A stretch of 32,000 nucleotides of DNA, taken from positions 368,760-400,759 of the forward strand of contig NZ_CP141821.1 in the NCBI RefSeq assembly GCF_035621495.1, in the 5' to 3' direction. The stretch comes from Thermococcus sp. SY098. GTDB lineage: Archaea > Methanobacteriota_B > Thermococci > Thermococcales > Thermococcaceae. The notes under the pieces are model-generated. The model was given only the letters and a program-made list of their open reading frames with translations, did no database searches and was not told the DNA's origin. The position numbers were made by a program, and so were the translations under genes. This document shows positions 1 through 32,000 of this stretch, piece by piece (within the stretch, counting starts at the first letter, position 1; the number at the start of each line of letters is the position of its first letter).

Positions 1-450
1 CTCTCCGGAGTACATGAAAACTCTTGCAATTCCTATTGCTCCTATTGCATCAAGCTTATCTGCATCACTGAGAATTTTTGCTTCAAGAGTTTGAGGTTCT
101 GGTGGTTTTGAAAAGCGATGAGCCTCAATCGCATGAGCAACCTGGTCAGTCTTTTCATATCCCAGACCTTTAAGAAAACGTCTTGCAATCTTTGCCCCCT
201 CTTTAGCATGGTCTTCAATCTTTCCTTTGCTTTCAAGAGGCCTTGCGATATCATGTAAAAGAGCAGCCAAAGCCAAAACCTCTAAATCTGCACCCTCTTT
301 TTTTCCGATGTGCATGCAAAGTGCGAGAACCCTCTCCGTGTGCGAAAACCCGTGTGTGCCCTCTCTTTCAAAAAAGTTTTTGGCAAATTCCTCCGCCTTT
401 TTGATTATAGCCAAGCTTTTCTCATCTTTTATGAAGTCTTCGATTCTCAT
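1..450 (-). CDS. HD-domain metal-dependent phosphohydrolase (C-terminus lies beyond window start)
   Basis: Absent from ORF track (no stop inside window). Hand translation from ATG at 450-448: MRIEDFIKDEKSLAIIKKAEEFAKNFFEREGTHGFSHTERVLALCMHIGKKEGADLEVLALAALLHDIARPLESKGKIEDHAKEGAKIARRFL... The H / HD / H / D spacing is typical of the HD superfamily. Frame stays open to position 1. Confidence 0.8.
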   Translation of the reverse strand, partial: MRIEDFIKDEKSLAIIKKAEEFAKNFFEREGTHGFSHTERVLALCMHIGKKEGADLEVLALAALLHDIARPLESKGKIEDHAKEGAKIARRFLKGLGYEKTDQVAHAIEAHRFSKPPEPQTLEAKILSDADKLDAIGAIGIARVFMYSGE

Positions 451-472
451 TCCAACCACCTTACCTTTCTGA

Positions 473-1288
473 CTAAAGCTGGTAATTCACTGTTTCCTTT
501 AAAAGCTCAACGATCTTTTCATGGATGTCAACACTTATCCCATCAACGCTCATAACAGGTTTCTTGATTATTCCATCAATTAATCCAGCGGAGATTATAA
601 CTTCCAAGTTCTTTCGTTCATCCCAATCTTCCAAAAGGTTCTCCCCAACCTCAAGTGAAACCTGAGCGACCAGCCCATAAGCTCCCCAATTGGAAACTGC
701 AGACACTATGAGCTCATCGGTATCAACTATGGATGCGATTTTCCCTCCAAGAGGGATGTATTTTTTAATGAGATGCTTAATCTTTCCCATGCCTATTTCG
801 TTACCACCATCGCCAATTCCTATGGTTGGTATCCCTAATTTTTTGGCTTCTAAGAATATTTCATCAAAAAGGGTAGTGGTCTTTACTTCAAGCCCGCTCA
901 TAGAGTAATACTTTCCATCTTTTGCCCTTCCAACAGTTTCAACGCTTATCAGAAGGGAATACTCCGATACATCTGGCTGCTTCACAAAAGTAACGCCAAA
1001 AGGTTTTAGAGCCTTTCTCACCTGCTCATGTGCCCAGATCTCAGCTTTTCCACCTACTTTTTCAACAGTTTTGTAAAGTGCCAAAGCTCCCAATGGTCCA
1101 TCAGTTTCACAGATGTTCATGGGAGGGATGGGAAAGCTTGAGACAACTAAGACTTTCTCCGAATTATTTATGAGCAATTTTGCAGCATTTTTTAAGAAAT
1201 TGAAATTTCTGAGACGGTATTCCAGGTAAACCTTCAGAATTCCTCTGCCATAGATATCAGTATTTATGATGTGAGCTATCATTTTCAT
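473..1288 (-). CDS. DUF4392-type protein (family of the D-glutamate cyclase C-terminal domain)
   Basis: 271-aa ORF. Blocks FPIPPMNICETDGPLGALAL and IGIGDGGNEIGMG match my memory of DUF4392. Its ATG overlaps the stop of the upstream 59-aa ORF (ATGA). Confidence 0.5.
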   Translation of the reverse strand: MKMIAHIINTDIYGRGILKVYLEYRLRNFNFLKNAAKLLINNSEKVLVVSSFPIPPMNICETDGPLGALALYKTVEKVGGKAEIWAHEQVRKALKPFGVTFVKQPDVSEYSLLISVETVGRAKDGKYYSMSGLEVKTTTLFDEIFLEAKKLGIPTIGIGDGGNEIGMGKIKHLIKKYIPLGGKIASIVDTDELIVSAVSNWGAYGLVAQVSLEVGENLLEDWDERKNLEVIISAGLIDGIIKKPVMSVDGISVDIHEKIVELLKETVNYQL

Positions 1289-1464
1289 TCCTCTATCTCA
1301 TATACTACAACCTTAACTCTCTTACCCTTAAGGACCTCTTTCAGTTCCCACCAAAGTTTTGTTGGGGATTCCTGAGTGTGGATCAGCATATCACCATTTT
1401 CAAGTTTAACTATCTTTTCCTTATACTCAACAAAAACTCCCTCCTTGCTAAATATCTCTTTCAT
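1285..1464 (-). CDS. unannotated 59-aa protein, translationally coupled on both sides
   Basis: Hand translation: MKEIFSKEGVFVEYKEKIVKLENGDMLIHTQESPTKLWWELKEVLKGKRVKVVVYEIEE*. One residue below the track cut-off. ATGA overlap with the HAD stop (1461-1464) and ATGA overlap with the DUF4392 start (1285-1288). G-run (GGGGGG) 6 nt upstream of the ATG. Confidence 0.6.
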   Translation of the reverse strand: MKEIFSKEGVFVEYKEKIVKLENGDMLIHTQESPTKLWWELKEVLKGKRVKVVVYEIEE

Positions 1465-2105
1465 TTTAAACCCCCCAAGATTTTTCTCAACTCATGAAGG
1501 GTTCTAATTTCGTAATCAGCGAAGTTGTACCCTTTTTCATTATTTCTATTGATCCAAACAGCGATCATTCCAACATTTTTTGCACCGTATACATCCTGCT
1601 GCAAGCTGTCACCAATCATTATTGCCTCTTTTGGCTCAACTTTAAGCTTTTCCAATGCGTATATAAATATCTTTGGATCTGGCTTTATTGTGTTTACATC
1701 TTCTCTGGTGACAATTACGTCAAAATAATTGTCGAGTTTCGCTATTCTGAGTTTTAGTTTTTGATAAGTTGGTCCGCTTGTAACGACTCCAAGTTTGTAT
1801 CCCTCTGACTTTAACCACTCCAAAGTTGGCTTCACATCAGGAAACACATGGATTTTATGAGGATACGCAGTTAGAAGCTCCTCATACCTTAGATCTAAGT
1901 TGAAAAGCCTGAAAAAGAAGTTCCAGTCATGCCATTCGTAAGTATTCCTCCGACTCAGTATCTCCTCAAGAAACTTAGCCCTTGCCTCCTCCTTTCTAAT
2001 CTGAAGTCTCCTTGAAATCTCTTCATATACCTGAGGAAGAAAAAGCATCATTAATGGTTTTTCTGTCAAAAGTGTCTCATCTACATCAAACAGAATTGCT
2101 TCCAT
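1461..2105 (-). CDS. HAD-superfamily hydrolase/phosphatase (subfamily IA-like)
   Basis: 214 aa. N-terminal nucleophile motif FDVDETL (DxDxT), VVTSG (motif II-like), and K...GDSLQQD near the C-terminus (motifs III/IV). Confidence 0.8.
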   Translation of the reverse strand: MEAILFDVDETLLTEKPLMMLFLPQVYEEISRRLQIRKEEARAKFLEEILSRRNTYEWHDWNFFFRLFNLDLRYEELLTAYPHKIHVFPDVKPTLEWLKSEGYKLGVVTSGPTYQKLKLRIAKLDNYFDVIVTREDVNTIKPDPKIFIYALEKLKVEPKEAIMIGDSLQQDVYGAKNVGMIAVWINRNNEKGYNFADYEIRTLHELRKILGGLK

Positions 2106-2868
2106 TTGACCACCTCTTGATTAAAAGTGCTAGAATCTCGATTTCATTATCAAGTTCCTTGTTCATTCTAACTCCCCAGATTATGTCCTTTTCCCTTAGA
2201 AGATGCTGAAACTTTTCCAAAATCTCGTGGGCATTCTTTAGAGGCACGTTCTTACCTACCATTATGCTGATCAACCCCCTGTCCCATATTCCCCAGTTCC
2301 ATTCAAAGTTAACATCCCTTAGGATTCGCAGTATGCCTACGTTGCCTCCTTTAATCATGTTAAATAAGTCAGCGTAGTCAATGTTGACGAGCATTTGGTT
2401 TTCAAGGTAATAGTAAAGCTTTGAAAACATGAGTCCAATTTGTTTGCTTGCCGCATTAAATGCATCCTCTAAGGGTATTGCCGTGTATGCACTTAAAAAC
2501 TCTGAAAGTGAATCATAAAACACGGTTTCAAAACTATGAGCCCATTCTGGTTTCTCCTCATGGACGAGTTCCTTATAGGGGGAGAGCACATAAGCTAAAC
2601 GAATCACATTCTTCGTAAGAGCATCGTTGATGAGCCTTACAATCTCGACGTTAATCGGCTTGTCCTCAAAAATAATCCAGATTATTGTATCATCACTTAG
2701 GCTTCCAAAAAAGCTTTTAATTTGCTTTACAAAAGAATGTCTCTTTTTATCAAAGAGATAATAGGAGGAATCCAGAGGTACTTTGACAGCATTAGGTATG
2801 TCAATATTCCTCACAATCCTTATTCCGCTGTTTCCAATTCCAACAAAAATATAAGTGAAGGAAATCAT
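2086..2868 (-). CDS. degenerate FtsZ/tubulin-like protein lacking the GTP-binding signature
   Basis: 260 aa, colinear with FtsZ by eye. FVGIGNSGIRIV matches the first glycine loop. NIDYADLFNMIKGGNVGIL matches the T7 loop NxDxxD plus the following GG segment. LISIMVGKNVPLKNAHEI and IIWGVRMNKELDNEIEILALLI match C-terminal domain strands. The position of the GGGTGTG signature reads IIFEDKPIN. Starts 8 nt after the Hps-Phi stop and overlaps the HAD start by 20 nt. Confidence 0.55.
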   Translation of the reverse strand: MISFTYIFVGIGNSGIRIVRNIDIPNAVKVPLDSSYYLFDKKRHSFVKQIKSFFGSLSDDTIIWIIFEDKPINVEIVRLINDALTKNVIRLAYVLSPYKELVHEEKPEWAHSFETVFYDSLSEFLSAYTAIPLEDAFNAASKQIGLMFSKLYYYLENQMLVNIDYADLFNMIKGGNVGILRILRDVNFEWNWGIWDRGLISIMVGKNVPLKNAHEILEKFQHLLREKDIIWGVRMNKELDNEIEILALLIKRWSNGSNSV

Positions 2869-2876
2869 GGTGACCC

Positions 2877-4097
2877 CTATTCTAAGGTCGCATGCTTTTT
2901 CTTCATATCCTTTTCGGTCTTCTGGAATGTTGCCATTAAGAGTGCAATTATCCCATCCAGAAAGACCATTGTAGAGTCCTCAAAAAGCGTTCCCATCGGA
3001 GCTATCCATTTGTACTGAGTCAGCATCTGTCTTGCTATGTAATCAGTCGGAACATCAGTTTTTGCTCTTCCTGGAATTTCAACCACGACATCAGCCAACT
3101 TCCCAAGTGTTGAGTTCTTGTATGAGGTTATGGCAACGACTTTTCCTCCCTGCTTCTTTGCGATTTCAGCTGCGTCAACTATTGTCCTCGTTTCCCCACT
3201 CCCACTGATGGCTATTAGCAAATCACCTTCTTCAAATGCGGGGGTTATTGTTTCTCCAACCACATAAACATTGAAATCAAGATGCATTAACCTCATGGCA
3301 AAAGCTTTACCAACCAGTCCACTCCTTCCTGCCCCGTAAATGAAAATTTTGTTAGCCCCAATCATTGCATCTACCATTCCCCTTACCTCTTCCAATCTAA
3401 GTGCATCAGCGACATGATCAATATGTTCAGTTATATCATGCATTGCCTTTCTGATTGTCTGCATGTACTCGCCCCAAAAGAGATCAATTATCCTCCTTGT
3501 AACTTCTTCTGGATTCTCCGACTTGGTTATTGCTCCACCGACGATAATTATGGTGGCACCAAGTTCAATGACTTTAGGAATAGTCTCTAAGTTCAATCCT
3601 CCTGCAACAGCAACTGGGATCTTGACGGCTTTAACAACTTTTTCCAAATCTTCAAGCGGGCTCTTTCCTTGTGCTTGCTCGTCTATCCCTGTATGAACAA
3701 GAATATAATGAACTCCCATCTTTTCAAGTTCTTTGGCCCTTTTGACCTTATCTTTAACTCCAATTAGATCAACCATGACCTTTATTCCATATTTTCTTGC
3801 TACCATAAGAGCATCTTTTATTGTTTTATTGTCAGCAACTCCCAAAATAGAAACTACATCTGCTCCATGCCTCGCTGCCATTTCAACTTCTAATGCTCCA
3901 GTGTCCATAGTTTTTAGGTCAGCAACTATTTTTCTATCAGGAAAACGTCTTTTCATCAGCTCAACTGCTCTCATTCCTTCTTTTTTAATAAGAGGTGTTC
4001 CAACCTCGAGCCAATGAGCACCGCCGCGAGCAGCTTTCTCTGCTATAGAAATGGCCTGCTCAATATCAGTTAAGTCTAAAGCAACCTGGAGAATCAT
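2877..4097 (-). CDS. hps-phi: bifunctional 3-hexulose-6-phosphate synthase / 6-phospho-3-hexuloisomerase (Hps-Phi fusion)
   Basis: N-terminal half is OMP-decarboxylase-like Hps (ILQVALDL, DLKTMD, HTGIDEQ). C-terminal half is a SIS-domain Phi (IFIYGAGRSGLVGKAFAMRL, ISGSGET). Fusion is as known in Pyrococcus/Thermococcus. Track ORF extends to 4184, but ATG at 4097 (MILQVALDL) has GGGGGAG 7 nt upstream and gives 406 aa, the size I recall for the Thermococcales fusion. Confidence 0.9.
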   Translation of the reverse strand: MILQVALDLTDIEQAISIAEKAARGGAHWLEVGTPLIKKEGMRAVELMKRRFPDRKIVADLKTMDTGALEVEMAARHGADVVSILGVADNKTIKDALMVARKYGIKVMVDLIGVKDKVKRAKELEKMGVHYILVHTGIDEQAQGKSPLEDLEKVVKAVKIPVAVAGGLNLETIPKVIELGATIIIVGGAITKSENPEEVTRRIIDLFWGEYMQTIRKAMHDITEHIDHVADALRLEEVRGMVDAMIGANKIFIYGAGRSGLVGKAFAMRLMHLDFNVYVVGETITPAFEEGDLLIAISGSGETRTIVDAAEIAKKQGGKVVAITSYKNSTLGKLADVVVEIPGRAKTDVPTDYIARQMLTQYKWIAPMGTLFEDSTMVFLDGIIALLMATFQKTEKDMKKKHATLE

Positions 4098-4198
4098 CTT
4101 GAACTCCCCCGAATATTTTCTTAGAGCTTCCACCTTAACATCAATTGCACACTTTTTAACTTTAACTCTCAAAATTTTTGACAAGAATTTGCAAACAT

Positions 4199-4226
4199 AA
4201 TTAAATAATTATTTGATTATTTAATT
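4199..4226. promoter_or_regulatory. perfect 11-bp inverted repeat in divergent promoter region
   Basis: AATTAAATAAT (4199-4209), TATTTG, ATTATTTAATT (4216-4226). Lies between the hps-phi operon (minus) and the arginase-like operon (plus). The AT-only composition weakens its significance. Confidence 0.3.
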
Positions 4227-4300
4227 GTGTGTCAAGTGAGAACAGACAACAGTGGACTAAGTTTAAAAAGAGTTCACTGAATTAAATCTTGGGAATTACG

Positions 4301-5029
4301 ATGGTTACATTTATTCCGTTTGGAGAAAAACCAAACAGAGAGGGCGTCATGTATGTTCTCAATTTTCTTCAAAAAAACAAGCTTATTGAGGATTACATGG
4401 TTGTTGAATCGAATACCATTGAACTGCTTTCTGAGAGATTGCCCGTGGATGAGGCATACATAATCGGTGATCATCTTGCAACGTATGGAATACTTCAAAA
4501 GCTAAAGCCAAAGGCAGTTATAAGCATAGATGCTCACACTGACTTAATGCATGATTATCTGGATCATGGTTCTTGGCTCGCTTATGCTCTTTCCGAGAGA
4601 ATAATTGAAAAGGCATCAATTATTGGCCCTGTTCTGATGATACCTACCACAGAAGGGACCGAACTGTGGACAAGACGGGTTAAGATATTCCCCGCCCTAC
4701 CCAGAAGCAGAAAAACAAGAGGTAGATGGAAAGCTTACAAGAGCTTGAAGAATCATCCGATAGATGAGATAATAAAAGATACTAAAAAGTACCTCGGAGA
4801 AGAAATATATCTTACCATTGATTTGGATGTTCTCCTACCTGAGTACAAAATTGCCCGATTTCAGCATGGTGAACTTACGTTGGAGGAACTTCTCAACATC
4901 CTTGAAGAAATTAAGAGGAACTTTAACATCATGGCATTTGATATAGCGGAGATTTCAGATAAGATAAAACGTTCCCGTTTAGGAAAAAAGGCCTTAGCTG
5001 ATGTATTTCAACTGTTAAGCGGTGAGTAA
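4301..5029 (+). CDS. arginase/agmatinase/ureohydrolase-family protein
   Basis: Motifs IGDHLATYG, SIDAHTDL and TIDLDVL resemble the Mn-binding GGDH / DAHxD / DxDxxD blocks of the arginase fold. Track start 4289 is TTG, and the first ATG is at 4301. TTTAAAAA at 4262-4269 is a plausible TATA, giving a short or no leader. Confidence 0.55.
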   Translation: MVTFIPFGEKPNREGVMYVLNFLQKNKLIEDYMVVESNTIELLSERLPVDEAYIIGDHLATYGILQKLKPKAVISIDAHTDLMHDYLDHGSWLAYALSERIIEKASIIGPVLMIPTTEGTELWTRRVKIFPALPRSRKTRGRWKAYKSLKNHPIDEIIKDTKKYLGEEIYLTIDLDVLLPEYKIARFQHGELTLEELLNILEEIKRNFNIMAFDIAEISDKIKRSRLGKKALADVFQLLSGE

Positions 5030-5031
5030 CA

Positions 5032-5352
5032 ATGGCACTAAGCGATGAAGAGATAAGAAAAATAATAACCCCTCTCCTACTTTCAGGGGCAAAGATGCTC
5101 GACAAGCATTGCCCCAAGTGCGGCTCCCCCCTCTTTGAATTAAATGGAAGGGTCTTTTGTCCTGTGTGTGAGCATCGAAAAAAACAAAGAAAAGCAGAGC
5201 TGAAGGGTATTGAAGAGATACTAATGGAGAAGCTAAAGGTATTGGCAAACGATTTACCTGATGATATTGAGAAACTCGAAAAGCACCTAAGGGTCATGGA
5301 AAAGATAATTGAAATCTTGGAGAGATACAAAAAACTGGAGGGAGAAGAATGA
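5032..5352 (+). CDS. zinc-ribbon protein of the autoantigen-p27 / UPF0148 type
   Basis: 106 aa. CPKCGSPLFELNGRVFCPVC zinc ribbon followed by a charged coiled-coil tail. Starts 2 nt after the upstream stop. Confidence 0.6.
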   Translation: MALSDEEIRKIITPLLLSGAKMLDKHCPKCGSPLFELNGRVFCPVCEHRKKQRKAELKGIEEILMEKLKVLANDLPDDIEKLEKHLRVMEKIIEILERYKKLEGEE

Positions 5353-5561
5353 AACATTTAAAGGTTTTAAACATTCTTAAAGGAAAAGAGCTAACAGCTG
5401 AAGAAATTTCAAGAGAAGTTAGGATTTCTCATCCTGAAGTCAGAAGGATATTGCTTAGATTGGCAGAACAGGGGAAAGTGGAAAGCTTTCAGAAAGAGGG
5501 CAAAATACTCTGGAGGCTCAAGCAAAGAACCCGCGAAGAAGAGGAATTCAAATATGTATAA
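5349..5561 (+). CDS. small winged-helix DNA-binding protein
   Basis: 70 aa. LTAEEISREVRISHPEVRRILLRLAEQGKVE is an HTH-plus-wing pattern. ATGA overlap with the upstream gene. Confidence 0.45.
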   Translation: MKHLKVLNILKGKELTAEEISREVRISHPEVRRILLRLAEQGKVESFQKEGKILWRLKQRTREEEEFKYV

Positions 5562-5574
5562 AAGAAAAAAGGAG

Positions 5575-6369
5575 TTAAACTTTTGTTGCCTTCTCCCAGT
5601 ATTCATTGAACTTTCCTTTAAAGAGGCTAACAACTCTAAAGTCCTTAATCCAGACTTGGGTCTCATAGTTGAAGTACCTGGCAGCCATGTCTTCAAGTGC
5701 AAAGAACACTTCCTCATCACAGATCAGCATTGGCAGTTCAAGAGTGTCAATAACCTTAAGTTCGAACTTTCCATTTTTGTAGTAGTCCATGAGCTTTGAT
5801 GCCTGCAGTCTTGGGAGTATTTGCTTGGTAACAACAATTTTAACGGTAATACCTTTTTCGATAGCTTTAATGATGTCGTCTTCAAGGTTTATTGCAACGT
5901 ATCCATCGTCTGCAAGAAGTATCTCCTTCTGGACGCCCTCAAGCATTTCTTTTGTCTTGAGTGTTGAGTTTCTGATTCCCCTGACAACCCAAACCCTTTC
6001 AACACCGTACTTTGGAATCTCTGTCTCTATCAATGGTGTCATGAGTTCAAGTAGCTCCTCCTTGGCCTTCCTCTTTGCCTCAAGCTCTTCTTTAACTCTC
6101 TCCTGCCACTCCTCAATGAATTTCTCAAGTATGTTTTTCGGGTGAACCGGTCTGTACTTGTTGACTTTGCCAGGTTGGCTGATGGCAAAGCCCTTCTTCT
6201 CCAAGCTCCTCAACACATCGTAAGTTCTTGGTGCTGGGACTTCAGAAACGCTGGCCAACTCCGCTGGAGTAAGAACTCCAAATGCGACCAAGGCAACATA
6301 TGCCCTTGCTTCGTATAAGTTCAATTCAAAATGTTCTTGTAAAAGTTCTACCATTCTGTCTTTTGCCAT
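5575..6369 (-). CDS. trmBL2: TrmB-family chromatin protein / global regulator TrmBL2
   Basis: MAKDRMVELLQEHFELNLYEARAYVALVAFGVLTPAELASVSEVPAPRTYDVLRSLEKKGF... is near-identical to my memory of Thermococcus/Pyrococcus TrmBL2. ATG at 6369 with GGTGGT upstream gives 264 aa (track start 6432 is an extension). Adjacent to reverse gyrase, as I recall in T. kodakarensis. Confidence 0.88.
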   Translation of the reverse strand: MAKDRMVELLQEHFELNLYEARAYVALVAFGVLTPAELASVSEVPAPRTYDVLRSLEKKGFAISQPGKVNKYRPVHPKNILEKFIEEWQERVKEELEAKRKAKEELLELMTPLIETEIPKYGVERVWVVRGIRNSTLKTKEMLEGVQKEILLADDGYVAINLEDDIIKAIEKGITVKIVVTKQILPRLQASKLMDYYKNGKFELKVIDTLELPMLICDEEVFFALEDMAARYFNYETQVWIKDFRVVSLFKGKFNEYWEKATKV

Positions 6370-6620
6370 TTTTACCACCATCATGGTTCTGTTAAAATAT
6401 ATGTGAGCCAAAGGTATATAACTTTTTTCCAACTCAATTAGTTTTACATCTTATTTAAACTTCTGATTTTAACATAACTTCATCTGATTTTATCAATGTT
6501 GCATGCATATACAAAACCTTTACTCAGTTATAATTTTAAATCTTTTGGTTCAGGCAACAATATTGATCAAATGTAACAATGTATTACTAAACAAATAGAT
6601 AACAAGGGAAAGAACAGACA

Positions 6621-9600
6621 TCACTTTAAGATGTACTGTTTAATTTCCTCATACATATTGTTGAGAACTTCCTGATAATCTGCTTTGTTTTCCTCTACCA
6701 AGTCCATAAGCTCTTCAAGCTGTCTCGTCCTTTCTTCACTTACAAGCTCTTTGTATTTACTTATGAGATAGTGATAGACTTTAGTTCCAAGTTCTGTTGG
6801 GACTAACTTCTTCCTTCCTTTTGTCTCAATGACATAGTGTCTGTCCAAGAGTGTCTTAACGATCTTTGCATAGGTAGATGGCCTTCCAATCTTACGCTCT
6901 TTCATAAGGGCAATCAAATCGCCCTGAGTGTAAAGGGAAACTTTTGGTGCTCTCCATTTCTTAACTTCAATGACTTTGAGTTTCTGTCCTTTTTCAAGCT
7001 TTGGCAGCTGTCTTAATGGGGGTGCCCTTAATTTAGTCCAGCCATCAAAGATCACTTCAATATATCCCTCAATCTCAGTCTTGGCAACTCTTGCATCGAT
7101 CACAGCTTTCTCATAGAGAACTTTCGCAGGTTTCATCTGCGATGCCATGAACCGCTTAAATATCATGTCATAAAGCCTGAAGTGATCTCTTGTAAGTCCC
7201 CTTGCAAGGGTAATGACACCATCTCTCAGCAGTTGCATCAGTCTTCCGGTGTCAATTGGTCTTGTGGGTCTTATACACTCGTGTGCTCCCTCTTCACCCC
7301 ACTTTCTTGGAGCGAAGTATTCTTCCCCAATTTCTTCGCTAATGTATTCCTTTGCAACTTCAATACCCGTATTGCTAACGTGAGTTGAATCAGTTCTGTG
7401 ATAAGTAATAAGACCAAGCTCGAAAAGATCCTGAGCCAATTGCATTGTATGAGGAGCAGAAAATCCTAAAAATCTTGAAGCATCTTGAAGCATTGTATCT
7501 GTGGTATACGGTGGGAATGGGTTGATCTCCTTCTCTTCAATTTTGACATCCTCAACGATTATTTCGTTGACTTCCTCTTTAACGCCTTCAAGGGTTACGC
7601 TTAAGCCGTTCTCCAAAGTCAGCGCCATGAAATCTGTCTCGCTCTCTACAAATTCCTTGTATCTCTGTATCACCCATCCAAGAACTGGCGTCTGAACCCT
7701 ACCAGCCGATAAGTTTCTGCTCTCAAAGACCTCCCAGAGCTTTTGGCTGAGCTCGAATCCAATCCATCTGTCCTCTATTCTCCTCACTAATTGGGCATTG
7801 ACCCTAAACTCATTAACGTCTCTCGCTTCATTCAATGCTTTCAATATGGCCGGTCTTGTAACTTCGTGGAACTCAATACGCTTGATGTTTGGGGTGTAAG
7901 GACTTAAGACATTCCTGATATCCCATGCAATCTTTTCTCCCTCGACATCTGGGTCAGTCCCTATGAGAATTTCATCAACTTCCTGAGCTATCTCACGCAT
8001 TGCAATTACATTTTCCAGAGCATCCCTAACATTCCTTGAGCCACATCTTGGACAGACTCCTCTCTCCTCCCAGTCAACGAACTGATGACCGCAGTCCCTA
8101 CAGCGTTTTATTGTGTCATAGACTGGTATGAAGTAGAGCTTTCCGTTCCTCTCCTCTATGATGACACCATGGTAACCTTCCGTTGTAACGAGGTCAAACA
8201 TATGTCCGCCGCTTGCCAGAATCGTCAGCATCCTGTCTCCTATGCTTACCTCATATGCAACCAAGTCGCCAATTCTTCTCTTGCTTGGCTGTCCAAAGAA
8301 ATTAGCAATTGTCCTGGCTTTATTGGGTGATTCAACGATCATTAGAGCAGACTTAACTAAATCCTTGGTCTTCTCACTTATCTTTCCAGCAAGAATTAGC
8401 CTAACTTTCTCCCTATCGGCATCGATCTCTCTCAAAAGCTCCTCAAGATTGAGCTCTTCAAACGACTTCATCTCAAACTCAGCAAAGCGCCATCTCATCT
8501 GCCTCTTCAAGCCGTTGAAGACCTTTTCGTTGTCCACTATTATTACGCTCAGGCCCTTTGTAATTCCACCAGCAAAGAGACGTGAAGTCCTTCCGCTTGC
8601 TTGGATATAAGTCCTAACATCGGGAATCTCAATGTACCATTTTCCCTCCTCTTCTTTGAGACTGACGAATGGATCTTCTTCTATGCGCTTGAGCACTTCC
8701 TTCTTCTTCAGAACTCTCCTCAGGAACTCAACTGCCTGTCTGAATACTTCAAGGACATGGCTATGGAATCCTTCCAACGGTAGACCTTCAGCCAATGCCT
8801 CTTCAATTTTCATCAATTCAAACTGTGGAATGTTTCTAATCAAACGCCTCAAGCGAGCATAAAGCCTTTCGCCTTCTCTTCTATCTTCTTCATCAAGGAA
8901 TTCCATGACTTCACTCATCAGTCCTAAAACCCTGTAAATTGTGGGCTGCTCTAAGTCAAGGCTGAACCTGAATTTCGGCACACCTGTAAAGATTGCATAT
9001 CTGATCAAGTATGGCAGATCTAATCCCCTAACTATTGTTCCGTAATAGGTTGCAACACCAACTAAATAGTCAATCTCTTCGTTTTCAAACTTCTCCAAGC
9101 CTTTCTTGTTTCTTGCGGAGACAAGCTCAACCTTGAAACCTCTCTCTTGGAGATATTGTGTAAGCTTCTCAGCGTAACCAATTCCTTGATCAATTGGGAC
9201 AAATATTAGTCCTCCCTTACCGAGTTTTGTCAAAAGTTCTTCAACATGTTCCTCAATTGACTTCTCTGGGAAGAGATAGCTGTCAACAACATTTCTCAAC
9301 GCTGACCTTCCGCTTCCCACTTCGAAGTCCAAAAGCTCACGGTAGAGCTTTATCCTATCTCCCCTTGCGCTTCCAGTTGCTGAAGCTACAATTAATACTC
9401 CAATTTTATTCTCACGCTTGAATTTTCTTATTTCCCTCTCAAGCTTGTTAATCTGCTTGTTGAGTTCCTTCAACTGTTCTTGCTTGTCTGGGCTGTTGCC
9501 ATTAAGGAATTTTGCCATCTGCTTCTTCAGCCTTATAATTTCCCATGCCTTCTGGATTATCTCTTCTGTAAAGCCGAGCAGAATAAGGGAGCGGTCAATG

Positions 9601-10271
9601 TTCTTTGAGGCTTTCAAAAATGCGTCAACATCATCAACAAAAATGAAGTCAAATCTCTTATCCTTGAGCATCTCGTCGAAGTTTCTCGCAAGCCATTGGG
9701 CTGAAGTTATGAGAATATCAAAATCTCCGTTCATGATTTTTTCAGTCATCTCCTCTTTTTCCTTCTTCTTCATGCCACCGTGGTAATAGGCAAGGTTAAT
9801 CTCAATTCCAGCCCTCTCTGCAAATGTTTTCACTCTCTTAATTGTCTGCACCACAAGCGGTGTTGTTGGTAAGACTATGTAGCTCTTCTTTTTCTTTTTG
9901 GCATAATACAATGCCATGAATGATCCAAAAACACTTTTGCCCATGCCTGTTGGAGCTATGATGGAAAAGCTCTTATTTTTAATTAGTCTCTTCACCCAGG
10001 TTTTTTGAGCACTCCAGAAGTTAAAACCCGTGGCTTTCTCAAAGAGCTCTTCAATCTCTCTCAACCTTTTCTCAAGCTTGTAGATATTCTCCCAGTGCTT
10101 CAGTGTTCCACGCAGCTTGAGAGCTTCTCTAATGCCCGTTATCAAATCAAAGTAAATTTCGGCCTGAATTTCCTTATCGAGACAAACATCACATGGATGC
10201 TTCTTGTACAAGCGTTCATCACTAATCCTATCTTCACAATTTGGGCACATTTCCCTATAAATCGCTTTCAT
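6621..10271 (-). CDS. rgy: reverse gyrase
   Basis: N-terminal Zn finger CPNC..CDVC, helicase Walker [14 protein letters not shown] box, Toprim IVESPNKA, second Zn finger CRDC..CPRC, topo-IA active-site block ITYHRTDS. No intein-like insertion. ATG at 10271 ([12 protein letters not shown]) has GAGGGTGAG upstream (track start 10307). Confidence 0.97.
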
Positions 10272-10348
10272 TTTCTCACCCTCTAATGTTCTATTTAGGT
10301 AATGCAAAGTTTATAAGGGTTTTTTAGATTCCCATTGTGGGTGGGACA

Positions 10349-10729
10349 ATGATAATCGAGAGAATTAAGCTTAAGGCTGAGCTCACAGAAGAGCAGTATG
10401 AGAGAGCAATAAAGCTTATAGAGAAGTCTAAATCAAGATTTTCAAACGCTCTCGTGAAAAGGTTCAAAACACAAGAAAAGATAAGCTTTATTGATGTGGA
10501 TTTAGGTGTAAGGTTGAATTTTGATATAATAATTGGAAATCGTGGTAAGCCCTTTATAGCTGTAGAAATGGAAGGAAATAAGTCAAAATATGCCTTTCAG
10601 ATAATGAAATTTTTCCTTGACGAGCTCGGTGTTGAGTATTCCTTCGATTTTGACGGAAGAGAGGTTTATGACGCGTTGAAGAGGAAAATTAAGGCAAAGA
10701 GCCTGCTGGATTATTTGGACGTGGGATAA
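10349..10729 (+). CDS. hypothetical protein (126 aa)
   Basis: ORF with GGTGGG SD before ATG at 10349 (track start 10337 is GTG). No motif recognised. 3' end overlaps the convergent ATPase gene by 19 nt. Confidence 0.5.
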   Translation: MIIERIKLKAELTEEQYERAIKLIEKSKSRFSNALVKRFKTQEKISFIDVDLGVRLNFDIIIGNRGKPFIAVEMEGNKSKYAFQIMKFFLDELGVEYSFDFDGREVYDALKRKIKAKSLLDYLDVG

Positions 10730-12057
10730 AACTGTACTCCAAGCAACCACTTCCAGAGAGGGACAAACTTAATCTCTCTCCCATTGAAGCTAAGATAGGA
10801 CTCGTAATCCCAGGTTATAACAAGTAAATTGCTCCAGCCAAATACTTTGGAGGCTGAAGTGATGCCTCTAACCTCTCTTTTCATAGTTTCCGGATTGGTA
10901 ACATCATAGCTCACTTGGATTAATAACTCTTCCTCAGGTATTACGAAGTCAACCTCCCAGTTATTTCCCTTTGCATAATTTGGATAGTAGCCTCTCCTCA
11001 TTAGCTCCACAAAAACCGTATTTTCCATAAGCTTCCCGATATTATCACTGAATTTGACGCTTAAGAATGTCAAAAAAGACGTGTCAACAAAATATATTTT
11101 CTTGGGATGCTGAATCCTGAGTTTCACCTTTGAAGCATAAATTTCAATTGGGAAAGCAAAGTAGCATTCAGCAAGGTAACGGAGATAATTTGAGAGAGTA
11201 GCCTTGCTTATTGAATAACCCATACTCTTCATAGTCTTTTCAAGTTTGCTGAGGCTGAAGTACTCTGAGTTGAGGAGCAAACGTATAAATGTTCTAAGTT
11301 CCTCTGGGTCTCTGACATTGTACCGTTCAACGATATCAAGAGATACTATCGTGTTAAAATACTCTCTCACAAGCATGCGCTTTATTCTCACGTCATTCAC
11401 AAGAACAATTTCTGGAAACCCACCGTAGAGTAAATATTCTCTCAAAAGGTTTAAAAGCTCAAATTTTTTATCACTGAATTCGAGATTCTTTGGCAGTTTA
11501 AATCCTCTGAACTTTAAAAATTCTCTAAAGTTCAGTGGGAAAACTTCGAATGTTAAGGCCCTTCCCCTCAAGCTTGTTGGAATTTCCCTGCTTGAAAGCT
11601 TTGAAGAGGAGCCACTCAAGAAAAGCCTAATATCCCTCCGTGAATCGTTGATCCGTCTAACCCACGTGTCCCATCCTTCTATGTTTTGAATCTCATCAAG
11701 GAACAAATAAAGGGGATCTTTCCTGCCAAAGAGTTCCTCAATAGTTGGTATTATCTCTGTTAATGTATCAATTCTCTTTTCAAGTCTTTCATCTTCAAAG
11801 TTAATGTAGAATATTTTCTCCTTTGGAATCTTTTTTGAAAGCTCGTTTATCAGCTGAAACATTAGATATGTTTTTCCCACTCTTCGGCATCCTGCAAATG
11901 TTATCACTTTGTTAATATTCTGGGGAATAAGGGACATATCAAACTCCCTCTCTATCAGAGGAGGCGTCCAGCTTTCCTGCCATTCCACCAACACCTTGGC
12001 TATTTCGGGCTTCATACTATTGATTGCGCATATATCCTTTATAAAGTTGTTTACCAT
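10711..12057 (-). CDS. AAA-type ATPase of the COG1373 class (AAA_14 + DUF4143-like C-terminus)
   Basis: Walker A GCRRVGKT, Walker B LYLFLDEIQ, and a long C-terminal domain as in archaeal DUF4143 ATPases. First ATG at 12057 (track TTG at 12066). Confidence 0.7.
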   Translation of the reverse strand: MVNNFIKDICAINSMKPEIAKVLVEWQESWTPPLIEREFDMSLIPQNINKVITFAGCRRVGKTYLMFQLINELSKKIPKEKIFYINFEDERLEKRIDTLTEIIPTIEELFGRKDPLYLFLDEIQNIEGWDTWVRRINDSRRDIRLFLSGSSSKLSSREIPTSLRGRALTFEVFPLNFREFLKFRGFKLPKNLEFSDKKFELLNLLREYLLYGGFPEIVLVNDVRIKRMLVREYFNTIVSLDIVERYNVRDPEELRTFIRLLLNSEYFSLSKLEKTMKSMGYSISKATLSNYLRYLAECYFAFPIEIYASKVKLRIQHPKKIYFVDTSFLTFLSVKFSDNIGKLMENTVFVELMRRGYYPNYAKGNNWEVDFVIPEEELLIQVSYDVTNPETMKREVRGITSASKVFGWSNLLVITWDYESYLSFNGREIKFVPLWKWLLGVQFYPTSK

Positions 12058-12113
12058 ATTGAACAACTGTTTATAAAAAATTGTTTAATTTAACAAACAA
12101 TATTGAACAGGTA

Positions 12114-12653
12114 TCAAATGGAGCATTTAGAGAAACGTTTAAATTCCATCAACTCTCTCTCAAGCTCCTCGGTGAGCTCATAATCATAAAAGACTTTCTT
12201 AAATTCCCCAAACTGTATGAGCAAGGACTCATAAAATTCCTCTGAAAACTCCATCTTTAGCAGAGCAAGAGCTTTCCTGAATAGCCTCGCTGCTTCGCTT
12301 CCGCTTTCATCGTGATTCATATAATACACCAGCTCCTTTAAGATAATGGACCTTCCAATACCAGGATTTTCAAAAATGATCTCATCTGCAACAGCCTGTG
12401 GCGAGAGCTCCACTAAATGGCTTGAAGTCTCAAAATATCTCCCATTTTCAAAAGCTTCCAGGACAGCAAATACATGCTTGCAGTCTTTCCCAATAGGACA
12501 TGTACATCTGCTCTTTCCACTTTTTATGCCGACCTCAACGTAGTACGGATAAGTCCCAAGAACCTTTCCATAAAGCCTATCCCCATACCTCAGCACCCAC
12601 AGAACCTTGCCCTTTTTGAAATACTGCTCTCCCTTCTTTTTTGCATTGTTCAT
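12114..12653 (-). CDS. SWIM zinc-finger protein
   Basis: CTCPIGKDCKH fits the SWIM signature CxCx(n)CxH. Helical C-terminal half. First ATG at 12653 (track TTG at 12677). Lies 56 nt upstream of the ATPase on the same strand. Confidence 0.65.
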   Translation of the reverse strand: MNNAKKKGEQYFKKGKVLWVLRYGDRLYGKVLGTYPYYVEVGIKSGKSRCTCPIGKDCKHVFAVLEAFENGRYFETSSHLVELSPQAVADEIIFENPGIGRSIILKELVYYMNHDESGSEAARLFRKALALLKMEFSEEFYESLLIQFGEFKKVFYDYELTEELERELMEFKRFSKCSI

Positions 12654-12766
12654 GTTAACCACTAAAGTTAGTAACAATGGAGACTTTTAAAGATTTCGCT
12701 CTGCGGTACTATTAAAGGGCGAAACCTATAAATTCAGGGGAGATGACTAAATGTTGAGGTGATGGC

Positions 12767-13000
12767 ATGGACGTTTTTGAGCTTGCGCGGAGGTATCATC
12801 AAGAGCTTGGGATAAAAGAGCCGAGCTTTGCAACTTTGGCTGCGGAAATTTTTGGAGAGCTTGGCCTCAAAATATACGAGCACTTAAAGGGCGAAGGCTA
12901 CACTCTCAAAAGCACGCGCTTTATTGACTACGATAAAAGCCTTGTATTGGAAGTTGTAAAAGAAGAAAAAGCCTTCGAGATTCTTCTCAGAAAGGCTTAA
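12767..13000 (+). CDS. hypothetical protein (77 aa)
   Basis: GAGGTGAT SD 3 nt before the ATG. No motif recognised. Confidence 0.5.
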   Translation: MDVFELARRYHQELGIKEPSFATLAAEIFGELGLKIYEHLKGEGYTLKSTRFIDYDKSLVLEVVKEEKAFEILLRKA

Positions 13001-14304
13001 ACTCTGTAGTCAAACGCTATTTCCTTCTTTTCTCCTGGCTTTACGGTTATCTTAAACTCCACATAGTGTGCTGTTTCATCTATTGGCTTTACTGTAGAGC
13101 TCAATATTTTGCCGCTCCACTTGTAATGCCTGACAACAACTTCTTTCGTCCTGTTTCCAAAATTCTCAATTGTAATCCTCACTTTGTAGTACGTTGAATC
13201 GCTTTCTCTTCTCTGCTCAAGGATTTCTGTTTTGCCTTTCAGATCAACATCCCTTCCAAGCTTGAGCCTCAATGTATCGCCTTTAGCGGTGTGATCAATT
13301 TTCTGCTCGCCAATTAAAACTGTTGTATCGTTCATTTCTTTGTAAATCTCTACAATGCCAGCTGGAAGCACTTTCTCAGCTTTAAATGATATAATCTCGT
13401 AAATTTCATTACTTCCACCGTAGGGATAGCTCTCGTATAGATACTCCCTTTCAAAAGATGTCTCTTGGGTAATGTAGGGTATCATCTTCTTTTCAAATGG
13501 GTTTACACTGAGCATTCCAAGGTTGTAAAGGTAAAATGCTTCAATTTTTTGAGGTTGTTCTGGAATTCCAGTAGCTGCTTTTTCTGCCATCGCATAAACC
13601 CTCTCCATAACGACTTGTGGAGGAGCATAGAAGTTTACTTCTCCCGAAACGAGCATGACTTTAAAGTCTTCAAATGTCTTGTTTGTAGGATTGTCAATCA
13701 CTATGTATCCAAACAGCAGGGCATTGTTGGTTAGGTAAAGCTTATACCTTGAGCTCCAGCCGATCGACTGAACTCTGTAAATCAGCTTGAACTTATACTT
13801 TCCATCTTCCTCAGCTTGTATAATGGCATAAGTTTGGGCCTTGGCTTTGCTTCCCAGTTCAGCAAGCTTCGTATATGCAACTTCCTCAGGTTCAATTAGA
13901 TAGTAAGATTCTCCCTGAACCGCTATCTTGCCTTCTTTGTAACCTAAAAACTTTCCGGTTATCGTTTCACCGCTCTTCAGCTTTATTGTGACAGTTTTTC
14001 CAATGTTTGCCTCAAGCACTCCTTTGCCTGGGTATGCCTGCGAAATAATTCCTAAGACCATAACTTTATCGCTTAAAGGCTTTAGTGTAACTTCCTCAAT
14101 ATTCAAACCTTCAATCTCCTCAAGGGGAACTTCGTTGAATCCCTTTTTAAGGTCTAAGGCAACTGTTTTCTCGACAACTCCAATGCGCGCAGAGTCGTAG
14201 AGAACCAGAGTCCCACTTTCATCTGCGGCCCTTGTTTGATGAAGTACTATCATTGCCAAGAGCAAAAAAGCCACAAAAATTCCACTCAAAATTTTCTTTT
14301 TCAT
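12997..14304 (-). CDS. secreted/anchored DUF4139-type protein
   Basis: 435 aa. N-terminal signal/anchor MKKKILSGIFVAFLLLAMIV. All-beta looking repeats. N- and C-terminal patterns (LVLYDSARIGVVEKTV..., ...VVVRHYKWSG...KKEIAFDYRV) resemble the DUF4140/DUF4139 family as I recall it. Confidence 0.5.
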   Translation of the reverse strand: MKKKILSGIFVAFLLLAMIVLHQTRAADESGTLVLYDSARIGVVEKTVALDLKKGFNEVPLEEIEGLNIEEVTLKPLSDKVMVLGIISQAYPGKGVLEANIGKTVTIKLKSGETITGKFLGYKEGKIAVQGESYYLIEPEEVAYTKLAELGSKAKAQTYAIIQAEEDGKYKFKLIYRVQSIGWSSRYKLYLTNNALLFGYIVIDNPTNKTFEDFKVMLVSGEVNFYAPPQVVMERVYAMAEKAATGIPEQPQKIEAFYLYNLGMLSVNPFEKKMIPYITQETSFEREYLYESYPYGGSNEIYEIISFKAEKVLPAGIVEIYKEMNDTTVLIGEQKIDHTAKGDTLRLKLGRDVDLKGKTEILEQRRESDSTYYKVRITIENFGNRTKEVVVRHYKWSGKILSSTVKPIDETAHYVEFKITVKPGEKKEIAFDYRV

Positions 14305-14445
14305 TATTTTTCACCATGAATAGTTGGTTTTCATACTATTTATAGAGACCGACAGCTTCAAGCTGGGTTGAAGCAAATGATGGAAAGACTTTTAACATTG
14401 TAAACATAGTTGAAACTGCAGTCATGATAATTAGAGGTGGTAAAG

Positions 14446-15144
14446 ATGGATAGGGTTTCAAAAGCAAGGGAAATTATCGAAAAAGCCAAGACTGAGGGCA
14501 GACCTCTTGTAGAACCAGAGGCTAAGGAGATTCTCAAGCTCTACGGCATTCCAACTCCAGATTTCAAAGTTGCAAGAAATGAGGAGGAAGCCGTTAAGTT
14601 TGCAAGGGAGATTGGTTATCCAGTTGTCATGAAGATTGTTTCACCCCAGATTATCCACAAGAGTGACGCTGGCGGTGTTAAAATTAACATCAAAAACGAT
14701 GATGAGGCAAGAGAAGCATTCAGAACAATAATGGAAAATGCAAAGAGATACAAGCCAGATGCAGACCTTTGGGGTGTTATAATTTACAAGATGCTCCCAC
14801 TTGGAAAGGAAGTTATCGTCGGCATGATCAGAGACCCACAGTTTGGCCCAGCTGTGATGTTCGGTCTTGGTGGTATATTCGTTGAGATCCTTAAGGACGT
14901 CAGCTTTAGAGTCGCTCCAATAACAAAGGAAGAGGCACTTGAAATGATTAAAGAAATCAAGGCTTACCCAATTCTTGCTGGTGCAAGAGGAGAAAAACCA
15001 GTAAACATTGAGGCTTTGGCAGACATAATTGTTAAAGTTGGTGAATTGGCACTTGAGCTTCCAGAGGTCAAAGAGCTTGACATCAACCCAATCTTTGCTT
15101 ATGAGGATGAAGCAGTTGCCGTCGATGCAAGAATGCTACTTTGA
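14446..15144 (+). CDS. acdB: acetyl-CoA synthetase (ADP-forming), beta subunit (ATP-grasp)
   Basis: MDRVSKAREIIEKAKTEGRPLVEPEAKEILKLYGIP...VMKIVSPQIIHKSDAGGVK... closely matches remembered Pyrococcus ACS beta subunits. GAGGTGGT SD before ATG at 14446 gives 232 aa. Confidence 0.85.
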   Translation: MDRVSKAREIIEKAKTEGRPLVEPEAKEILKLYGIPTPDFKVARNEEEAVKFAREIGYPVVMKIVSPQIIHKSDAGGVKINIKNDDEAREAFRTIMENAKRYKPDADLWGVIIYKMLPLGKEVIVGMIRDPQFGPAVMFGLGGIFVEILKDVSFRVAPITKEEALEMIKEIKAYPILAGARGEKPVNIEALADIIVKVGELALELPEVKELDINPIFAYEDEAVAVDARMLL

Positions 15145-15184
15145 TTTCGTTCTTTTCTTCCATTTGCTATGAAAATAAAAAGAA

Positions 15185-16612
15185 TTAAGCGATCGTGAAA
15201 ATCTTTATTGTATTTGTCCCCACTGTCTTTTCTATTGGCTTCCCCGAGGTTAAAAGCACAGTATCGTTGGTCTTCACAATTCCAAGATCTTTTATGAGCT
15301 GAATAAGCTCCTGTTCATTTGTGGTATCTTCAACGCAGAAGGGATAAACACCGTAGGAGAACATCAGACTATTGCAGACCTTTTCATCTTCAGCAAAAGC
15401 CAATATCCACTGTTTTGGCTTGAATCTCGAAATCAAGCGGGCAGTTTGTCCTGTTCTTGTGGGTGTTAGAATGTACTTTATATCAACTGTGTTTAATGCT
15501 TCAATTATGCTCCTCGTTATGGCATCTTTAATTGTACCTCTTTTCGGAATTTTTTCCTTCCATTCAAGCATTCTTGTATGTCCTGAAGACTCCCTATATG
15601 CTTCAGTGGTCTTTGCAATTCTTGCCATCATCCTCACGGCTTCAACAGGATACTTGCCTATTGCCGTCTCCTCGGAGAGCATAACAGCATCGGTTCCATC
15701 CAATATAGCATTTGCAACATCTGTAACCTCGGCCCTTGTTGGAATTTTGTCGGCAGTCATTGATACGAGCATCTGAGTTGCTGTTATGACGGGTTTTCCG
15801 ACAAGATTTGCCTTGTTTATGAGCTTTTTCTGGATTATAGGGAGCTTTTCTATTGGCATCTCAACTCCTAAGTCGCCCCGTGCTATCATTATTCCATCTG
15901 CAGCATTGAGTATCTCGTCAAAGTTTCTAACGGCATCTGGTCTCTCAATCTTTGCTATTGTGAAAATCCGTTTTCCCATCTTTTCGGCAAATCTCTTGAC
16001 CTTCATAACGTCATATGCCGAACCAACAAAGGAAATCCCTATGGCATCAACACCATGCTCAAGGGCAAACTCCAAAATTTCTAAATCCCTTTCGGTAATT
16101 GCCTCGAGTGGAAGATTGATCTTTGGAATATTGATACCTTTTCTTGAGAAGAGTGTGCCTCCAACTATTACCCTGCAGATAACATCATTTCCCTGAACAT
16201 CCTCCACTTTTAGTGTAATGTATCCATCACTTAGGTATATTATATCTCCCTTAGAAACCAGTTTTGGGAATGCCTCACATTCCACAGGAATGGTTGTTTC
16301 GTCTCCTTCTATTTCTCTATTTGTCAGCACCACAGTTTGCCCTCTGTGCAGAACAACAGCATCGCCCTTAAGCTTGCCCACCCTAATTTTTAAGCCTGGC
16401 AAATCCCCAAGAATTGCTACACGGGTATTTAGTCTCTCGGACACTTTCCTTATCGTTTCAATTGTTTCTGCATGTTGCTCAAAGTTTCCATGCGCAAAGT
16501 TGATTCTCGCAACGTTCATCCCAGCCTTTATCAGCCTTTCAATCATGTTCTTTGAGTTAGAGGCGGGCCCTATTGTAGCAATTATCTTTGTTTTATGGGA
16601 CGGAAGCCTCAT
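15185..16612 (-). CDS. pyk: pyruvate kinase
   Basis: KTKIIATIGPAS, MNVARINFAHG, IAKIE and MIARGDLGVEMP are canonical PK blocks. GAGGTG SD. Confidence 0.95.
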   Translation of the reverse strand: MRLPSHKTKIIATIGPASNSKNMIERLIKAGMNVARINFAHGNFEQHAETIETIRKVSERLNTRVAILGDLPGLKIRVGKLKGDAVVLHRGQTVVLTNREIEGDETTIPVECEAFPKLVSKGDIIYLSDGYITLKVEDVQGNDVICRVIVGGTLFSRKGINIPKINLPLEAITERDLEILEFALEHGVDAIGISFVGSAYDVMKVKRFAEKMGKRIFTIAKIERPDAVRNFDEILNAADGIMIARGDLGVEMPIEKLPIIQKKLINKANLVGKPVITATQMLVSMTADKIPTRAEVTDVANAILDGTDAVMLSEETAIGKYPVEAVRMMARIAKTTEAYRESSGHTRMLEWKEKIPKRGTIKDAITRSIIEALNTVDIKYILTPTRTGQTARLISRFKPKQWILAFAEDEKVCNSLMFSYGVYPFCVEDTTNEQELIQLIKDLGIVKTNDTVLLTSGKPIEKTVGTNTIKIFTIA

Positions 16613-16663
16613 CTTTAAGCACCTCTTTTAAAATATATCAGATAAGCGGTTTTATAACAGTTG

Positions 16664-17131
16664 CTAAACTAAAAAGCGAAATCCAAGACTCGGGATTAAC
16701 GTTATCATCATGCTCAACAAACCGCCAAGAATCAGAGCGGGGATTGTTTTTCTATTTCCCATCCCAAAGATGTAAGCGGCTAAACTCCCAGTCCAGATCC
16801 CGGTGCCAGGTAAAGGCACGGCAACAAATATTATCAACCCATAAAATCCCCACTTCTCTACATACGGGTGAGCTTTCTTCCTAACCCGCTGCACATATTT
16901 TAGATACATCTCTGCCACTTTTCCCAGAAACGTTTTTTCAAGAGTGACCATTACAACATCAATAAGAGGTAGAAACAAGGGCAAGGTTAAAGAAAGGAGC
17001 AAAACGCCCAAAGAAGCCGTCAAAAGAGTTTCCCATAACGGGTACCCTTTTGCAATTCCATACACTATTGCGTACCTTCCCTCAAAAGTTGGCAATAGTG
17101 AAAGTAAGAAGATATATACGAATTCATTCAA
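16664..17131 (-). CDS. small integral membrane protein (putative small multidrug-export family, COG2426-like)
   Basis: 155 aa, about 4 TM helices. The LLPTFEGRYAIVYGI motif resembles that family. GGAGGTG SD. Confidence 0.45.
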   Translation of the reverse strand: MNEFVYIFLLSLLPTFEGRYAIVYGIAKGYPLWETLLTASLGVLLLSLTLPLFLPLIDVVMVTLEKTFLGKVAEMYLKYVQRVRKKAHPYVEKWGFYGLIIFVAVPLPGTGIWTGSLAAYIFGMGNRKTIPALILGGLLSMMITLIPSLGFRFLV

Positions 17132-17263
17132 CTTTGAACACCTCCAAACGCTCTACACAAAATGGAGACAGGTAAATAAAAACTTTATCTTCCAGATAAC
17201 TTAGAAAAGTGAACCAATTGACTTTTAATTGTGGTACCTGATGAAGGAGTATGGGAAGAGAAG

Positions 17264-18136
17264 ATGATCGACATAACTCCATACATTGAGACACTTACCT
17301 CACTAAACAAAAGAGGATTCGAATTGATAGGCATTGCAGTTGCTTTGTACTACTTAAGCGCCCTTATCTATGCCCTTCGCTGGAAAGTTGTCCTAAATGC
17401 AATTGGAAAGAACATTCCCATAATTGAACTCCTACGAATAACCCTTTCCTCAATTTTTGTCAACAACGTGACCCCAATGAGTAGAGGTGGAGGGGAGATC
17501 CTCAGGATAACTTGGGTTGCAAAAAAGTATAAGATACCCATTGCTATTTCAACAGTCAGTATAGTGTACGAGCGAATTTTGGAGATATTTCCGATAATTT
17601 TCTTAGCTGTTATGGGGGTGTCTTATTTCGCCCACCATGCCATTTTAATCACACTATCCCTACTTCTTGTTGCAGTTATTGTCTGGTTCAACTGGGAAAA
17701 GATTGTAATTCTATCGTTTAAACTGCTTAAAATCAAATTGAGTCATGAGGAGCTTGTTAACTTGCTGTCTCTCAGAAAAAGAGCATCGCTAACTATGATG
17801 GGGGTTGGATTGAGCTTTTTAGTATGGTTCTTGGATATCATGAGACTCAAGGTTATAGCACTTGCTTTTAGCTGGAATCCAAGCATAAAGTTTCTGGCAA
17901 TAATCTCACTTGCAAACTTGATATTTGGTCTTATGGCATTTACCCCCGGAGGCGTTGGCATAGTGGAAGGGGGACTCATAGGAACCCTCGTCTATTTTGG
18001 TATCCCTTCAACATTGGCCATCTCAATAACACTGATTGAGCGCTTCATATCCTATGTAATGAGCTCAGCAGTAGGATTTGCAACATTAGTGGTGTCTGGA
18101 GGTGCTGAAATATGGAAAGCCTTAAAATCGCATTAG
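17264..18136 (+). CDS. flippase-like membrane protein (LPG-synthase TM / UPF0104 family)
   Basis: Multi-TM. ALRWKVVLNAIG and PMSRGGGEILRI match the hallmark of the MprF-flippase-like domain. Start uncertain (GTG 17231 or ATG 17264). Confidence 0.65.
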   Translation: MIDITPYIETLTSLNKRGFELIGIAVALYYLSALIYALRWKVVLNAIGKNIPIIELLRITLSSIFVNNVTPMSRGGGEILRITWVAKKYKIPIAISTVSIVYERILEIFPIIFLAVMGVSYFAHHAILITLSLLLVAVIVWFNWEKIVILSFKLLKIKLSHEELVNLLSLRKRASLTMMGVGLSFLVWFLDIMRLKVIALAFSWNPSIKFLAIISLANLIFGLMAFTPGGVGIVEGGLIGTLVYFGIPSTLAISITLIERFISYVMSSAVGFATLVVSGGAEIWKALKSH

Positions 18137-19341
18137 CCTCTGATTGGTTCTTTCCAAGTACCGGGGGTATAGAACATCATATCCACGATCTTGCCAAAAA
18201 CTTGGTTGAGCAGGGGCATGATGTTCATATAATAACACGACTGGGGGAGTATCCGGATAATACTCTACCTTATACAGTCCACCGGTTTAAGGGGAGAATC
18301 ACAGTTGACAGTTTTCATGTGAGTATAGGGGTTGACCTATTAAAAAGAGTGAATGAACTCTACAAAAAGGAACATTTCGACATTACCCATGGACACAGCA
18401 TCTACTCTCCAATAGCTGTTGGCGTCTCGAATCTCTCCAGCGGTATCAGAGGTGTTCCGAGTATCATTACAAATCACTCCTTTTTGGGAAATTCAATACT
18501 AAATCCAACATATATTCTCTTGCTTCAGACATCTCTCAGAAAAATTGATGGATTCATAGCAGTTAGCAATGCCGTTAAGAGGGACTTGGAAAATATATTA
18601 CGAGGAAGTTTAAGGAACAGACCAATATACGTCGTTCCAAATGGGATAGACACAAATTTCTGGAGACCTGTGGAAGATAAAGAGGAGTGGAAAAGTAAGA
18701 TGGGATTAGATGGAGGGATGGTAATAACAACAACCTCACGACTTACAAAAAGAAAGAGGGTGAATGTAATACCCAAACTGGCAAAAGAAATTACAGAAAA
18801 ATACAGGATAGAGGATATAAAGTTCGTTATAATAGGTGATGGTCCGGAGAAAAGGAGGATTAAAGAACTCATTAAAGCTTATCATGTCCAAGATAAAGTT
18901 TTGATGGTTGGAAAACAACCCCGGGAAAAGGTCAGGGAATTTCTCTGGGCGAGTGATATTTACTTATCTCCAGCAATTTATGAAGCATTTGGGATAGCAG
19001 CTCTTGAAGCACTTTCTTGTGGGGTTCCTGTAGTTGCAAACAACCATGGAGGAATAAGTGAGATAGTGAGACACGGTGTTACAGGGCTAATATCAGAGGA
19101 TGACACGGAACTGCTTGAAAACGTTCTGTATCTGCTGAACAATATAGAGTTGGTTGAAAAGATGGGCAGGAATGCAAGAAAGATTGTAAAAGAGGAATTT
19201 TCATGGGAAAAAGTAACAAAAGAGATAGTTAGCATATACAAAAAGACAATAGAAACATTCGAAGAGAAACCATTCATTCTGTACGCACTTCATCAGATGC
19301 TGAAAGGAGGAATAAAGAATGCTGGTGTCTTTAACCTTTGA
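18112..19341 (+). CDS. GT4 glycosyltransferase, PIG-A / GlcNAc-transferase-like
   Basis: SDWFFPSTGGIEHHIHDLAKNLVEQGHDVHIIT, TNHSFLG and EAFGIAALEALSCGVPVV form the GT-B/GT4 signature, with N-terminal blocks resembling PIG-A (from memory). GGAGGTG SD. Overlaps the upstream gene by 25 nt. Confidence 0.8.
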   Translation: MESLKIALASDWFFPSTGGIEHHIHDLAKNLVEQGHDVHIITRLGEYPDNTLPYTVHRFKGRITVDSFHVSIGVDLLKRVNELYKKEHFDITHGHSIYSPIAVGVSNLSSGIRGVPSIITNHSFLGNSILNPTYILLLQTSLRKIDGFIAVSNAVKRDLENILRGSLRNRPIYVVPNGIDTNFWRPVEDKEEWKSKMGLDGGMVITTTSRLTKRKRVNVIPKLAKEITEKYRIEDIKFVIIGDGPEKRRIKELIKAYHVQDKVLMVGKQPREKVREFLWASDIYLSPAIYEAFGIAALEALSCGVPVVANNHGGISEIVRHGVTGLISEDDTELLENVLYLLNNIELVEKMGRNARKIVKEEFSWEKVTKEIVSIYKKTIETFEEKPFILYALHQMLKGGIKNAGVFNL

Positions 19342-20032
19342 TGTCGAGCAGGATTGTCCACCATACTTAAACACTACCCGAGGCATGGAGGAAGGTTTGC
19401 CAAAGATTCTTGATCTTCTTAGCGAAAAAAATGTCAGAGCAACATTCTTCTTCACTGCCGAGATGGCGAGAAAATATCCAAATCTTGCAAAAAGGATCGT
19501 TGATGAAGGACATGAACTTGCTTGTCATGGCTTTAACCACGAGCGGTTTGATAAACTGGAAAAGGATAGAGCAGATCTTATTCTTGAGAAGGCATTAAAT
19601 ATCTTAAGAGAATTTGGAGACGTTGTGTCCTTTAGAGCACCAAATCTCCAATTTCCCGACTATCTTTTTCCAGCTTTGAGTAAGAATGGAATACTCTTAG
19701 ATTCTTCAAAGGCAAGATACAAAGGGTATAAAGGCGGGGTTAAAGTGGTTGATGGTGTTTTAGAGGTTCCAGTCTCAATTACATCTTCTATATTAAGACT
19801 ACCTTGGTCAGTACAGAAGGTTATCCATAAAAAGTTAAGGGAACCCAGAATTTACTTTGCTCATCCTTGGGAATTTGTTTCAATGAAAAAGGAACGGATA
19901 AGATTTGATTGCAGGTTCAACACGGGAGATAAGGCTTTAATGTTGTTAGAAAGGTTAATTGACTATTACAAGACTCAAAACGCTAAATTTGTAATGATGC
20001 GGGAGTATTTGAATGTCTATCAGGAAATATGA
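19319..20032 (+). CDS. NodB-type polysaccharide/carbohydrate deacetylase
   Basis: LTFDVEQD (motif 1), HELACHGFNHE (H-x3-H, motif 2), SFRAPNL (RxP, motif 3). GGAGG SD. Overlaps the GT4 gene by 23 nt. Confidence 0.75.
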   Translation: MLVSLTFDVEQDCPPYLNTTRGMEEGLPKILDLLSEKNVRATFFFTAEMARKYPNLAKRIVDEGHELACHGFNHERFDKLEKDRADLILEKALNILREFGDVVSFRAPNLQFPDYLFPALSKNGILLDSSKARYKGYKGGVKVVDGVLEVPVSITSSILRLPWSVQKVIHKKLREPRIYFAHPWEFVSMKKERIRFDCRFNTGDKALMLLERLIDYYKTQNAKFVMMREYLNVYQEI

Positions 20033-20104
20033 ATTTGCCAACAGAACTCATTTAGGGGGAAAGGTTATAAAGTTAGGCTATCCTAATTCTAATCAGGTGG
20101 TTTT

Positions 20105-20548
20105 ATGGAGTATCTTGAGATTCCCCTTTTGGATGAAAATGGACAGGAAGTAAAGCTGAGGGATTTTCTTGGCAGGTGGATAGTCCTCTACGTGTATCCA
20201 AAGGACAACACCCCGGGCTGTACTATGGAGGCTAAAGAGTTCACAGAGCTTTTACCTGAATTTGAGAAGCTTGGAGTTCTTGTCATTGGAATCAGCAAAG
20301 ATTCCGTTGAGTCTCACAGAAGATTTAAAGACAGGCACAATCTTAAGGTTAAACTCCTCAGCGACCCAGAAGTTAAGTTGATAAGGAGTTTGGGGGCTTG
20401 GGGCAGAAAGATGAGGGGAGAGGGAGTATTGAGGAGTACCTTTATAATAAACCCCGAGGGAAAAATTGTGTGGGAAAAGAAGAGGGTTAAAGCTAAGGGA
20501 CACGCCGTTAAGGTTCTTGAAGTTGTTAAAGAACTGGTGAAAAAATGA
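20105..20548 (+). CDS. bcp: peroxiredoxin, Bcp type
   Basis: YPKDNTPGCTMEA peroxidatic Cys motif in a 147-aa thioredoxin fold. Confidence 0.85.
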   Translation: MEYLEIPLLDENGQEVKLRDFLGRWIVLYVYPKDNTPGCTMEAKEFTELLPEFEKLGVLVIGISKDSVESHRRFKDRHNLKVKLLSDPEVKLIRSLGAWGRKMRGEGVLRSTFIINPEGKIVWEKKRVKAKGHAVKVLEVVKELVKK

Positions 20549-20739
20549 GAATAATAACTCCCATTCCACCGGAAGAGCTTAAGATGATCCTAAAGAAATC
20601 AAACGCTGCAGTTAGATTGGAGATTAAAGAAGCTAAACCTTTTCATGGAATGCCCAGGTATGAGGTAATTATTAGCGGAAATAAAGAGGAAGTAGAGAAG
20701 TTTATGGAAAAGCTTAGGTTAGCAAGAGCTGGGGGTTAA
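20545..20739 (+). CDS. hypothetical protein (64 aa), coupled to bcp
   Basis: ATGA overlap with the bcp stop. No motif recognised. Confidence 0.45.
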   Translation: MRIITPIPPEELKMILKKSNAAVRLEIKEAKPFHGMPRYEVIISGNKEEVEKFMEKLRLARAGG

Positions 20740-20876
20740 CTTTCCTTTTTCAGGCTTCTTTTCTCCAGGTATTTCTCCAACAAAGTTCTCACAATAAATA
20801 GTGCTAAAAATAGTGCTATAATTAAAGCAACTTTTCCAAGAGAGACTCCGCCGGGAGCAGATATGGGATTATACAC
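20736..20876 (-). CDS. unannotated 46-aa single-TM mini-protein (GTG start)
   Basis: Hand translation: (M)YNPISAPGGVSLGKVALIIALFLALFIVRTLLEKYLEKRSLKKES*. GGTGAGGTGAT SD 3 nt before the GTG. Begins 23 nt after the radical-SAM stop. Its stop overlaps the stop of the convergent 64-aa ORF inside GTTAAC. Confidence 0.4.
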   Translation of the reverse strand: MYNPISAPGGVSLGKVALIIALFLALFIVRTLLEKYLEKRSLKKES

Positions 20877-20899
20877 GGTATCACCTCACCACACGTCTT

Positions 20900-21955
20900 T
20901 CATCCTATCATTGCGTTTTTCAACTCAAACTCTGCAGCAAGCTCAGTAGCCCTCTGCATCTCTTCATAGTTTAACCTTCTGGCAATTTCCGGGTATCTAT
21001 CTGCTCTGTACTCTGGTCTGTACTGAAACATCACGTTTACTCTAACTTCTTTTCCAAGATTCTCCGCTATCCACTTTAAGATAGGCTTAGTGCAACATTC
21101 CAAATGGTTCGGCATTACCAAGTGCCTTATCAAGAATTCTGCTTTATAGTGCTCCTTAGCCAGGAGAAAGTTCCTTGTCACGACTTCCCAATAGCGAGGA
21201 GCCTTTGAATATTTAATGGCATCTTCGTTGTTGCCCCACTTAAAATCGGCTAAGTATACATCGACTATCCCATCCAGAAGCCTCATTGTGATCTCACTCA
21301 TGTACATGTTTGAGTTCCAAACCACCGGAATTGGAACTTTAACGTATCTGAGGGTCTCAAGGATAAAAGGTAAATTTGGCGTTGGCTCTCCCCCAACAAA
21401 ATTAACATTTTTGGCTCCCTCTGCATATGCAACGGCAATTTTAGTCGCCATATCCTCTGGAGAATATCTTAATCCAACCCTGTACTGGCTTATATCCCAG
21501 TTCTGGCAGAATACACATCTAAAATTGCACCCAGAAAAGAATATGGTGTATGATGGAATTAATTCAGGCTCTTCCCCGATGTGCAAAAAGTCGCTTGCAA
21601 TTAATGTCTCTTTAACTCGGCAGTAGCCAATACTCTCCTTTCTGTTTACATGGCACTTAATCTCACAGAGCTCACATTTTTTAAGGATTCTGTCTGCTAT
21701 TAAAGCTTTGAGATCAAGCAAACTTTTCTCAGGGCTCTCGCTTAGATCATTTTCTCTCAGTTTTTCCATGCCTTCTTCATGGATATTCCATAGTTCTTCA
21801 AGTGAGTCATCTTTTGAAAAATCAACCTTCACCTGCTTGGCATAGAAAAAGTTAGGCTTCTCTCTGCCAGAGAGCACCTCAAAATAATGGGGCATTGCCC
21901 TCTTTGCTTTCTCAATTTCCCCTATATCTACTCTGCGGAACCACATATCCATCAT
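20900..21955 (-). CDS. radical SAM protein, PflX / PFL-activase-like
   Basis: FFSGCNFRCVFCQNW carries the CX3CX2C cluster motif. An extra N-terminal Cys cluster (CELCEIKCHVNR...GYCRV) is present. A TTTTTATAAG TATA-like box about 20 nt upstream suggests a near-leaderless transcript. Confidence 0.8.
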   Translation of the reverse strand: MMDMWFRRVDIGEIEKAKRAMPHYFEVLSGREKPNFFYAKQVKVDFSKDDSLEELWNIHEEGMEKLRENDLSESPEKSLLDLKALIADRILKKCELCEIKCHVNRKESIGYCRVKETLIASDFLHIGEEPELIPSYTIFFSGCNFRCVFCQNWDISQYRVGLRYSPEDMATKIAVAYAEGAKNVNFVGGEPTPNLPFILETLRYVKVPIPVVWNSNMYMSEITMRLLDGIVDVYLADFKWGNNEDAIKYSKAPRYWEVVTRNFLLAKEHYKAEFLIRHLVMPNHLECCTKPILKWIAENLGKEVRVNVMFQYRPEYRADRYPEIARRLNYEEMQRATELAAEFELKNAMIG

Positions 21956-21986
21956 TAAAAAATAAGCAAAAACTTATAAAAATATT

Positions 21987-22187
21987 TCAAACTTCCTCAA
22001 GCTTCTTCTTAACATCTTCAGTGTATCTCTTTGTTTCCTCTAATACATTCCTAAGGTTGCTGAGTTCAAGTTTGAGCTCACTCAGAGTTTTATTCATCTG
22101 ATAGAAGGCAAAAACGACAATGACAATGAGGATTAAACCTAAAATTATTGAAATCCATCCACTTGGTGTTCCACCATATGCAGGCAT
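21987..22187 (-). CDS. 66-aa TM + coiled-coil mini-protein
   Basis: MPAYGGTPSGWISIILGLILIVIVVFAFYQM is one TM helix, followed by a heptad-like helix (LSELKLELSNLRNVLEETKRY...). Starts 3 nt after the ArsR-type gene stop, with its SD inside that gene's end. Confidence 0.6.
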   Translation of the reverse strand: MPAYGGTPSGWISIILGLILIVIVVFAFYQMNKTLSELKLELSNLRNVLEETKRYTEDVKKKLEEV

Positions 22188-22190
22188 CCT

Positions 22191-22487
22191 TCACTCCTCC
22201 TTTAGATTTTTTATAATGTCATTATCGATTACAAACCTAAAAGGTTTTGCCCTGTAGTATTTTTTAGCCCTTGGATCACCGGGTTCAAGCCGGAGCTCAC
22301 TTTCAATGAGATTCGCTTTTTCAAGTTTTTTCAAATGGAGATACAAGAGTTGTCTTGAAATGTTAAGCTCTTTTGCAAGCTCATAAACATACCACTCCTT
22401 TTCACAGAGCATCTTGAGTATTTTGACTCTTATCGGAACACTTAATGCCTCCGCAACCACTGTCAGTTCTTGTATGCTTCCAACCAT
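22191..22487 (-). CDS. ArsR/SmtB-type winged-helix transcriptional regulator
   Basis: PIRVKILKMLCEKEWYVYELAKELNISRQLLYLHLKKLEKANLI is the ArsR-type HTH. No canonical CxC metal site in helix 3. Start is ATG 22487 or GTG 22496. Confidence 0.75.
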   Translation of the reverse strand: MVGSIQELTVVAEALSVPIRVKILKMLCEKEWYVYELAKELNISRQLLYLHLKKLEKANLIESELRLEPGDPRAKKYYRAKPFRFVIDNDIIKNLKEE

Positions 22488-22538
22488 TTTCACCACGTAA
22501 TCTAAATTATTGCATAAGCCAGAATTCCCTTACGTACT

Positions 22539-22548
22539 ATTATAAAAA
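22539..22548 (-). promoter_or_regulatory. candidate TATA box for the ArsR-type gene
   Basis: Minus-strand TTTTTATAAT about 40-50 nt upstream of the candidate starts. Confidence 0.3.
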
Positions 22549-22571
22549 GGGAAAATAAAAACTTTTCGAAA

Positions 22572-22736
22572 TTATTTTTTGGCGATTAGGTAGATCAGTG
22601 CACCAATTAGTATGAACGGCAACAGTAGGAAGGCTAACCTAAACAGCAGGAGGAATACTCCAAAGATTCCAAACCACCACCAGCCAAATCCCCACCTTCT
22701 TCTACCAAACATTGGGCCCCCAAATCCTCTGGGCAT
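22572..22736 (-). CDS. 54-aa RG/Trp-rich membrane mini-protein
   Basis: MPRGFGGPMFGRRRWGFGWWWFGIFGVFLLLFRLAFLLLPFILIGALIYLIAKK. GGTGAT-N4-ATG at 22736. The track's 73-aa version (start 22793) overlaps the upstream gene and is less likely. Confidence 0.6.
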   Translation of the reverse strand: MPRGFGGPMFGRRRWGFGWWWFGIFGVFLLLFRLAFLLLPFILIGALIYLIAKK

Positions 22737-22746
22737 TTTCATCACC

Positions 22747-23052
22747 CTACTCGGGTAGATACAACCAACCAACAATTTTATCATTATAATCAAGTGTCAC
22801 CTTAATCCCAAAGGCAGTCTGATATGCACTCCCAATGCTCAGCTCTTCAATTGAGTAATCACCGACAATTTTTCCGACATAGTGACCATAATTATCACTG
22901 AGCTTTTGGACAATGCCTCTTGATGTCTGGAACTTTTCAATCTTTATTCTTCTCAAGACATTCAATGCGTCTTCCTCAACTTCATCAACTGGAATTTCTT
23001 CAATCGGAAATTCCCCATATTCAACGAAGTGAAATATTTTAACAGCTTCCAT
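22747..23052 (-). CDS. PepSY-like small protein, no signal peptide (paralog of 26496-26960)
   Basis: The C-terminal ~64 aa (IEKFQTSRGIVQKLSDNYGHYVGKIVGDYSIEELSIGSAYQTAFGIKVTLDYNDKIVGWLYLPE) are about half identical by eye to the C-terminus of the 26496-26960 product. ATG 23052 has GGAGGATGA 7 nt upstream. Alternative ATG 23115 overlaps the upstream stop (ATGGTGA). Confidence 0.6.
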   Translation of the reverse strand: MEAVKIFHFVEYGEFPIEEIPVDEVEEDALNVLRRIKIEKFQTSRGIVQKLSDNYGHYVGKIVGDYSIEELSIGSAYQTAFGIKVTLDYNDKIVGWLYLPE

Positions 23053-23108
23053 ATTTTCATCCTCCACAGTGCTTAGCCACAAAATGGAAATATGGAAAAA
23101 GAAAGGGT

Positions 23109-23822
23109 TCACCATCTTCCTCCTCTAAATCCTCTCATACTTCTACCTCTATCATCCATTCCAGTGTTCATAGGACTCGAGATTATCTCATTATACTCAT
23201 CCTCGCTGATTACTTGGGGTTCATATGTTATACCATAATTCTGAAGCACGCTTGTGAATGCCCTTAAATGGTTCTCCGAGCCTGCCATGAGGTTTTCATA
23301 TACCTGGATTATGTCGGCATTGTCAGTCTTTGCAATCCACTCCTCCAGATCCTTGAGGTCTGTCTCCTCAATGAGTGCCCCAACCTTGAGTGCATCTTCA
23401 ATGCTTTGGCTCCCCATTGCTATAAGCTGGTCATATAAAGCCTGAAGCTCTGGGTTTGTGAATACTCCAACTTCATCTACTGCTGGATCCTCAATGCCGT
23501 ACTTTTCGAGTAAGCTTAACACTGCATCCATGTGCATCTGCTCACTGTTTGCTATGTTCCGGAATATTTGCAAACCGTACATTTCATAGAGTGTTAAATA
23601 GACATCCCTCGCCAGCTTTTCCTCTTCCCTCATCCAGAGCAGTCCATCAACCTCTTCCTGTGTGAGTGTGTCGCTTCCATAGATTGCGGCGTATGGCCTA
23701 TCCCATGTTGTGTTGCTCCCTCTATCCCATGTATCTGCCCACCATGGCATTGCTGCTACACTGCCAAATATAACACCAAACATGAGACCCAACAACCCTA
23801 AACTTAATATTTTCTTCCTCAT
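23109..23822 (-). CDS. secreted DUF2202 ferritin-like protein
   Basis: Signal peptide MRKKILSLGLLGLMFGVIFGSVAA, then LLWMREEEKLARDVYLTLYEMYGLQIFRNIANSEQMHMDAV..., the hallmark of DUF2202 (COG4902) as I recall it. Gly/Arg-rich tail RGRSMRGFRGGRW. GGAGGAGGT SD 7 nt before ATG 23822 (track start 23870 reads through the operator). Confidence 0.7.
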   Translation of the reverse strand: MRKKILSLGLLGLMFGVIFGSVAAMPWWADTWDRGSNTTWDRPYAAIYGSDTLTQEEVDGLLWMREEEKLARDVYLTLYEMYGLQIFRNIANSEQMHMDAVLSLLEKYGIEDPAVDEVGVFTNPELQALYDQLIAMGSQSIEDALKVGALIEETDLKDLEEWIAKTDNADIIQVYENLMAGSENHLRAFTSVLQNYGITYEPQVISEDEYNEIISSPMNTGMDDRGRSMRGFRGGRW

Positions 23823-23837
23823 GTTCTCGACCTCCTC

Positions 23838-23863
23838 CATATGTAACTTCATTATTACATATG
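23838..23863. promoter_or_regulatory. operator-like perfect inverted repeat, copy A
   Basis: CATATGTAA (23838-23846), 8 nt, TTACATATG (23855-23863). Begins 10 nt downstream of the TATA box and spans the expected TSS. Identical copy at 26976-27001. Confidence 0.6.
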
Positions 23864-23872
23864 TAGCCAAAC

Positions 23873-23887
23873 TTTATAAAATTTTCG
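23873..23887 (-). promoter_or_regulatory. BRE/TATA promoter of operon A
   Basis: Minus strand reads CGAAAAT-TTTATAAA (purine-rich BRE then TATA), 51 nt upstream of ATG 23822. Confidence 0.6.
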
Positions 23888-24068
23888 GTGCAAAGTAATG
23901 CCTCCAGATACAATTAGCGTTCTTGAAGATAATCGGGTTGCAATATCCTGAAAGATATACAAAAAAGCAGAACCTCTCAATCTACTTCGCTCTTTCTAAT
24001 TTTAGCAGCTTATTTAAGCATCATGATTTAATCTGCTAATAACTAAGCTGAAAAATATAAAACTGAAT

Positions 24069-25241
24069 TCAGGGCTGTTCTCTTCTTCTAACGGGCATAC
24101 GCGCTTTTCCTTTTAGGATACCTCTGCCAGCTAAATAGCAAGTTCTCAGTTCCTCCCTAAGCTTTATCATAAGCTCCTGGGCTGTGTCATAATCCCCGTT
24201 CCTTACAGCTGCTTTTATTGCCTCCATCAGTTGCAGTGCCGCTGTTACATTGACTCCTAATCTTTCCATGACCATGAGCTGAGCTTCGACTCTTATGATT
24301 TCCCTTTGTAGCTTCATCTTAATGTCGCTCATTATCATTTTTCTAATGTCCTCACCGGCAAATCTGATAACAACTTCTGCTTTGGATTTTGCGGCTATTG
24401 CAAGACCATATGCCAGTCCATACTTTCCACTGTTGTATGCATCTTTTGCATCTTCAAGTTGCTTTTCTGCTATTCTTAAGAGGGTTTTAAGGGCAGGATT
24501 TGTTGCATTCTCAGCGAGTTCTTTTGCTGTGTTCACTTTTTCCTCAGCTATTTGTATTGCCTCAAGGGCCCTCTCAGCAGTTATGTTGAGATGGAGCTCT
24601 GTGCAGTTACATTCCTGCTTTCTAAGCTGTTTCATAATGTAAAGCATTGTTTGATTCATGGTGGGGGTTCCAATTATTGTGAAGTTGCCTGCCCTGACGT
24701 GTAGCCGCTCCATAACTTTTGTAATATTCGTGGTTTGGTTCACCAGCACTATCATTGCCCTCTCACGGATTGCAAGTTGCAGTGCCTTTTCAATTCCTGC
24801 TAAATCCGTACCTGCCACGAGGATAACTTTGTTTTGTAGCTGTAGTTGAAACTTTACAGTGGCGTTTCTAATTACTGCTAAATCTGTTTCATACCTGTTC
24901 TGTCCCCACCATCTTTCAACGCTAATGCCTAAATTCTGCAGGTCTTCAACGTATTCCTCTGGAACTGCCACTGGTCCCCCAATAATAATGACCTCATCTG
25001 GGGCATAGCTGATTATCTCCGCAGTTACATTGGGATTGTAGATTCCCCAAGGAGTCTTAACTATTACAACATTCACATTTACCGTTATATTCGCAATATA
25101 ATCGGCCAATGCACAGTCCGCCTCATTATCACTCACTAAAATGACTACCATGGTTTCTGACGCATTTACAGGCGTGAATGTCAATGGGAGACCCAAGATT
25201 ATCAAGCCAAACATCACTGACAGCATTTTTTTCCACATCAT
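24069..25241 (-). CDS. secreted, sequon-rich protein with CWB2-like N-terminal modules and helical C-terminal half
   Basis: Signal peptide MMWKKMLSVMFGLIILGLPLTFTPVNA. ILVSDNEADCALADYIA...VIIIGGPVAVPEEYV...WWGQNRYETDLAV resembles cell-wall-binding-repeat-2 modules. 12 N-x-S/T sequons counted by hand. Basic tail KGKARMPVRRREQP. Own SD GGGGGTGATGGAG. Confidence 0.5.
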   Translation of the reverse strand: MMWKKMLSVMFGLIILGLPLTFTPVNASETMVVILVSDNEADCALADYIANITVNVNVVIVKTPWGIYNPNVTAEIISYAPDEVIIIGGPVAVPEEYVEDLQNLGISVERWWGQNRYETDLAVIRNATVKFQLQLQNKVILVAGTDLAGIEKALQLAIRERAMIVLVNQTTNITKVMERLHVRAGNFTIIGTPTMNQTMLYIMKQLRKQECNCTELHLNITAERALEAIQIAEEKVNTAKELAENATNPALKTLLRIAEKQLEDAKDAYNSGKYGLAYGLAIAAKSKAEVVIRFAGEDIRKMIMSDIKMKLQREIIRVEAQLMVMERLGVNVTAALQLMEAIKAAVRNGDYDTAQELMIKLREELRTCYLAGRGILKGKARMPVRRREQP

Positions 25242-25466
25242 TCTCCATCACCCCCACTATTTTTAATAAACAAGATATATTTAAGCTTTTTTCACGAAAT
25301 CGTCGCTTATTGTTTCCGTTTGTTCAATTTGAACCCAGTATTTTGTCCAATTCCCTGTTGATTGTTAAATAACGTTTGCAATCGTTTATCTATGTTTAAA
25401 ACCACATCAAAAGTCAATTTAAAGACATTAAAAGAACATTAAAGAAGTCAGAAACAGTTAAGAACT

Positions 25467-25688
25467 TCAGGCTTCTTGAAGGACTTCATTGATGTGTTTG
25501 CTCTGATCTCTTAACTGCTGTGCCACTGAATTAGTCTGCTTGATCTCTTCAAGGAGTGCATCCAGGGATCTCTTCAACATATACAGTGAAGATGCAACTA
25601 CAATGACCAAGACTACCCAAAAGCCAATTATCAAATAATCTATCCTTGTCATTTCAGGATAAAAGGAGGAAAAATATGGCCCAGGCAT
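25467..25688 (-). CDS. 73-aa TM + coiled-coil mini-protein
   Basis: IDYLIIGFWVVLVIVVASSLYML is the TM helix, followed by LKRSLDALLEEIKQTNSVAQQLRDQSKHINEVLQEA. ATG directly abuts the upstream stop (TGAATG). Same architecture as the 66-aa protein at 21987-22187. Confidence 0.6.
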   Translation of the reverse strand: MPGPYFSSFYPEMTRIDYLIIGFWVVLVIVVASSLYMLKRSLDALLEEIKQTNSVAQQLRDQSKHINEVLQEA

Positions 25689-26333
25689 TCAACTTCCTCC
25701 CTGTTTTGCTTTTGCTATGGCTTCAGCTAAGATTTCCTTAAACTGCTCTCTGTCCAACTCATTGTTAACCTCTATCGTCTCAAGCAGCTGATCAGGCTGA
25801 GCTTCAATATTATAGTCTGCTTTTAGGATTTCAACAAGTTTTTGGGGATCTACATCATACATCTCGGCAAGTTGCTCCAATGTCAAACTCTTTAACATAG
25901 AGCCCGTTATCTCTATTGTTGTGTTATCAACCGTTACCGATATCTCTTCAGGTGATGTAGTCTCGGATGTAGTTTCTTCCTCGGCAGTTAATGCGGCAAA
26001 CGCAAAATATCCACCAGCAAGTACTAAGCTAATTAAGATTAGACTTCCAACCACTTTAGCCCTACTTTTCTTAAATGCAGATTTGAGCATGACAACCATG
26101 CTGTTGAATCCGATTATTAAATGAACTGCCACTAAACCAATCATGACAAATCCCAGATATGTATGTACTGTTTCCCAAGTGTCCTTAGTTACACCCAAGA
26201 ACGTCCACCCAATGGCGTCTGCTATTCTGCCTGACGGTGCTTGATAAAGCGCAATTCCAGATATCGCCACAAGTACAAACACCACTGTCAAAACTAAATC
26301 AACTGTCCCCCTTAACCAAGCTGGTGCCTTCAT
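25689..26333 (-). CDS. DUF4405-type membrane protein with extracytoplasmic C-terminal domain
   Basis: LRGTVDLVLTVVFVLVAISGIALY...TWETVHTYLGFVMIGLVAVHLIIGFN fits the DUF4405 pattern (H-x13-H in one helix). Third TM, then an acidic Thr/Ser linker and a helical domain. GGTGAT-N4-ATG at 26333 (alternatives 26339 and 26348). Confidence 0.6.
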   Translation of the reverse strand: MKAPAWLRGTVDLVLTVVFVLVAISGIALYQAPSGRIADAIGWTFLGVTKDTWETVHTYLGFVMIGLVAVHLIIGFNSMVVMLKSAFKKSRAKVVGSLILISLVLAGGYFAFAALTAEEETTSETTSPEEISVTVDNTTIEITGSMLKSLTLEQLAEMYDVDPQKLVEILKADYNIEAQPDQLLETIEVNNELDREQFKEILAEAIAKAKQGGS

Positions 26334-26338
26334 TTCCA

Positions 26339-26461
26339 TCACCCACAATCCTTTTTAGTGCATTCCTCTTTTTGAGCCGTTACAGGTACAGGGATAACAT
26401 TTTCTTTCTTCTCAATGATTAATGATGGCAGCAAAATTCCGAGTTTTTTCAGCAACTCCAT
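26339..26461 (-). CDS. unannotated 40-aa peptide with C-terminal CxxxxC
   Basis: Hand translation: MELLKKLGILLPSLIIEKKENVIPVPVTAQKEECTKKDCG*. GGAGGGGGG SD before the ATG. Its stop TGA is embedded in the SD/start region of the DUF4405 gene (GGGTGATGG). Confidence 0.45.
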   Translation of the reverse strand: MELLKKLGILLPSLIIEKKENVIPVPVTAQKEECTKKDCG

Positions 26462-26474
26462 AAAGCCCCCCTCC

Positions 26475-26485
26475 AAAATAAAAAA
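26475..26485 (-). terminator. intra-operon oligo-T tract (possible attenuating terminator)
   Basis: Minus strand reads CCCTTTTTTATTTTGG, 10 nt after the stop of the PepSY-like gene. Archaeal termination commonly uses T5+ tracts. Confidence 0.3.
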
Positions 26486-26495
26486 GGGAAAGAGG

Positions 26496-26960
26496 TCACT
26501 TCATAAGGAAGAACCCCACAATATCCCCATCATAGCTTAGGAATACTTTTATTCCGTTTTGAGTCTCGTATGCTTTGTACACTTCAAGTGAGCTGAGGTC
26601 GTAGTCACCTACTATCTTTCCAATGTATTCTCCATCAAGCACCAACTTTTGCACTGTAATTCCTCTTGGAGTAGTGAACTCCTCAATGGTGACACCGCTT
26701 AGATATTCTTGTATCTGCTGCTCATCAACATTGGCTTCTCCAAGGTATTGCCCTTTGATTCCAAGCCCCATAAACTGAGGAGTTCCCTTTCCATGCTCAC
26801 CATTTTGACCATGCATGTATCTTGCTTTGACAAAGTTTTCACATGGACATTCTGTTGTGCCTGCTGTTTCTGAAGGGACACCCTGATATGCTGCAGCTGC
26901 TCCAAATACCAAACCAAATACCAAAGCCAACAACCCAATACCTAATATTTTCTTTCTCAT
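26496..26960 (-). CDS. secreted PepSY-like protein with Cys/His-rich N-terminal segment
   Basis: Signal peptide MRKKILGIGLLALVFGLVFGAAAA (paralogous to the DUF2202 leader), then TTECPCENFVKARYMHGQNGEHGKG, then a PepSY-like C-terminus homologous to 22747-23052. GGAGAGG SD before ATG 26960 (track start 26990 reads through the operator). Confidence 0.65.
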   Translation of the reverse strand: MRKKILGIGLLALVFGLVFGAAAAYQGVPSETAGTTECPCENFVKARYMHGQNGEHGKGTPQFMGLGIKGQYLGEANVDEQQIQEYLSGVTIEEFTTPRGITVQKLVLDGEYIGKIVGDYDLSSLEVYKAYETQNGIKVFLSYDGDIVGFFLMK

Positions 26961-26975
26961 GTTGAACCGCCTCTC

Positions 26976-27001
26976 CATATGTAACTTCATTATTACATAT
27001 G
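26976..27001. promoter_or_regulatory. operator-like perfect inverted repeat, copy B
   Basis: CATATGTAA (26976-26984), 8 nt, TTACATATG (26993-27001). Identical in sequence, spacer and position relative to the TATA as copy A. Confidence 0.6.
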
Positions 27002-27010
27002 TAGCTAAAC

Positions 27011-27025
27011 TTTATAAAGTTTTCG
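27011..27025 (-). promoter_or_regulatory. BRE/TATA promoter of operon B
   Basis: Minus strand reads CGAAAAC-TTTATAAA, 51 nt upstream of ATG 26960, the same geometry as copy A. Confidence 0.6.
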
Positions 27026-27250
27026 GTTCAAAAAAAGAGCACTGGATGTTCGAAATTAGCCATCAATGATCGCAAACAATTCATGTTGCACCGTTTATTA
27101 CGGAGAAGCTTCGAAAAATTTTGCTAAACAGAAAAATTTATTTGAATAGAGATCGTTAAATATTTATATTTTCTCAAGATGGAGCAGTTAAAGGTTTTTG
27201 TGAACTCAAAACTTTTATAGAATTTCACCATTATGAAATACGGTGGTTCT

Positions 27251-29113
27251 ATGAAAGGTTGGTGGGGAAGAATTTTAAGAGTTGATTTAACAAACAACAA
27301 AGTCAAAGTGCAGGAATATTCTCCAGAAATTGCTCAACTTTTCATCGGTGGAAGGGGATTGGCAGCAAAGATTCTCTGGGATGAAGTCAAGGGAGTTGAT
27401 CCTCTTAGCCCGGAAAACAAGCTTGTCATAGCAGCTGGACCATTTAACGGCCTCCCAACACCAAGCGGAGGAAAATTGGTGGTTGCCGCTAAGAGCCCAC
27501 TTACTGGGGGATATGGGGACGGAAACATAGGAACAATGGCAACTGTGCATCTTAGAAAAGCTGGTTATGATGCCATTGTTATTGAAGGAAAAGCCAAAAA
27601 GCCCGTGTATCTTTACGTTGAAGATGATAATGTAAGCATTCTCAGTGCTGAGGGACTCTGGGGTCTTGATACCTTTAAGACCGAGGAAGAGCTGAAGAAG
27701 ATACACGGCAAGAATGTGGGCATATTGAGCATTGGACCAGGTGGCGAGAATTTAGTGAAATATGCAGTTATAATGTCACAAGAAGGAAGAGCCGGAGGAA
27801 GACCTGGTATTGGTGCAGTAATGGGAAGCAAGAAGCTTAAGGCTATTGTAATTAAAGGAACAAAGGAAATTCCCGTAGCAGATAAAGAAGAGTTAAGAAA
27901 ACTAAGCAAAGAGGCTTACGATGAGATACTGAGTAAGCCGACCTATGAGTTCTGGCACCGTCAGGGAACGATGGCAGCTGTAGAATGGACAAATGAAAAC
28001 TCAGCACTTCCAACATACAACTTCCAAGACGGTTCATTCAAGTTTGCAAGATCAATTGACGGTTACACCTTAGAGGGTATGAAGGTCAAGCAGCGTGGCT
28101 GTCCCTACTGTAACATGCCCTGTGGAAACGTTGTTCTTGACGCCGAAGGATTGGAGAGCGAGCTCGATTATGAAAACGTTGCTTTGCTTGGCTCAAACCT
28201 TGGAATTGGACAGCTCAATAAGGTTGCAGTTTTGAACAGACTCGCCGACATGTACGGTCTTGACACGATATCTTTGGGCGGCTCAATAGCGTTTGTCATG
28301 GAAGCTGTTGAGAAAGGACTTCTCAAAGAAGGCCCAACGTTCGGAGACTACAAGGGAGCAAAAGAACTCGTCAAAGAGATCGCATTCAGGAGTAGCGAGC
28401 TTGGAAACTTCGCCGCTGAAGGTGTAATGAGAATGGCTCAAAAAGTGGAAGGAGGCGAAAACTTTGCAATGCACGTTAAAGGATTAGAGGTCAGTGGTTA
28501 CAACAGTTATATCTATCCCGCAATGGCACTTGCATTTGCAACATCATCAATCGGTGCCCACCACAAGGAAGCATGGGTTATTGCTTGGGAAATCGGTACA
28601 GCACCAATTGAAGGAGAGCAGGCAAAGAAGGTTGAGTACAAGATCACATATAGCCCAGAAAAGGCTGCAAAGGTTATTGAGCTGCAGAGATACAGAGGTG
28701 GACTGTTCGAGATGCTCTCTGCATGTAGGCTGCCATGGATTGAGGTTGGACTAAGCATTGACTATTATCCAAAGCTCCTGAAGGCAATAACCGGAGTCAC
28801 ATACACATGGGGCGACCTCTTTGCAGCAGCTGACAGGCTCTATGCATTGATTAGAGCTTACTGGGTTAGAGAGTTCAACGGAAACTGGAGCAGGAGGATG
28901 GACTATCCACCAAAGAGATGGTTCATTGAGGGACTCAAGAGCGGGCCATACAAAGGCAAGCACCTTGAGGAGGACAAGTACGACAAGCTGCTCAGTGAAT
29001 ACTACAAGATGCGCGGCTGGGACGAGAGAGGAATCCCAACTAAGGAAACACTCCAGAAGCTCAAGCTTGACTTCGTCATTCCAGAGCTTGAGAAGGTTAC
29101 GGAGCTTCATTAA
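27251..29113 (+). CDS. for: tungsten-containing formaldehyde:ferredoxin oxidoreductase (AOR family)
   Basis: [62 protein letters not shown].. is very close to my memory of P. furiosus FOR over the full length. GGTGGT SD before ATG 27251 gives 620 aa. CTTTTATAGAA TATA about 35 nt upstream. Confidence 0.9.
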
Positions 29114-29130
29114 TCTTCTCTTTTGAAAAC

Positions 29131-29140
29131 TTTTTTATTT
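29131..29140 (+). terminator. oligo-T tract after FOR (terminator, or TATA for the next gene)
   Basis: TTTTTTATTT begins 18 nt after the FOR stop. It also lies about 33 nt upstream of the MoaD-like ATG, so its role is ambiguous. Confidence 0.3.
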
Positions 29141-29172
29141 GCCTGTTGAAGACGTTCTTAGAGGTGATGCTC

Positions 29173-29403
29173 ATGATAAGAATTAAACTCATGGGTGCTT
29201 TGGCTCACTTAGCTGGATCAAGCGAGATTTATATTGAAGTTGATAAACCGAAAACAGTGGATGAGGTATTAAAGGAGATCGTCAAGGGTTACGACAAACT
29301 ACATGACAAGATAATTATGGTCAACGGAAAAGTGGCGAGAGGAGACGTTATTGTGAAAGATGGGGATGAAATAAAGGTAATGCCGGTCTTAAGTGGTGGC
29401 TAA
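29173..29403 (+). CDS. MoaD/ThiS-type ubiquitin-like beta-grasp protein with C-terminal Gly-Gly
   Basis: MIRIKLMGALAHLAGSSEIYIEV...VNGKVARGDVIVKDGDEIKVMPVLSGG*. MoaD pattern ending in GG. GAGGTGAT-N4-ATG at 29173 (the track TTG start at 29146 is unlikely). Confidence 0.75.
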   Translation: MIRIKLMGALAHLAGSSEIYIEVDKPKTVDEVLKEIVKGYDKLHDKIIMVNGKVARGDVIVKDGDEIKVMPVLSGG

Positions 29404-29404
29404 A

Positions 29405-29575
29405 ATGGATGAGAAGCTAAAAGCCTGCAAAAACTGTCGGTGGTTTGGCCCAATTGACTCTTACTTTCTGACACAGGGGATATGCAGAAGGCAGATGAAA
29501 ACAACCCACATGAACGCTATCTGTGATGACTGGGAGCCGTTATGGGGCAATAAAAATGAAGATAGCAAGGGTTAA
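29405..29575 (+). CDS. 56-aa four-cysteine mini-protein
   Basis: MDEKLKACKNCRWFGPIDSYFLTQGICRRQMKTTHMNAICDDWEPLW... has a CxxC plus two distal Cys. GGTGG SD. Starts 1 nt after the MoaD-like stop. Confidence 0.5.
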   Translation: MDEKLKACKNCRWFGPIDSYFLTQGICRRQMKTTHMNAICDDWEPLWGNKNEDSKG

Positions 29576-30374
29576 AGGATTGGACTTCAAAATTCCAAAA
29601 GAGGCATGGTTTAGCTTTTTTAATACTCCCTATCCCGGACATAAGGTTGGAACTGCAATTGATGTCTATTTTCCAAACAAAGTCCTTTTCCCATTTGAAG
29701 AAGGAAAGGCTCTGGAGATTAAGAAAGTTAGAACTCCACGATATGTTCCAATTAGGGAAGATTACCTCACGATTTTCCAAGTTGAGGGGTTCTGCTTAAA
29801 AGCTCTTCATGTTAAACCCAGCATTAAAGTTGGAGATAAGGTCTATTTAGGAGATGAGATCGGTGAATTGGTTGTTTCAGGCTTTTTTAGGCCGTGGAGC
29901 GACAGACATGCCCACTTTGAACTGAGGGATTGCAAAGATAGATACAGGGCAAGAGGAGGCTTTTTAATGCATCCAAAAATTCTAAAACTCGTGCCCACAA
30001 TTAAAGGGAACAGGTTTGAGGTTGTTGAGAAGACTGAACACTACTACTGGCTGAAGCCTCTAAAGAAAGGAAGGAAAAATCTAACGCCCTTATCTTTCGA
30101 CGATATCCCAATTGAAGGTGGCTTGCCTCACTATCACTACGGAGCAATTTTTGGCAAACGAAGAAAAGTTGAGATTCTCGAAGCAAAGTTTTCGGTGGAT
30201 CAAGAGCTTCCAAACGGAGTTGGGATTTTTAATGCTGATTTCCAGATATTTGCAAATCAACAAAAAGTGAAGGGTATAGGGATTTACTGCAACCAAGAGA
30301 AGATAAAGCTGATTGGGGGAAAGTTTGAGATTGGTGATGTTGTGGAGATTAGGTTCTTAAAAAATGTTACATAA
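29556..30374 (+). CDS. cytoplasmic M23/LytM-like (HxH) domain protein
   Basis: GHKVGTAIDV...LHVKPSIKVGDKVYLGDEIGELVVSG....DRHAHFELR mirrors the M23 pattern H..D ... V.vGd.V..Gd.IG..G ... HxHfE. No signal peptide. Start is ATG 29556 (alternatives GTG 29523 / ATG 29526). Confidence 0.4.
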   Translation: MKIARVKGLDFKIPKEAWFSFFNTPYPGHKVGTAIDVYFPNKVLFPFEEGKALEIKKVRTPRYVPIREDYLTIFQVEGFCLKALHVKPSIKVGDKVYLGDEIGELVVSGFFRPWSDRHAHFELRDCKDRYRARGGFLMHPKILKLVPTIKGNRFEVVEKTEHYYWLKPLKKGRKNLTPLSFDDIPIEGGLPHYHYGAIFGKRRKVEILEAKFSVDQELPNGVGIFNADFQIFANQQKVKGIGIYCNQEKIKLIGGKFEIGDVVEIRFLKNVT

Positions 30375-30381
30375 AGCACTT

Positions 30382-31227
30382 TCACTTCTTATACACCCTC
30401 ACATCCAAAACAACATGCCAGACTCCAGGGGCATAGCGCTTGATTATCCTGCTTTCCAAAAGCTCAGCCTCATAGCCGTACTCTTTTGCCGTTCTTTGGA
30501 AAGTTTCAAATGGTTCCTTGGGCATCAATTTTTCAGGAACAGTATTGTGATAGTGAATTACTGCCTCATCTTTCGCAATCTCCAGAGCCTTTGGAATAAA
30601 TTCGTGAGTTTTAATTACATAACCCATAAGAATTCTGTCCGCAATGTTCTCTCCAGGAAAATCCCTATTATCGATGTTATACGCAGTCATTCTATCCTGA
30701 ACTTTATTGAGCTCAATGTTCTCTACTAAGAATTTGAATGTGTATGGATTTTTCTCAATTGCAATGACTTTGGCCTTGCAGTGCTTTGCTATTGGGAGCG
30801 AGAGATGCCCAATTCCAGCAAACATATCCACAACGAGCTCATTGGGTTTTGCTATGCTTGCCATTCTAACTCTTTCCTTAACATTTGCTGGAGAGAACAT
30901 CACTCTTGCCACATCAAGCTTGTAGAGAATACCGTTCTCCTTGTGAACCGTTACCGTGTCTTCGCCGTAAATAACCTCATAATGGGGCTCTCTAAATTCT
31001 CCCAAAATCCAACCCTTCCTTAGGACAGTCTTTACTTCCAAAACTTCAGCATAAACTTTGGCTATTTCATATTTATATGGCAAGAGCTCTTCTCTAAGCG
31101 GTAAAATCAAAACATCTCCAATTTGAACCCAATGCTTAGGGAGAAGATCAACTAACCCTTCAGGAAGCCTTTTGCTCAGTATCTCCCTTATTCGAGGTTT
31201 TATGAGCTGGGTCTTTCTCTTCTTCAT
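30382..31227 (-). CDS. taw2: tRNA wyosine-derivative biosynthesis enzyme Taw2 (Trm5-family SAM-dependent aminocarboxypropyltransferase)
   Basis: IKPRIREILSKRLPEGLVDLLPKHWVQIGDVLILPL...VVDMFAGIGHLSLPIA...RYAPGVWHVVLDVRV is very similar to my memory of P. horikoshii PH0793 (Taw2), and the ~280-aa size fits Taw2 rather than Trm5. Confidence 0.75.
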   Translation of the reverse strand: MKKRKTQLIKPRIREILSKRLPEGLVDLLPKHWVQIGDVLILPLREELLPYKYEIAKVYAEVLEVKTVLRKGWILGEFREPHYEVIYGEDTVTVHKENGILYKLDVARVMFSPANVKERVRMASIAKPNELVVDMFAGIGHLSLPIAKHCKAKVIAIEKNPYTFKFLVENIELNKVQDRMTAYNIDNRDFPGENIADRILMGYVIKTHEFIPKALEIAKDEAVIHYHNTVPEKLMPKEPFETFQRTAKEYGYEAELLESRIIKRYAPGVWHVVLDVRVYKK

Positions 31228-31377
31228 CAGATGTAAGCTCCTTATGGGTGTTTAAAACTCTTTGGTATCATAAATCATTCGTAGTAACTTGTCGTTTCGG
31301 CAAAAAGCGATTAAAAAAGCTTAAAAAGAGGGAAGCCTATAAAGGTATTGAGAACAAAGCGGGGGTAGAGTTAAACA

Positions 31378-31731
31378 ATGGATGATGAAGGCTCGAGTAG
31401 TTTTTGGCTCGTGAATATATTTAAATCAAAGAAGAAAAAGAATGGAGTTCTTGAACAAAAAATCACAGAGGATGCCTATGAGGATTTGAAGGCTCTTTTA
31501 ATGAGGGCAAAGCCCGAAGTTGAGGAAGATAGGATTGTTCTGAAACTGCCCAGGGGCGATGTTATTCTAACAAAAGACAGCCTCAGAATTATTGCAGAGA
31601 GTAGAGAAGATGCAGAAAAAATTTTAAGAAATCTGCACCACTACTCAATGCCCCCAGGACTCTGGCCTGCTTATGGATTAAGCTATTCCATAAAGAGAGA
31701 TTCTGCAGTTTTAAGGAAGAGTAAAGCGTGA
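31378..31731 (+). CDS. hypothetical protein (117 aa)
   Basis: ORF with CCTATAAAGG TATA-like box and GGGGGTAGAG SD upstream. No motif recognised. Confidence 0.5.
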   Translation: MDDEGSSSFWLVNIFKSKKKKNGVLEQKITEDAYEDLKALLMRAKPEVEEDRIVLKLPRGDVILTKDSLRIIAESREDAEKILRNLHHYSMPPGLWPAYGLSYSIKRDSAVLRKSKA

Positions 31732-31808
31732 TTTTCTTATTTTTGTTTGTTCTCCTACTCTTTCAACACACCCCAAAGGTTTTAAGCTTAGTTTTAGATA
31801 CTCTATTC

Positions 31809-31866
31809 AGCGGATGATGGGCCTTGCCCAGTCTGAGCGGTGATGACGTCGGTATTAGCTGACGCT
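31809..31866 (+). ncRNA. C/D-box sRNA (2'-O-methylation guide)
   Basis: AGCG-G-[ATGATGG C box 31814-31820]-12 nt GCCTTGCCCAGT-[CTGA D' 31833-31836]-GCG-[GTGATGA C' 31840-31846]-12 nt CGTCGGTATTAG-[CTGA D 31859-31862]-CGCT. The terminal stem AGCG/CGCT, two 12-nt guides and a 3-nt D'-C' linker are the canonical archaeal layout. TTTAAGCT about 21-28 nt upstream could be the TATA. Confidence 0.85.
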
Positions 31867-31894
31867 ACTTTAACTTCCATCAGGAGGTACAACA

Positions 31895-32000
31895 ATGAGC
31901 GATGAACTTCTTGAGTTTTATGCAAGCGAAGCCTTAACCTGCCCCCGGCGCATATACTTTAGACTTAAAGGATACCCAGAGAAATGGCCTGAGTTCGTTA
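31895..32000 (+). CDS. Cas4/RecB-like PD-(D/E)XK nuclease family protein (N-terminal 35 aa only; runs off window)
   Basis: Hand translation: MSDELLEFYASEALTCPRRIYFRLKGYPEKWPEFV... The TCPRR motif matches the first cluster Cys region of Cas4/DUF83 proteins. GGAGGT SD 7 nt upstream. Confidence 0.45.
   Translation, partial: MSDELLEFYASEALTCPRRIYFRLKGYPEKWPEFV

Follow-up and report, generated by a model that had tools for sequence, protein, structure and literature searches.

A strongly diverged FtsZ paralogue without T3 and T4 loops, encoded directly downstream of hps in Thermococcus and Pyrococcus

What is a relative of FtsZ doing in a metabolic operon? The question is raised by a stretch of 32,000 nucleotides from Thermococcus sp. 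SY098 (contig NZ_CP141821.1, positions 368,760 to 400,759; hereafter the window), in which a gene lying between hps-phi and a gene encoding a HAD phosphatase (Table 1) was described in an earlier note, from sequence alone, as specifying a paralogue of FtsZ that keeps the T7 loop, has lost the tubulin signature, and might cap or regulate filaments. I will refer to the protein and its family as FtsZL. It is highly probable (roughly 0.95) that FtsZL is derived from FtsZ and is without a canonical GTP site, and the evidence for this is given before I turn to the possible roles of such a protein, where the association with Hps points to something more specific than a filament cap.

Table 1. Genes of the FtsZL operon and motifs of FtsZL, in coordinates of the window.
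Feature	Position	Strand	Remarks
hps-phi	2877..4097	-	Bifunctional 3-hexulose-6-phosphate synthase/6-phospho-3-hexuloisomerase; operon gene 1
ftsZ-like (FtsZL) gene	2086..2868	-	260 aa, ATG start; from ORF list
T1 Gly-loop remnant GIGNSG	2824..2841	-	Residues 10-15; aligned to viGvGgaGnN (hhalign)
Lost T4 site FEDKPIN	2650..2670	-	Residues 67-73; 9-residue deletion of gLGGgTGsG (hhalign)
T7 loop MLVNIDYAD	2368..2394	-	Residues 159-167, NxDxAD; aligned to FtsZ glINiDfAD
Trp-rich loop FEWNWGIWDRG	2275..2307	-	Residues 188-198; between S7 and S8
IIWG, start of S9	2173..2184	-	Residues 229-232; archaeal FtsZ1-like, aligned to M. jannaschii IIWGA
FtsZL/HAD start overlap	2086..2105	-	20 nt; HAD ATG at 2105
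HAD-IA phosphatase (TIGR02253 family)	1461..2105	-	Operon gene 3; PDB 4ygq, E 1e-106
Conserved 59-aa ORF, no assigned function	1285..1464	-	Operon gene 4; 4-nt overlaps on both sides
DUF4392/D-glutamate-cyclase-like C-terminal domain protein	473..1288	-	Operon gene 5; PF14336, 2.6e-65

The relationship to FtsZ is not readily seen from a single sequence. Compared with Pfam, NCBIfam, and (by phmmer) the PDB, FtsZL alone gave only sub-threshold matches to FtsZ_C and ftsZ, below the curated cut-offs of TIGR00065 (25.2 bits against 295.2) and of PF12327, the FtsZ_C family (17.8 against 27). The Pfam search gave no match to PF00091, nor was there one to PF13809 (Tubulin_2) at E ≤ 1. A profile of the family was needed. 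Alignment of that profile to FtsZ by hhalign extends from residue 12 to 250 of the query and from 28 to 325 of the template (probability 98.8%, E 9.5e-17), and a search of the PDB with the profile found FtsZ1 of Methanocaldococcus jannaschii at an E-value of 2.4e-7, as compared to merely 0.073 for CetZ (3zid). The AlphaFold2 model (pLDDT 85.5, pTM 0.86) predicts a full two-domain fold, with the Rossmann-like N-domain, H7, T7, and four-stranded C-domain that characterize the FtsZ/tubulin superfamily at the level of fold. All 50 of the top Foldseek hits to this model in the PDB are FtsZ (E 1e-12 to 7e-11), with query-normalized TM scores of 0.61 to 0.71, and other folds are thereby ruled out. 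The colinear match that had been drawn by eye has thus survived comparison by profile and by structure, with a similarity that chance could by no means explain, and FtsZL is best described as a strongly diverged archaeal FtsZ paralogue cut down to a minimal fold of about 250 amino acids.

The closest known relative by profile is archaeal FtsZ1 (M. jannaschii FtsZ, PDB 1fsz/1w5a), which has the same two domains in the same order and shares with FtsZL the NxDxxD motif of T7, the IIWG of strand S9, and the AFxxA of H7. FtsZL is about 100 residues shorter than FtsZ1, lacking T3, the GGGTGSG of T4, helix H9, and the C-terminal linker and peptide, the last of which in FtsZ binds membrane anchors (SepF in archaea). 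The setting of its gene differs as well, being an hps operon and not one of division or ribosomal-protein genes. The losses in the N-domain bear directly on nucleotide binding. The note had observed that other residues stand where FtsZ has its tubulin signature; the signature is indeed gone, but by deletion rather than substitution, since it falls in an alignment gap that separates IIF from EDKPIN. FEDKPxN is the family pattern here, with N73 invariant and E75 nearly so. T3 (GAGxxP, the gamma-phosphate sensor) is deleted as well, within a gap of about 30 residues that covers H2-S3-T3, and in the predicted structure S2 leads through a short helix to the equivalent of H3, with S3 absent. The first Gly loop, which the note had recognized in FVGIGNSG, persists as a remnant: G10 and G12 never vary, and at least 90% of the family has G15, giving a pattern of GIGxxG as compared to GxGGxGxN in FtsZ. 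Neither the second Gly nor the Asn of the FtsZ loop is conserved, though a few members do read GIGGAGSN. With T3 and T4 deleted, canonical GTP binding has, I infer, been lost. Alignment and model together indicate an FtsZ fold deprived of its phosphate loops, and FtsZL may belong with the pseudo-GTPases derived from FtsZ, a descriptive class, exemplified by the FtsZ-like domain of ARC3, whose members would act on bona fide FtsZ. The gap over H2-S3-T3, like a second one of about 15 residues at H9, lies outside the motifs that the note had considered.

The other half of the protein has fared differently. The T7 loop was correctly identified by eye, and N162, D164, A166, and D167 within it are invariant in 39 aligned sequences from Thermococcales, whose overall identity is about 45 to 60%. 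Mutants of Escherichia coli FtsZ in D209 and D212 still fold and polymerize, and so the invariance of T7 would reflect a functional rather than a structural constraint. The assignment of the C-terminal strands also stands, DIIWGV...EILALLI aligning with S9-S10 of FtsZ, and I230, W231, and G232 are invariant. In place of H9, at the position of the M-loop of tubulin, there is a Trp-rich loop in which W190, W192, G193, W195, and G198 are invariant in the same 39 sequences. Overall, 26 of 97 positions are invariant in T7 plus the C-domain, as against 19 of 132 in the N-domain, and the least conserved segment is the top face formed by H6 and H6-H7 (0.45). The N-domain is nonetheless well conserved within Thermococcales (0.96 in the S6-T6 segment FETVFYDSL, besides the GIGxxG of T1), suggesting that FtsZL may still bind something.

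An exhaustive search of 1.84 billion representative sequences with the FtsZL profile and a further search with a profile built from two lineages both found the family only in Thermococcus and Pyrococcus (P. furiosus is not named in the hit lists) and in one uncultured lineage. The next matches are true FtsZ proteins, with E-values of at least 1e-7 to 1e-4. The uncultured lineage is represented by a metagenome-assembled genome (GCA_964436705.1) with 35% GC and an amino-acid composition like that of thermophiles. Its protein, of 178 amino acids, is about 30% identical to FtsZL from Thermococcales and retains T7 (with the same four residues, N162, D164, A166, and D167) and the C-terminal domain, along with the WDRG of the Trp-rich loop, but not T1/S1-H1-S2 or H6 and the first half of H7. 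Only its C-terminal 100 or so residues match the family by hhalign, and its AlphaFold2 model is poor (pLDDT 56.7). T7 and the C-terminal subdomain are the best conserved part of FtsZL and the sole part common to the two lineages.

One might suppose that a protein below all curated family thresholds and evolving faster than its neighbor Hps-Phi is a decaying relic or a miscalled reading frame, but I give this idea hardly any credence. The frame is intact in about 80 protein clusters and in 37 loci, with 49 invariant positions, and its dN/dS of 0.03 to 0.075 is comparable to that of the adjoining HAD enzyme. Such values argue that the gene is functional and that purifying selection on the family is strong, and they effectively rule out a pseudogene.

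What the family conserves best lies outside the protein: the placement of the gene after hps. In the window, the TAG that ends hps-phi (2879-2877) is separated from the start of FtsZL by an 8-nt spacer (2869-2876), as the note had stated, along with the overlap with the HAD gene, and a sequence resembling a Shine-Dalgarno site, AGGGGT, lies at 2878-2873. The note found this metabolic context unexpected, but it is no oddity of the genome at hand. In every locus with enough flanking sequence, 37 from Thermococcales plus the second lineage, ftsZL lies directly downstream of hps, at a tight spacing of 8 to 14 nt with Shine-Dalgarno-like sequences, even though at least three different contexts are found upstream and downstream of the pair in Thermococcales. 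The conserved order begins with hps(-phi) and ftsZL, to which Thermococcales add the HAD gene, the 59-aa reading frame, and usually the DUF4392 gene. In the 178-aa lineage, ftsZL follows a stand-alone hps (207 aa; TIGR03128, 229.7 bits against a cut-off of 200), whose product is 58% identical to the Hps domain of Hps-Phi in the window, and neither a HAD nor a DUF4392 gene is nearby. In none of the loci examined does ftsZL adjoin division genes. Any mechanism proposed for FtsZL must therefore explain the link to Hps.

My best guess is that FtsZL is a binding module that acts through its T7 face, is coupled to Hps, and has as its target either GTP-bound FtsZ or CetZ or else Hps itself. The first of these targets is favored only tentatively, at somewhat less than even odds. 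Without canonical GTP binding, FtsZL would be unable to serve as the lower subunit of a longitudinal contact of the FtsZ type, and its bottom (T7) face would be left as a module that binds but does not propagate. That face could dock on the exposed GTP face of the host's FtsZ1, FtsZ2, or CetZ, where it might complete the GTPase site of the partner while occluding the face that a monomer needs to join the growing end of a filament. The outcome might be sequestration, binding to the minus end, or stimulation of GTPase activity. Made together with Hps and perhaps physically associated with it, FtsZL could in this way couple the synthesis of pentoses and nucleotide precursors to the dynamics of the cytoskeleton or of division. 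Archaeal cetZ neighborhoods are enriched in genes of nucleotide and cofactor biosynthesis (PMC9856176).

Docking of this sort has parallels. ARC3, an inhibitor of chloroplast division in plants, has an FtsZ-derived domain and is a regulator of FtsZ polymers, not one of their building blocks; it provides a functional precedent for FtsZL as a donor of T7. Unlike FtsZL, it is a eukaryotic protein of several domains (FtsZ-like, middle, and MORN) and belongs to a Min-type positioning system, with no metabolic operon. SulA, MciZ, and MipZ illustrate the same concept, assembly being blocked by occupation of one longitudinal interface of FtsZ, and SulA and MciZ, as well as MipZ, bind its T7/C-terminal face. 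Their folds are unrelated to that of FtsZ, and FtsZL would take the opposite, nucleotide face, with a genuine T7 loop. Some known inhibitors of FtsZ sequester monomers and others cap the C-terminal (plus-end) interface, and MipZ contacts the T7-loop/H10 region (PMC9897490). ARC3 directly inhibits assembly of the Z ring and is reported to raise the GTPase activity of FtsZ2 (PMC12232670). Since the growing end of FtsZ filaments exposes the C-terminal (T7) interface (PMC9897490), a subunit with only T7 to offer would block the nucleotide face. The filament cap proposed in the note would accordingly not sit on the growing end; FtsZL would be a monomer sequestrator, a minus-end binder, or a GTPase activator.

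Several considerations count against FtsZ as the target. One is the good conservation of the degenerate N-domain within Thermococcales, noted above. Another is that the gene always adjoins hps and never division genes, which suggests that FtsZL and Hps act in one pathway or are bound to each other. Furthermore, translational coupling to a central metabolic enzyme, across an 8-nt spacer with its own Shine-Dalgarno sequence, suggests that FtsZL is made in roughly stoichiometric and not regulatory amounts, and a potent inhibitor of FtsZ at such levels would be harmful. FtsZL could instead be an accessory subunit of Hps(-Phi) that regulates, stabilizes, or completes the enzyme and has no cytoskeletal target; its acidic T7 loop might, for example, cap the Mg2+-dependent aldolase site, or the protein might aid in disposing of the formaldehyde released when the reverse RuMP pathway makes ribulose-5-phosphate. 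This I consider unlikely on balance but a serious contender, given the constancy of the tight hps-ftsZL pairing despite differing surroundings and its persistence at about 30% identity beside a stand-alone Hps. Hps is moreover given to partnership, being fused to various other domains in NF009833 (5,6,7,8-tetrahydromethanopterin hydro-lyase/Hps) and NF005442 (Hps/ribonuclease regulator), and in methanogens to Fae, a partner that handles formaldehyde. On the other hand, no fusion of Hps to an FtsZ-like domain appeared among the matches of the profile searches, and I know of no FtsZ-fold protein that is a partner of a TIM-barrel enzyme. The two proteins have also evolved at unequal rates (88 to 99% identity across loci for Hps-Phi, 45 to 63% for FtsZL), and an accessory role alone does not account for the invariance of precisely the three catalytic residues of T7. 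One proposal that makes use of those residues is that the T7 loop and the C-terminal GTPase-activating domain have been turned to a new use, as a subunit of the metabolic enzyme, the NxDxAD loop being inserted at the Mg2+-dependent aldolase site of Hps, where FtsZL might trap or hand on formaldehyde and so drive the RuMP reaction in its thermodynamically unfavorable reverse direction, from which Thermococcales obtain pentoses; alternatively, FtsZL might tether Hps to polymers of FtsZ or CetZ. Either form of the idea is, in my estimation, unlikely, with a chance that is appreciable all the same.

Two further proposals may be considered. The remodeled pocket may bind a ligand, making FtsZL a sensor or carrier, a function compatible with any of the others; candidates are pterins, folates, sugar phosphates, and nucleosides or nucleotides held without canonical contacts to phosphate. 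In keeping with this, GIGxxG, E100 (aligned to the Glu of T5), and D119 and S120 (T6) are conserved, as is an aromatic residue at the base-stacking position of H7. I think it improbable, considering that T3 and T4 are deleted, that the Asp of H7 in the FtsZ consensus (AFxxAD) is replaced throughout the family by Ser or Thr (AFxxAS), and that the short lineage lacks the T1 region and H6 with the first half of H7. Those same absences from the short lineage mean that head-to-tail assembly could not be common to all members of the family, and they tell against FtsZL as a GTP-free, self-assembling scaffold for the enzymes of the operon. The conserved residues on both faces in Thermococcales (T1, T5, T6, and T7) and the confident prediction of a complete two-domain fold would suit a scaffold, but the contacts of the top face, T3 and H6-H7, are deleted or variable, and I regard it as very improbable.

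Thermococcales are usually credited with FtsZ1, FtsZ2, and one CetZ. FtsZL is a fourth protein of the tubulin superfamily, present throughout the recovered genomes of Thermococcus and Pyrococcus, one that surveys based on Pfam have missed. Literature searches, including those by locus tag, turned up no paper describing the family, and the 2023 survey of CetZ counted no additional order-wide member of the superfamily in Thermococcales, so FtsZL was not captured there. CetZ itself (PDB 3zid) retains a full set of GTP-binding loops and has a C-terminal helix like that of tubulin, while FtsZL lacks the loops, ends at S10, and is closer to FtsZ1, as the profile E-values given above indicate. Other divergent members of the superfamily, FtsZl-1 and Tubulin_2, were found through profiles and operon context (Makarova and Koonin 2010; PMC2875224). 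They resemble FtsZL in lying outside of division and in being recognized by profile plus a conserved operon. They reportedly differ from it in retaining GTP-binding motifs and in being tied to membrane-remodeling operons.

FtsZL may be viewed as a natural separation-of-function variant, in which the T7/GTPase-activating half is kept and the nucleotide-binding half is eroded, in the 178-aa lineage to the point of being mostly gone. With FtsZ or CetZ as its target, FtsZL would be the first regulator in archaea to have been derived from FtsZ, linking the synthesis of pentoses and nucleotide precursors to division. Should it act on Hps, a cytoskeletal fold would have been recruited into metabolism, with a possible bearing on the pull of the reverse RuMP pathway and the fate of its formaldehyde; as a repurposed subunit or a tether, it would be the first module of the tubulin superfamily in central metabolism. 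Thermococcus kodakarensis is genetically tractable, so that both the FtsZ/CetZ and the Hps ideas are directly testable.

Some smaller features of the locus deserve mention. The tail of FtsZL, NGSNSV*, is encoded by the codons that in the other frame begin the HAD protein (M-E-A-I-L-F-D), so that a role for it as a C-terminal peptide is improbable. The tail is missing from relatives that end in KRW*, and most members end 0 to 2 residues past S10. Tails such as SNGSNSV and GGAL were considered as anchor-binding peptides and set aside, being off-frame readings of the HAD start codons and absent from many members. The reading frame of hps-phi (NCBIfam NF041755, 554 bits against a cut-off of 500) reaches back to a TTG at 4184, but the length of its homologues, 406 amino acids, fits the ATG at 4097. 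The 59-aa reading frame, which found no match in Pfam or the PDB, has orthologues in six loci, with 18 invariant positions, and tblastn matches in 33 of the 37 loci, the misses including truncated loci. The DUF4392 gene (PDB 4dwz, E 1e-111) is the orthologue of TON_0340, which has been reported to be a Mn2+-dependent phosphatase (PMC5132392).

The 260-aa product of ftsZL had been aligned with FtsZ by eye, and the resemblance proved real over both domains. Taken singly, the sequence gives sub-threshold hits to FtsZ_C in Pfam (E = 0.0043; 17.8 bits where the cutoff is 27), with no match to PF00091 Tubulin, and to TIGR00065 in NCBIfam (25.2 bits where the cutoff is 295), while phmmer against PDB finds M. 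jannaschii FtsZ with an E-value of 0.014. A profile of 39 sequences drawn from the clusters of FtsZL homologues reaches M. jannaschii FtsZ1 in PDB with an E-value of 2.4e-7 (bacterial FtsZ at least 0.003; CetZ 3zid 0.073). When the family was aligned by hhalign to bona fide FtsZ proteins, whose membership was checked with Pfam, the probability was 98.8% (E = 9.5e-17), spanning residues 12-250. An AlphaFold2 model built on the family alignment (mean pLDDT 85.5, pTM 0.86) recovered FtsZ from PDB as well: the best 50 Foldseek matches are all FtsZ chains, with E-values from 1.3e-12 to 7e-11 and TM-scores, normalised to the query, of 0.61-0.71. FtsZL is a genuine relative of FtsZ across both domains.

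The T1 loop reads GIGxxG in the family, as against GxGGxGxN in FtsZ (G10 and G12 invariant, G15 nearly so), and the NTD motif of T2 has become N/D-P/S..Y. About 30 residues covering H2-S3-T3 are deleted, and with them the gamma-phosphate sensor loop. The tubulin signature (T4), noted earlier as lost, falls within a nine-residue deletion, where the family has (F)EDKPxN. Since the phosphate loops T3 and T4 are both missing, canonical GTP binding by FtsZL is very unlikely. Remnants of T5 (TPxxELV), T6 (FETVFYDSL) and H7 (AFxxAS, with Ser or Thr in place of the consensus Asp of FtsZ) can be traced. T7 is indeed retained, as MLVN(I/V)DxAD with N162, D164, A166 and D167 invariant. H9 is replaced by a tryptophan-rich loop, FxWxWG(I/V)W(D/E)RG (W190, W192, G193, W195 and G198 invariant), that lies where tubulin has its M-loop. 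S9-S10 are conserved, as (D)IIWG...E(I/V)LALLV(K/R)xW, and the protein ends with neither linker nor terminal peptide.

Homologues of FtsZL form 79 clusters, the named ones all from Thermococcus or Pyrococcus (the nearest named relative, from T. paralvinellae, is 85% identical). Most are labelled "hypothetical protein", but a few already bear names given by machine, such as "cell division GTPase FtsZ" and "FtsZ/tubulin family protein". Ratios of dN/dS between ftsZL and its close relatives are 0.03-0.075, similar to those of the adjacent HAD enzyme, and sequences that share 44-87% identity with the window protein have 49 invariant positions; there is essentially no case for considering the gene a relic. 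When 1.84 billion cluster representatives were searched exhaustively with HMMER, the family was represented by one full-length 50%-identity cluster and several fragments. Beyond an E-value of about 1e-7 the search returned true FtsZ proteins, with the sole exception of P0086, a protein of 178 amino acids.

P0086 and three relatives come from a lineage of uncultured archaea that seem to be thermophilic (MAG GCA_964436705.1, 35% GC). They lack T1, S1-H1-S2, H6 and the first half of H7, and they keep T7, as GLVN(V/I)DLADL, together with WDRGL, (F)VWG and a tryptophan near the C-terminus that aligns with W253. Their C-terminal ~100 residues match the FtsZL family with a probability of 98.1% (E = 1e-13) and, independently, FtsZ with 92% (E = 6e-7). 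Since T7 and the C-terminal part alone are common to both lineages, these constitute the family-wide core. In FtsZ, T7 and the C-terminal half activate GTP hydrolysis in the neighbouring subunit. The FtsZL of Thermococcales shows the same asymmetry in milder form: 26 of 97 positions are invariant in T7 and the C-domain, as against 19 of 132 in the N-domain, and the least conserved part (0.45) is the top-face segment at H6 and H6-H7. A profile search with both lineages found none beyond these two.

Coordinates of ftsZL, its operon and its short relatives
Feature	Coordinates	Strand	Remarks
hps-phi	2877-4097	-	
ftsZL	2086-2868	-	260 aa, ATG start
HAD-IA phosphatase	1461-2105	-	
Conserved 59-aa ORF	1285-1464	-	overlaps HAD and DUF4392 genes, 4 nt each
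DUF4392 (TON_0340-like)	473-1288	-	
178-aa FtsZL relatives	L038:1581-2117; L039:1745-2281; L040:1197-1565; L041:10638-11174		

In the window, ftsZL belongs to a co-directional, tightly packed block. Its placement is as the earlier note described. The stop codon of hps-phi (TAG, 2879-2877) is followed by an 8-nt spacer (2869-2876), an SD-like AGGGGT overlaps that stop, and the HAD gene begins with an ATG at 2105 inside ftsZL, sharing its final 20 nt. The short C-terminal tails of some FtsZL proteins, including NGSNSV in the window, are the opening codons of the HAD gene in a different reading frame. As called mechanically, the hps-phi ORF has 435 aa and starts with a TTG at 4184. Its homologues, however, all have 406 aa and begin MILQVALDL, which makes the ATG at 4097 the probable true start. 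Positions 4098-4288 are then probably a promoter region common to hps-phi and a divergent gene for an arginase-family protein of 246 aa. This gene belongs to a trio (4289-5561, +) whose ends overlap or abut; the other two encode a 106-aa protein in the position of a gene called PF06677 (Auto_anti-p27) in loci L001 and L005, and a 70-aa protein in the position of an HTH gene in the same two. The arrangement is kept beside hps-phi in many Thermococcus loci (L001, L005 and those with an arginase hit by tblastn), not in Pyrococcus. The 59-aa ORF, with 18 invariant positions over six orthologues (including PTxLWWxLKE) and no match in Pfam or PDB, is a real, uncharacterised small protein of the operon.

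The earlier note was right about the identity of the protein and its motifs. The capping function it put forward is conjectural, and the metabolic setting, taken there for an oddity, has more meaning than was assumed. The gene order recurs, with different flanks, in T. kodakarensis, P. abyssi and three metagenomic Thermococci. Among 37 loci surveyed by tblastn, every one with enough flank has hps-phi immediately upstream of ftsZL and the HAD gene and small ORF immediately downstream. DUF4392 is present in nearly all; in one MAG (L014:5559-7537) unrelated ORFs of 164, 156 and 334 aa take its place, so that it is an optional member of an operon in which hps, ftsZL, HAD and the small ORF are obligatory. 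Another MAG, of Thermococcus (L031:3207-3908), has between hps-phi and ftsZL a gene for a 233-aa protein resembling histidine phosphatase/phosphoglycerate mutase (dPGM; RHGESLWN); the operon seems to draw in phosphatases and mutases that act on sugar phosphates. Hps-Phi is 88-99% identical over the surveyed loci and FtsZL 45-63% in most, with higher values confined to the window's closest relatives. In all four loci of the 178-aa lineage, the gene lies 13-14 nt past a stand-alone hps, whose 207-aa product scores 229.7 bits to TIGR03128 (cutoff 200) and shares 58% identity with the Hps domain of the window Hps-Phi. No HAD or DUF4392 gene is near it, and the flanks (ProRS, PAN, an AAC(3)-like acetyltransferase) are unrelated. 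Because hps directly precedes ftsZL in both lineages despite differing flanks, the association is invariant, the most conserved property of the family.

The T7 residues have a single known role: in a tubulin or FtsZ polymer they complete the GTPase site of the next subunit down. They are not known to be needed for folding. Their invariance, even where T1 and much of the N-domain have been discarded, points to the T7 face as the surface through which FtsZL works. The growing end of FtsZ filaments exposes the C-terminal (T7) interface (PMC9897490), so a protein offering T7 only would bind the nucleotide face of monomers or the minus end. Docked there on an FtsZ-family protein, FtsZL would block the face by which a monomer joins the filament and might trigger hydrolysis. 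It would then be acting as a sequestrator or a GAP-like factor, not capping the plus end. ARC3 provides a precedent for an FtsZ-derived regulator (PMC12232670).

I give such docking, with coupling to Hps, a probability of about 0.4. Against docking stand the hazard that a strong inhibitor of FtsZ would pose when made along with a central enzyme, and the conserved, translationally coupled placing of ftsZL behind hps, which points to a stoichiometric partnership with Hps. A purely Hps-directed role is somewhat less likely than docking. A putative hybrid accounts for the invariance of T7 as well as for the linkage to hps: FtsZL, bound to Hps or co-regulated with it, would dock on FtsZ or CetZ. 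Nucleotide-independent self-assembly and residual ligand binding each have a small chance.

A survey of the archaeal CetZ/tubulin superfamily credits Thermococcales with FtsZ1, FtsZ2 and a single CetZ, plus an extra divergent member in two strains only (PMC9856176), and so missed this order-wide family. FtsZL is also absent from a study of FtsZ/tubulin evolution (PMC9871819) and a description of two new FtsZ-like families (PMC2875224). Searches by locus tag found nothing on the gene, and the literature yielded no description of the loss of GTP loops, the retention of T7 or the hps linkage in two lineages. The structural study of TON_0340 (DUF4392), a probable Mn2+-dependent phosphatase, leaves the operon unmentioned (PMC5132392).

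The window as a whole, part of a Thermococcus chromosome, has ~40% GC and encodes pyruvate kinase, a tungsten aldehyde:ferredoxin oxidoreductase and reverse gyrase. Four of its sizeable ORFs have no Pfam match at E <= 1e-5: 12114-12677 (-, 187 aa), 12997-14304 (-, 435 aa), 24069-25241 (-, 390 aa) and 29523-30374 (+, 283 aa). The reverse gyrase (6621-10307, -) has 1228 aa and no intein domains; the T. kodakarensis orthologue (L001:1-1122) is annotated at 1711 aa and includes the domains Intein_splicing and LAGLIDADG.

Follow-up and report, generated by a model that had tools for sequence, protein, structure and literature searches.

The window analysed here, 32,000 nucleotides from Thermococcus sp. 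SY098 (NZ_CP141821.1:368760-400759), contains a 5-kb block of ten ORFs that run on the minus strand throughout. They are flanked on one side by a PflX-like radical SAM gene (20900-21955) and on the other by a FOR orthologue (27251-29113; 1166 bits against P. furiosus FOR, PDB 1B25), in agreement with the positions given by a first-pass annotation made from the sequence alone. The source genome is a close relative of Thermococcus barophilus. Within the block are two operator-controlled units, B1-B2-DUF4405-B4 (unit B) and DUF2202a-A2-A3 (unit A). They had been described as paralogous operons, but they have in common only the promoter/operator, a signal peptide and one domain.

Each unit opens with a promoter/operator cassette, at 26973-27032 for unit B and 23835-23894 for unit A (both minus strand), and the two match at 95% over 60 nt, as the annotation had recognised; the signal-peptide codons downstream of them are 76% identical. 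The unit B cassette consists of a BRE (~27026-27020), a TATA box (TTTATAAA, 27018-27011) and an operator (CATATGTAATAATGAAGTTACATATG, 27001-26976), followed by the SD sequence GGAGAGG and an ATG at 26960. In unit A the TATA box is at 23880-23873 and the operator, which has the same sequence as in unit B, at 23863-23838. The operator is a 26-bp palindrome, CATATGTAA-N8-TTACATATG. In each unit it separates the TATA box from the ribosome-binding site of the leading gene, and going by the usual archaeal TATA-to-start spacing it would straddle the transcription start. Its core occurs four times in the window against 0.7 expected, and only at the two cassette sites. We found the operator ahead of the leading gene in 24 different promoters from Thermococcus and Pyrococcus, where its arms carry 1.86 bits per position compared with 0.21 in the upstream flank. 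Each unit has one copy of it, at a constant spacing relative to both TATA box and start codon whether B1, DUF2202a or DUF4405 leads, and it is degenerate in M. abyssi, where the cargo was acquired without ArsR. This shared, conserved operator supports the co-regulation proposed on first reading, and units A and B are almost certainly co-regulated.

The ArsR-family winged-helix regulator is encoded at the 3' end of the block (22191-22496, minus strand) behind its own BRE/TATA. Translation probably starts from the ATG at 22487, which yields a protein of 98 aa; the pN/pS of the gene is 0.04-0.06. The original family assignment is borne out (Pfam HTH_5, E 5e-13, 49.1 bits against a cut-off of 22). 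The metal sensing that had been read from its ArsR/SmtB type is not: the protein has neither the alpha-3 Cys motif nor the alpha-5 Asp/His/Glu site, its single Cys31 is Val in T. celer and JdFR-02, its C-terminal helix lacks His, and it scores 44.1 with the NCBIfam HTH_metalloreg model, below the cut-off of 55. Given its co-occurrence with the operator, this ArsR is most likely the candidate repressor; it would bind the palindrome as a dimer and block initiation.

Three nucleotides past the ArsR stop codon begins R2 (21987-22187, minus strand), a 66-aa, predicted bitopic peptide with an N-terminal MP.YG.TPSGW motif, a TM helix and a coiled coil ending in ..KKLEEV; at one locus (L010) the two genes overlap by 4 nt. 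R2 is under strong purifying selection (pN/pS 0-0.25) and follows ArsR wherever the locus sequence reaches far enough. R2-type peptides are 62-69 aa long across related loci and form a family of 57 clusters found in Thermococcales only; a Pfam search gave no family match for R2. ArsR lacks a metal site, and its input probably comes through the translationally coupled membrane peptide, the coiled coil of which is predicted to be cytoplasmic.

Unit B begins with B1 (26496-26960, minus strand), a 154-aa secreted protein composed of a signal peptide, a disordered linker that contains Met/His/Gly and a conserved MGLG motif, and a C-terminal domain of one helix and six strands (AF2 pLDDT ~90 for residues 70-154). 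The domain belongs to a small unclassified family, with 11 clusters in a word search and 18 representatives among 1.8 billion proteins, and B1 has no Pfam or PDB fold match. The first-pass annotation called B1 and the 101-aa A2 PepSY-like, but neither has a Pfam match to PepSY (PF03413), the only hit being dCache_1 at E 0.024, and a Foldseek search of the PDB returned nothing with E < 0.2. Nor is B1 Cys/His-rich, as had been stated: it has two Cys and two His, none conserved, and the conserved theme is instead the Met/His/Gly-rich linker, with AMAMKGHGHGM, MMPAQAMEMKGYGHH and GMGHGNSHMM among family members. Remote proteins with the B1 domain carry tails such as GHGHGHGGGMYC and HGMHGYGMHG.

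B2 (26339-26461, minus strand) is a 40-aa ORF ending in ..ECTKKDCG, with a stop codon that overlaps the DUF4405 start (TGATG). It had been listed as unannotated, but the T. barophilus CH5 annotation includes it as a gene. Its sequence suggests a remnant under weak constraint, probably produced by the fusion of two mini-ORFs that other lineages keep apart. Its pN/pS of 0.38-0.41 is the highest in the block, and it is altered elsewhere by a Cys-to-His change and loss of the stop (L001), a frameshift (L002) and internal stops (M. abyssi). The last gene of the unit, B4 (25467-25688, minus strand; pN/pS 0.32-0.40), encodes a predicted bitopic peptide of 73 aa with a short N-terminus, a TM helix and a coiled coil ending in ..QEA/EEV, and is paralogous to R2 (hhalign probability 97.8%, E 7.5e-13).

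Between B2 and B4 lies the DUF4405 gene (25689-26339, minus strand; PF14358, E 6e-17, 62.3 bits against a cut-off of 26.7; secondary match to Ni_hydr_CYTB, 5.9e-6), which encodes a half-size cytochrome-b-like membrane protein. Its three predicted TM helices are followed by an acidic linker with a sequon, which precedes the C-terminal domain in most homologues, and by that domain, a conserved five-helix fold with a weak IF2_N match. All 35 of the 35 homologue clusters come from Thermococcus or Pyrococcus. The H-x13-H pair that the annotation had picked out lies on TM2, 14 residues apart, and among 30 homologues H73 is invariant and H59 nearly so, which supports a cytochrome-b-like assignment for this helix. 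Its loading with haem is uncertain, as no pathway of haem biosynthesis is known to us in Thermococcales. The protein has been described as half a cytochrome b561 (Makarova et al. 2015, PMC5898192), and a bacterial DUF4405 was shown in 2024 to bind haem b (PMC11334425). The protein of the window, with three TM helices and two His against six and four in the bacterial one, would need to dimerise for its histidines to serve as haem ligands.

Unit A is led by DUF2202a (23109-23822, minus strand), whose identification as a secreted ferritin-like protein is confirmed by matches to PF09968 (8e-65, 218 bits) and, over residues 51-223, to MJ0754 (PDB 3q4n/3q4o/3q4q/3q4r; E 6e-63). The protein displays the E...ExxH...E...ExxH pattern, and the conserved helix-bundle ExxH motifs are common to both proteins, the alignment retaining EEEKLARDVY, SEQxHMD, IEExD and GSxNHxRAF. 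In contrast to MJ0754, for which we know of no assigned function, DUF2202a also has a Sec signal peptide and, at its C-terminus, an R/G-rich tail (HGMGGMGGMGHGHGAMGG in T. nautili), and it sits within the regulon. All DUF2202 copies carry Sec-type or lipobox-type signals. A2 (22747-23052, minus strand; pN/pS 0.06) has no signal peptide and is paralogous to the C-terminal domain of B1, with which it shares 50% identity over 68 aa (E 1e-16); relatives of it are found at loci L017 and L025, and it is frameshifted in T. barophilus CH5 and missing in L002. A3 (22572-22736, minus strand; pN/pS 0.13-0.32), a peptide of 54 aa, has an R/G/M-rich N-terminus (MPRGFGGPMFGRRRW) and a hydrophobic stretch of ~38 residues. 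It is a conserved partner of DUF2202a, being found downstream of it in T. nautili and at least six metagenome loci.

The remaining gene, between the units, encodes a 390-aa candidate secreted glycoprotein (24069-25241, minus strand) with its own promoter, a signal peptide, a weak CWB2/S-layer-like N-terminal domain and a helical C-terminal half; our count of N-x-S/T sites equals the 12 sequons first reported. It accompanies the module in T. barophilus, Thermococcus sp. 5-4, M. abyssi and several metagenome loci.

Comparison of ~40 related loci revealed conserved co-localisation around a constant core: the 26-bp operator, a 3' ArsR-type regulator and the 62-69-aa membrane peptide. The cargo is variable and includes DUF4405, secreted or lipobox-type DUF2202, the novel beta-rich-domain protein, the 390-aa glycoprotein and small membrane peptides. 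DUF2202 is absent from the T. celer, JdFR-02 and sp. 5-4 loci and DUF4405 from L010, L021 and L025, so the two are not obligate partners. The minimal conserved set, at L010 and L011, is the operator, a B1-like secreted protein, ArsR and the peptide, with nothing more. The ArsR-R2 pair comes after the cargo in no fewer than five different genomic settings (T. celer, sp. 5-4, T. nautili, Pyrococcus ST04 and L010). Operator conservation and the movement of this pair with its cargo uphold the earlier view of a functional envelope unit, and from these sequence comparisons we conclude that the block is a conserved functional unit of envelope proteins. The tungstoenzyme neighbour had been noted and set aside, but two different AOR-family paralogues adjoin the module in different lineages.

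The claim that the module is undescribed did not survive. Makarova et al. 2015 (PMC5898192, section 3.6) list this Thermococcus neighbourhood, with arCOG04002/DUF4405, two ferritin-like arCOG03957 proteins, ArsR arCOG01679, secreted arCOG07800 and coiled-coil arCOG08354 with AOR and an NADP oxidoreductase (e.g. CL1_0239-CL1_0246), and predict iron-dependent electron transfer. Like the window, it combines DUF4405, DUF2202, ArsR and secreted and coiled-coil proteins with an adjacent AOR-family enzyme, which in the window is FOR and not the AKR-linked AOR paralogue; the window also has two operator-controlled units. That description is one paragraph of gene context, and it mentions neither the operator and the modular nature of the cargo nor the invariant pairing of ArsR with its peptide and the B1-led architecture.

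DUF4405 and DUF2202 also recur in ferrosome (fez) clusters (Grant & Komeili, bioRxiv 10.1101/2020.01.10.902569), which encode small R-rich or GxxxG proteins, some with R-rich N-termini and hydrophobic regions; in the window A3 and the DUF2202a tails are R/G-rich and may be comparable. We found no E1-E2 ATPase corresponding to the P1B-6 ATPase FezB among the window ORFs or the annotated neighbours of 10 related loci. In contrast to fez, the DUF2202 proteins carry secretion or lipobox signals and so would act extracellularly, not inside an organelle, and the genes would be under ArsR control. With the flavinylation-associated DUF4405, MsrQ-like and PepSY_TM-like cytochromes (PMC11334425) the window shares DUF4405 membership, TM histidines and a proposed electron conduit to extracytosolic acceptors. 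It differs in having no ApbE or flavinylated (FMN-bind) partner nearby and a host order not known to make haem; indeed, no ApbE, FMN-binding or FezB gene was found among the annotated neighbours of any related locus or the window ORFs.

We favour, with a probability of about 0.45, a Thermococcales-specific, operator-repressed envelope regulon through which electrons would cross the membrane and reach di-iron and metal-binding proteins outside the cytoplasm. The cargo would act in the membrane or beyond it. The two H-x13-H helices of a DUF4405 homodimer would bind two b-type haems between them and conduct electrons out of the cytoplasm to the outer face, where secreted di-iron DUF2202 and Met/His/Gly-rich B1 may carry out iron, possibly iron/oxidant, redox chemistry. 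DUF4405 and DUF2202 would thus pair at the cell surface as they are thought to at the ferrosome membrane in fez clusters. We count the prediction of Makarova et al. and the DUF4405/DUF2202 co-occurrence in fez clusters in favour of electron transfer. The Met/His/Gly-rich tails fit Cu or Zn as much as Fe, which counts against iron, and no docking site for a cytoplasmic donor is obvious. We know of no quinones in Thermococcales.

DUF2202 could instead be a rubrerythrin-like peroxidase or oxidase, re-reduced by DUF4405 and acting on the outer face, that would keep O2 and H2O2 from harming the envelope of this strict anaerobe. Its rubrerythrin-type ExxH pair, the weak Rubrerythrin Pfam match of the ST04 copy, a Bcp/AhpC peroxiredoxin close by in several genomes and adjacent aldehyde-detoxifying AOR-family and AKR genes are consistent with such a defence. 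We nevertheless consider it unlikely: no rubredoxin-like domain or electron donor was identified, the peroxiredoxin proximity is ordinary synteny and the B1 and A3 tails are left unexplained. Surface buffering of soft metals (Cu/Ag/Zn) would account for the Met/His/Gly-rich B1 linkers, the T. nautili DUF2202a tail and the remote B1-domain tails, with A3 also sequestering ions and DUF4405 acting as a cupric/ferric reductase or in metal handling. However, neither the position nor the sequence of these motifs is well conserved, the B1 of the window has just 4 Met and 2 His, ArsR lacks metal ligands and a ferritin-like di-iron protein has no obvious Cu role, which makes buffering quite improbable.

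The B. subtilis SdpC-SdpI-SdpR system likewise places an ArsR-family repressor without a ligand site beside a membrane protein and a secreted protein. By analogy, secreted B1 or DUF2202a might report envelope status to the bitopic peptide, which would sequester or release ArsR, the other genes being envelope-remodelling cargo. The minimal L010/L011 set, the translational coupling of ArsR and peptide, the ligand-less regulator and the paralogous B4 among the cargo all fit, but the peptide exposes only ~10 extracytoplasmic residues and has no sequence relationship to SdpI, and the SdpR model matches ArsR weakly (30.3 bits against a cut-off of 100), so we regard such a circuit as doubtful. That the block is a variable island of unrelated envelope genes held by local synteny is very improbable: cargo differs greatly among genomes and members are frameshifted or lost (A2, B2, DUF4405 splits), but the same operator, ArsR and peptide follow the cargo into unrelated contexts and Pyrococcus, and purifying selection acts on most members.

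Thermococcales serve as models of hyperthermophilic anaerobes, and T. barophilus has genetic tools; to our knowledge, cytochromes, quinones and classical two-component signalling are usually said to be absent from the order. It is conceivable, if unlikely, that the invariant pair of ArsR and bitopic micropeptide represents a new archaeal transmembrane signalling device, in which the 62-69-aa peptide would tether or release the ligand-less ArsR according to the metal or redox load of the secreted cargo and the paralogous B4 would feed back. Thermococcales, thought to be haem-free, would then load a b-type cytochrome and would have to acquire or make haem, or the His pair would serve another cofactor. 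If our preferred reading of an electron-transferring envelope regulon is true, Thermococcales would carry out redox or metal chemistry beyond the cytoplasm, via a cytochrome-b-like conduit and di-iron proteins on the outer face. This would provide a tractable archaeal counterpart of the DUF4405-DUF2202 pair of ferrosome clusters, with a defined operator, regulator and micropeptide that make its regulation directly testable.

The block between the PflX-like radical SAM gene (20900-21955) and the gene for FOR (27251-29113, plus strand; 1166 bits against PDB 1B25) lies wholly on the minus strand, and we infer that it comprises four transcription units, each with its own BRE/TATA. The B unit encodes the 154-aa secreted protein B1 (26960-26496), the 40-aa ORF B2 (26461-26339), a cytochrome-b-like DUF4405 membrane protein (26339-25689) and the 73-aa peptide B4 (25688-25467), and is followed by the gene for a 390-aa secreted protein (25241-24069). 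The A unit encodes the ferritin-like protein DUF2202a (23822-23109), the 101-aa protein A2 (23052-22747) and the 54-aa peptide A3 (22736-22572), and the last unit pairs a winged-helix ArsR regulator (22496/22487-22191) with the 66-aa peptide R2 (22187-21987). The intergenic sequence also indicates a separate promoter for the radical SAM gene, near its own start; a bacterial sigma-70 promoter/terminator scan was disregarded, its model not being applicable to an archaeal host. Reverse gyrase is found at 6621-10307, and T. barophilus CH5 is a very close relative of this hyperthermophilic Thermococcus (FOR 99% and radical SAM gene 98% identical). The family labels assigned in the first-pass annotation hold (DUF2202, 8e-65; DUF4405, 6e-17; ArsR HTH_5, 5e-13).

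Gene-neighbourhood profiling, the check which that annotation proposed, found ArsR-R2 with varying cargo to recur across 46 loci from complete genomes, MAGs and metagenome contigs, onto which every window protein was mapped. Wherever the sequence extends far enough, R2 directly follows the ArsR of the module subfamily, with a gap of 3 nt (a 4-nt overlap in L010), and its homologues, in 57 clusters, are confined to Thermococcus and Pyrococcus. The cargo upstream of the pair differs between loci: B1-DUF4405-B4 in T. celer and JdFR-02, B1-DUF4405-DUF2202b in EP1, DUF2202a-A3-DUF4405-DUF2202b in T. nautili and many contigs, DUF2202a-DUF4405 in Pyrococcus ST04, DUF4405-B4-390 in sp. 5-4, DUF2202a alone or with A2 in L021 and L025, and a remote B1-like protein alone in L010 and L011. 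Module variants occupy at least five unrelated chromosomal contexts, and horizontal transfer has brought B1, the 390-aa gene and two copies of DUF4405, with 64-75% identity to the window genes, into Methanofervidicoccus abyssi without ArsR-R2.

The two cassettes that open units A and B do match, being 95% identical over 60 nt, with the adjoining signal-peptide codons 76% identical. Both contain a 26-bp palindromic operator, CATATGTAA-N8-TTACATATG, separated by 9 nt from the TATA box on one side and by 15 nt from the start codon on the other, which precedes the first gene of each unit irrespective of which gene leads. Among 24 distinct promoters, the operator arms carry 1.86 bits per position, against 1.11 for the BRE/TATA, 1.10 for the spacer and 0.21 for the upstream flank, and in the window the palindrome core gives four hits, confined to the two cassettes, where 0.7 are expected. 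The archaeal TATA box is usually centered about 26 nt upstream of the transcription start; with this spacing, transcription would begin inside the operator spacer, and the overlap would place the operator in the classic position for an archaeal repressor. The palindrome was also considered as an RNA element, a reading ruled out by the lack of an Rfam match, by arms that are invariant with no compensatory changes, and by a left arm that, given the usual spacing, would lie upstream of the transcript, which argues against a hairpin. From co-occurrence, the adjacent ArsR is the probable operator-binding protein; in M. abyssi, where ArsR is absent, the operator is reduced to a remnant of its right arm. 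No operator was found upstream of ArsR, the 390-aa gene, FOR or the aldo-keto reductase gene with up to 3-4 mismatches allowed, the exception being metagenome locus L030, and the best match in the ArsR promoter of the window is 12/18. In L030 a degenerate second operator, ACTATGTAG-N8-TTACATATG (4870-4895), lies directly upstream of ArsR, and its position suggests autoregulation there.

ArsR had been read as a component of metal handling, but Val replaces its sole Cys in two lineages and an alpha-5 site is lacking, so that the role of metal sensor is not sustained. Its partner R2 and B4 show no similarity by pairwise BLAST, and profile comparison finds the two families homologous (97.8%, E 7.5e-13). 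Computed against close relatives, pN/pS is 0-0.25 for R2, 0.06 for A2, 0.13-0.32 for A3 and 0.32-0.40 for B4, values that mark all four as real genes; the larger genes (radical SAM, DUF2202, DUF4405, B1 and 390-aa protein) give 0.07-0.28. B2, at 0.38-0.41, is doubtful as a gene. At its position EP1 and JdFR-02 have two mini-ORFs, one a TM peptide ending EC..C, and the window B2 combines the beginning of the first with the end of the second; in the nearest relative there is a Cys-to-His change and the stop is lost, L002 is frameshifted and M. abyssi has internal stops. A tiny ORF of 13-56 aa with a Cys pair (CxxC, CxxxC or CxxxxC) nonetheless overlaps the DUF4405 start by TGATG/ATGA in five lineages (window 26339-26461; L009 10622-10777; L003 about 10370-10540; L012 about 6936-7001; L013 about 6945-6986), the remainder of the peptide not being conserved; T. 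celer and Pyrococcus ST04 have no such ORF at the DUF4405 start.

A2 and the C-terminal domain of B1 are paralogous (E 1e-16). Both had been called PepSY-like, a relationship we reject, as neither matches a Pfam family and Foldseek against the PDB returned no neighbor; an hhalign comparison with window ORF 16664-17131 carries no weight, since that ORF is a Sm_multidrug_ex protein rather than PepSY. AlphaFold confidently models the domain as a helix and six strands (pLDDT about 90). The family is very small, with 18 representatives among 1.8 billion proteins, and exact-sequence look-ups of the window proteins gave no match. When genomes were scanned with B1, the full-length alignment had no conserved stretch and the domain-only alignment yielded three loci. 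Nor is B1 Cys/His-rich as described, having two Cys and two His, none conserved. Two giant proteins, P0016 (2132 aa) and P0023 (3185 aa), contain the domain five times each, and haemolysin-type calcium-binding-related repeats are also present in one of them; small remote relatives bear His/Gly/Met/Cys-rich tails.

The H-x13-H pair noted in DUF4405 is borne out among 30 homologues, in which H59 is nearly invariant and H73 invariant, and the protein has a secondary match to Ni_hydr_CYTB (6e-6). In its AlphaFold model, three TM helices are followed by a disordered acidic linker and by a C-terminal domain of five helices predicted with confidence; Foldseek gave non-significant hits only, led by cytochrome b of bc1 (E 2.8). 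In T. barophilus CH5, T. celer and a MAG, a frameshift or gene split parts the membrane part from the C-terminal domain (L006 10624-11267; L005 10533-11181; L002 10392-11005), and M. abyssi has a 92-aa copy with two TM helices only. DUF2202a matches the MJ0754 structures at 6e-63. DUF2202 occurs in two forms (L013 5887-6732 and 7627-8319; L009 11521-12132; L002 12870-13607): type a, with a B1-like Sec signal and a Gly/Met/His/Arg-rich tail, is followed by A3, and type b, with a lipobox-like signal (GAGC/VAGC), is located after DUF4405. The A3 N-terminus (MPRGFG) recurs at the end of the type-a tail (WMRGFLG/SMRGFRGG), a hint of an old fusion or fission.

Several features place the cargo, by prediction, outside the cytoplasm. 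B1, DUF2202a and the 390-aa protein each have a signal peptide of the Sec type, the signal of DUF2202b copies is lipobox-like (G/A-G-C), and a sequon directly precedes the C-terminal domain in most DUF4405 homologues. The 12 sequons reported in the 390-aa protein are present. The N-termini of R2 and B4 are uncharged and Lys/Arg follow the TM helix, which suggests that their coiled coils are cytoplasmic. A Gly/Met/His/Arg-rich composition (for example HGMGGMGGMGHGHGAMGG in T. nautili) is shared by the B1 linker, the N-terminus of A3 and the tails of both DUF2202a and remote B1-domain proteins.

Proximity to a tungstoenzyme gene, set aside in the first-pass annotation, deserves more weight, as AOR-family neighbors recur beside the module. 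FOR and a MoaD/ThiS-like gene flank it in the barophilus clade, EP1 and JdFR-02, and in at least 11 loci R2 is directly followed by an aldo-keto reductase and an AOR-family paralogue that shares 31-33% identity with FOR; the two genes are found in L013 (8972-11658), L014 (3361-6101), L021, L023-L025, L029-L031, L033, L041 and L045, and Pyrococcus ST04 has them on the other side of the module. PDB comparison rules out the paralogue as an AOR, FOR or WOR5 orthologue, and neither it nor FOR carries an operator. Downstream of FOR (29146-29575, plus strand) are the 85-aa MoaD/ThiS-like gene, whose product ends GG, and, overlapping it, a 60-aa ORF whose product has four Cys (CKNC...C...C); related genomes keep the ThiS-like gene beside FOR. 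On the other flank, the radical SAM gene is followed by a 46-aa TM peptide gene (20736-20876, minus strand) that is annotated in T. barophilus CH5, and beyond this peptide gene lie a convergent Bcp/AhpC peroxiredoxin and a 64-aa CHP_AF_0576 protein (20105-20739, plus strand), a trio that marks a conserved site of module insertion in several Thermococcus genomes. The PflX-like radical SAM family adjoins the module in M. abyssi as well as in Thermococcus: the M. abyssi cargo (L004 8485-12851) comes directly after such a gene, which appears to be native since it is only 40% identical to that of Thermococcus.

The module is a real, coherent feature, and a repressor-controlled envelope module is the best-supported reading of its sequence. 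A DUF4405 dimer would pass electrons to secreted di-iron and metal-binding proteins, and the ligand-less ArsR would receive its signal via the R2 micropeptide. Sequence data do not discriminate among three candidate roles: iron redox handling, oxidant detoxification and soft-metal buffering. DUF4405 and DUF2202 are among the conserved fez-cluster proteins, alongside R-rich and GxxxG small proteins (bioRxiv 10.1101/2020.01.10.902569), and a six-TM bacterial DUF4405 linked to FezC was purified with haem b (2024 study, PMC11334425); ferrosome membership is ruled out, there being no FezB among the window ORFs or the annotated neighbors of 10 related loci. Flavinylation systems have ApbE, whereas the loci examined, the module included, do not, which rules out that reading as well. 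A defence system is likewise rejected, PADLOC matching only ArsR and only at the HTH level.

The module was called undescribed, but the literature anticipates it in part. Makarova et al. (2015, PMC5898192) had recognized arCOG04002/DUF4405 as half a cytochrome b561, described the Thermococcus neighborhood and proposed iron-dependent electron transfer, and literature searches gave no experimental work on the archaeal module genes, on DUF2202/MJ0754 or on WOR4/PF1961. The present analysis adds the operator, the modular cargo, the unclassified B1 domain and the invariant pairing of regulator with micropeptide.

Follow-up and report, generated by a model that had tools for sequence, protein, structure and literature searches.

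Inside the analysed stretch of 32,000 nt of Thermococcus sp. SY098 DNA (the window) a segment composed of promoter, operator, short 5′UTR and signal-peptide codons is present twice, and this cassette serves a conserved archaeal gene set as its promoter-operator, being neither a mobile repeat nor an RNA element. Its two copies would drive two operons of this gene set, both devoted to extracytoplasmic iron/redox proteins. Taken as a whole, the explanation that we consider probable implies complete archaeal promoters supplied with a repressor operator, on which a dimer of an ArsR-type protein would occlude RNA polymerase, and an old copy event kept under purifying selection.

The sequence-only reading of this DNA had proposed a gapless match of positions 23791-23895 to 26929-27033 with 89 identities of 105, including a 60-nt core with three mismatches. 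The computed alignment gave the same 89/105 at an offset of 3138 nt and 57 identical positions of 60 for the core (23835-23894 versus 26973-27032). Compared in register, the likeness reaches further, to 23751-23895, which is identical to 26889-27033 at 115 of 145 positions and includes 24 signal-peptide codons, while on either side of this segment identity drops to background. Self-comparison of the window, which the same reading had asked for, registered two repeat families, D1 and D2, as the longest direct repeats in 32 kb. Both cassettes and both genes downstream of them are on the minus strand. The order of elements is the same in each copy: BRE/TATA, 9 nt, the palindrome CATATGTAA-N8-TTACATATG, GGAGG as ribosome-binding site, ATG and the MRKKIL signal peptide, which is of Sec type. 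Thus BRE, TATA box, inverted repeat, SD region, ATG and the MRKKIL..GLL signal peptide, all claimed to be shared, were indeed found in both copies. Their positions are as follows (BRE regions and TATA boxes were read from sequence).

23751..23895, minus strand: cassette A (repeat families D1 and D2) with BRE region, TATA box, spacer, operator, SD segment, ATG and 24 signal-peptide codons of the DUF2202 gene
26889..27033, minus strand: cassette B, with identical order of elements, preceding the 154-aa secreted-protein gene
23881-23889, minus strand: BRE region of promoter A, ACCGAAAAT
23873-23880, minus strand: TATA box of promoter A, TTTATAAA, at −30 to −23 from the predicted start
27019-27027, minus strand: BRE region of promoter B
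27011-27018, minus strand: TATA box of promoter B
23838..23863, strandless: operator A, whose base 14 is the predicted start 23850 on the minus strand, giving a 28-nt 5′UTR
26976..27001, strandless: operator B, identical in sequence to operator A, predicted transcription start 26988 on the minus strand
23823..23837, minus strand: SD segment A, GAGGAGGTCGAGAAC, 12-14 of 15 positions identical to A-type orthologs
26961..26975, minus strand: SD segment B, GAGAGGCGGTTCAAC, delimited by segment comparison

Strong difference between copies A and B is confined within the cassette to the SD segment (7/15). The operator is a perfect 26-bp palindrome, CATATGTAACTTCATTATTACATATG, and no third site within three mismatches of it was found in the 32-kb window. 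The number of matches expected there by chance is 0.03, and two matches appeared in none of 100 shuffled sequences.

Transcription starts in the window were predicted by homology and identical spacing from Thermococcus onnurineus, for which published dRNA-seq data are available. The primary start of TON_0731 at position 683946, with a 28-nt UTR, corresponds to base 14 of the palindrome 683933-683958, and coordinate mapping of L004 places the primary start of TON_0728, 681314, at the same base 14 of the B-type palindrome. With starts at this base the TATA box occupies positions −30 to −23, so that the geometry of promoter A agrees with the Thermococcus consensus, where the TATA box lies between −30 and −20 (PMC5316973). 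By the T. onnurineus starts the operator is situated between the TATA box and the coding region and overlaps the start point, i.e. it has the position expected for promoter occlusion. Since both starts coincide with base 14, a bound dimer would cover the segment from −13 to +13 and occlude RNA polymerase; TBP and TFB would still bind, and repression would be exerted at the next step.

Similar arrangement is known for archaeal regulators such as Phr and MDR1, which repress from sites downstream of the TATA box, while activators bind upstream of BRE. The sites of Phr in Pyrococcus furiosus and MDR1 in Archaeoglobus fulgidus also cover the transcription start, and the expected mechanism is the same, that is, blocked recruitment of RNA polymerase after binding of TBP and TFB. 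The ArsR-type protein of the window is nevertheless not a member of these families (35 bits with the Phr model at a cut-off of 320), its closest solved structure, 2p4w, is matched with an E-value of 8e-7 only, and the operator sequences differ. That the bound protein activates rather than represses might be supposed from moderate to high expression of the genes in all three conditions reported for T. onnurineus, but a site spanning −13 to +13 between TATA box and coding region, as well as bacterial sites covering the −10 hexamer, makes activation unlikely. Expression of the two operator-bearing operons is not parallel. In CO or formate media TON_0731-0733 were reduced to 0.19-0.61 of their level in YPS, while TON_0728 and TON_0729 rose 1.8- to 5.6-fold across the same change, all of these genes being expressed in every one of the three media. 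The shared operator is, therefore, either not the sole control or largely unoccupied in the media tested with T. onnurineus.

The cassettes are embedded in a conserved archaeal gene set, which comprises a DUF2202 ferritin-like protein, a secreted domain of ~90 aa, a DUF4405 cytochrome b, small membrane proteins and an ArsR-type regulator with a 66-aa coiled-coil partner. In the window it is represented by two operons and their neighbours.

23109..23822, minus strand: operon A gene 1, signal peptide and DUF2202 ferritin-like domain, 237 aa
22747..23052, minus strand: operon A gene 2, ~101 aa, unnamed alpha+beta domain lacking a signal peptide (the listed ORF runs to 23115)
22572..22736, minus strand: operon A gene 3, small membrane protein rich in Gly and Trp, 54 aa when counted from an internal Met, its position kept in orthologous operons
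22497..22575, minus strand: intergenic segment with the BRE/TATA-like sequences TTCGAAAAGTTTTTATTTT and TTTTTATAAT, operator-free
22191..22487, minus strand: winged-helix regulator of the ArsR family, 98 aa, proposed as the repressor that binds the operator
21987..22187, minus strand: single-pass membrane protein of 66 aa ending in a coiled coil, the regulator's conserved partner, beginning 3 nt past the ArsR stop codon
26496..26960, minus strand: operon B gene 1, 154 aa, with signal peptide, Cys/His-containing linker modelled at low confidence and a confident alpha+beta domain (residues ~75-154)
25689..26348, minus strand: operon B gene 2, membrane protein of the DUF4405 family, half of a cytochrome b, in which two His are conserved
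25467..25688, minus strand: operon B gene 3, single-pass membrane protein of 73 aa with a coiled coil
24069..25241, minus strand: 390-aa secreted protein between the operons, weak CWB2/S-layer-like matches, operator-free, a conserved neighbour
27233-29113: AOR-family gene

The ferritin-like assignment of the first protein was borne out by Pfam PF09968 (218 bits at a gathering score of 22, E = 8e-65) and by its similarity to PDB entry 3q4n, i.e. MJ0754 (E = 6e-63). The label “PepSY-like” earlier given to the 154-aa protein had to be abandoned, as the protein has no Pfam match, PF03413 included, and the confident domain of its AlphaFold model has no significant Foldseek match, to PepSY structures or others, in PDB. 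The two genes behind the cassettes were also said to diverge completely. The first genes are different, as claimed, but the C-terminal domain of the 154-aa protein is 50% identical over 68 aa (E = 2e-16) to operon A gene 2, which has orthologs in L004, L108, L122 and L139, and this resemblance implies that paralogy of operons A and B is wider than the cassette. The 73-aa protein of operon B is possibly a distant paralog of the 66-aa partner: one and the same L004 ortholog matches both of them with 40% and 33% identity, respectively, although direct BLASTP of the two window proteins detected no similarity. The DUF4405 protein (PF14358, 62.3 bits, cut-off 26.7) has its His residues in the translated motifs ETVHTYLG and AVHLIIG, and heme binding is predicted for it; binding of heme b has been demonstrated for members of this family (PMC11334425).

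A Thermococcus neighbourhood of the same composition was described by Makarova, Galperin and Koonin in 2015 (PMC5898192). The passages devoted to it list the cytochrome b half arCOG04002 (DUF4405), ferritin-like arCOG03957, ArsR-type arCOG01679, secreted arCOG07800, small coiled-coil arCOG08354 and AOR; the function they suggest is electron transfer dependent on iron. The window contains this gene content, including the AOR-family gene. What these passages give is gene content, with no promoter, operator, operator duplication or bacterial regulator/partner pairs mentioned in them.

The regulator gene of operon A and the gene of its membrane partner follow the segment 22497..22575, which is nearly identical in L145 and L148 and is likely a separate promoter of this gene pair; in T. 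onnurineus an orthologous primary transcription start is located 35 nt upstream of TON_0734. Since the regulator is thus provided with its own operator-less promoter, autoregulation of ArsR is not established in this clade. Belonging of the 98-aa protein to the ArsR/SmtB family follows from its HTH_5 winged helix (PF01022, 49.1 bits, cut-off 22, E = 5e-13), while the 66-aa membrane protein matched no Pfam or NCBIfam family. Most likely, as far as can be judged from sequence and genomic linkage, it is a dimer of this ArsR-type protein, not named as regulator in the sequence-only reading, that binds the palindrome.

The main argument in favour of this assignment came from a palindrome scan of the genome collection. 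The 120 loci listed are a sample rather than a census, the true total being at least 120. A homolog of the window regulator is encoded in 57 of these 120 loci (46 of the 57 are bacterial), within 600 nt of the palindrome in 50 of them, and the membrane partner was detected in 29. The other 63 listed loci have no ArsR homolog in the DNA examined; some of them are truncated contigs and some may be chance matches. The idea that bacterial matches as such are accidental was dropped because of the 46 that carry the regulator homolog. The 50 loci with adjacent palindrome and ArsR gene belong to Bacillota, Alphaproteobacteria, Actinobacteria, Chloroflexi, Thermococcales, Archaeoglobales and Methanophagales. 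In bacterial loci the palindrome is placed directly upstream of the regulator/partner genes, with the −10 box provided by its central spacer; in Methanophagales (L033 and L077) it directly precedes the ArsR homolog itself. The recognition helix SRxLLYLHLxKLE is kept in all 57 operator-linked homologs, with invariant H51.

The palindrome may, alternatively, be the operator of a different factor encoded elsewhere, the linked ArsR-type protein having other targets. Such a possibility leaves room for the dissimilar response of the two T. onnurineus operons to growth media, and direct contact of ArsR with the palindrome is so far a candidate interaction: the literature searched offered no match to the operator sequence and no binding experiment with a regulator of the window type or its operator. 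However, another factor would hardly account for adjacency of the palindrome to one ArsR subfamily in 50 loci of so varied bacterial and archaeal groups, and no other protein of the window gene set is common to the palindrome loci listed. We hold this alternative to be improbable and retain the ArsR-type protein as the candidate repressor.

Its signal is a separate question. Like the ArsR/SmtB repressors SmtB, CzrA and BigR or the non-metal HlyU and PagR, the window regulator is a small HTH_5 winged-helix protein, whose dimer presumably binds a site of two-fold symmetry; this site and the core promoter overlap, and the regulator gene is linked to the target operon. It differs from metal sensors of this family in the absence of conserved Cys in alpha3 or the N-terminus and of His/Asp/Glu in alpha5. 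Neither conserved Cys nor other metal ligands were found in the alignment of the 57 operator-linked homologs: the single Cys of the window protein is replaced by Ala or Ser in the others, and the only invariant His sits in the recognition helix. The score with the NCBIfam metalloregulator model NF033788 (44.1 bits) is below the cut-off of 55, no curated equivalog was matched, and no characterisation of a regulator of this type was found in the literature on the operator sequence, DUF2202, MJ0754, or ArsR in combination with Thermococcus or PspB. Based on this one can assume that the signal may be delivered by the membrane coiled-coil partner, which, for instance, could hold the repressor at the membrane or release it.

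A precedent is provided by SdpR-SdpI of Bacillus subtilis, where an ArsR-type autorepressor is sequestered at the membrane by SdpI. There, as in the window, the ArsR-type gene adjoins a membrane-protein gene, which offers a plausible signal route for a repressor lacking a sensor site. The partner considered here is, however, a single-pass coiled-coil protein of ~66-85 aa, not the multi-pass SdpI, and the window regulator scores 30.3 bits with the SdpR model NF033789 at a cut-off of 100. Sequestration may be supposed by analogy. In its N-terminal membrane helix, short cytoplasmic coiled coil and total size of ~75 aa the partner also resembles PspB/PspC, but a bacterial partner remains below the threshold of the PspB family (PF06667, 18.7 versus 25.6 bits), the 66-aa protein of the window has no match to it, and PspA and PspF are absent from the neighbourhood of the window genes.

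Conservation of the cassette was followed beyond the window. It stands before a gene for either a signal-peptide-DUF2202 or a signal-peptide-155-aa protein in 21 distinct Thermococcales sequences, in Archaeoglobales and in other archaea, heading the same genes across Thermococcus, Pyrococcus and Archaeoglobales, and among 18 metagenome loci no third kind of first gene was found behind it. Thus the suggestion that the leader cassette is re-used as a module holds for many Thermococcales. The closest genomes are a metagenome-assembled Thermococcus, whose 154-aa protein is 98% identical, and T. barophilus CH5 (87%). Orthologous operons, wherever the locus is long enough, end with ArsR and the small membrane protein, and in L122 the whole gene set forms one operon. 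CCGAAAAyTTTATAAA (BRE/TATA) is kept in orthologous cassettes. Among the 21 distinct Thermococcales cassettes the left half-site is invariant and the right one varies at one position, while internal and flanking spacers vary.

The high identity of non-coding DNA had been ascribed to selection or recent gene conversion. Recent duplication or ongoing conversion between the two promoters was at first favoured, as cassette A looked mosaic, its core resembling type B and its SD segment type A. Identity of the two copies is 95% in the core against 47% in the SD segment and 75% in the signal peptide, and both copies share clade-specific states absent from other Thermococcales, namely a palindrome spacer starting with TAAT and GTTTrGCTA between TATA box and palindrome. 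At one variable site of the latter spacer A equals B within L145 (both G) and within L148 (both A), while the two genomes differ. Conversion was dropped after comparison of the window, L145, T. barophilus CH5 (L148) and Thermococcus sp. M39 (L150), since in every segment A grouped with A and B with B. Orthologs share 12-15 of 15 SD positions and 64-70 of 72 signal-peptide positions versus 5-8 and 47-54 for paralogs, and in the 60-nt core most orthologous pairs share 55-59 positions (47-49 with the divergent A copy of M39) versus 47-56 for paralogs. Identity of A to B is equal within and between genomes: copy B of the window coincides with its own copy A at 55/60, with the A copy of L145 at 55/60 and with that of L148 at 56/60. 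The copy event is, therefore, older than the four lineages, and no later homogenisation is visible. In addition, conservation of half-sites, TATA and BRE reaches across orders, to loci between which no recent exchange of sequence can have taken place. Of the two causes named before, conversion thus has little probability, orthologous cassettes being closer than paralogous ones, and selection on the regulatory sequence remains the best explanation. The pattern of substitutions indicates an old duplication held by purifying selection: the cassette would have been copied in the ancestor of the T. barophilus clade, after which its regulatory core would have been kept nearly identical, and the SD segment and signal peptide would have diverged.

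Control at the RNA level is highly improbable. As a 5′UTR hairpin affecting translation or mRNA stability the 26-nt palindrome would have a suitable place immediately before SD and a folding energy of −8.6 kcal/mol at 37 °C (z-score −4.7). Yet transcription in T. onnurineus starts at base 14, so that the right arm alone is transcribed. The T-to-C variant of this arm, TTACACATG, present in 10 of the 21 distinct Thermococcales cassettes, creates an A-C mismatch in the stem that is never compensated, and Rfam contains no match at E ≤ 1. For these three reasons a structured RNA element was discarded. Bacterial copies of the palindrome, moreover, overlap the −10 box, not the leader, and an A/U-rich stem of 9-10 bp is unlikely to be stable at Thermococcus growth temperatures. 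A mobile-element end or a dispersed repeat having nothing to do with these genes, a case foreseen in the sequence-only reading, is favoured by nothing beyond the repetition itself and has practically negligible probability, because there are just two copies in 32 kb, both exactly at gene starts, plasmid and phage collections gave no match, and in other genomes the cassette always precedes the same gene families.

Under the promoter-operator interpretation a conserved uncharacterised archaeal gene set, for which iron-dependent electron transfer outside the cell has been proposed, receives a definite operator, a promoter of mapped geometry and a candidate regulator, and its regulation becomes testable in T. 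onnurineus and T. barophilus. Genetic tools are described for both species. Behind one retained leader, composed of promoter, operator, ribosome site and signal peptide, the first gene has become a different one. More tentatively, the palindrome, the ArsR-type protein and the small membrane coiled-coil protein may constitute one self-contained signalling module of Bacteria and Archaea with almost unchanged recognition helix and 9-bp half-sites, where the membrane protein would sense some condition of the membrane or envelope and sequester the repressor. In the Firmicutes loci examined the centre of the palindrome is the −10 box, while in archaea it is centred on the transcription start, and the module may have been extended there to a secreted di-iron/cytochrome b redox system. 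It is uncommon for an operator sequence to be conserved between bacteria and archaea. The occurrence of this operator in many bacteria beside genes for the regulator and its membrane partner suggests a small signalling module that is widely distributed and so far undescribed.

According to the computed alignment, the segments 23791-23895 and 26929-27033 are identical without gaps at 89 of 105 positions, and their 60-nt core (23835-23894 versus 26973-27032) at 57 of 60, which reproduces the identity and the three core mismatches claimed in the sequence-only reading. Likeness extends over 145 nt (115 identities between 23751-23895 and 26889-27033) and is at background level beyond both ends. In gene direction (minus strand) each copy, A and B, contains ACCGAAAAy, TTTATAAA, 9 nt, a palindrome, a 15-nt segment with GGAGG, the ATG and codons for MRKKIL..GLL..FG...AA; the two signal peptides are 67% identical. 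The perfect palindrome CATATGTAACTTCATTATTACATATG is present in both (23838-23863 and 26976-27001), and a search allowing up to three mismatches returned no other site in the window, the chance expectation being 0.03. The cassettes head two operons:

23109-23822, minus strand: signal peptide and DUF2202 ferritin-like domain (Pfam, 218 bits; PDB 3q4n, MJ0754, E 6e-63), first gene of operon A
22747-23052, minus strand: ~101-aa protein, second gene of operon A
22572-22736, minus strand: small Gly/Trp-rich membrane protein
22191-22487, minus strand: ArsR-family winged-helix protein, 98 aa (HTH_5, 49 bits)
21987-22187, minus strand: 66-aa single-pass membrane protein with C-terminal coiled coil (the "partner"), beginning 3 nt past the ArsR stop codon
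26496-26960, minus strand: 154-aa protein, first gene of operon B
25689-26348, minus strand: DUF4405 membrane protein
25467-25688, minus strand: 73-aa single-pass coiled-coil protein

A mobile or dispersed repeat, which would have made the cassette a widespread element end unrelated to these genes, is excluded by the copy number, the constant gene context and the lack of plasmid or phage matches. The cassette is a common promoter-operator-leader placed before two operons of one regulon and kept by selection, and the earlier idea of a selected leader common to two genes is borne out. The host belongs to the T. barophilus group of Thermococcus; G+C content of the window is 40.6%, and for the 154-aa protein identity is 98% with a homolog from a metagenome-assembled Thermococcus and 87% with that of T. 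barophilus CH5.

Selection or recent gene conversion had both been offered as reasons for the conservation. The two cassettes are present in four genomes compared: the window, L145 (L numbers denote loci from other genomes or metagenomes), T. barophilus CH5 (L148) and Thermococcus sp. M39 (L150). Orthologous copies share 55-59 positions of the 60-nt core (47-49 with the divergent M39 A copy), 12-15 of the 15-nt SD segment and 64-70 of the 72-nt signal-peptide region, versus 47-56, 5-8 and 47-54 for paralogous copies. Since A-B identity is equal within and between genomes, the copy event predates these lineages, and no later homogenisation is visible in the four genomes. Selection was retained, therefore, and recent conversion was not, orthologs being closer than paralogs. 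Both copies in the clade have a palindrome spacer beginning with TAAT (TATT in other Thermococcales) and the TATA-to-palindrome spacer GTTTrGCTA, absent from other Thermococcales; these common clade-specific states place the copy event in the ancestor of the clade. Beyond BRE, TATA and half-sites, cassettes A and B of T. onnurineus-like genomes have little in common.

Further cassettes were collected from loci encoding regulator homologs and by two pattern scans. The same cassette was found in many archaea, including Thermococcus, Pyrococcus abyssi, Archaeoglobales and several uncultured lineages, with constant order of BRE/TATA, palindrome, GGAGG, ATG, MRKK and a hydrophobic segment. The left half-site CATATGTAA is the same in all 21 distinct cassettes from Thermococcales and the right one is TTACATATG or TTACACATG, while the internal 8 nt of the palindrome and the TATA-to-palindrome spacer vary. 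The gene directly behind the archaeal cassette encodes either a signal peptide with DUF2202 or a secreted 155-aa protein, and no other kind; the latter comes first in Thermococcus JdFR-02 (L117/L135) and Archaeoglobales loci. Downstream genes are drawn from one small set, assembled in a single operon in L122, and sufficiently long loci end with ArsR and the small membrane protein. In DUF2202-first operons the next gene encodes the domain protein without signal peptide. Insertion of DUF2202 behind a pre-existing signal peptide, or the reverse deletion, may have taken place, and would account for one leader on two different proteins. A second, independent cassette duplication was registered on two contigs of one metagenome-assembled archaeon (L018 2166-2191 and L024 1337-1362), where palindrome, SD and the 161/167-aa secreted protein are nearly identical and upstream flanks diverge shortly past the palindrome. 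Several close relatives have a split or truncated DUF4405 gene (L002 2764-3285, L078 4611-5236, L148 10502-11139, L150 10500-11239), L002 is devoid of any DUF2202 operon, and the DUF2202 gene of L078 has another upstream region and another signal peptide; within this clade the set of genes seems to vary and, in part, to be decaying.

The genes behind the two leaders had been said to diverge completely. This is incomplete: the two first genes are not entirely without kinship, and the 154-aa protein has a C-terminal domain paralogous to the ~101-aa protein of operon A (50% identity over 68 aa, E 2e-16). The AlphaFold model gives this domain (residues ~75-154) as a confident helix and six strands with pLDDT ~90, preceded by a disordered Cys/His linker. 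The label "PepSY-like" is unsupported, because searches of Pfam and NCBIfam gave no match to the protein, and Foldseek no significant one to its model in PDB. Its homologs in Methanofervidicoccus abyssi (67%) and Methanothermococcus okinawensis (64%; P0130 and P0134) are closer than some Thermococcus ones, hinting that the gene was transferred between Thermococcales and Methanococcales. In the DUF2202 protein, the Glu/His motifs EEEK, SEQMH, IEETD and SENH, noted by eye in the translation, are spaced as in ferritin-like di-metal sites, and its signal peptide implies a putative di-metal centre outside the cytoplasm. Adjoining cassette B divergently, 230 nt from the operator, are genes (27233-29403, plus strand) for a 626-aa homolog of AOR-family tungsten/molybdenum oxidoreductases and for an 85-aa ThiS/MoaD-like protein; the same pairing is seen in L002, L078, L148 and L150. 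Makarova et al. 2015 (PMC5898192) already describe this Thermococcus neighbourhood (DUF4405 half cytochrome b, ferritin-like proteins, ArsR, secreted protein, small coiled-coil protein, AOR) and propose iron-dependent electron transfer. Proteins of the DUF4405 family are heme b binders similar to FezC of ferrosomes (PMC11334425); ferrosome gene clusters also contain DUF2202 and DUF4405.

Each of 120 palindrome-bearing loci among the matches listed was checked for the window's proteins. An ArsR-type homolog is encoded in 57 of these listed loci, within 600 nt of the site in 50, and 46 of the 57 are bacterial (Bacillota, Alphaproteobacteria, Actinobacteria, Chloroflexi). There the palindrome immediately precedes a two-gene unit of regulator and 65-95-aa single-pass membrane protein (for example L028 2284-2618, L095 5825-6406, L102 4521-5117, L029 4977-5616 and L056 2624-3268, from the range L008-L126). 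A crude filter detected the partner in 29 of the listed loci; in most of the bacterial ones its C-terminal coiled coil ends with (I/V)EK(I/M)LKEV(E/D). Bacterial regulators are 34-52% identical to that of the window (tblastn); regulator precedes partner in Bacilli and archaea, and follows it in Lachnospiraceae and Peptococcaceae. In Firmicutes examples TTGACA lies 17 nt ahead of a TAAAAT/TAAATT hexamer made by the palindrome centre, so the operator covers the -10 box. In Methanophagales (ANME-1) the palindrome directly precedes short ArsR homologs (L033 4564-4589; L077 4275-4300 and 6194-6219), and its two almost identically flanked copies in L077 suggest tandem duplication of the regulator unit. 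Alignment of the 57 regulators shows a conserved recognition helix, SRxLLYLHLxKLE, an invariant H51 and no conserved Cys; the protein does not belong with the canonical metal sensors. Neither regulator nor partner matched curated specific families, the partner having no Pfam or NCBIfam family; bacterial partners resemble PspB/PspC only below threshold. The co-occurrence of site and regulator in bacteria as well as archaea is strong evidence, on comparative grounds, for recognition of the palindrome by this ArsR subfamily; binding by some other regulator has low probability, and no binding experiment was found in the literature searched.

In T. onnurineus NA1 dRNA-seq assigned primary starts to 683946 for TON_0731 (DUF2202; 28-nt 5'UTR; PMC5316973 supplementary table), 681314 for TON_0728-0729 (DUF4405 and small membrane protein; 89 nt) and 685389 for TON_0734-0736 (regulator, partner, HypE; 35 nt) (PMC5316973). 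The A-type palindrome occupies 683933-683958 (L153 1510-1535) and the B-type one 681301-681326 (L004 mapped onto NA1 via two gene starts), so that both transcripts start at base 14 of 26. The TATA box then lies at -30 to -23, as is usual for T. onnurineus (PMC5316973). As the spacing is identical, transcription in the window is expected to begin at 23850 and 26988 (minus strand), with a leader of 28 nt in both cases. An RNA hairpin is excluded by the start inside the palindrome, an A-C change uncompensated in 10 of 21 sequences and the lack of an Rfam match. A regulator dimer across -13 to +13 would shut out RNA polymerase, which is the way Phr and MDR1 act. Activation instead of such repression is improbable. 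Binding by the regulator, sign of regulation, role of the partner and signal are all things that we infer.

The regulator/partner pair has a separate conserved promoter without operator, and autoregulation is therefore not established in this clade. The conserved intergenic region ahead of the regulator (22497-22575, minus strand), nearly identical in L145 and L148, contains an inverted repeat (ACGTAA...TTACGT, 30 nt apart) loosely like the operator half-sites, along with two stretches that look like BRE/TATA; the mapped start of the T. onnurineus ortholog is 35 nt upstream of the gene. In T. onnurineus the operon genes are expressed in all media (sulfur, CO, formate) and the two operons shift in opposite directions among them, which means that the operator is not the sole control. 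Sulfur medium gives the highest normalised counts for TON_0730, the S-layer-like neighbour (25550), and for the DUF2202 operon (5141; PMC5316973 supplement); on formate both fall 4- to 6-fold, and on CO the DUF4405 operon goes up; there are hints of a link of TON_0728-TON_0736 expression to sulfur or redox state. The regulatory architecture as such is ordinary, with an uncharacterised ArsR-subfamily regulator; its less ordinary aspect is the recurrence of operator, regulator and small membrane partner across bacteria and archaea.

Follow-up and report, generated by a model that had tools for sequence, protein, structure and literature searches.

A palindrome over two predicted start sites in Thermococcus sp. 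SY098 is the probable operator of an ArsR-type repressor with relatives in bacteria

Introduction

A perfect 26-bp inverted repeat stands at the heads of two neighbouring minus-strand operons in the window, by which we mean the whole 32,000-nucleotide stretch of Thermococcus sp. SY098 DNA analysed here. What is the element for, and which protein, if any, reads it? Few operator-regulator pairs are known in Thermococcales, and fewer are common to bacteria. The regulon at stake is testable, comprising no fewer than two promoters in the window and three in a close relative, and would control secreted ferritin-like and heme-cytochrome proteins in a genetically tractable piezophile. We assign a probability of about 0.8 to the reading that the palindrome is the autoregulated operator of a 98-aa ArsR-type repressor encoded at 22191-22487, placed over the start site of both promoters; comparison of sequences across archaea and bacteria is its basis.

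Results

Two identical palindromes on two equivalent promoters

By pattern scan, CATATGTAA-N8-TTACATATG is present exactly twice in the window, and a scan allowing 3 mismatches returns no additional site. Both copies are identical, spacer included (plus strand, CATATGTAACTTCATTATTACATATG), at precisely the positions given in the first-pass annotation. Two or more matches to the palindrome occur in none of 100 dinucleotide shuffles of the window. The promoter features are as follows.

23838..23863: candidate operator 1, a perfect 9-N8-9 palindrome on the predicted start site of the DUF2202 operon
26976..27001: candidate operator 2, the same palindrome on the predicted start site of the PepSY-like/DUF4405 operon
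23873..23888, minus strand: BRE (CCGAAAA, 23888..23882) and TATA (TTTTATAAA, 23881..23873) of promoter 1
27011..27026, minus strand: BRE (CCGAAAA) and TATA (CTTTATAAA, 27019..27011) of promoter 2
23850, minus strand: predicted transcription start 1, at spacer position 5 (G preceded by T), which places TATA at -31..-23
26988, minus strand: predicted transcription start 2, with the geometry of start 1

Each palindrome serves a minus-strand operon in the order BRE/TATA, 9 nt, palindrome, 15 nt containing a Shine-Dalgarno sequence, and ATG. At promoter 1, the palindrome (23863..23838 on the minus strand) is followed by GAGGAGGTCGAGAAC and then by the ATG at 23822, with the Shine-Dalgarno sequence GAGGAGGT within the 15 nt that separate them. 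Promoter 2 has the same spacings (TATA 27019..27011, palindrome 27001..26976, ATG 26960), so that the geometry proposed earlier, with the palindrome beginning 10 nt downstream of TATA and ending ~16 nt before the start codon, is right at both sites.

Transcription start sites in T. onnurineus follow an 8-bp TATA box located between -30 and -20, with its centre ~27 nt upstream of the start, and have a pyrimidine at -1 and a purine at +1 (PMC5316973). From this rule we infer starts at 23850 and 26988, and the palindrome would span about -13 to +13 of both promoters. The earlier placement of the palindrome over the start site agrees with this prediction, since the element, 9 nt after a conserved BRE/TATA, is centred on the start expected from the Thermococcales TATA rule (PMC5316973). 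All promoters compared have T at spacer position 4 and mostly purines at positions 5-8. The orthologous gene TON_1148 has no entry in the T. onnurineus start-site table. It is well expressed in all three T. onnurineus media tested (RPKM about 1800-2200) although its palindrome is exact; repression in T. onnurineus is thus not tight under laboratory conditions, and the system may be at least partly open in such conditions. A scan of the region for sigma-70 promoters and terminators was uninformative, with 20 promoter-like sites where chance would give 15.5.

A 60-nt block of 95% identity is common to both promoters, and the adjoining signal-peptide coding sequence is 76% identical. On this evidence, the two window copies are related through duplication or gene conversion. 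They therefore provide no independent evidence of function, which has to come from other species. The 9-nt linkers (23864-23872 and 27002-27010 here; 721-729 and 5951-5959 in the P. pacificus locus, L004) vary between species and are near-identical between the paralogous promoters of one genome (gtttRgcta twice here, ctattgatg twice in P. pacificus), a pattern suggestive of concerted evolution, or of gene conversion from one promoter to the other.

In public gene calls, the DUF2202 protein has 247 aa (P0001, P0004) and starts at an ATG at 23852 inside the operator spacer, 10 codons upstream of the start of the 237-aa product. The true start is probably the ATG at 23822, judging from its Shine-Dalgarno sequence, the signal-peptide-like N-terminus that follows and the absence of the upstream ATG from the spacers of other species; the annotated start codon of the first gene of operon 1 would be corrected accordingly.

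Conservation of the arms in archaea

Thirteen Thermococcales promoters were reached via protein look-ups, without using the motif. Their column identity is 100% in the left arm, 97% in the right arm and 80% in the spacer, 93% in the BRE and 90% in the TATA box, and 55% in the 9-nt linker and 57% in the upstream flank. Near-invariant arms beside a variable linker and flank are the footprint of selection on the arms, and go beyond what promoter duplication alone would leave.

Synteny of the cluster extends to T. barophilus MP, Thermococcus sp. LS2 and Palaeococcus pacificus, and in these three species the arms are perfect and the spacers differ (TAATGAAG, TAATAGAG, TATTGAAC, TATTAGAC). Orthologues of operator 2 are exact in T. 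barophilus MP (L001, 2852) and P. pacificus (L004, 730). The palindrome is also exact on the T. onnurineus-like contig that encodes the TON_1148 protein and, in Pyrococcus abyssi GE5, before a minimal operon of DUF2202, regulator and 69-aa genes. A Thermococcus strain that has the T. onnurineus regulator carries two palindrome sites with one mismatch in each, and a close relative, MAG S139, has a third palindrome before another DUF2202 gene (L028). Arms are likewise conserved on metagenome contigs reached via proteins, and at Archaeoglobales-type loci the distance from TATA to palindrome is just 1-4 nt. A Methanophagaceae (ANME-1) contig, L038, carries two exact palindromes 1.9 kb apart (4275-4300 and 6194-6219), one of them 11 nt upstream of a regulator homologue and the other ~200 nt from a weaker ArsR-like ORF.

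A conserved winged-helix regulator encoded in operon 1

The regulator gene and its surroundings comprise the following elements.

22191..22487, minus strand: ArsR-type winged-helix regulator of 98 aa, the proposed operator-binding repressor (HTH_5 match, fold, co-occurrence with the palindrome)
22510..22568, minus strand: probable internal promoter of the regulator gene, with BRE/TATA at 22554-22568 followed by two degenerate half-site-like direct repeats
22530-22537 and 22510-22518, minus strand: the half-site-like direct repeats, of speculative role

The regulator passes the Pfam cut-offs for HTH_5 (49.2 bits, cut-off 22) and HTH_20 (35.7 bits, cut-off 27). Its AlphaFold2 model (pLDDT 94.9) is a canonical ArsR/SmtB winged helix composed of H5-14, H18-29, H34-41, H45-57, E61-67 and E74-80, with helices 1-4 and the wing all present. 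The top structural matches in the PDB are Phr (2p4w), then HlyU, NolR, CzrA and SmtB. The recognition helix, ISRQLLYLHL, contains S44, R45, L47, H51 and L52, which are invariant from archaea to bacteria (alignment A1).

The earlier reading implied a response to metals. As judged by eye, alignments A1 and A4 contain no conserved Cys or His column besides the recognition-helix H51, and the single Cys of the regulator, C28, is replaced in the other archaeal and all bacterial members; with no conserved Cys/His ligand position, direct metal sensing is unlikely. The regulator also scores 44.2 bits against NCBIfam HTH_metalloreg, below the cut-off of 55, and falls below the cut-off of every specific NCBIfam model, including those for metalloregulators, Phr, SdpR and BigR. 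The implied metal responsiveness thus finds no support in ligands or family models.

The internal BRE/TATA core (CGAAAAG-TTTTTATT) is invariant in 10 Thermococcales loci (alignment A5), and in ~6 of these 10 it is followed by direct half-site-like repeats, TAYGTAA ... CTTATGYAA. The internal element may be a weaker promoter, with a predicted start near 22531, that allows partial autoregulation. A second palindromic operator upstream of the regulator gene (12/18 match) was considered and rejected, since the aligned repeats are direct, not inverted.

Coupling of palindrome and regulator in both domains

Two tests, one starting from the motif and the other from the protein, link the palindrome to this type of regulator. 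The motif-first test searched a genome collection, with one genome per species, for the exact palindrome and returned 94 occurrences in 92 stretches. A regulator homologue starts within ~450 bp of 38 of the 94, against ~2 expected given how often such genes occur in the rest of these loci. Nearly all of the 38 are bacterial (Rhizomicrobium, Bradyrhizobium, Lysinibacillus, Neobacillus, Brevibacillus, Clostridia, Actinobacteria and others), and a further 14 of the 94 palindromes lie in archaeal clusters with DUF2202, DUF4405 or related cargo. The remaining 42 have no detectable regulator homologue nearby; some are chance occurrences and others may be sites of different regulators. These counts are lower bounds, since T. 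barophilus, P. pacificus and P. abyssi, whose loci carry exact sites, are missing from the scan output.

The protein-first test examined 80 metagenome loci picked solely by the recognition-helix peptide SR[PQ]LL[YH][LM]HL and verified with tblastn. In 40 of them, the palindrome lies upstream of the operon with no more than 3 mismatches in 18, in variants of the form CAYRTGTAAT-N6-ATTACAYRTG; 40 scrambled palindromes of the same composition match a mean of 0.3 loci (maximum 4).

In bacteria, the palindrome lies directly upstream of the regulator gene or overlaps it, often with the partner gene described below as the sole extra cargo. A TTGACA-like -35 box mostly precedes it by 8-11 nt, and the last three bases of the left arm with the first three of the spacer (TAATAT, TAATAA, TAAGAA and similar) occupy the -10 position. 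The inverted repeat thus lies over the start (predicted, in archaea) or the -10 box (in bacteria) of the regulator's own operon, as in an autoregulated repressor. Archaea and bacteria differ in their transcription machineries, yet the element covers the core promoter in both, which fits a repressor acting on DNA.

Together with the recognition helix common to both domains, the two comparative tests make the local regulator by far the best candidate for the binding protein. The first-pass annotation had named the gene at 22191-22487 as the obvious candidate, and two independent tests spanning archaea and bacteria now tie it to the palindrome; its reading of the element as a repressor operator is likewise supported by geometry and comparison, with binding and repression as the predicted consequences.

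Several groups of sites deviate from the common arrangement. A distant ArsR subgroup (L017, L018, L045, L058, L078; also L010 and L035) has a variant, CATATGTAAC-N6-GTTACATATG, at the promoter and is mostly paired with an AHSA1/SRPBCC-domain gene and no small membrane protein; in L017, a DUF4287/DUF5655 protein is encoded ~550 nt downstream instead. At eight Bacillales loci (L013, L024, L048, L053, L057, L080, L084, L092), the terminal ATG of the right arm is the first in-frame start of the regulator; the operator also contains the -10 box, and the mRNA then probably has little or no leader. Several exact palindromes with no detectable regulator homologue form small groups (L031, L042 and L051; L006 and L032; L025, L060 and L082). 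Such sites in Niveispirillum and Paracoccus have CATATGTAAAGC-N4-CTTTACATATG in common, two MAGs share extended flanks and three gut contigs are almost identical. Other regulators may bind at these groups of sites, or the sites may belong to mobile DNA.

A small membrane partner beside the regulator

Both operons encode a small membrane protein.

21987..22187, minus strand: 66-aa single-pass membrane protein with a coiled-coil C-terminus, the proposed signal relay, 3 nt after the regulator gene
25467..25688, minus strand: 73-aa paralogue of the 66-aa partner, in operon 2 (alignment A3)

In bacteria, a partner gene of 70-95 aa follows the regulator gene, or precedes it in many Clostridia. In the bacterial partner, a single N-terminal membrane helix leads via a basic stretch into a coiled coil that closes with IEKxLKEVE; the archaeal proteins of 66 and 73 aa are built alike, with KKLEEV at the end. 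A profile-profile comparison of the two gives 93% probability (E 3e-7) over 28 C-terminal columns, the match on which the proposed archaeal-bacterial homology of the partner rests. Among assessable loci, a family member adjoins the regulator in about 75%: 34 of 44 from the motif-first test and 38 of 51 from the protein-first test. The many Lys and Arg residues just past the membrane helix suggest, by the positive-inside rule, that the coiled coil is cytoplasmic. The family is unnamed in Pfam and NCBIfam. A Pfam/NCBIfam profile search gives no PspB match for the window proteins, and bacterial homologues score 20.4 and 19.7 against PspB, below the respective cut-offs of 25.6 and 51.7.

Cargo and neighbouring genes

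The remaining genes of the cluster are as follows.

23109..23822, minus strand: operon 1, gene 1, secreted ferritin-like DUF2202 protein (Pfam DUF2202, E 8e-65; signal-peptide-like N-terminus)
22747..23115, minus strand: operon 1, gene 2, 122-aa protein with no Pfam family
22572..22733, minus strand: operon 1, gene 3, small Gly/Arg/Trp-rich membrane protein, conserved in synteny
26496..26960, minus strand: operon 2, gene 1, secreted 154-aa protein
25689..26336, minus strand: operon 2, DUF4405 membrane protein (Pfam DUF4405, E 6e-17)
24069..25241, minus strand: 390-aa secreted protein downstream of operon 2, conserved in synteny

The DUF2202 protein is 96% identical to TERMP_00782 of T. barophilus MP. 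The 122-aa protein of operon 1 and the 154-aa protein of operon 2 have related C-terminal domains and cross-match in tblastn. A 225-nt gap precedes the gene of the 390-aa protein, which may form a separate transcription unit. DUF4405 proteins bind heme b and have been proposed as transmembrane electron carriers (PMC11334425), and ferrosome gene clusters contain members of both DUF4405 and the ferritin-like DUF2202 family (bioRxiv 10.1101/2020.01.10.902569). The ferritin-like DUF2202 protein, the DUF4405 cytochrome and the secreted proteins of PepSY-like size point to extracytoplasmic iron or redox handling in the archaea. The cargo is DUF6010 or another small membrane protein in Alphaproteobacteria, and an ABC transporter, GDSL lipase or CAAX-type protease in Clostridia; across the loci compared, regulator, operator and partner appear as the constant parts and the cargo differs.

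A gene for a tungsten-type aldehyde/formaldehyde ferredoxin oxidoreductase (AFOR_N/AFOR_C) adjoins the cluster in the window (27233-29113) as well as in T. barophilus MP and P. abyssi (L179, 6725-8599), and in P. pacificus the locus tag of FOR (PAP_08640) is close to that of the cluster (PAP_08575). In LS2 (L003, 3604-5908) and P. pacificus (L004, 4820-5890), a CitMHS-family permease gene on the opposite strand lies between the operons, with MFS genes also in the LS2 insert. A further DUF2202 paralogue occurs there as well and lacks the palindrome.

Weighing of alternative readings

The nearest competitor, though an unlikely one, holds that the palindrome is the operator of a different factor encoded elsewhere and that the local ArsR-type gene is regulated cargo. 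Archaeal genomes are rich in winged-helix proteins, the Thermococcales palindrome lies 1.3 kb from the regulator gene, at the operon head and not directly upstream, and the regulator apparently has its own internal promoter. A factor encoded elsewhere would leave unexplained why, in bacteria, the palindrome stands immediately before the homologous regulator gene or overlaps it, often with the partner alone as cargo; the protein-first coupling of 40/80 against 0.3 and the recognition helix conserved across domains likewise favour the local protein. That this protein binds but acts as an activator or dual regulator is somewhat less probable again. TON_1148 is highly expressed although the palindrome is present, and some archaeal winged-helix regulators, such as SurR and TrmBL1, act both ways. 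Archaeal activation sites lie upstream of the BRE, however, and the site here is centred on the predicted start, downstream of the TATA box, while the bacterial element covers the -10 box and the -35/-10 spacer, the position of a repressor.

The suggestion that the palindrome acts as a 5'UTR RNA hairpin, which would modulate translation or stability, is very improbable and was rejected. As RNA, the 26-mer does fold at 37 °C (-8.6 kcal/mol, z -4.7), yet with the start predicted in the spacer just one arm, the downstream one, would be transcribed, and the 5'UTRs predicted from that start are not significantly structured (z 0.6 and -0.9). Folding predictions at 75 and 85 °C leave the full hairpin melted; T. 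barophilus grows near 85 °C. Across the 13 Thermococcales promoters the arms are invariant, with a compensatory change at no arm position, an Rfam search of the element gives no match, and in bacteria the -10 box lies inside the element. Least credible of all is a functionless element, a chance palindrome copied with its promoter. The 95%-identical block common to both promoters is what such copying would leave, but the arms are kept across genera beside variable neighbouring bases and the palindrome recurs beside homologous regulators in distant phyla; the comparative data already contradict this reading.

Discussion

Proposed mechanism

From the observed sequence, geometry, conservation and statistical coupling of regulator, operator and partner, we infer a mechanism in which the palindrome is the operator of the local ArsR-type repressor. 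A homodimer would place one recognition helix on each CATATGTAA arm. TBP and TFB could still bind the BRE/TATA 9 nt upstream, and with the repressor in place RNA polymerase would not be recruited, or the start site would not be opened. Because the repressor gene lies inside operon 1, this operon would be negatively autoregulated, and operon 2 would be co-regulated by the same repressor. Derepression would probably not proceed via direct metal binding; more likely it would involve the small membrane coiled-coil partner, which could, for example, hold the repressor at the membrane when a signal is present. By analogy with SdpR-SdpI, discussed below, we hypothesize that a signal from the membrane or envelope reaches the repressor through the partner.

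A broader and more tentative proposal, which we hold to be possible but on balance doubtful, is that the regulator, CATATGTAA-N8-TTACATATG and the partner constitute an undescribed two-component-like switch of archaea and bacteria, in which a membrane sensor tethers the repressor. In piezophilic Thermococcales, such a switch would couple the state of the membrane or envelope (pressure, iron/redox, damage) to an extracytoplasmic ferritin-like and cytochrome output. If the partner does relay a membrane signal, the module would represent a compact signalling device common to both prokaryotic domains.

The repressor, operator and small membrane partner define a widespread module, unnamed in current family databases and found from deep-sea archaea to soil and gut bacteria. 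A literature search returned no prior description of the operator, of its conservation in both domains or of the constant small membrane partner, and nothing on the cluster or the regulator. The TERMP locus tags of the cluster are absent from the supplement of the T. barophilus SurR/pressure paper, and the published ArsR regulators of P. pacificus and T. piezophilus are different genes.

Comparison with known systems

PspB/PspC-type sensors resemble the partner in layout, with one membrane helix at the N-terminus and a cytoplasmic coiled coil after it. No PspA or PspF is present, and the partner is not a PspB member.

Phr of P. furiosus (2p4w) is nearest to the regulator in both structure and sequence (phmmer E 8e-7), with a Foldseek TM of 0.71, an rmsd of 1.2 Å and 36% identity over 75 residues. 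It is likewise an ArsR-type winged helix of Thermococcales, an autoregulated repressor that binds over the start site. Phr has ~200 aa and a long C-terminal dimerisation helix, whereas the regulator has 98 aa and a short C-terminal helix, and its score against NCBIfam Phr_regulator (35.7 bits) lies far below the cut-off of 320. Phr also has a different operator and is not known to have a membrane partner.

The metal sensors SmtB, CzrA and ArsR have the fold and the Pfam family (HTH_5) in common with the regulator. Metal-sensing ArsR/SmtB proteins and the proposed system are alike in being small dimeric autorepressors with an inverted repeat overlapping the promoter; the proposed system differs in its operator sequence, in having no conserved ligands and in its conserved membrane partner.

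In Bacillus subtilis, the proposed role of the membrane protein SdpI is to lift repression by retaining SdpR, an ArsR-family autorepressor, at the membrane (PMC2910880). As here, the gene of an ArsR-family autorepressor stands beside a membrane-protein gene in one operon. SdpI is a multi-pass immunity protein, while the partner has a single membrane helix and a coiled coil; no toxin gene is present here, and the regulator, at 30.4 bits against the NCBIfam repress_SdpR cut-off of 100, is outside the SdpR family, so that the resemblance is limited to the proposed mechanism. An autoregulated ArsR-type repressor with a palindromic operator over its promoter is, as a kind, well known.
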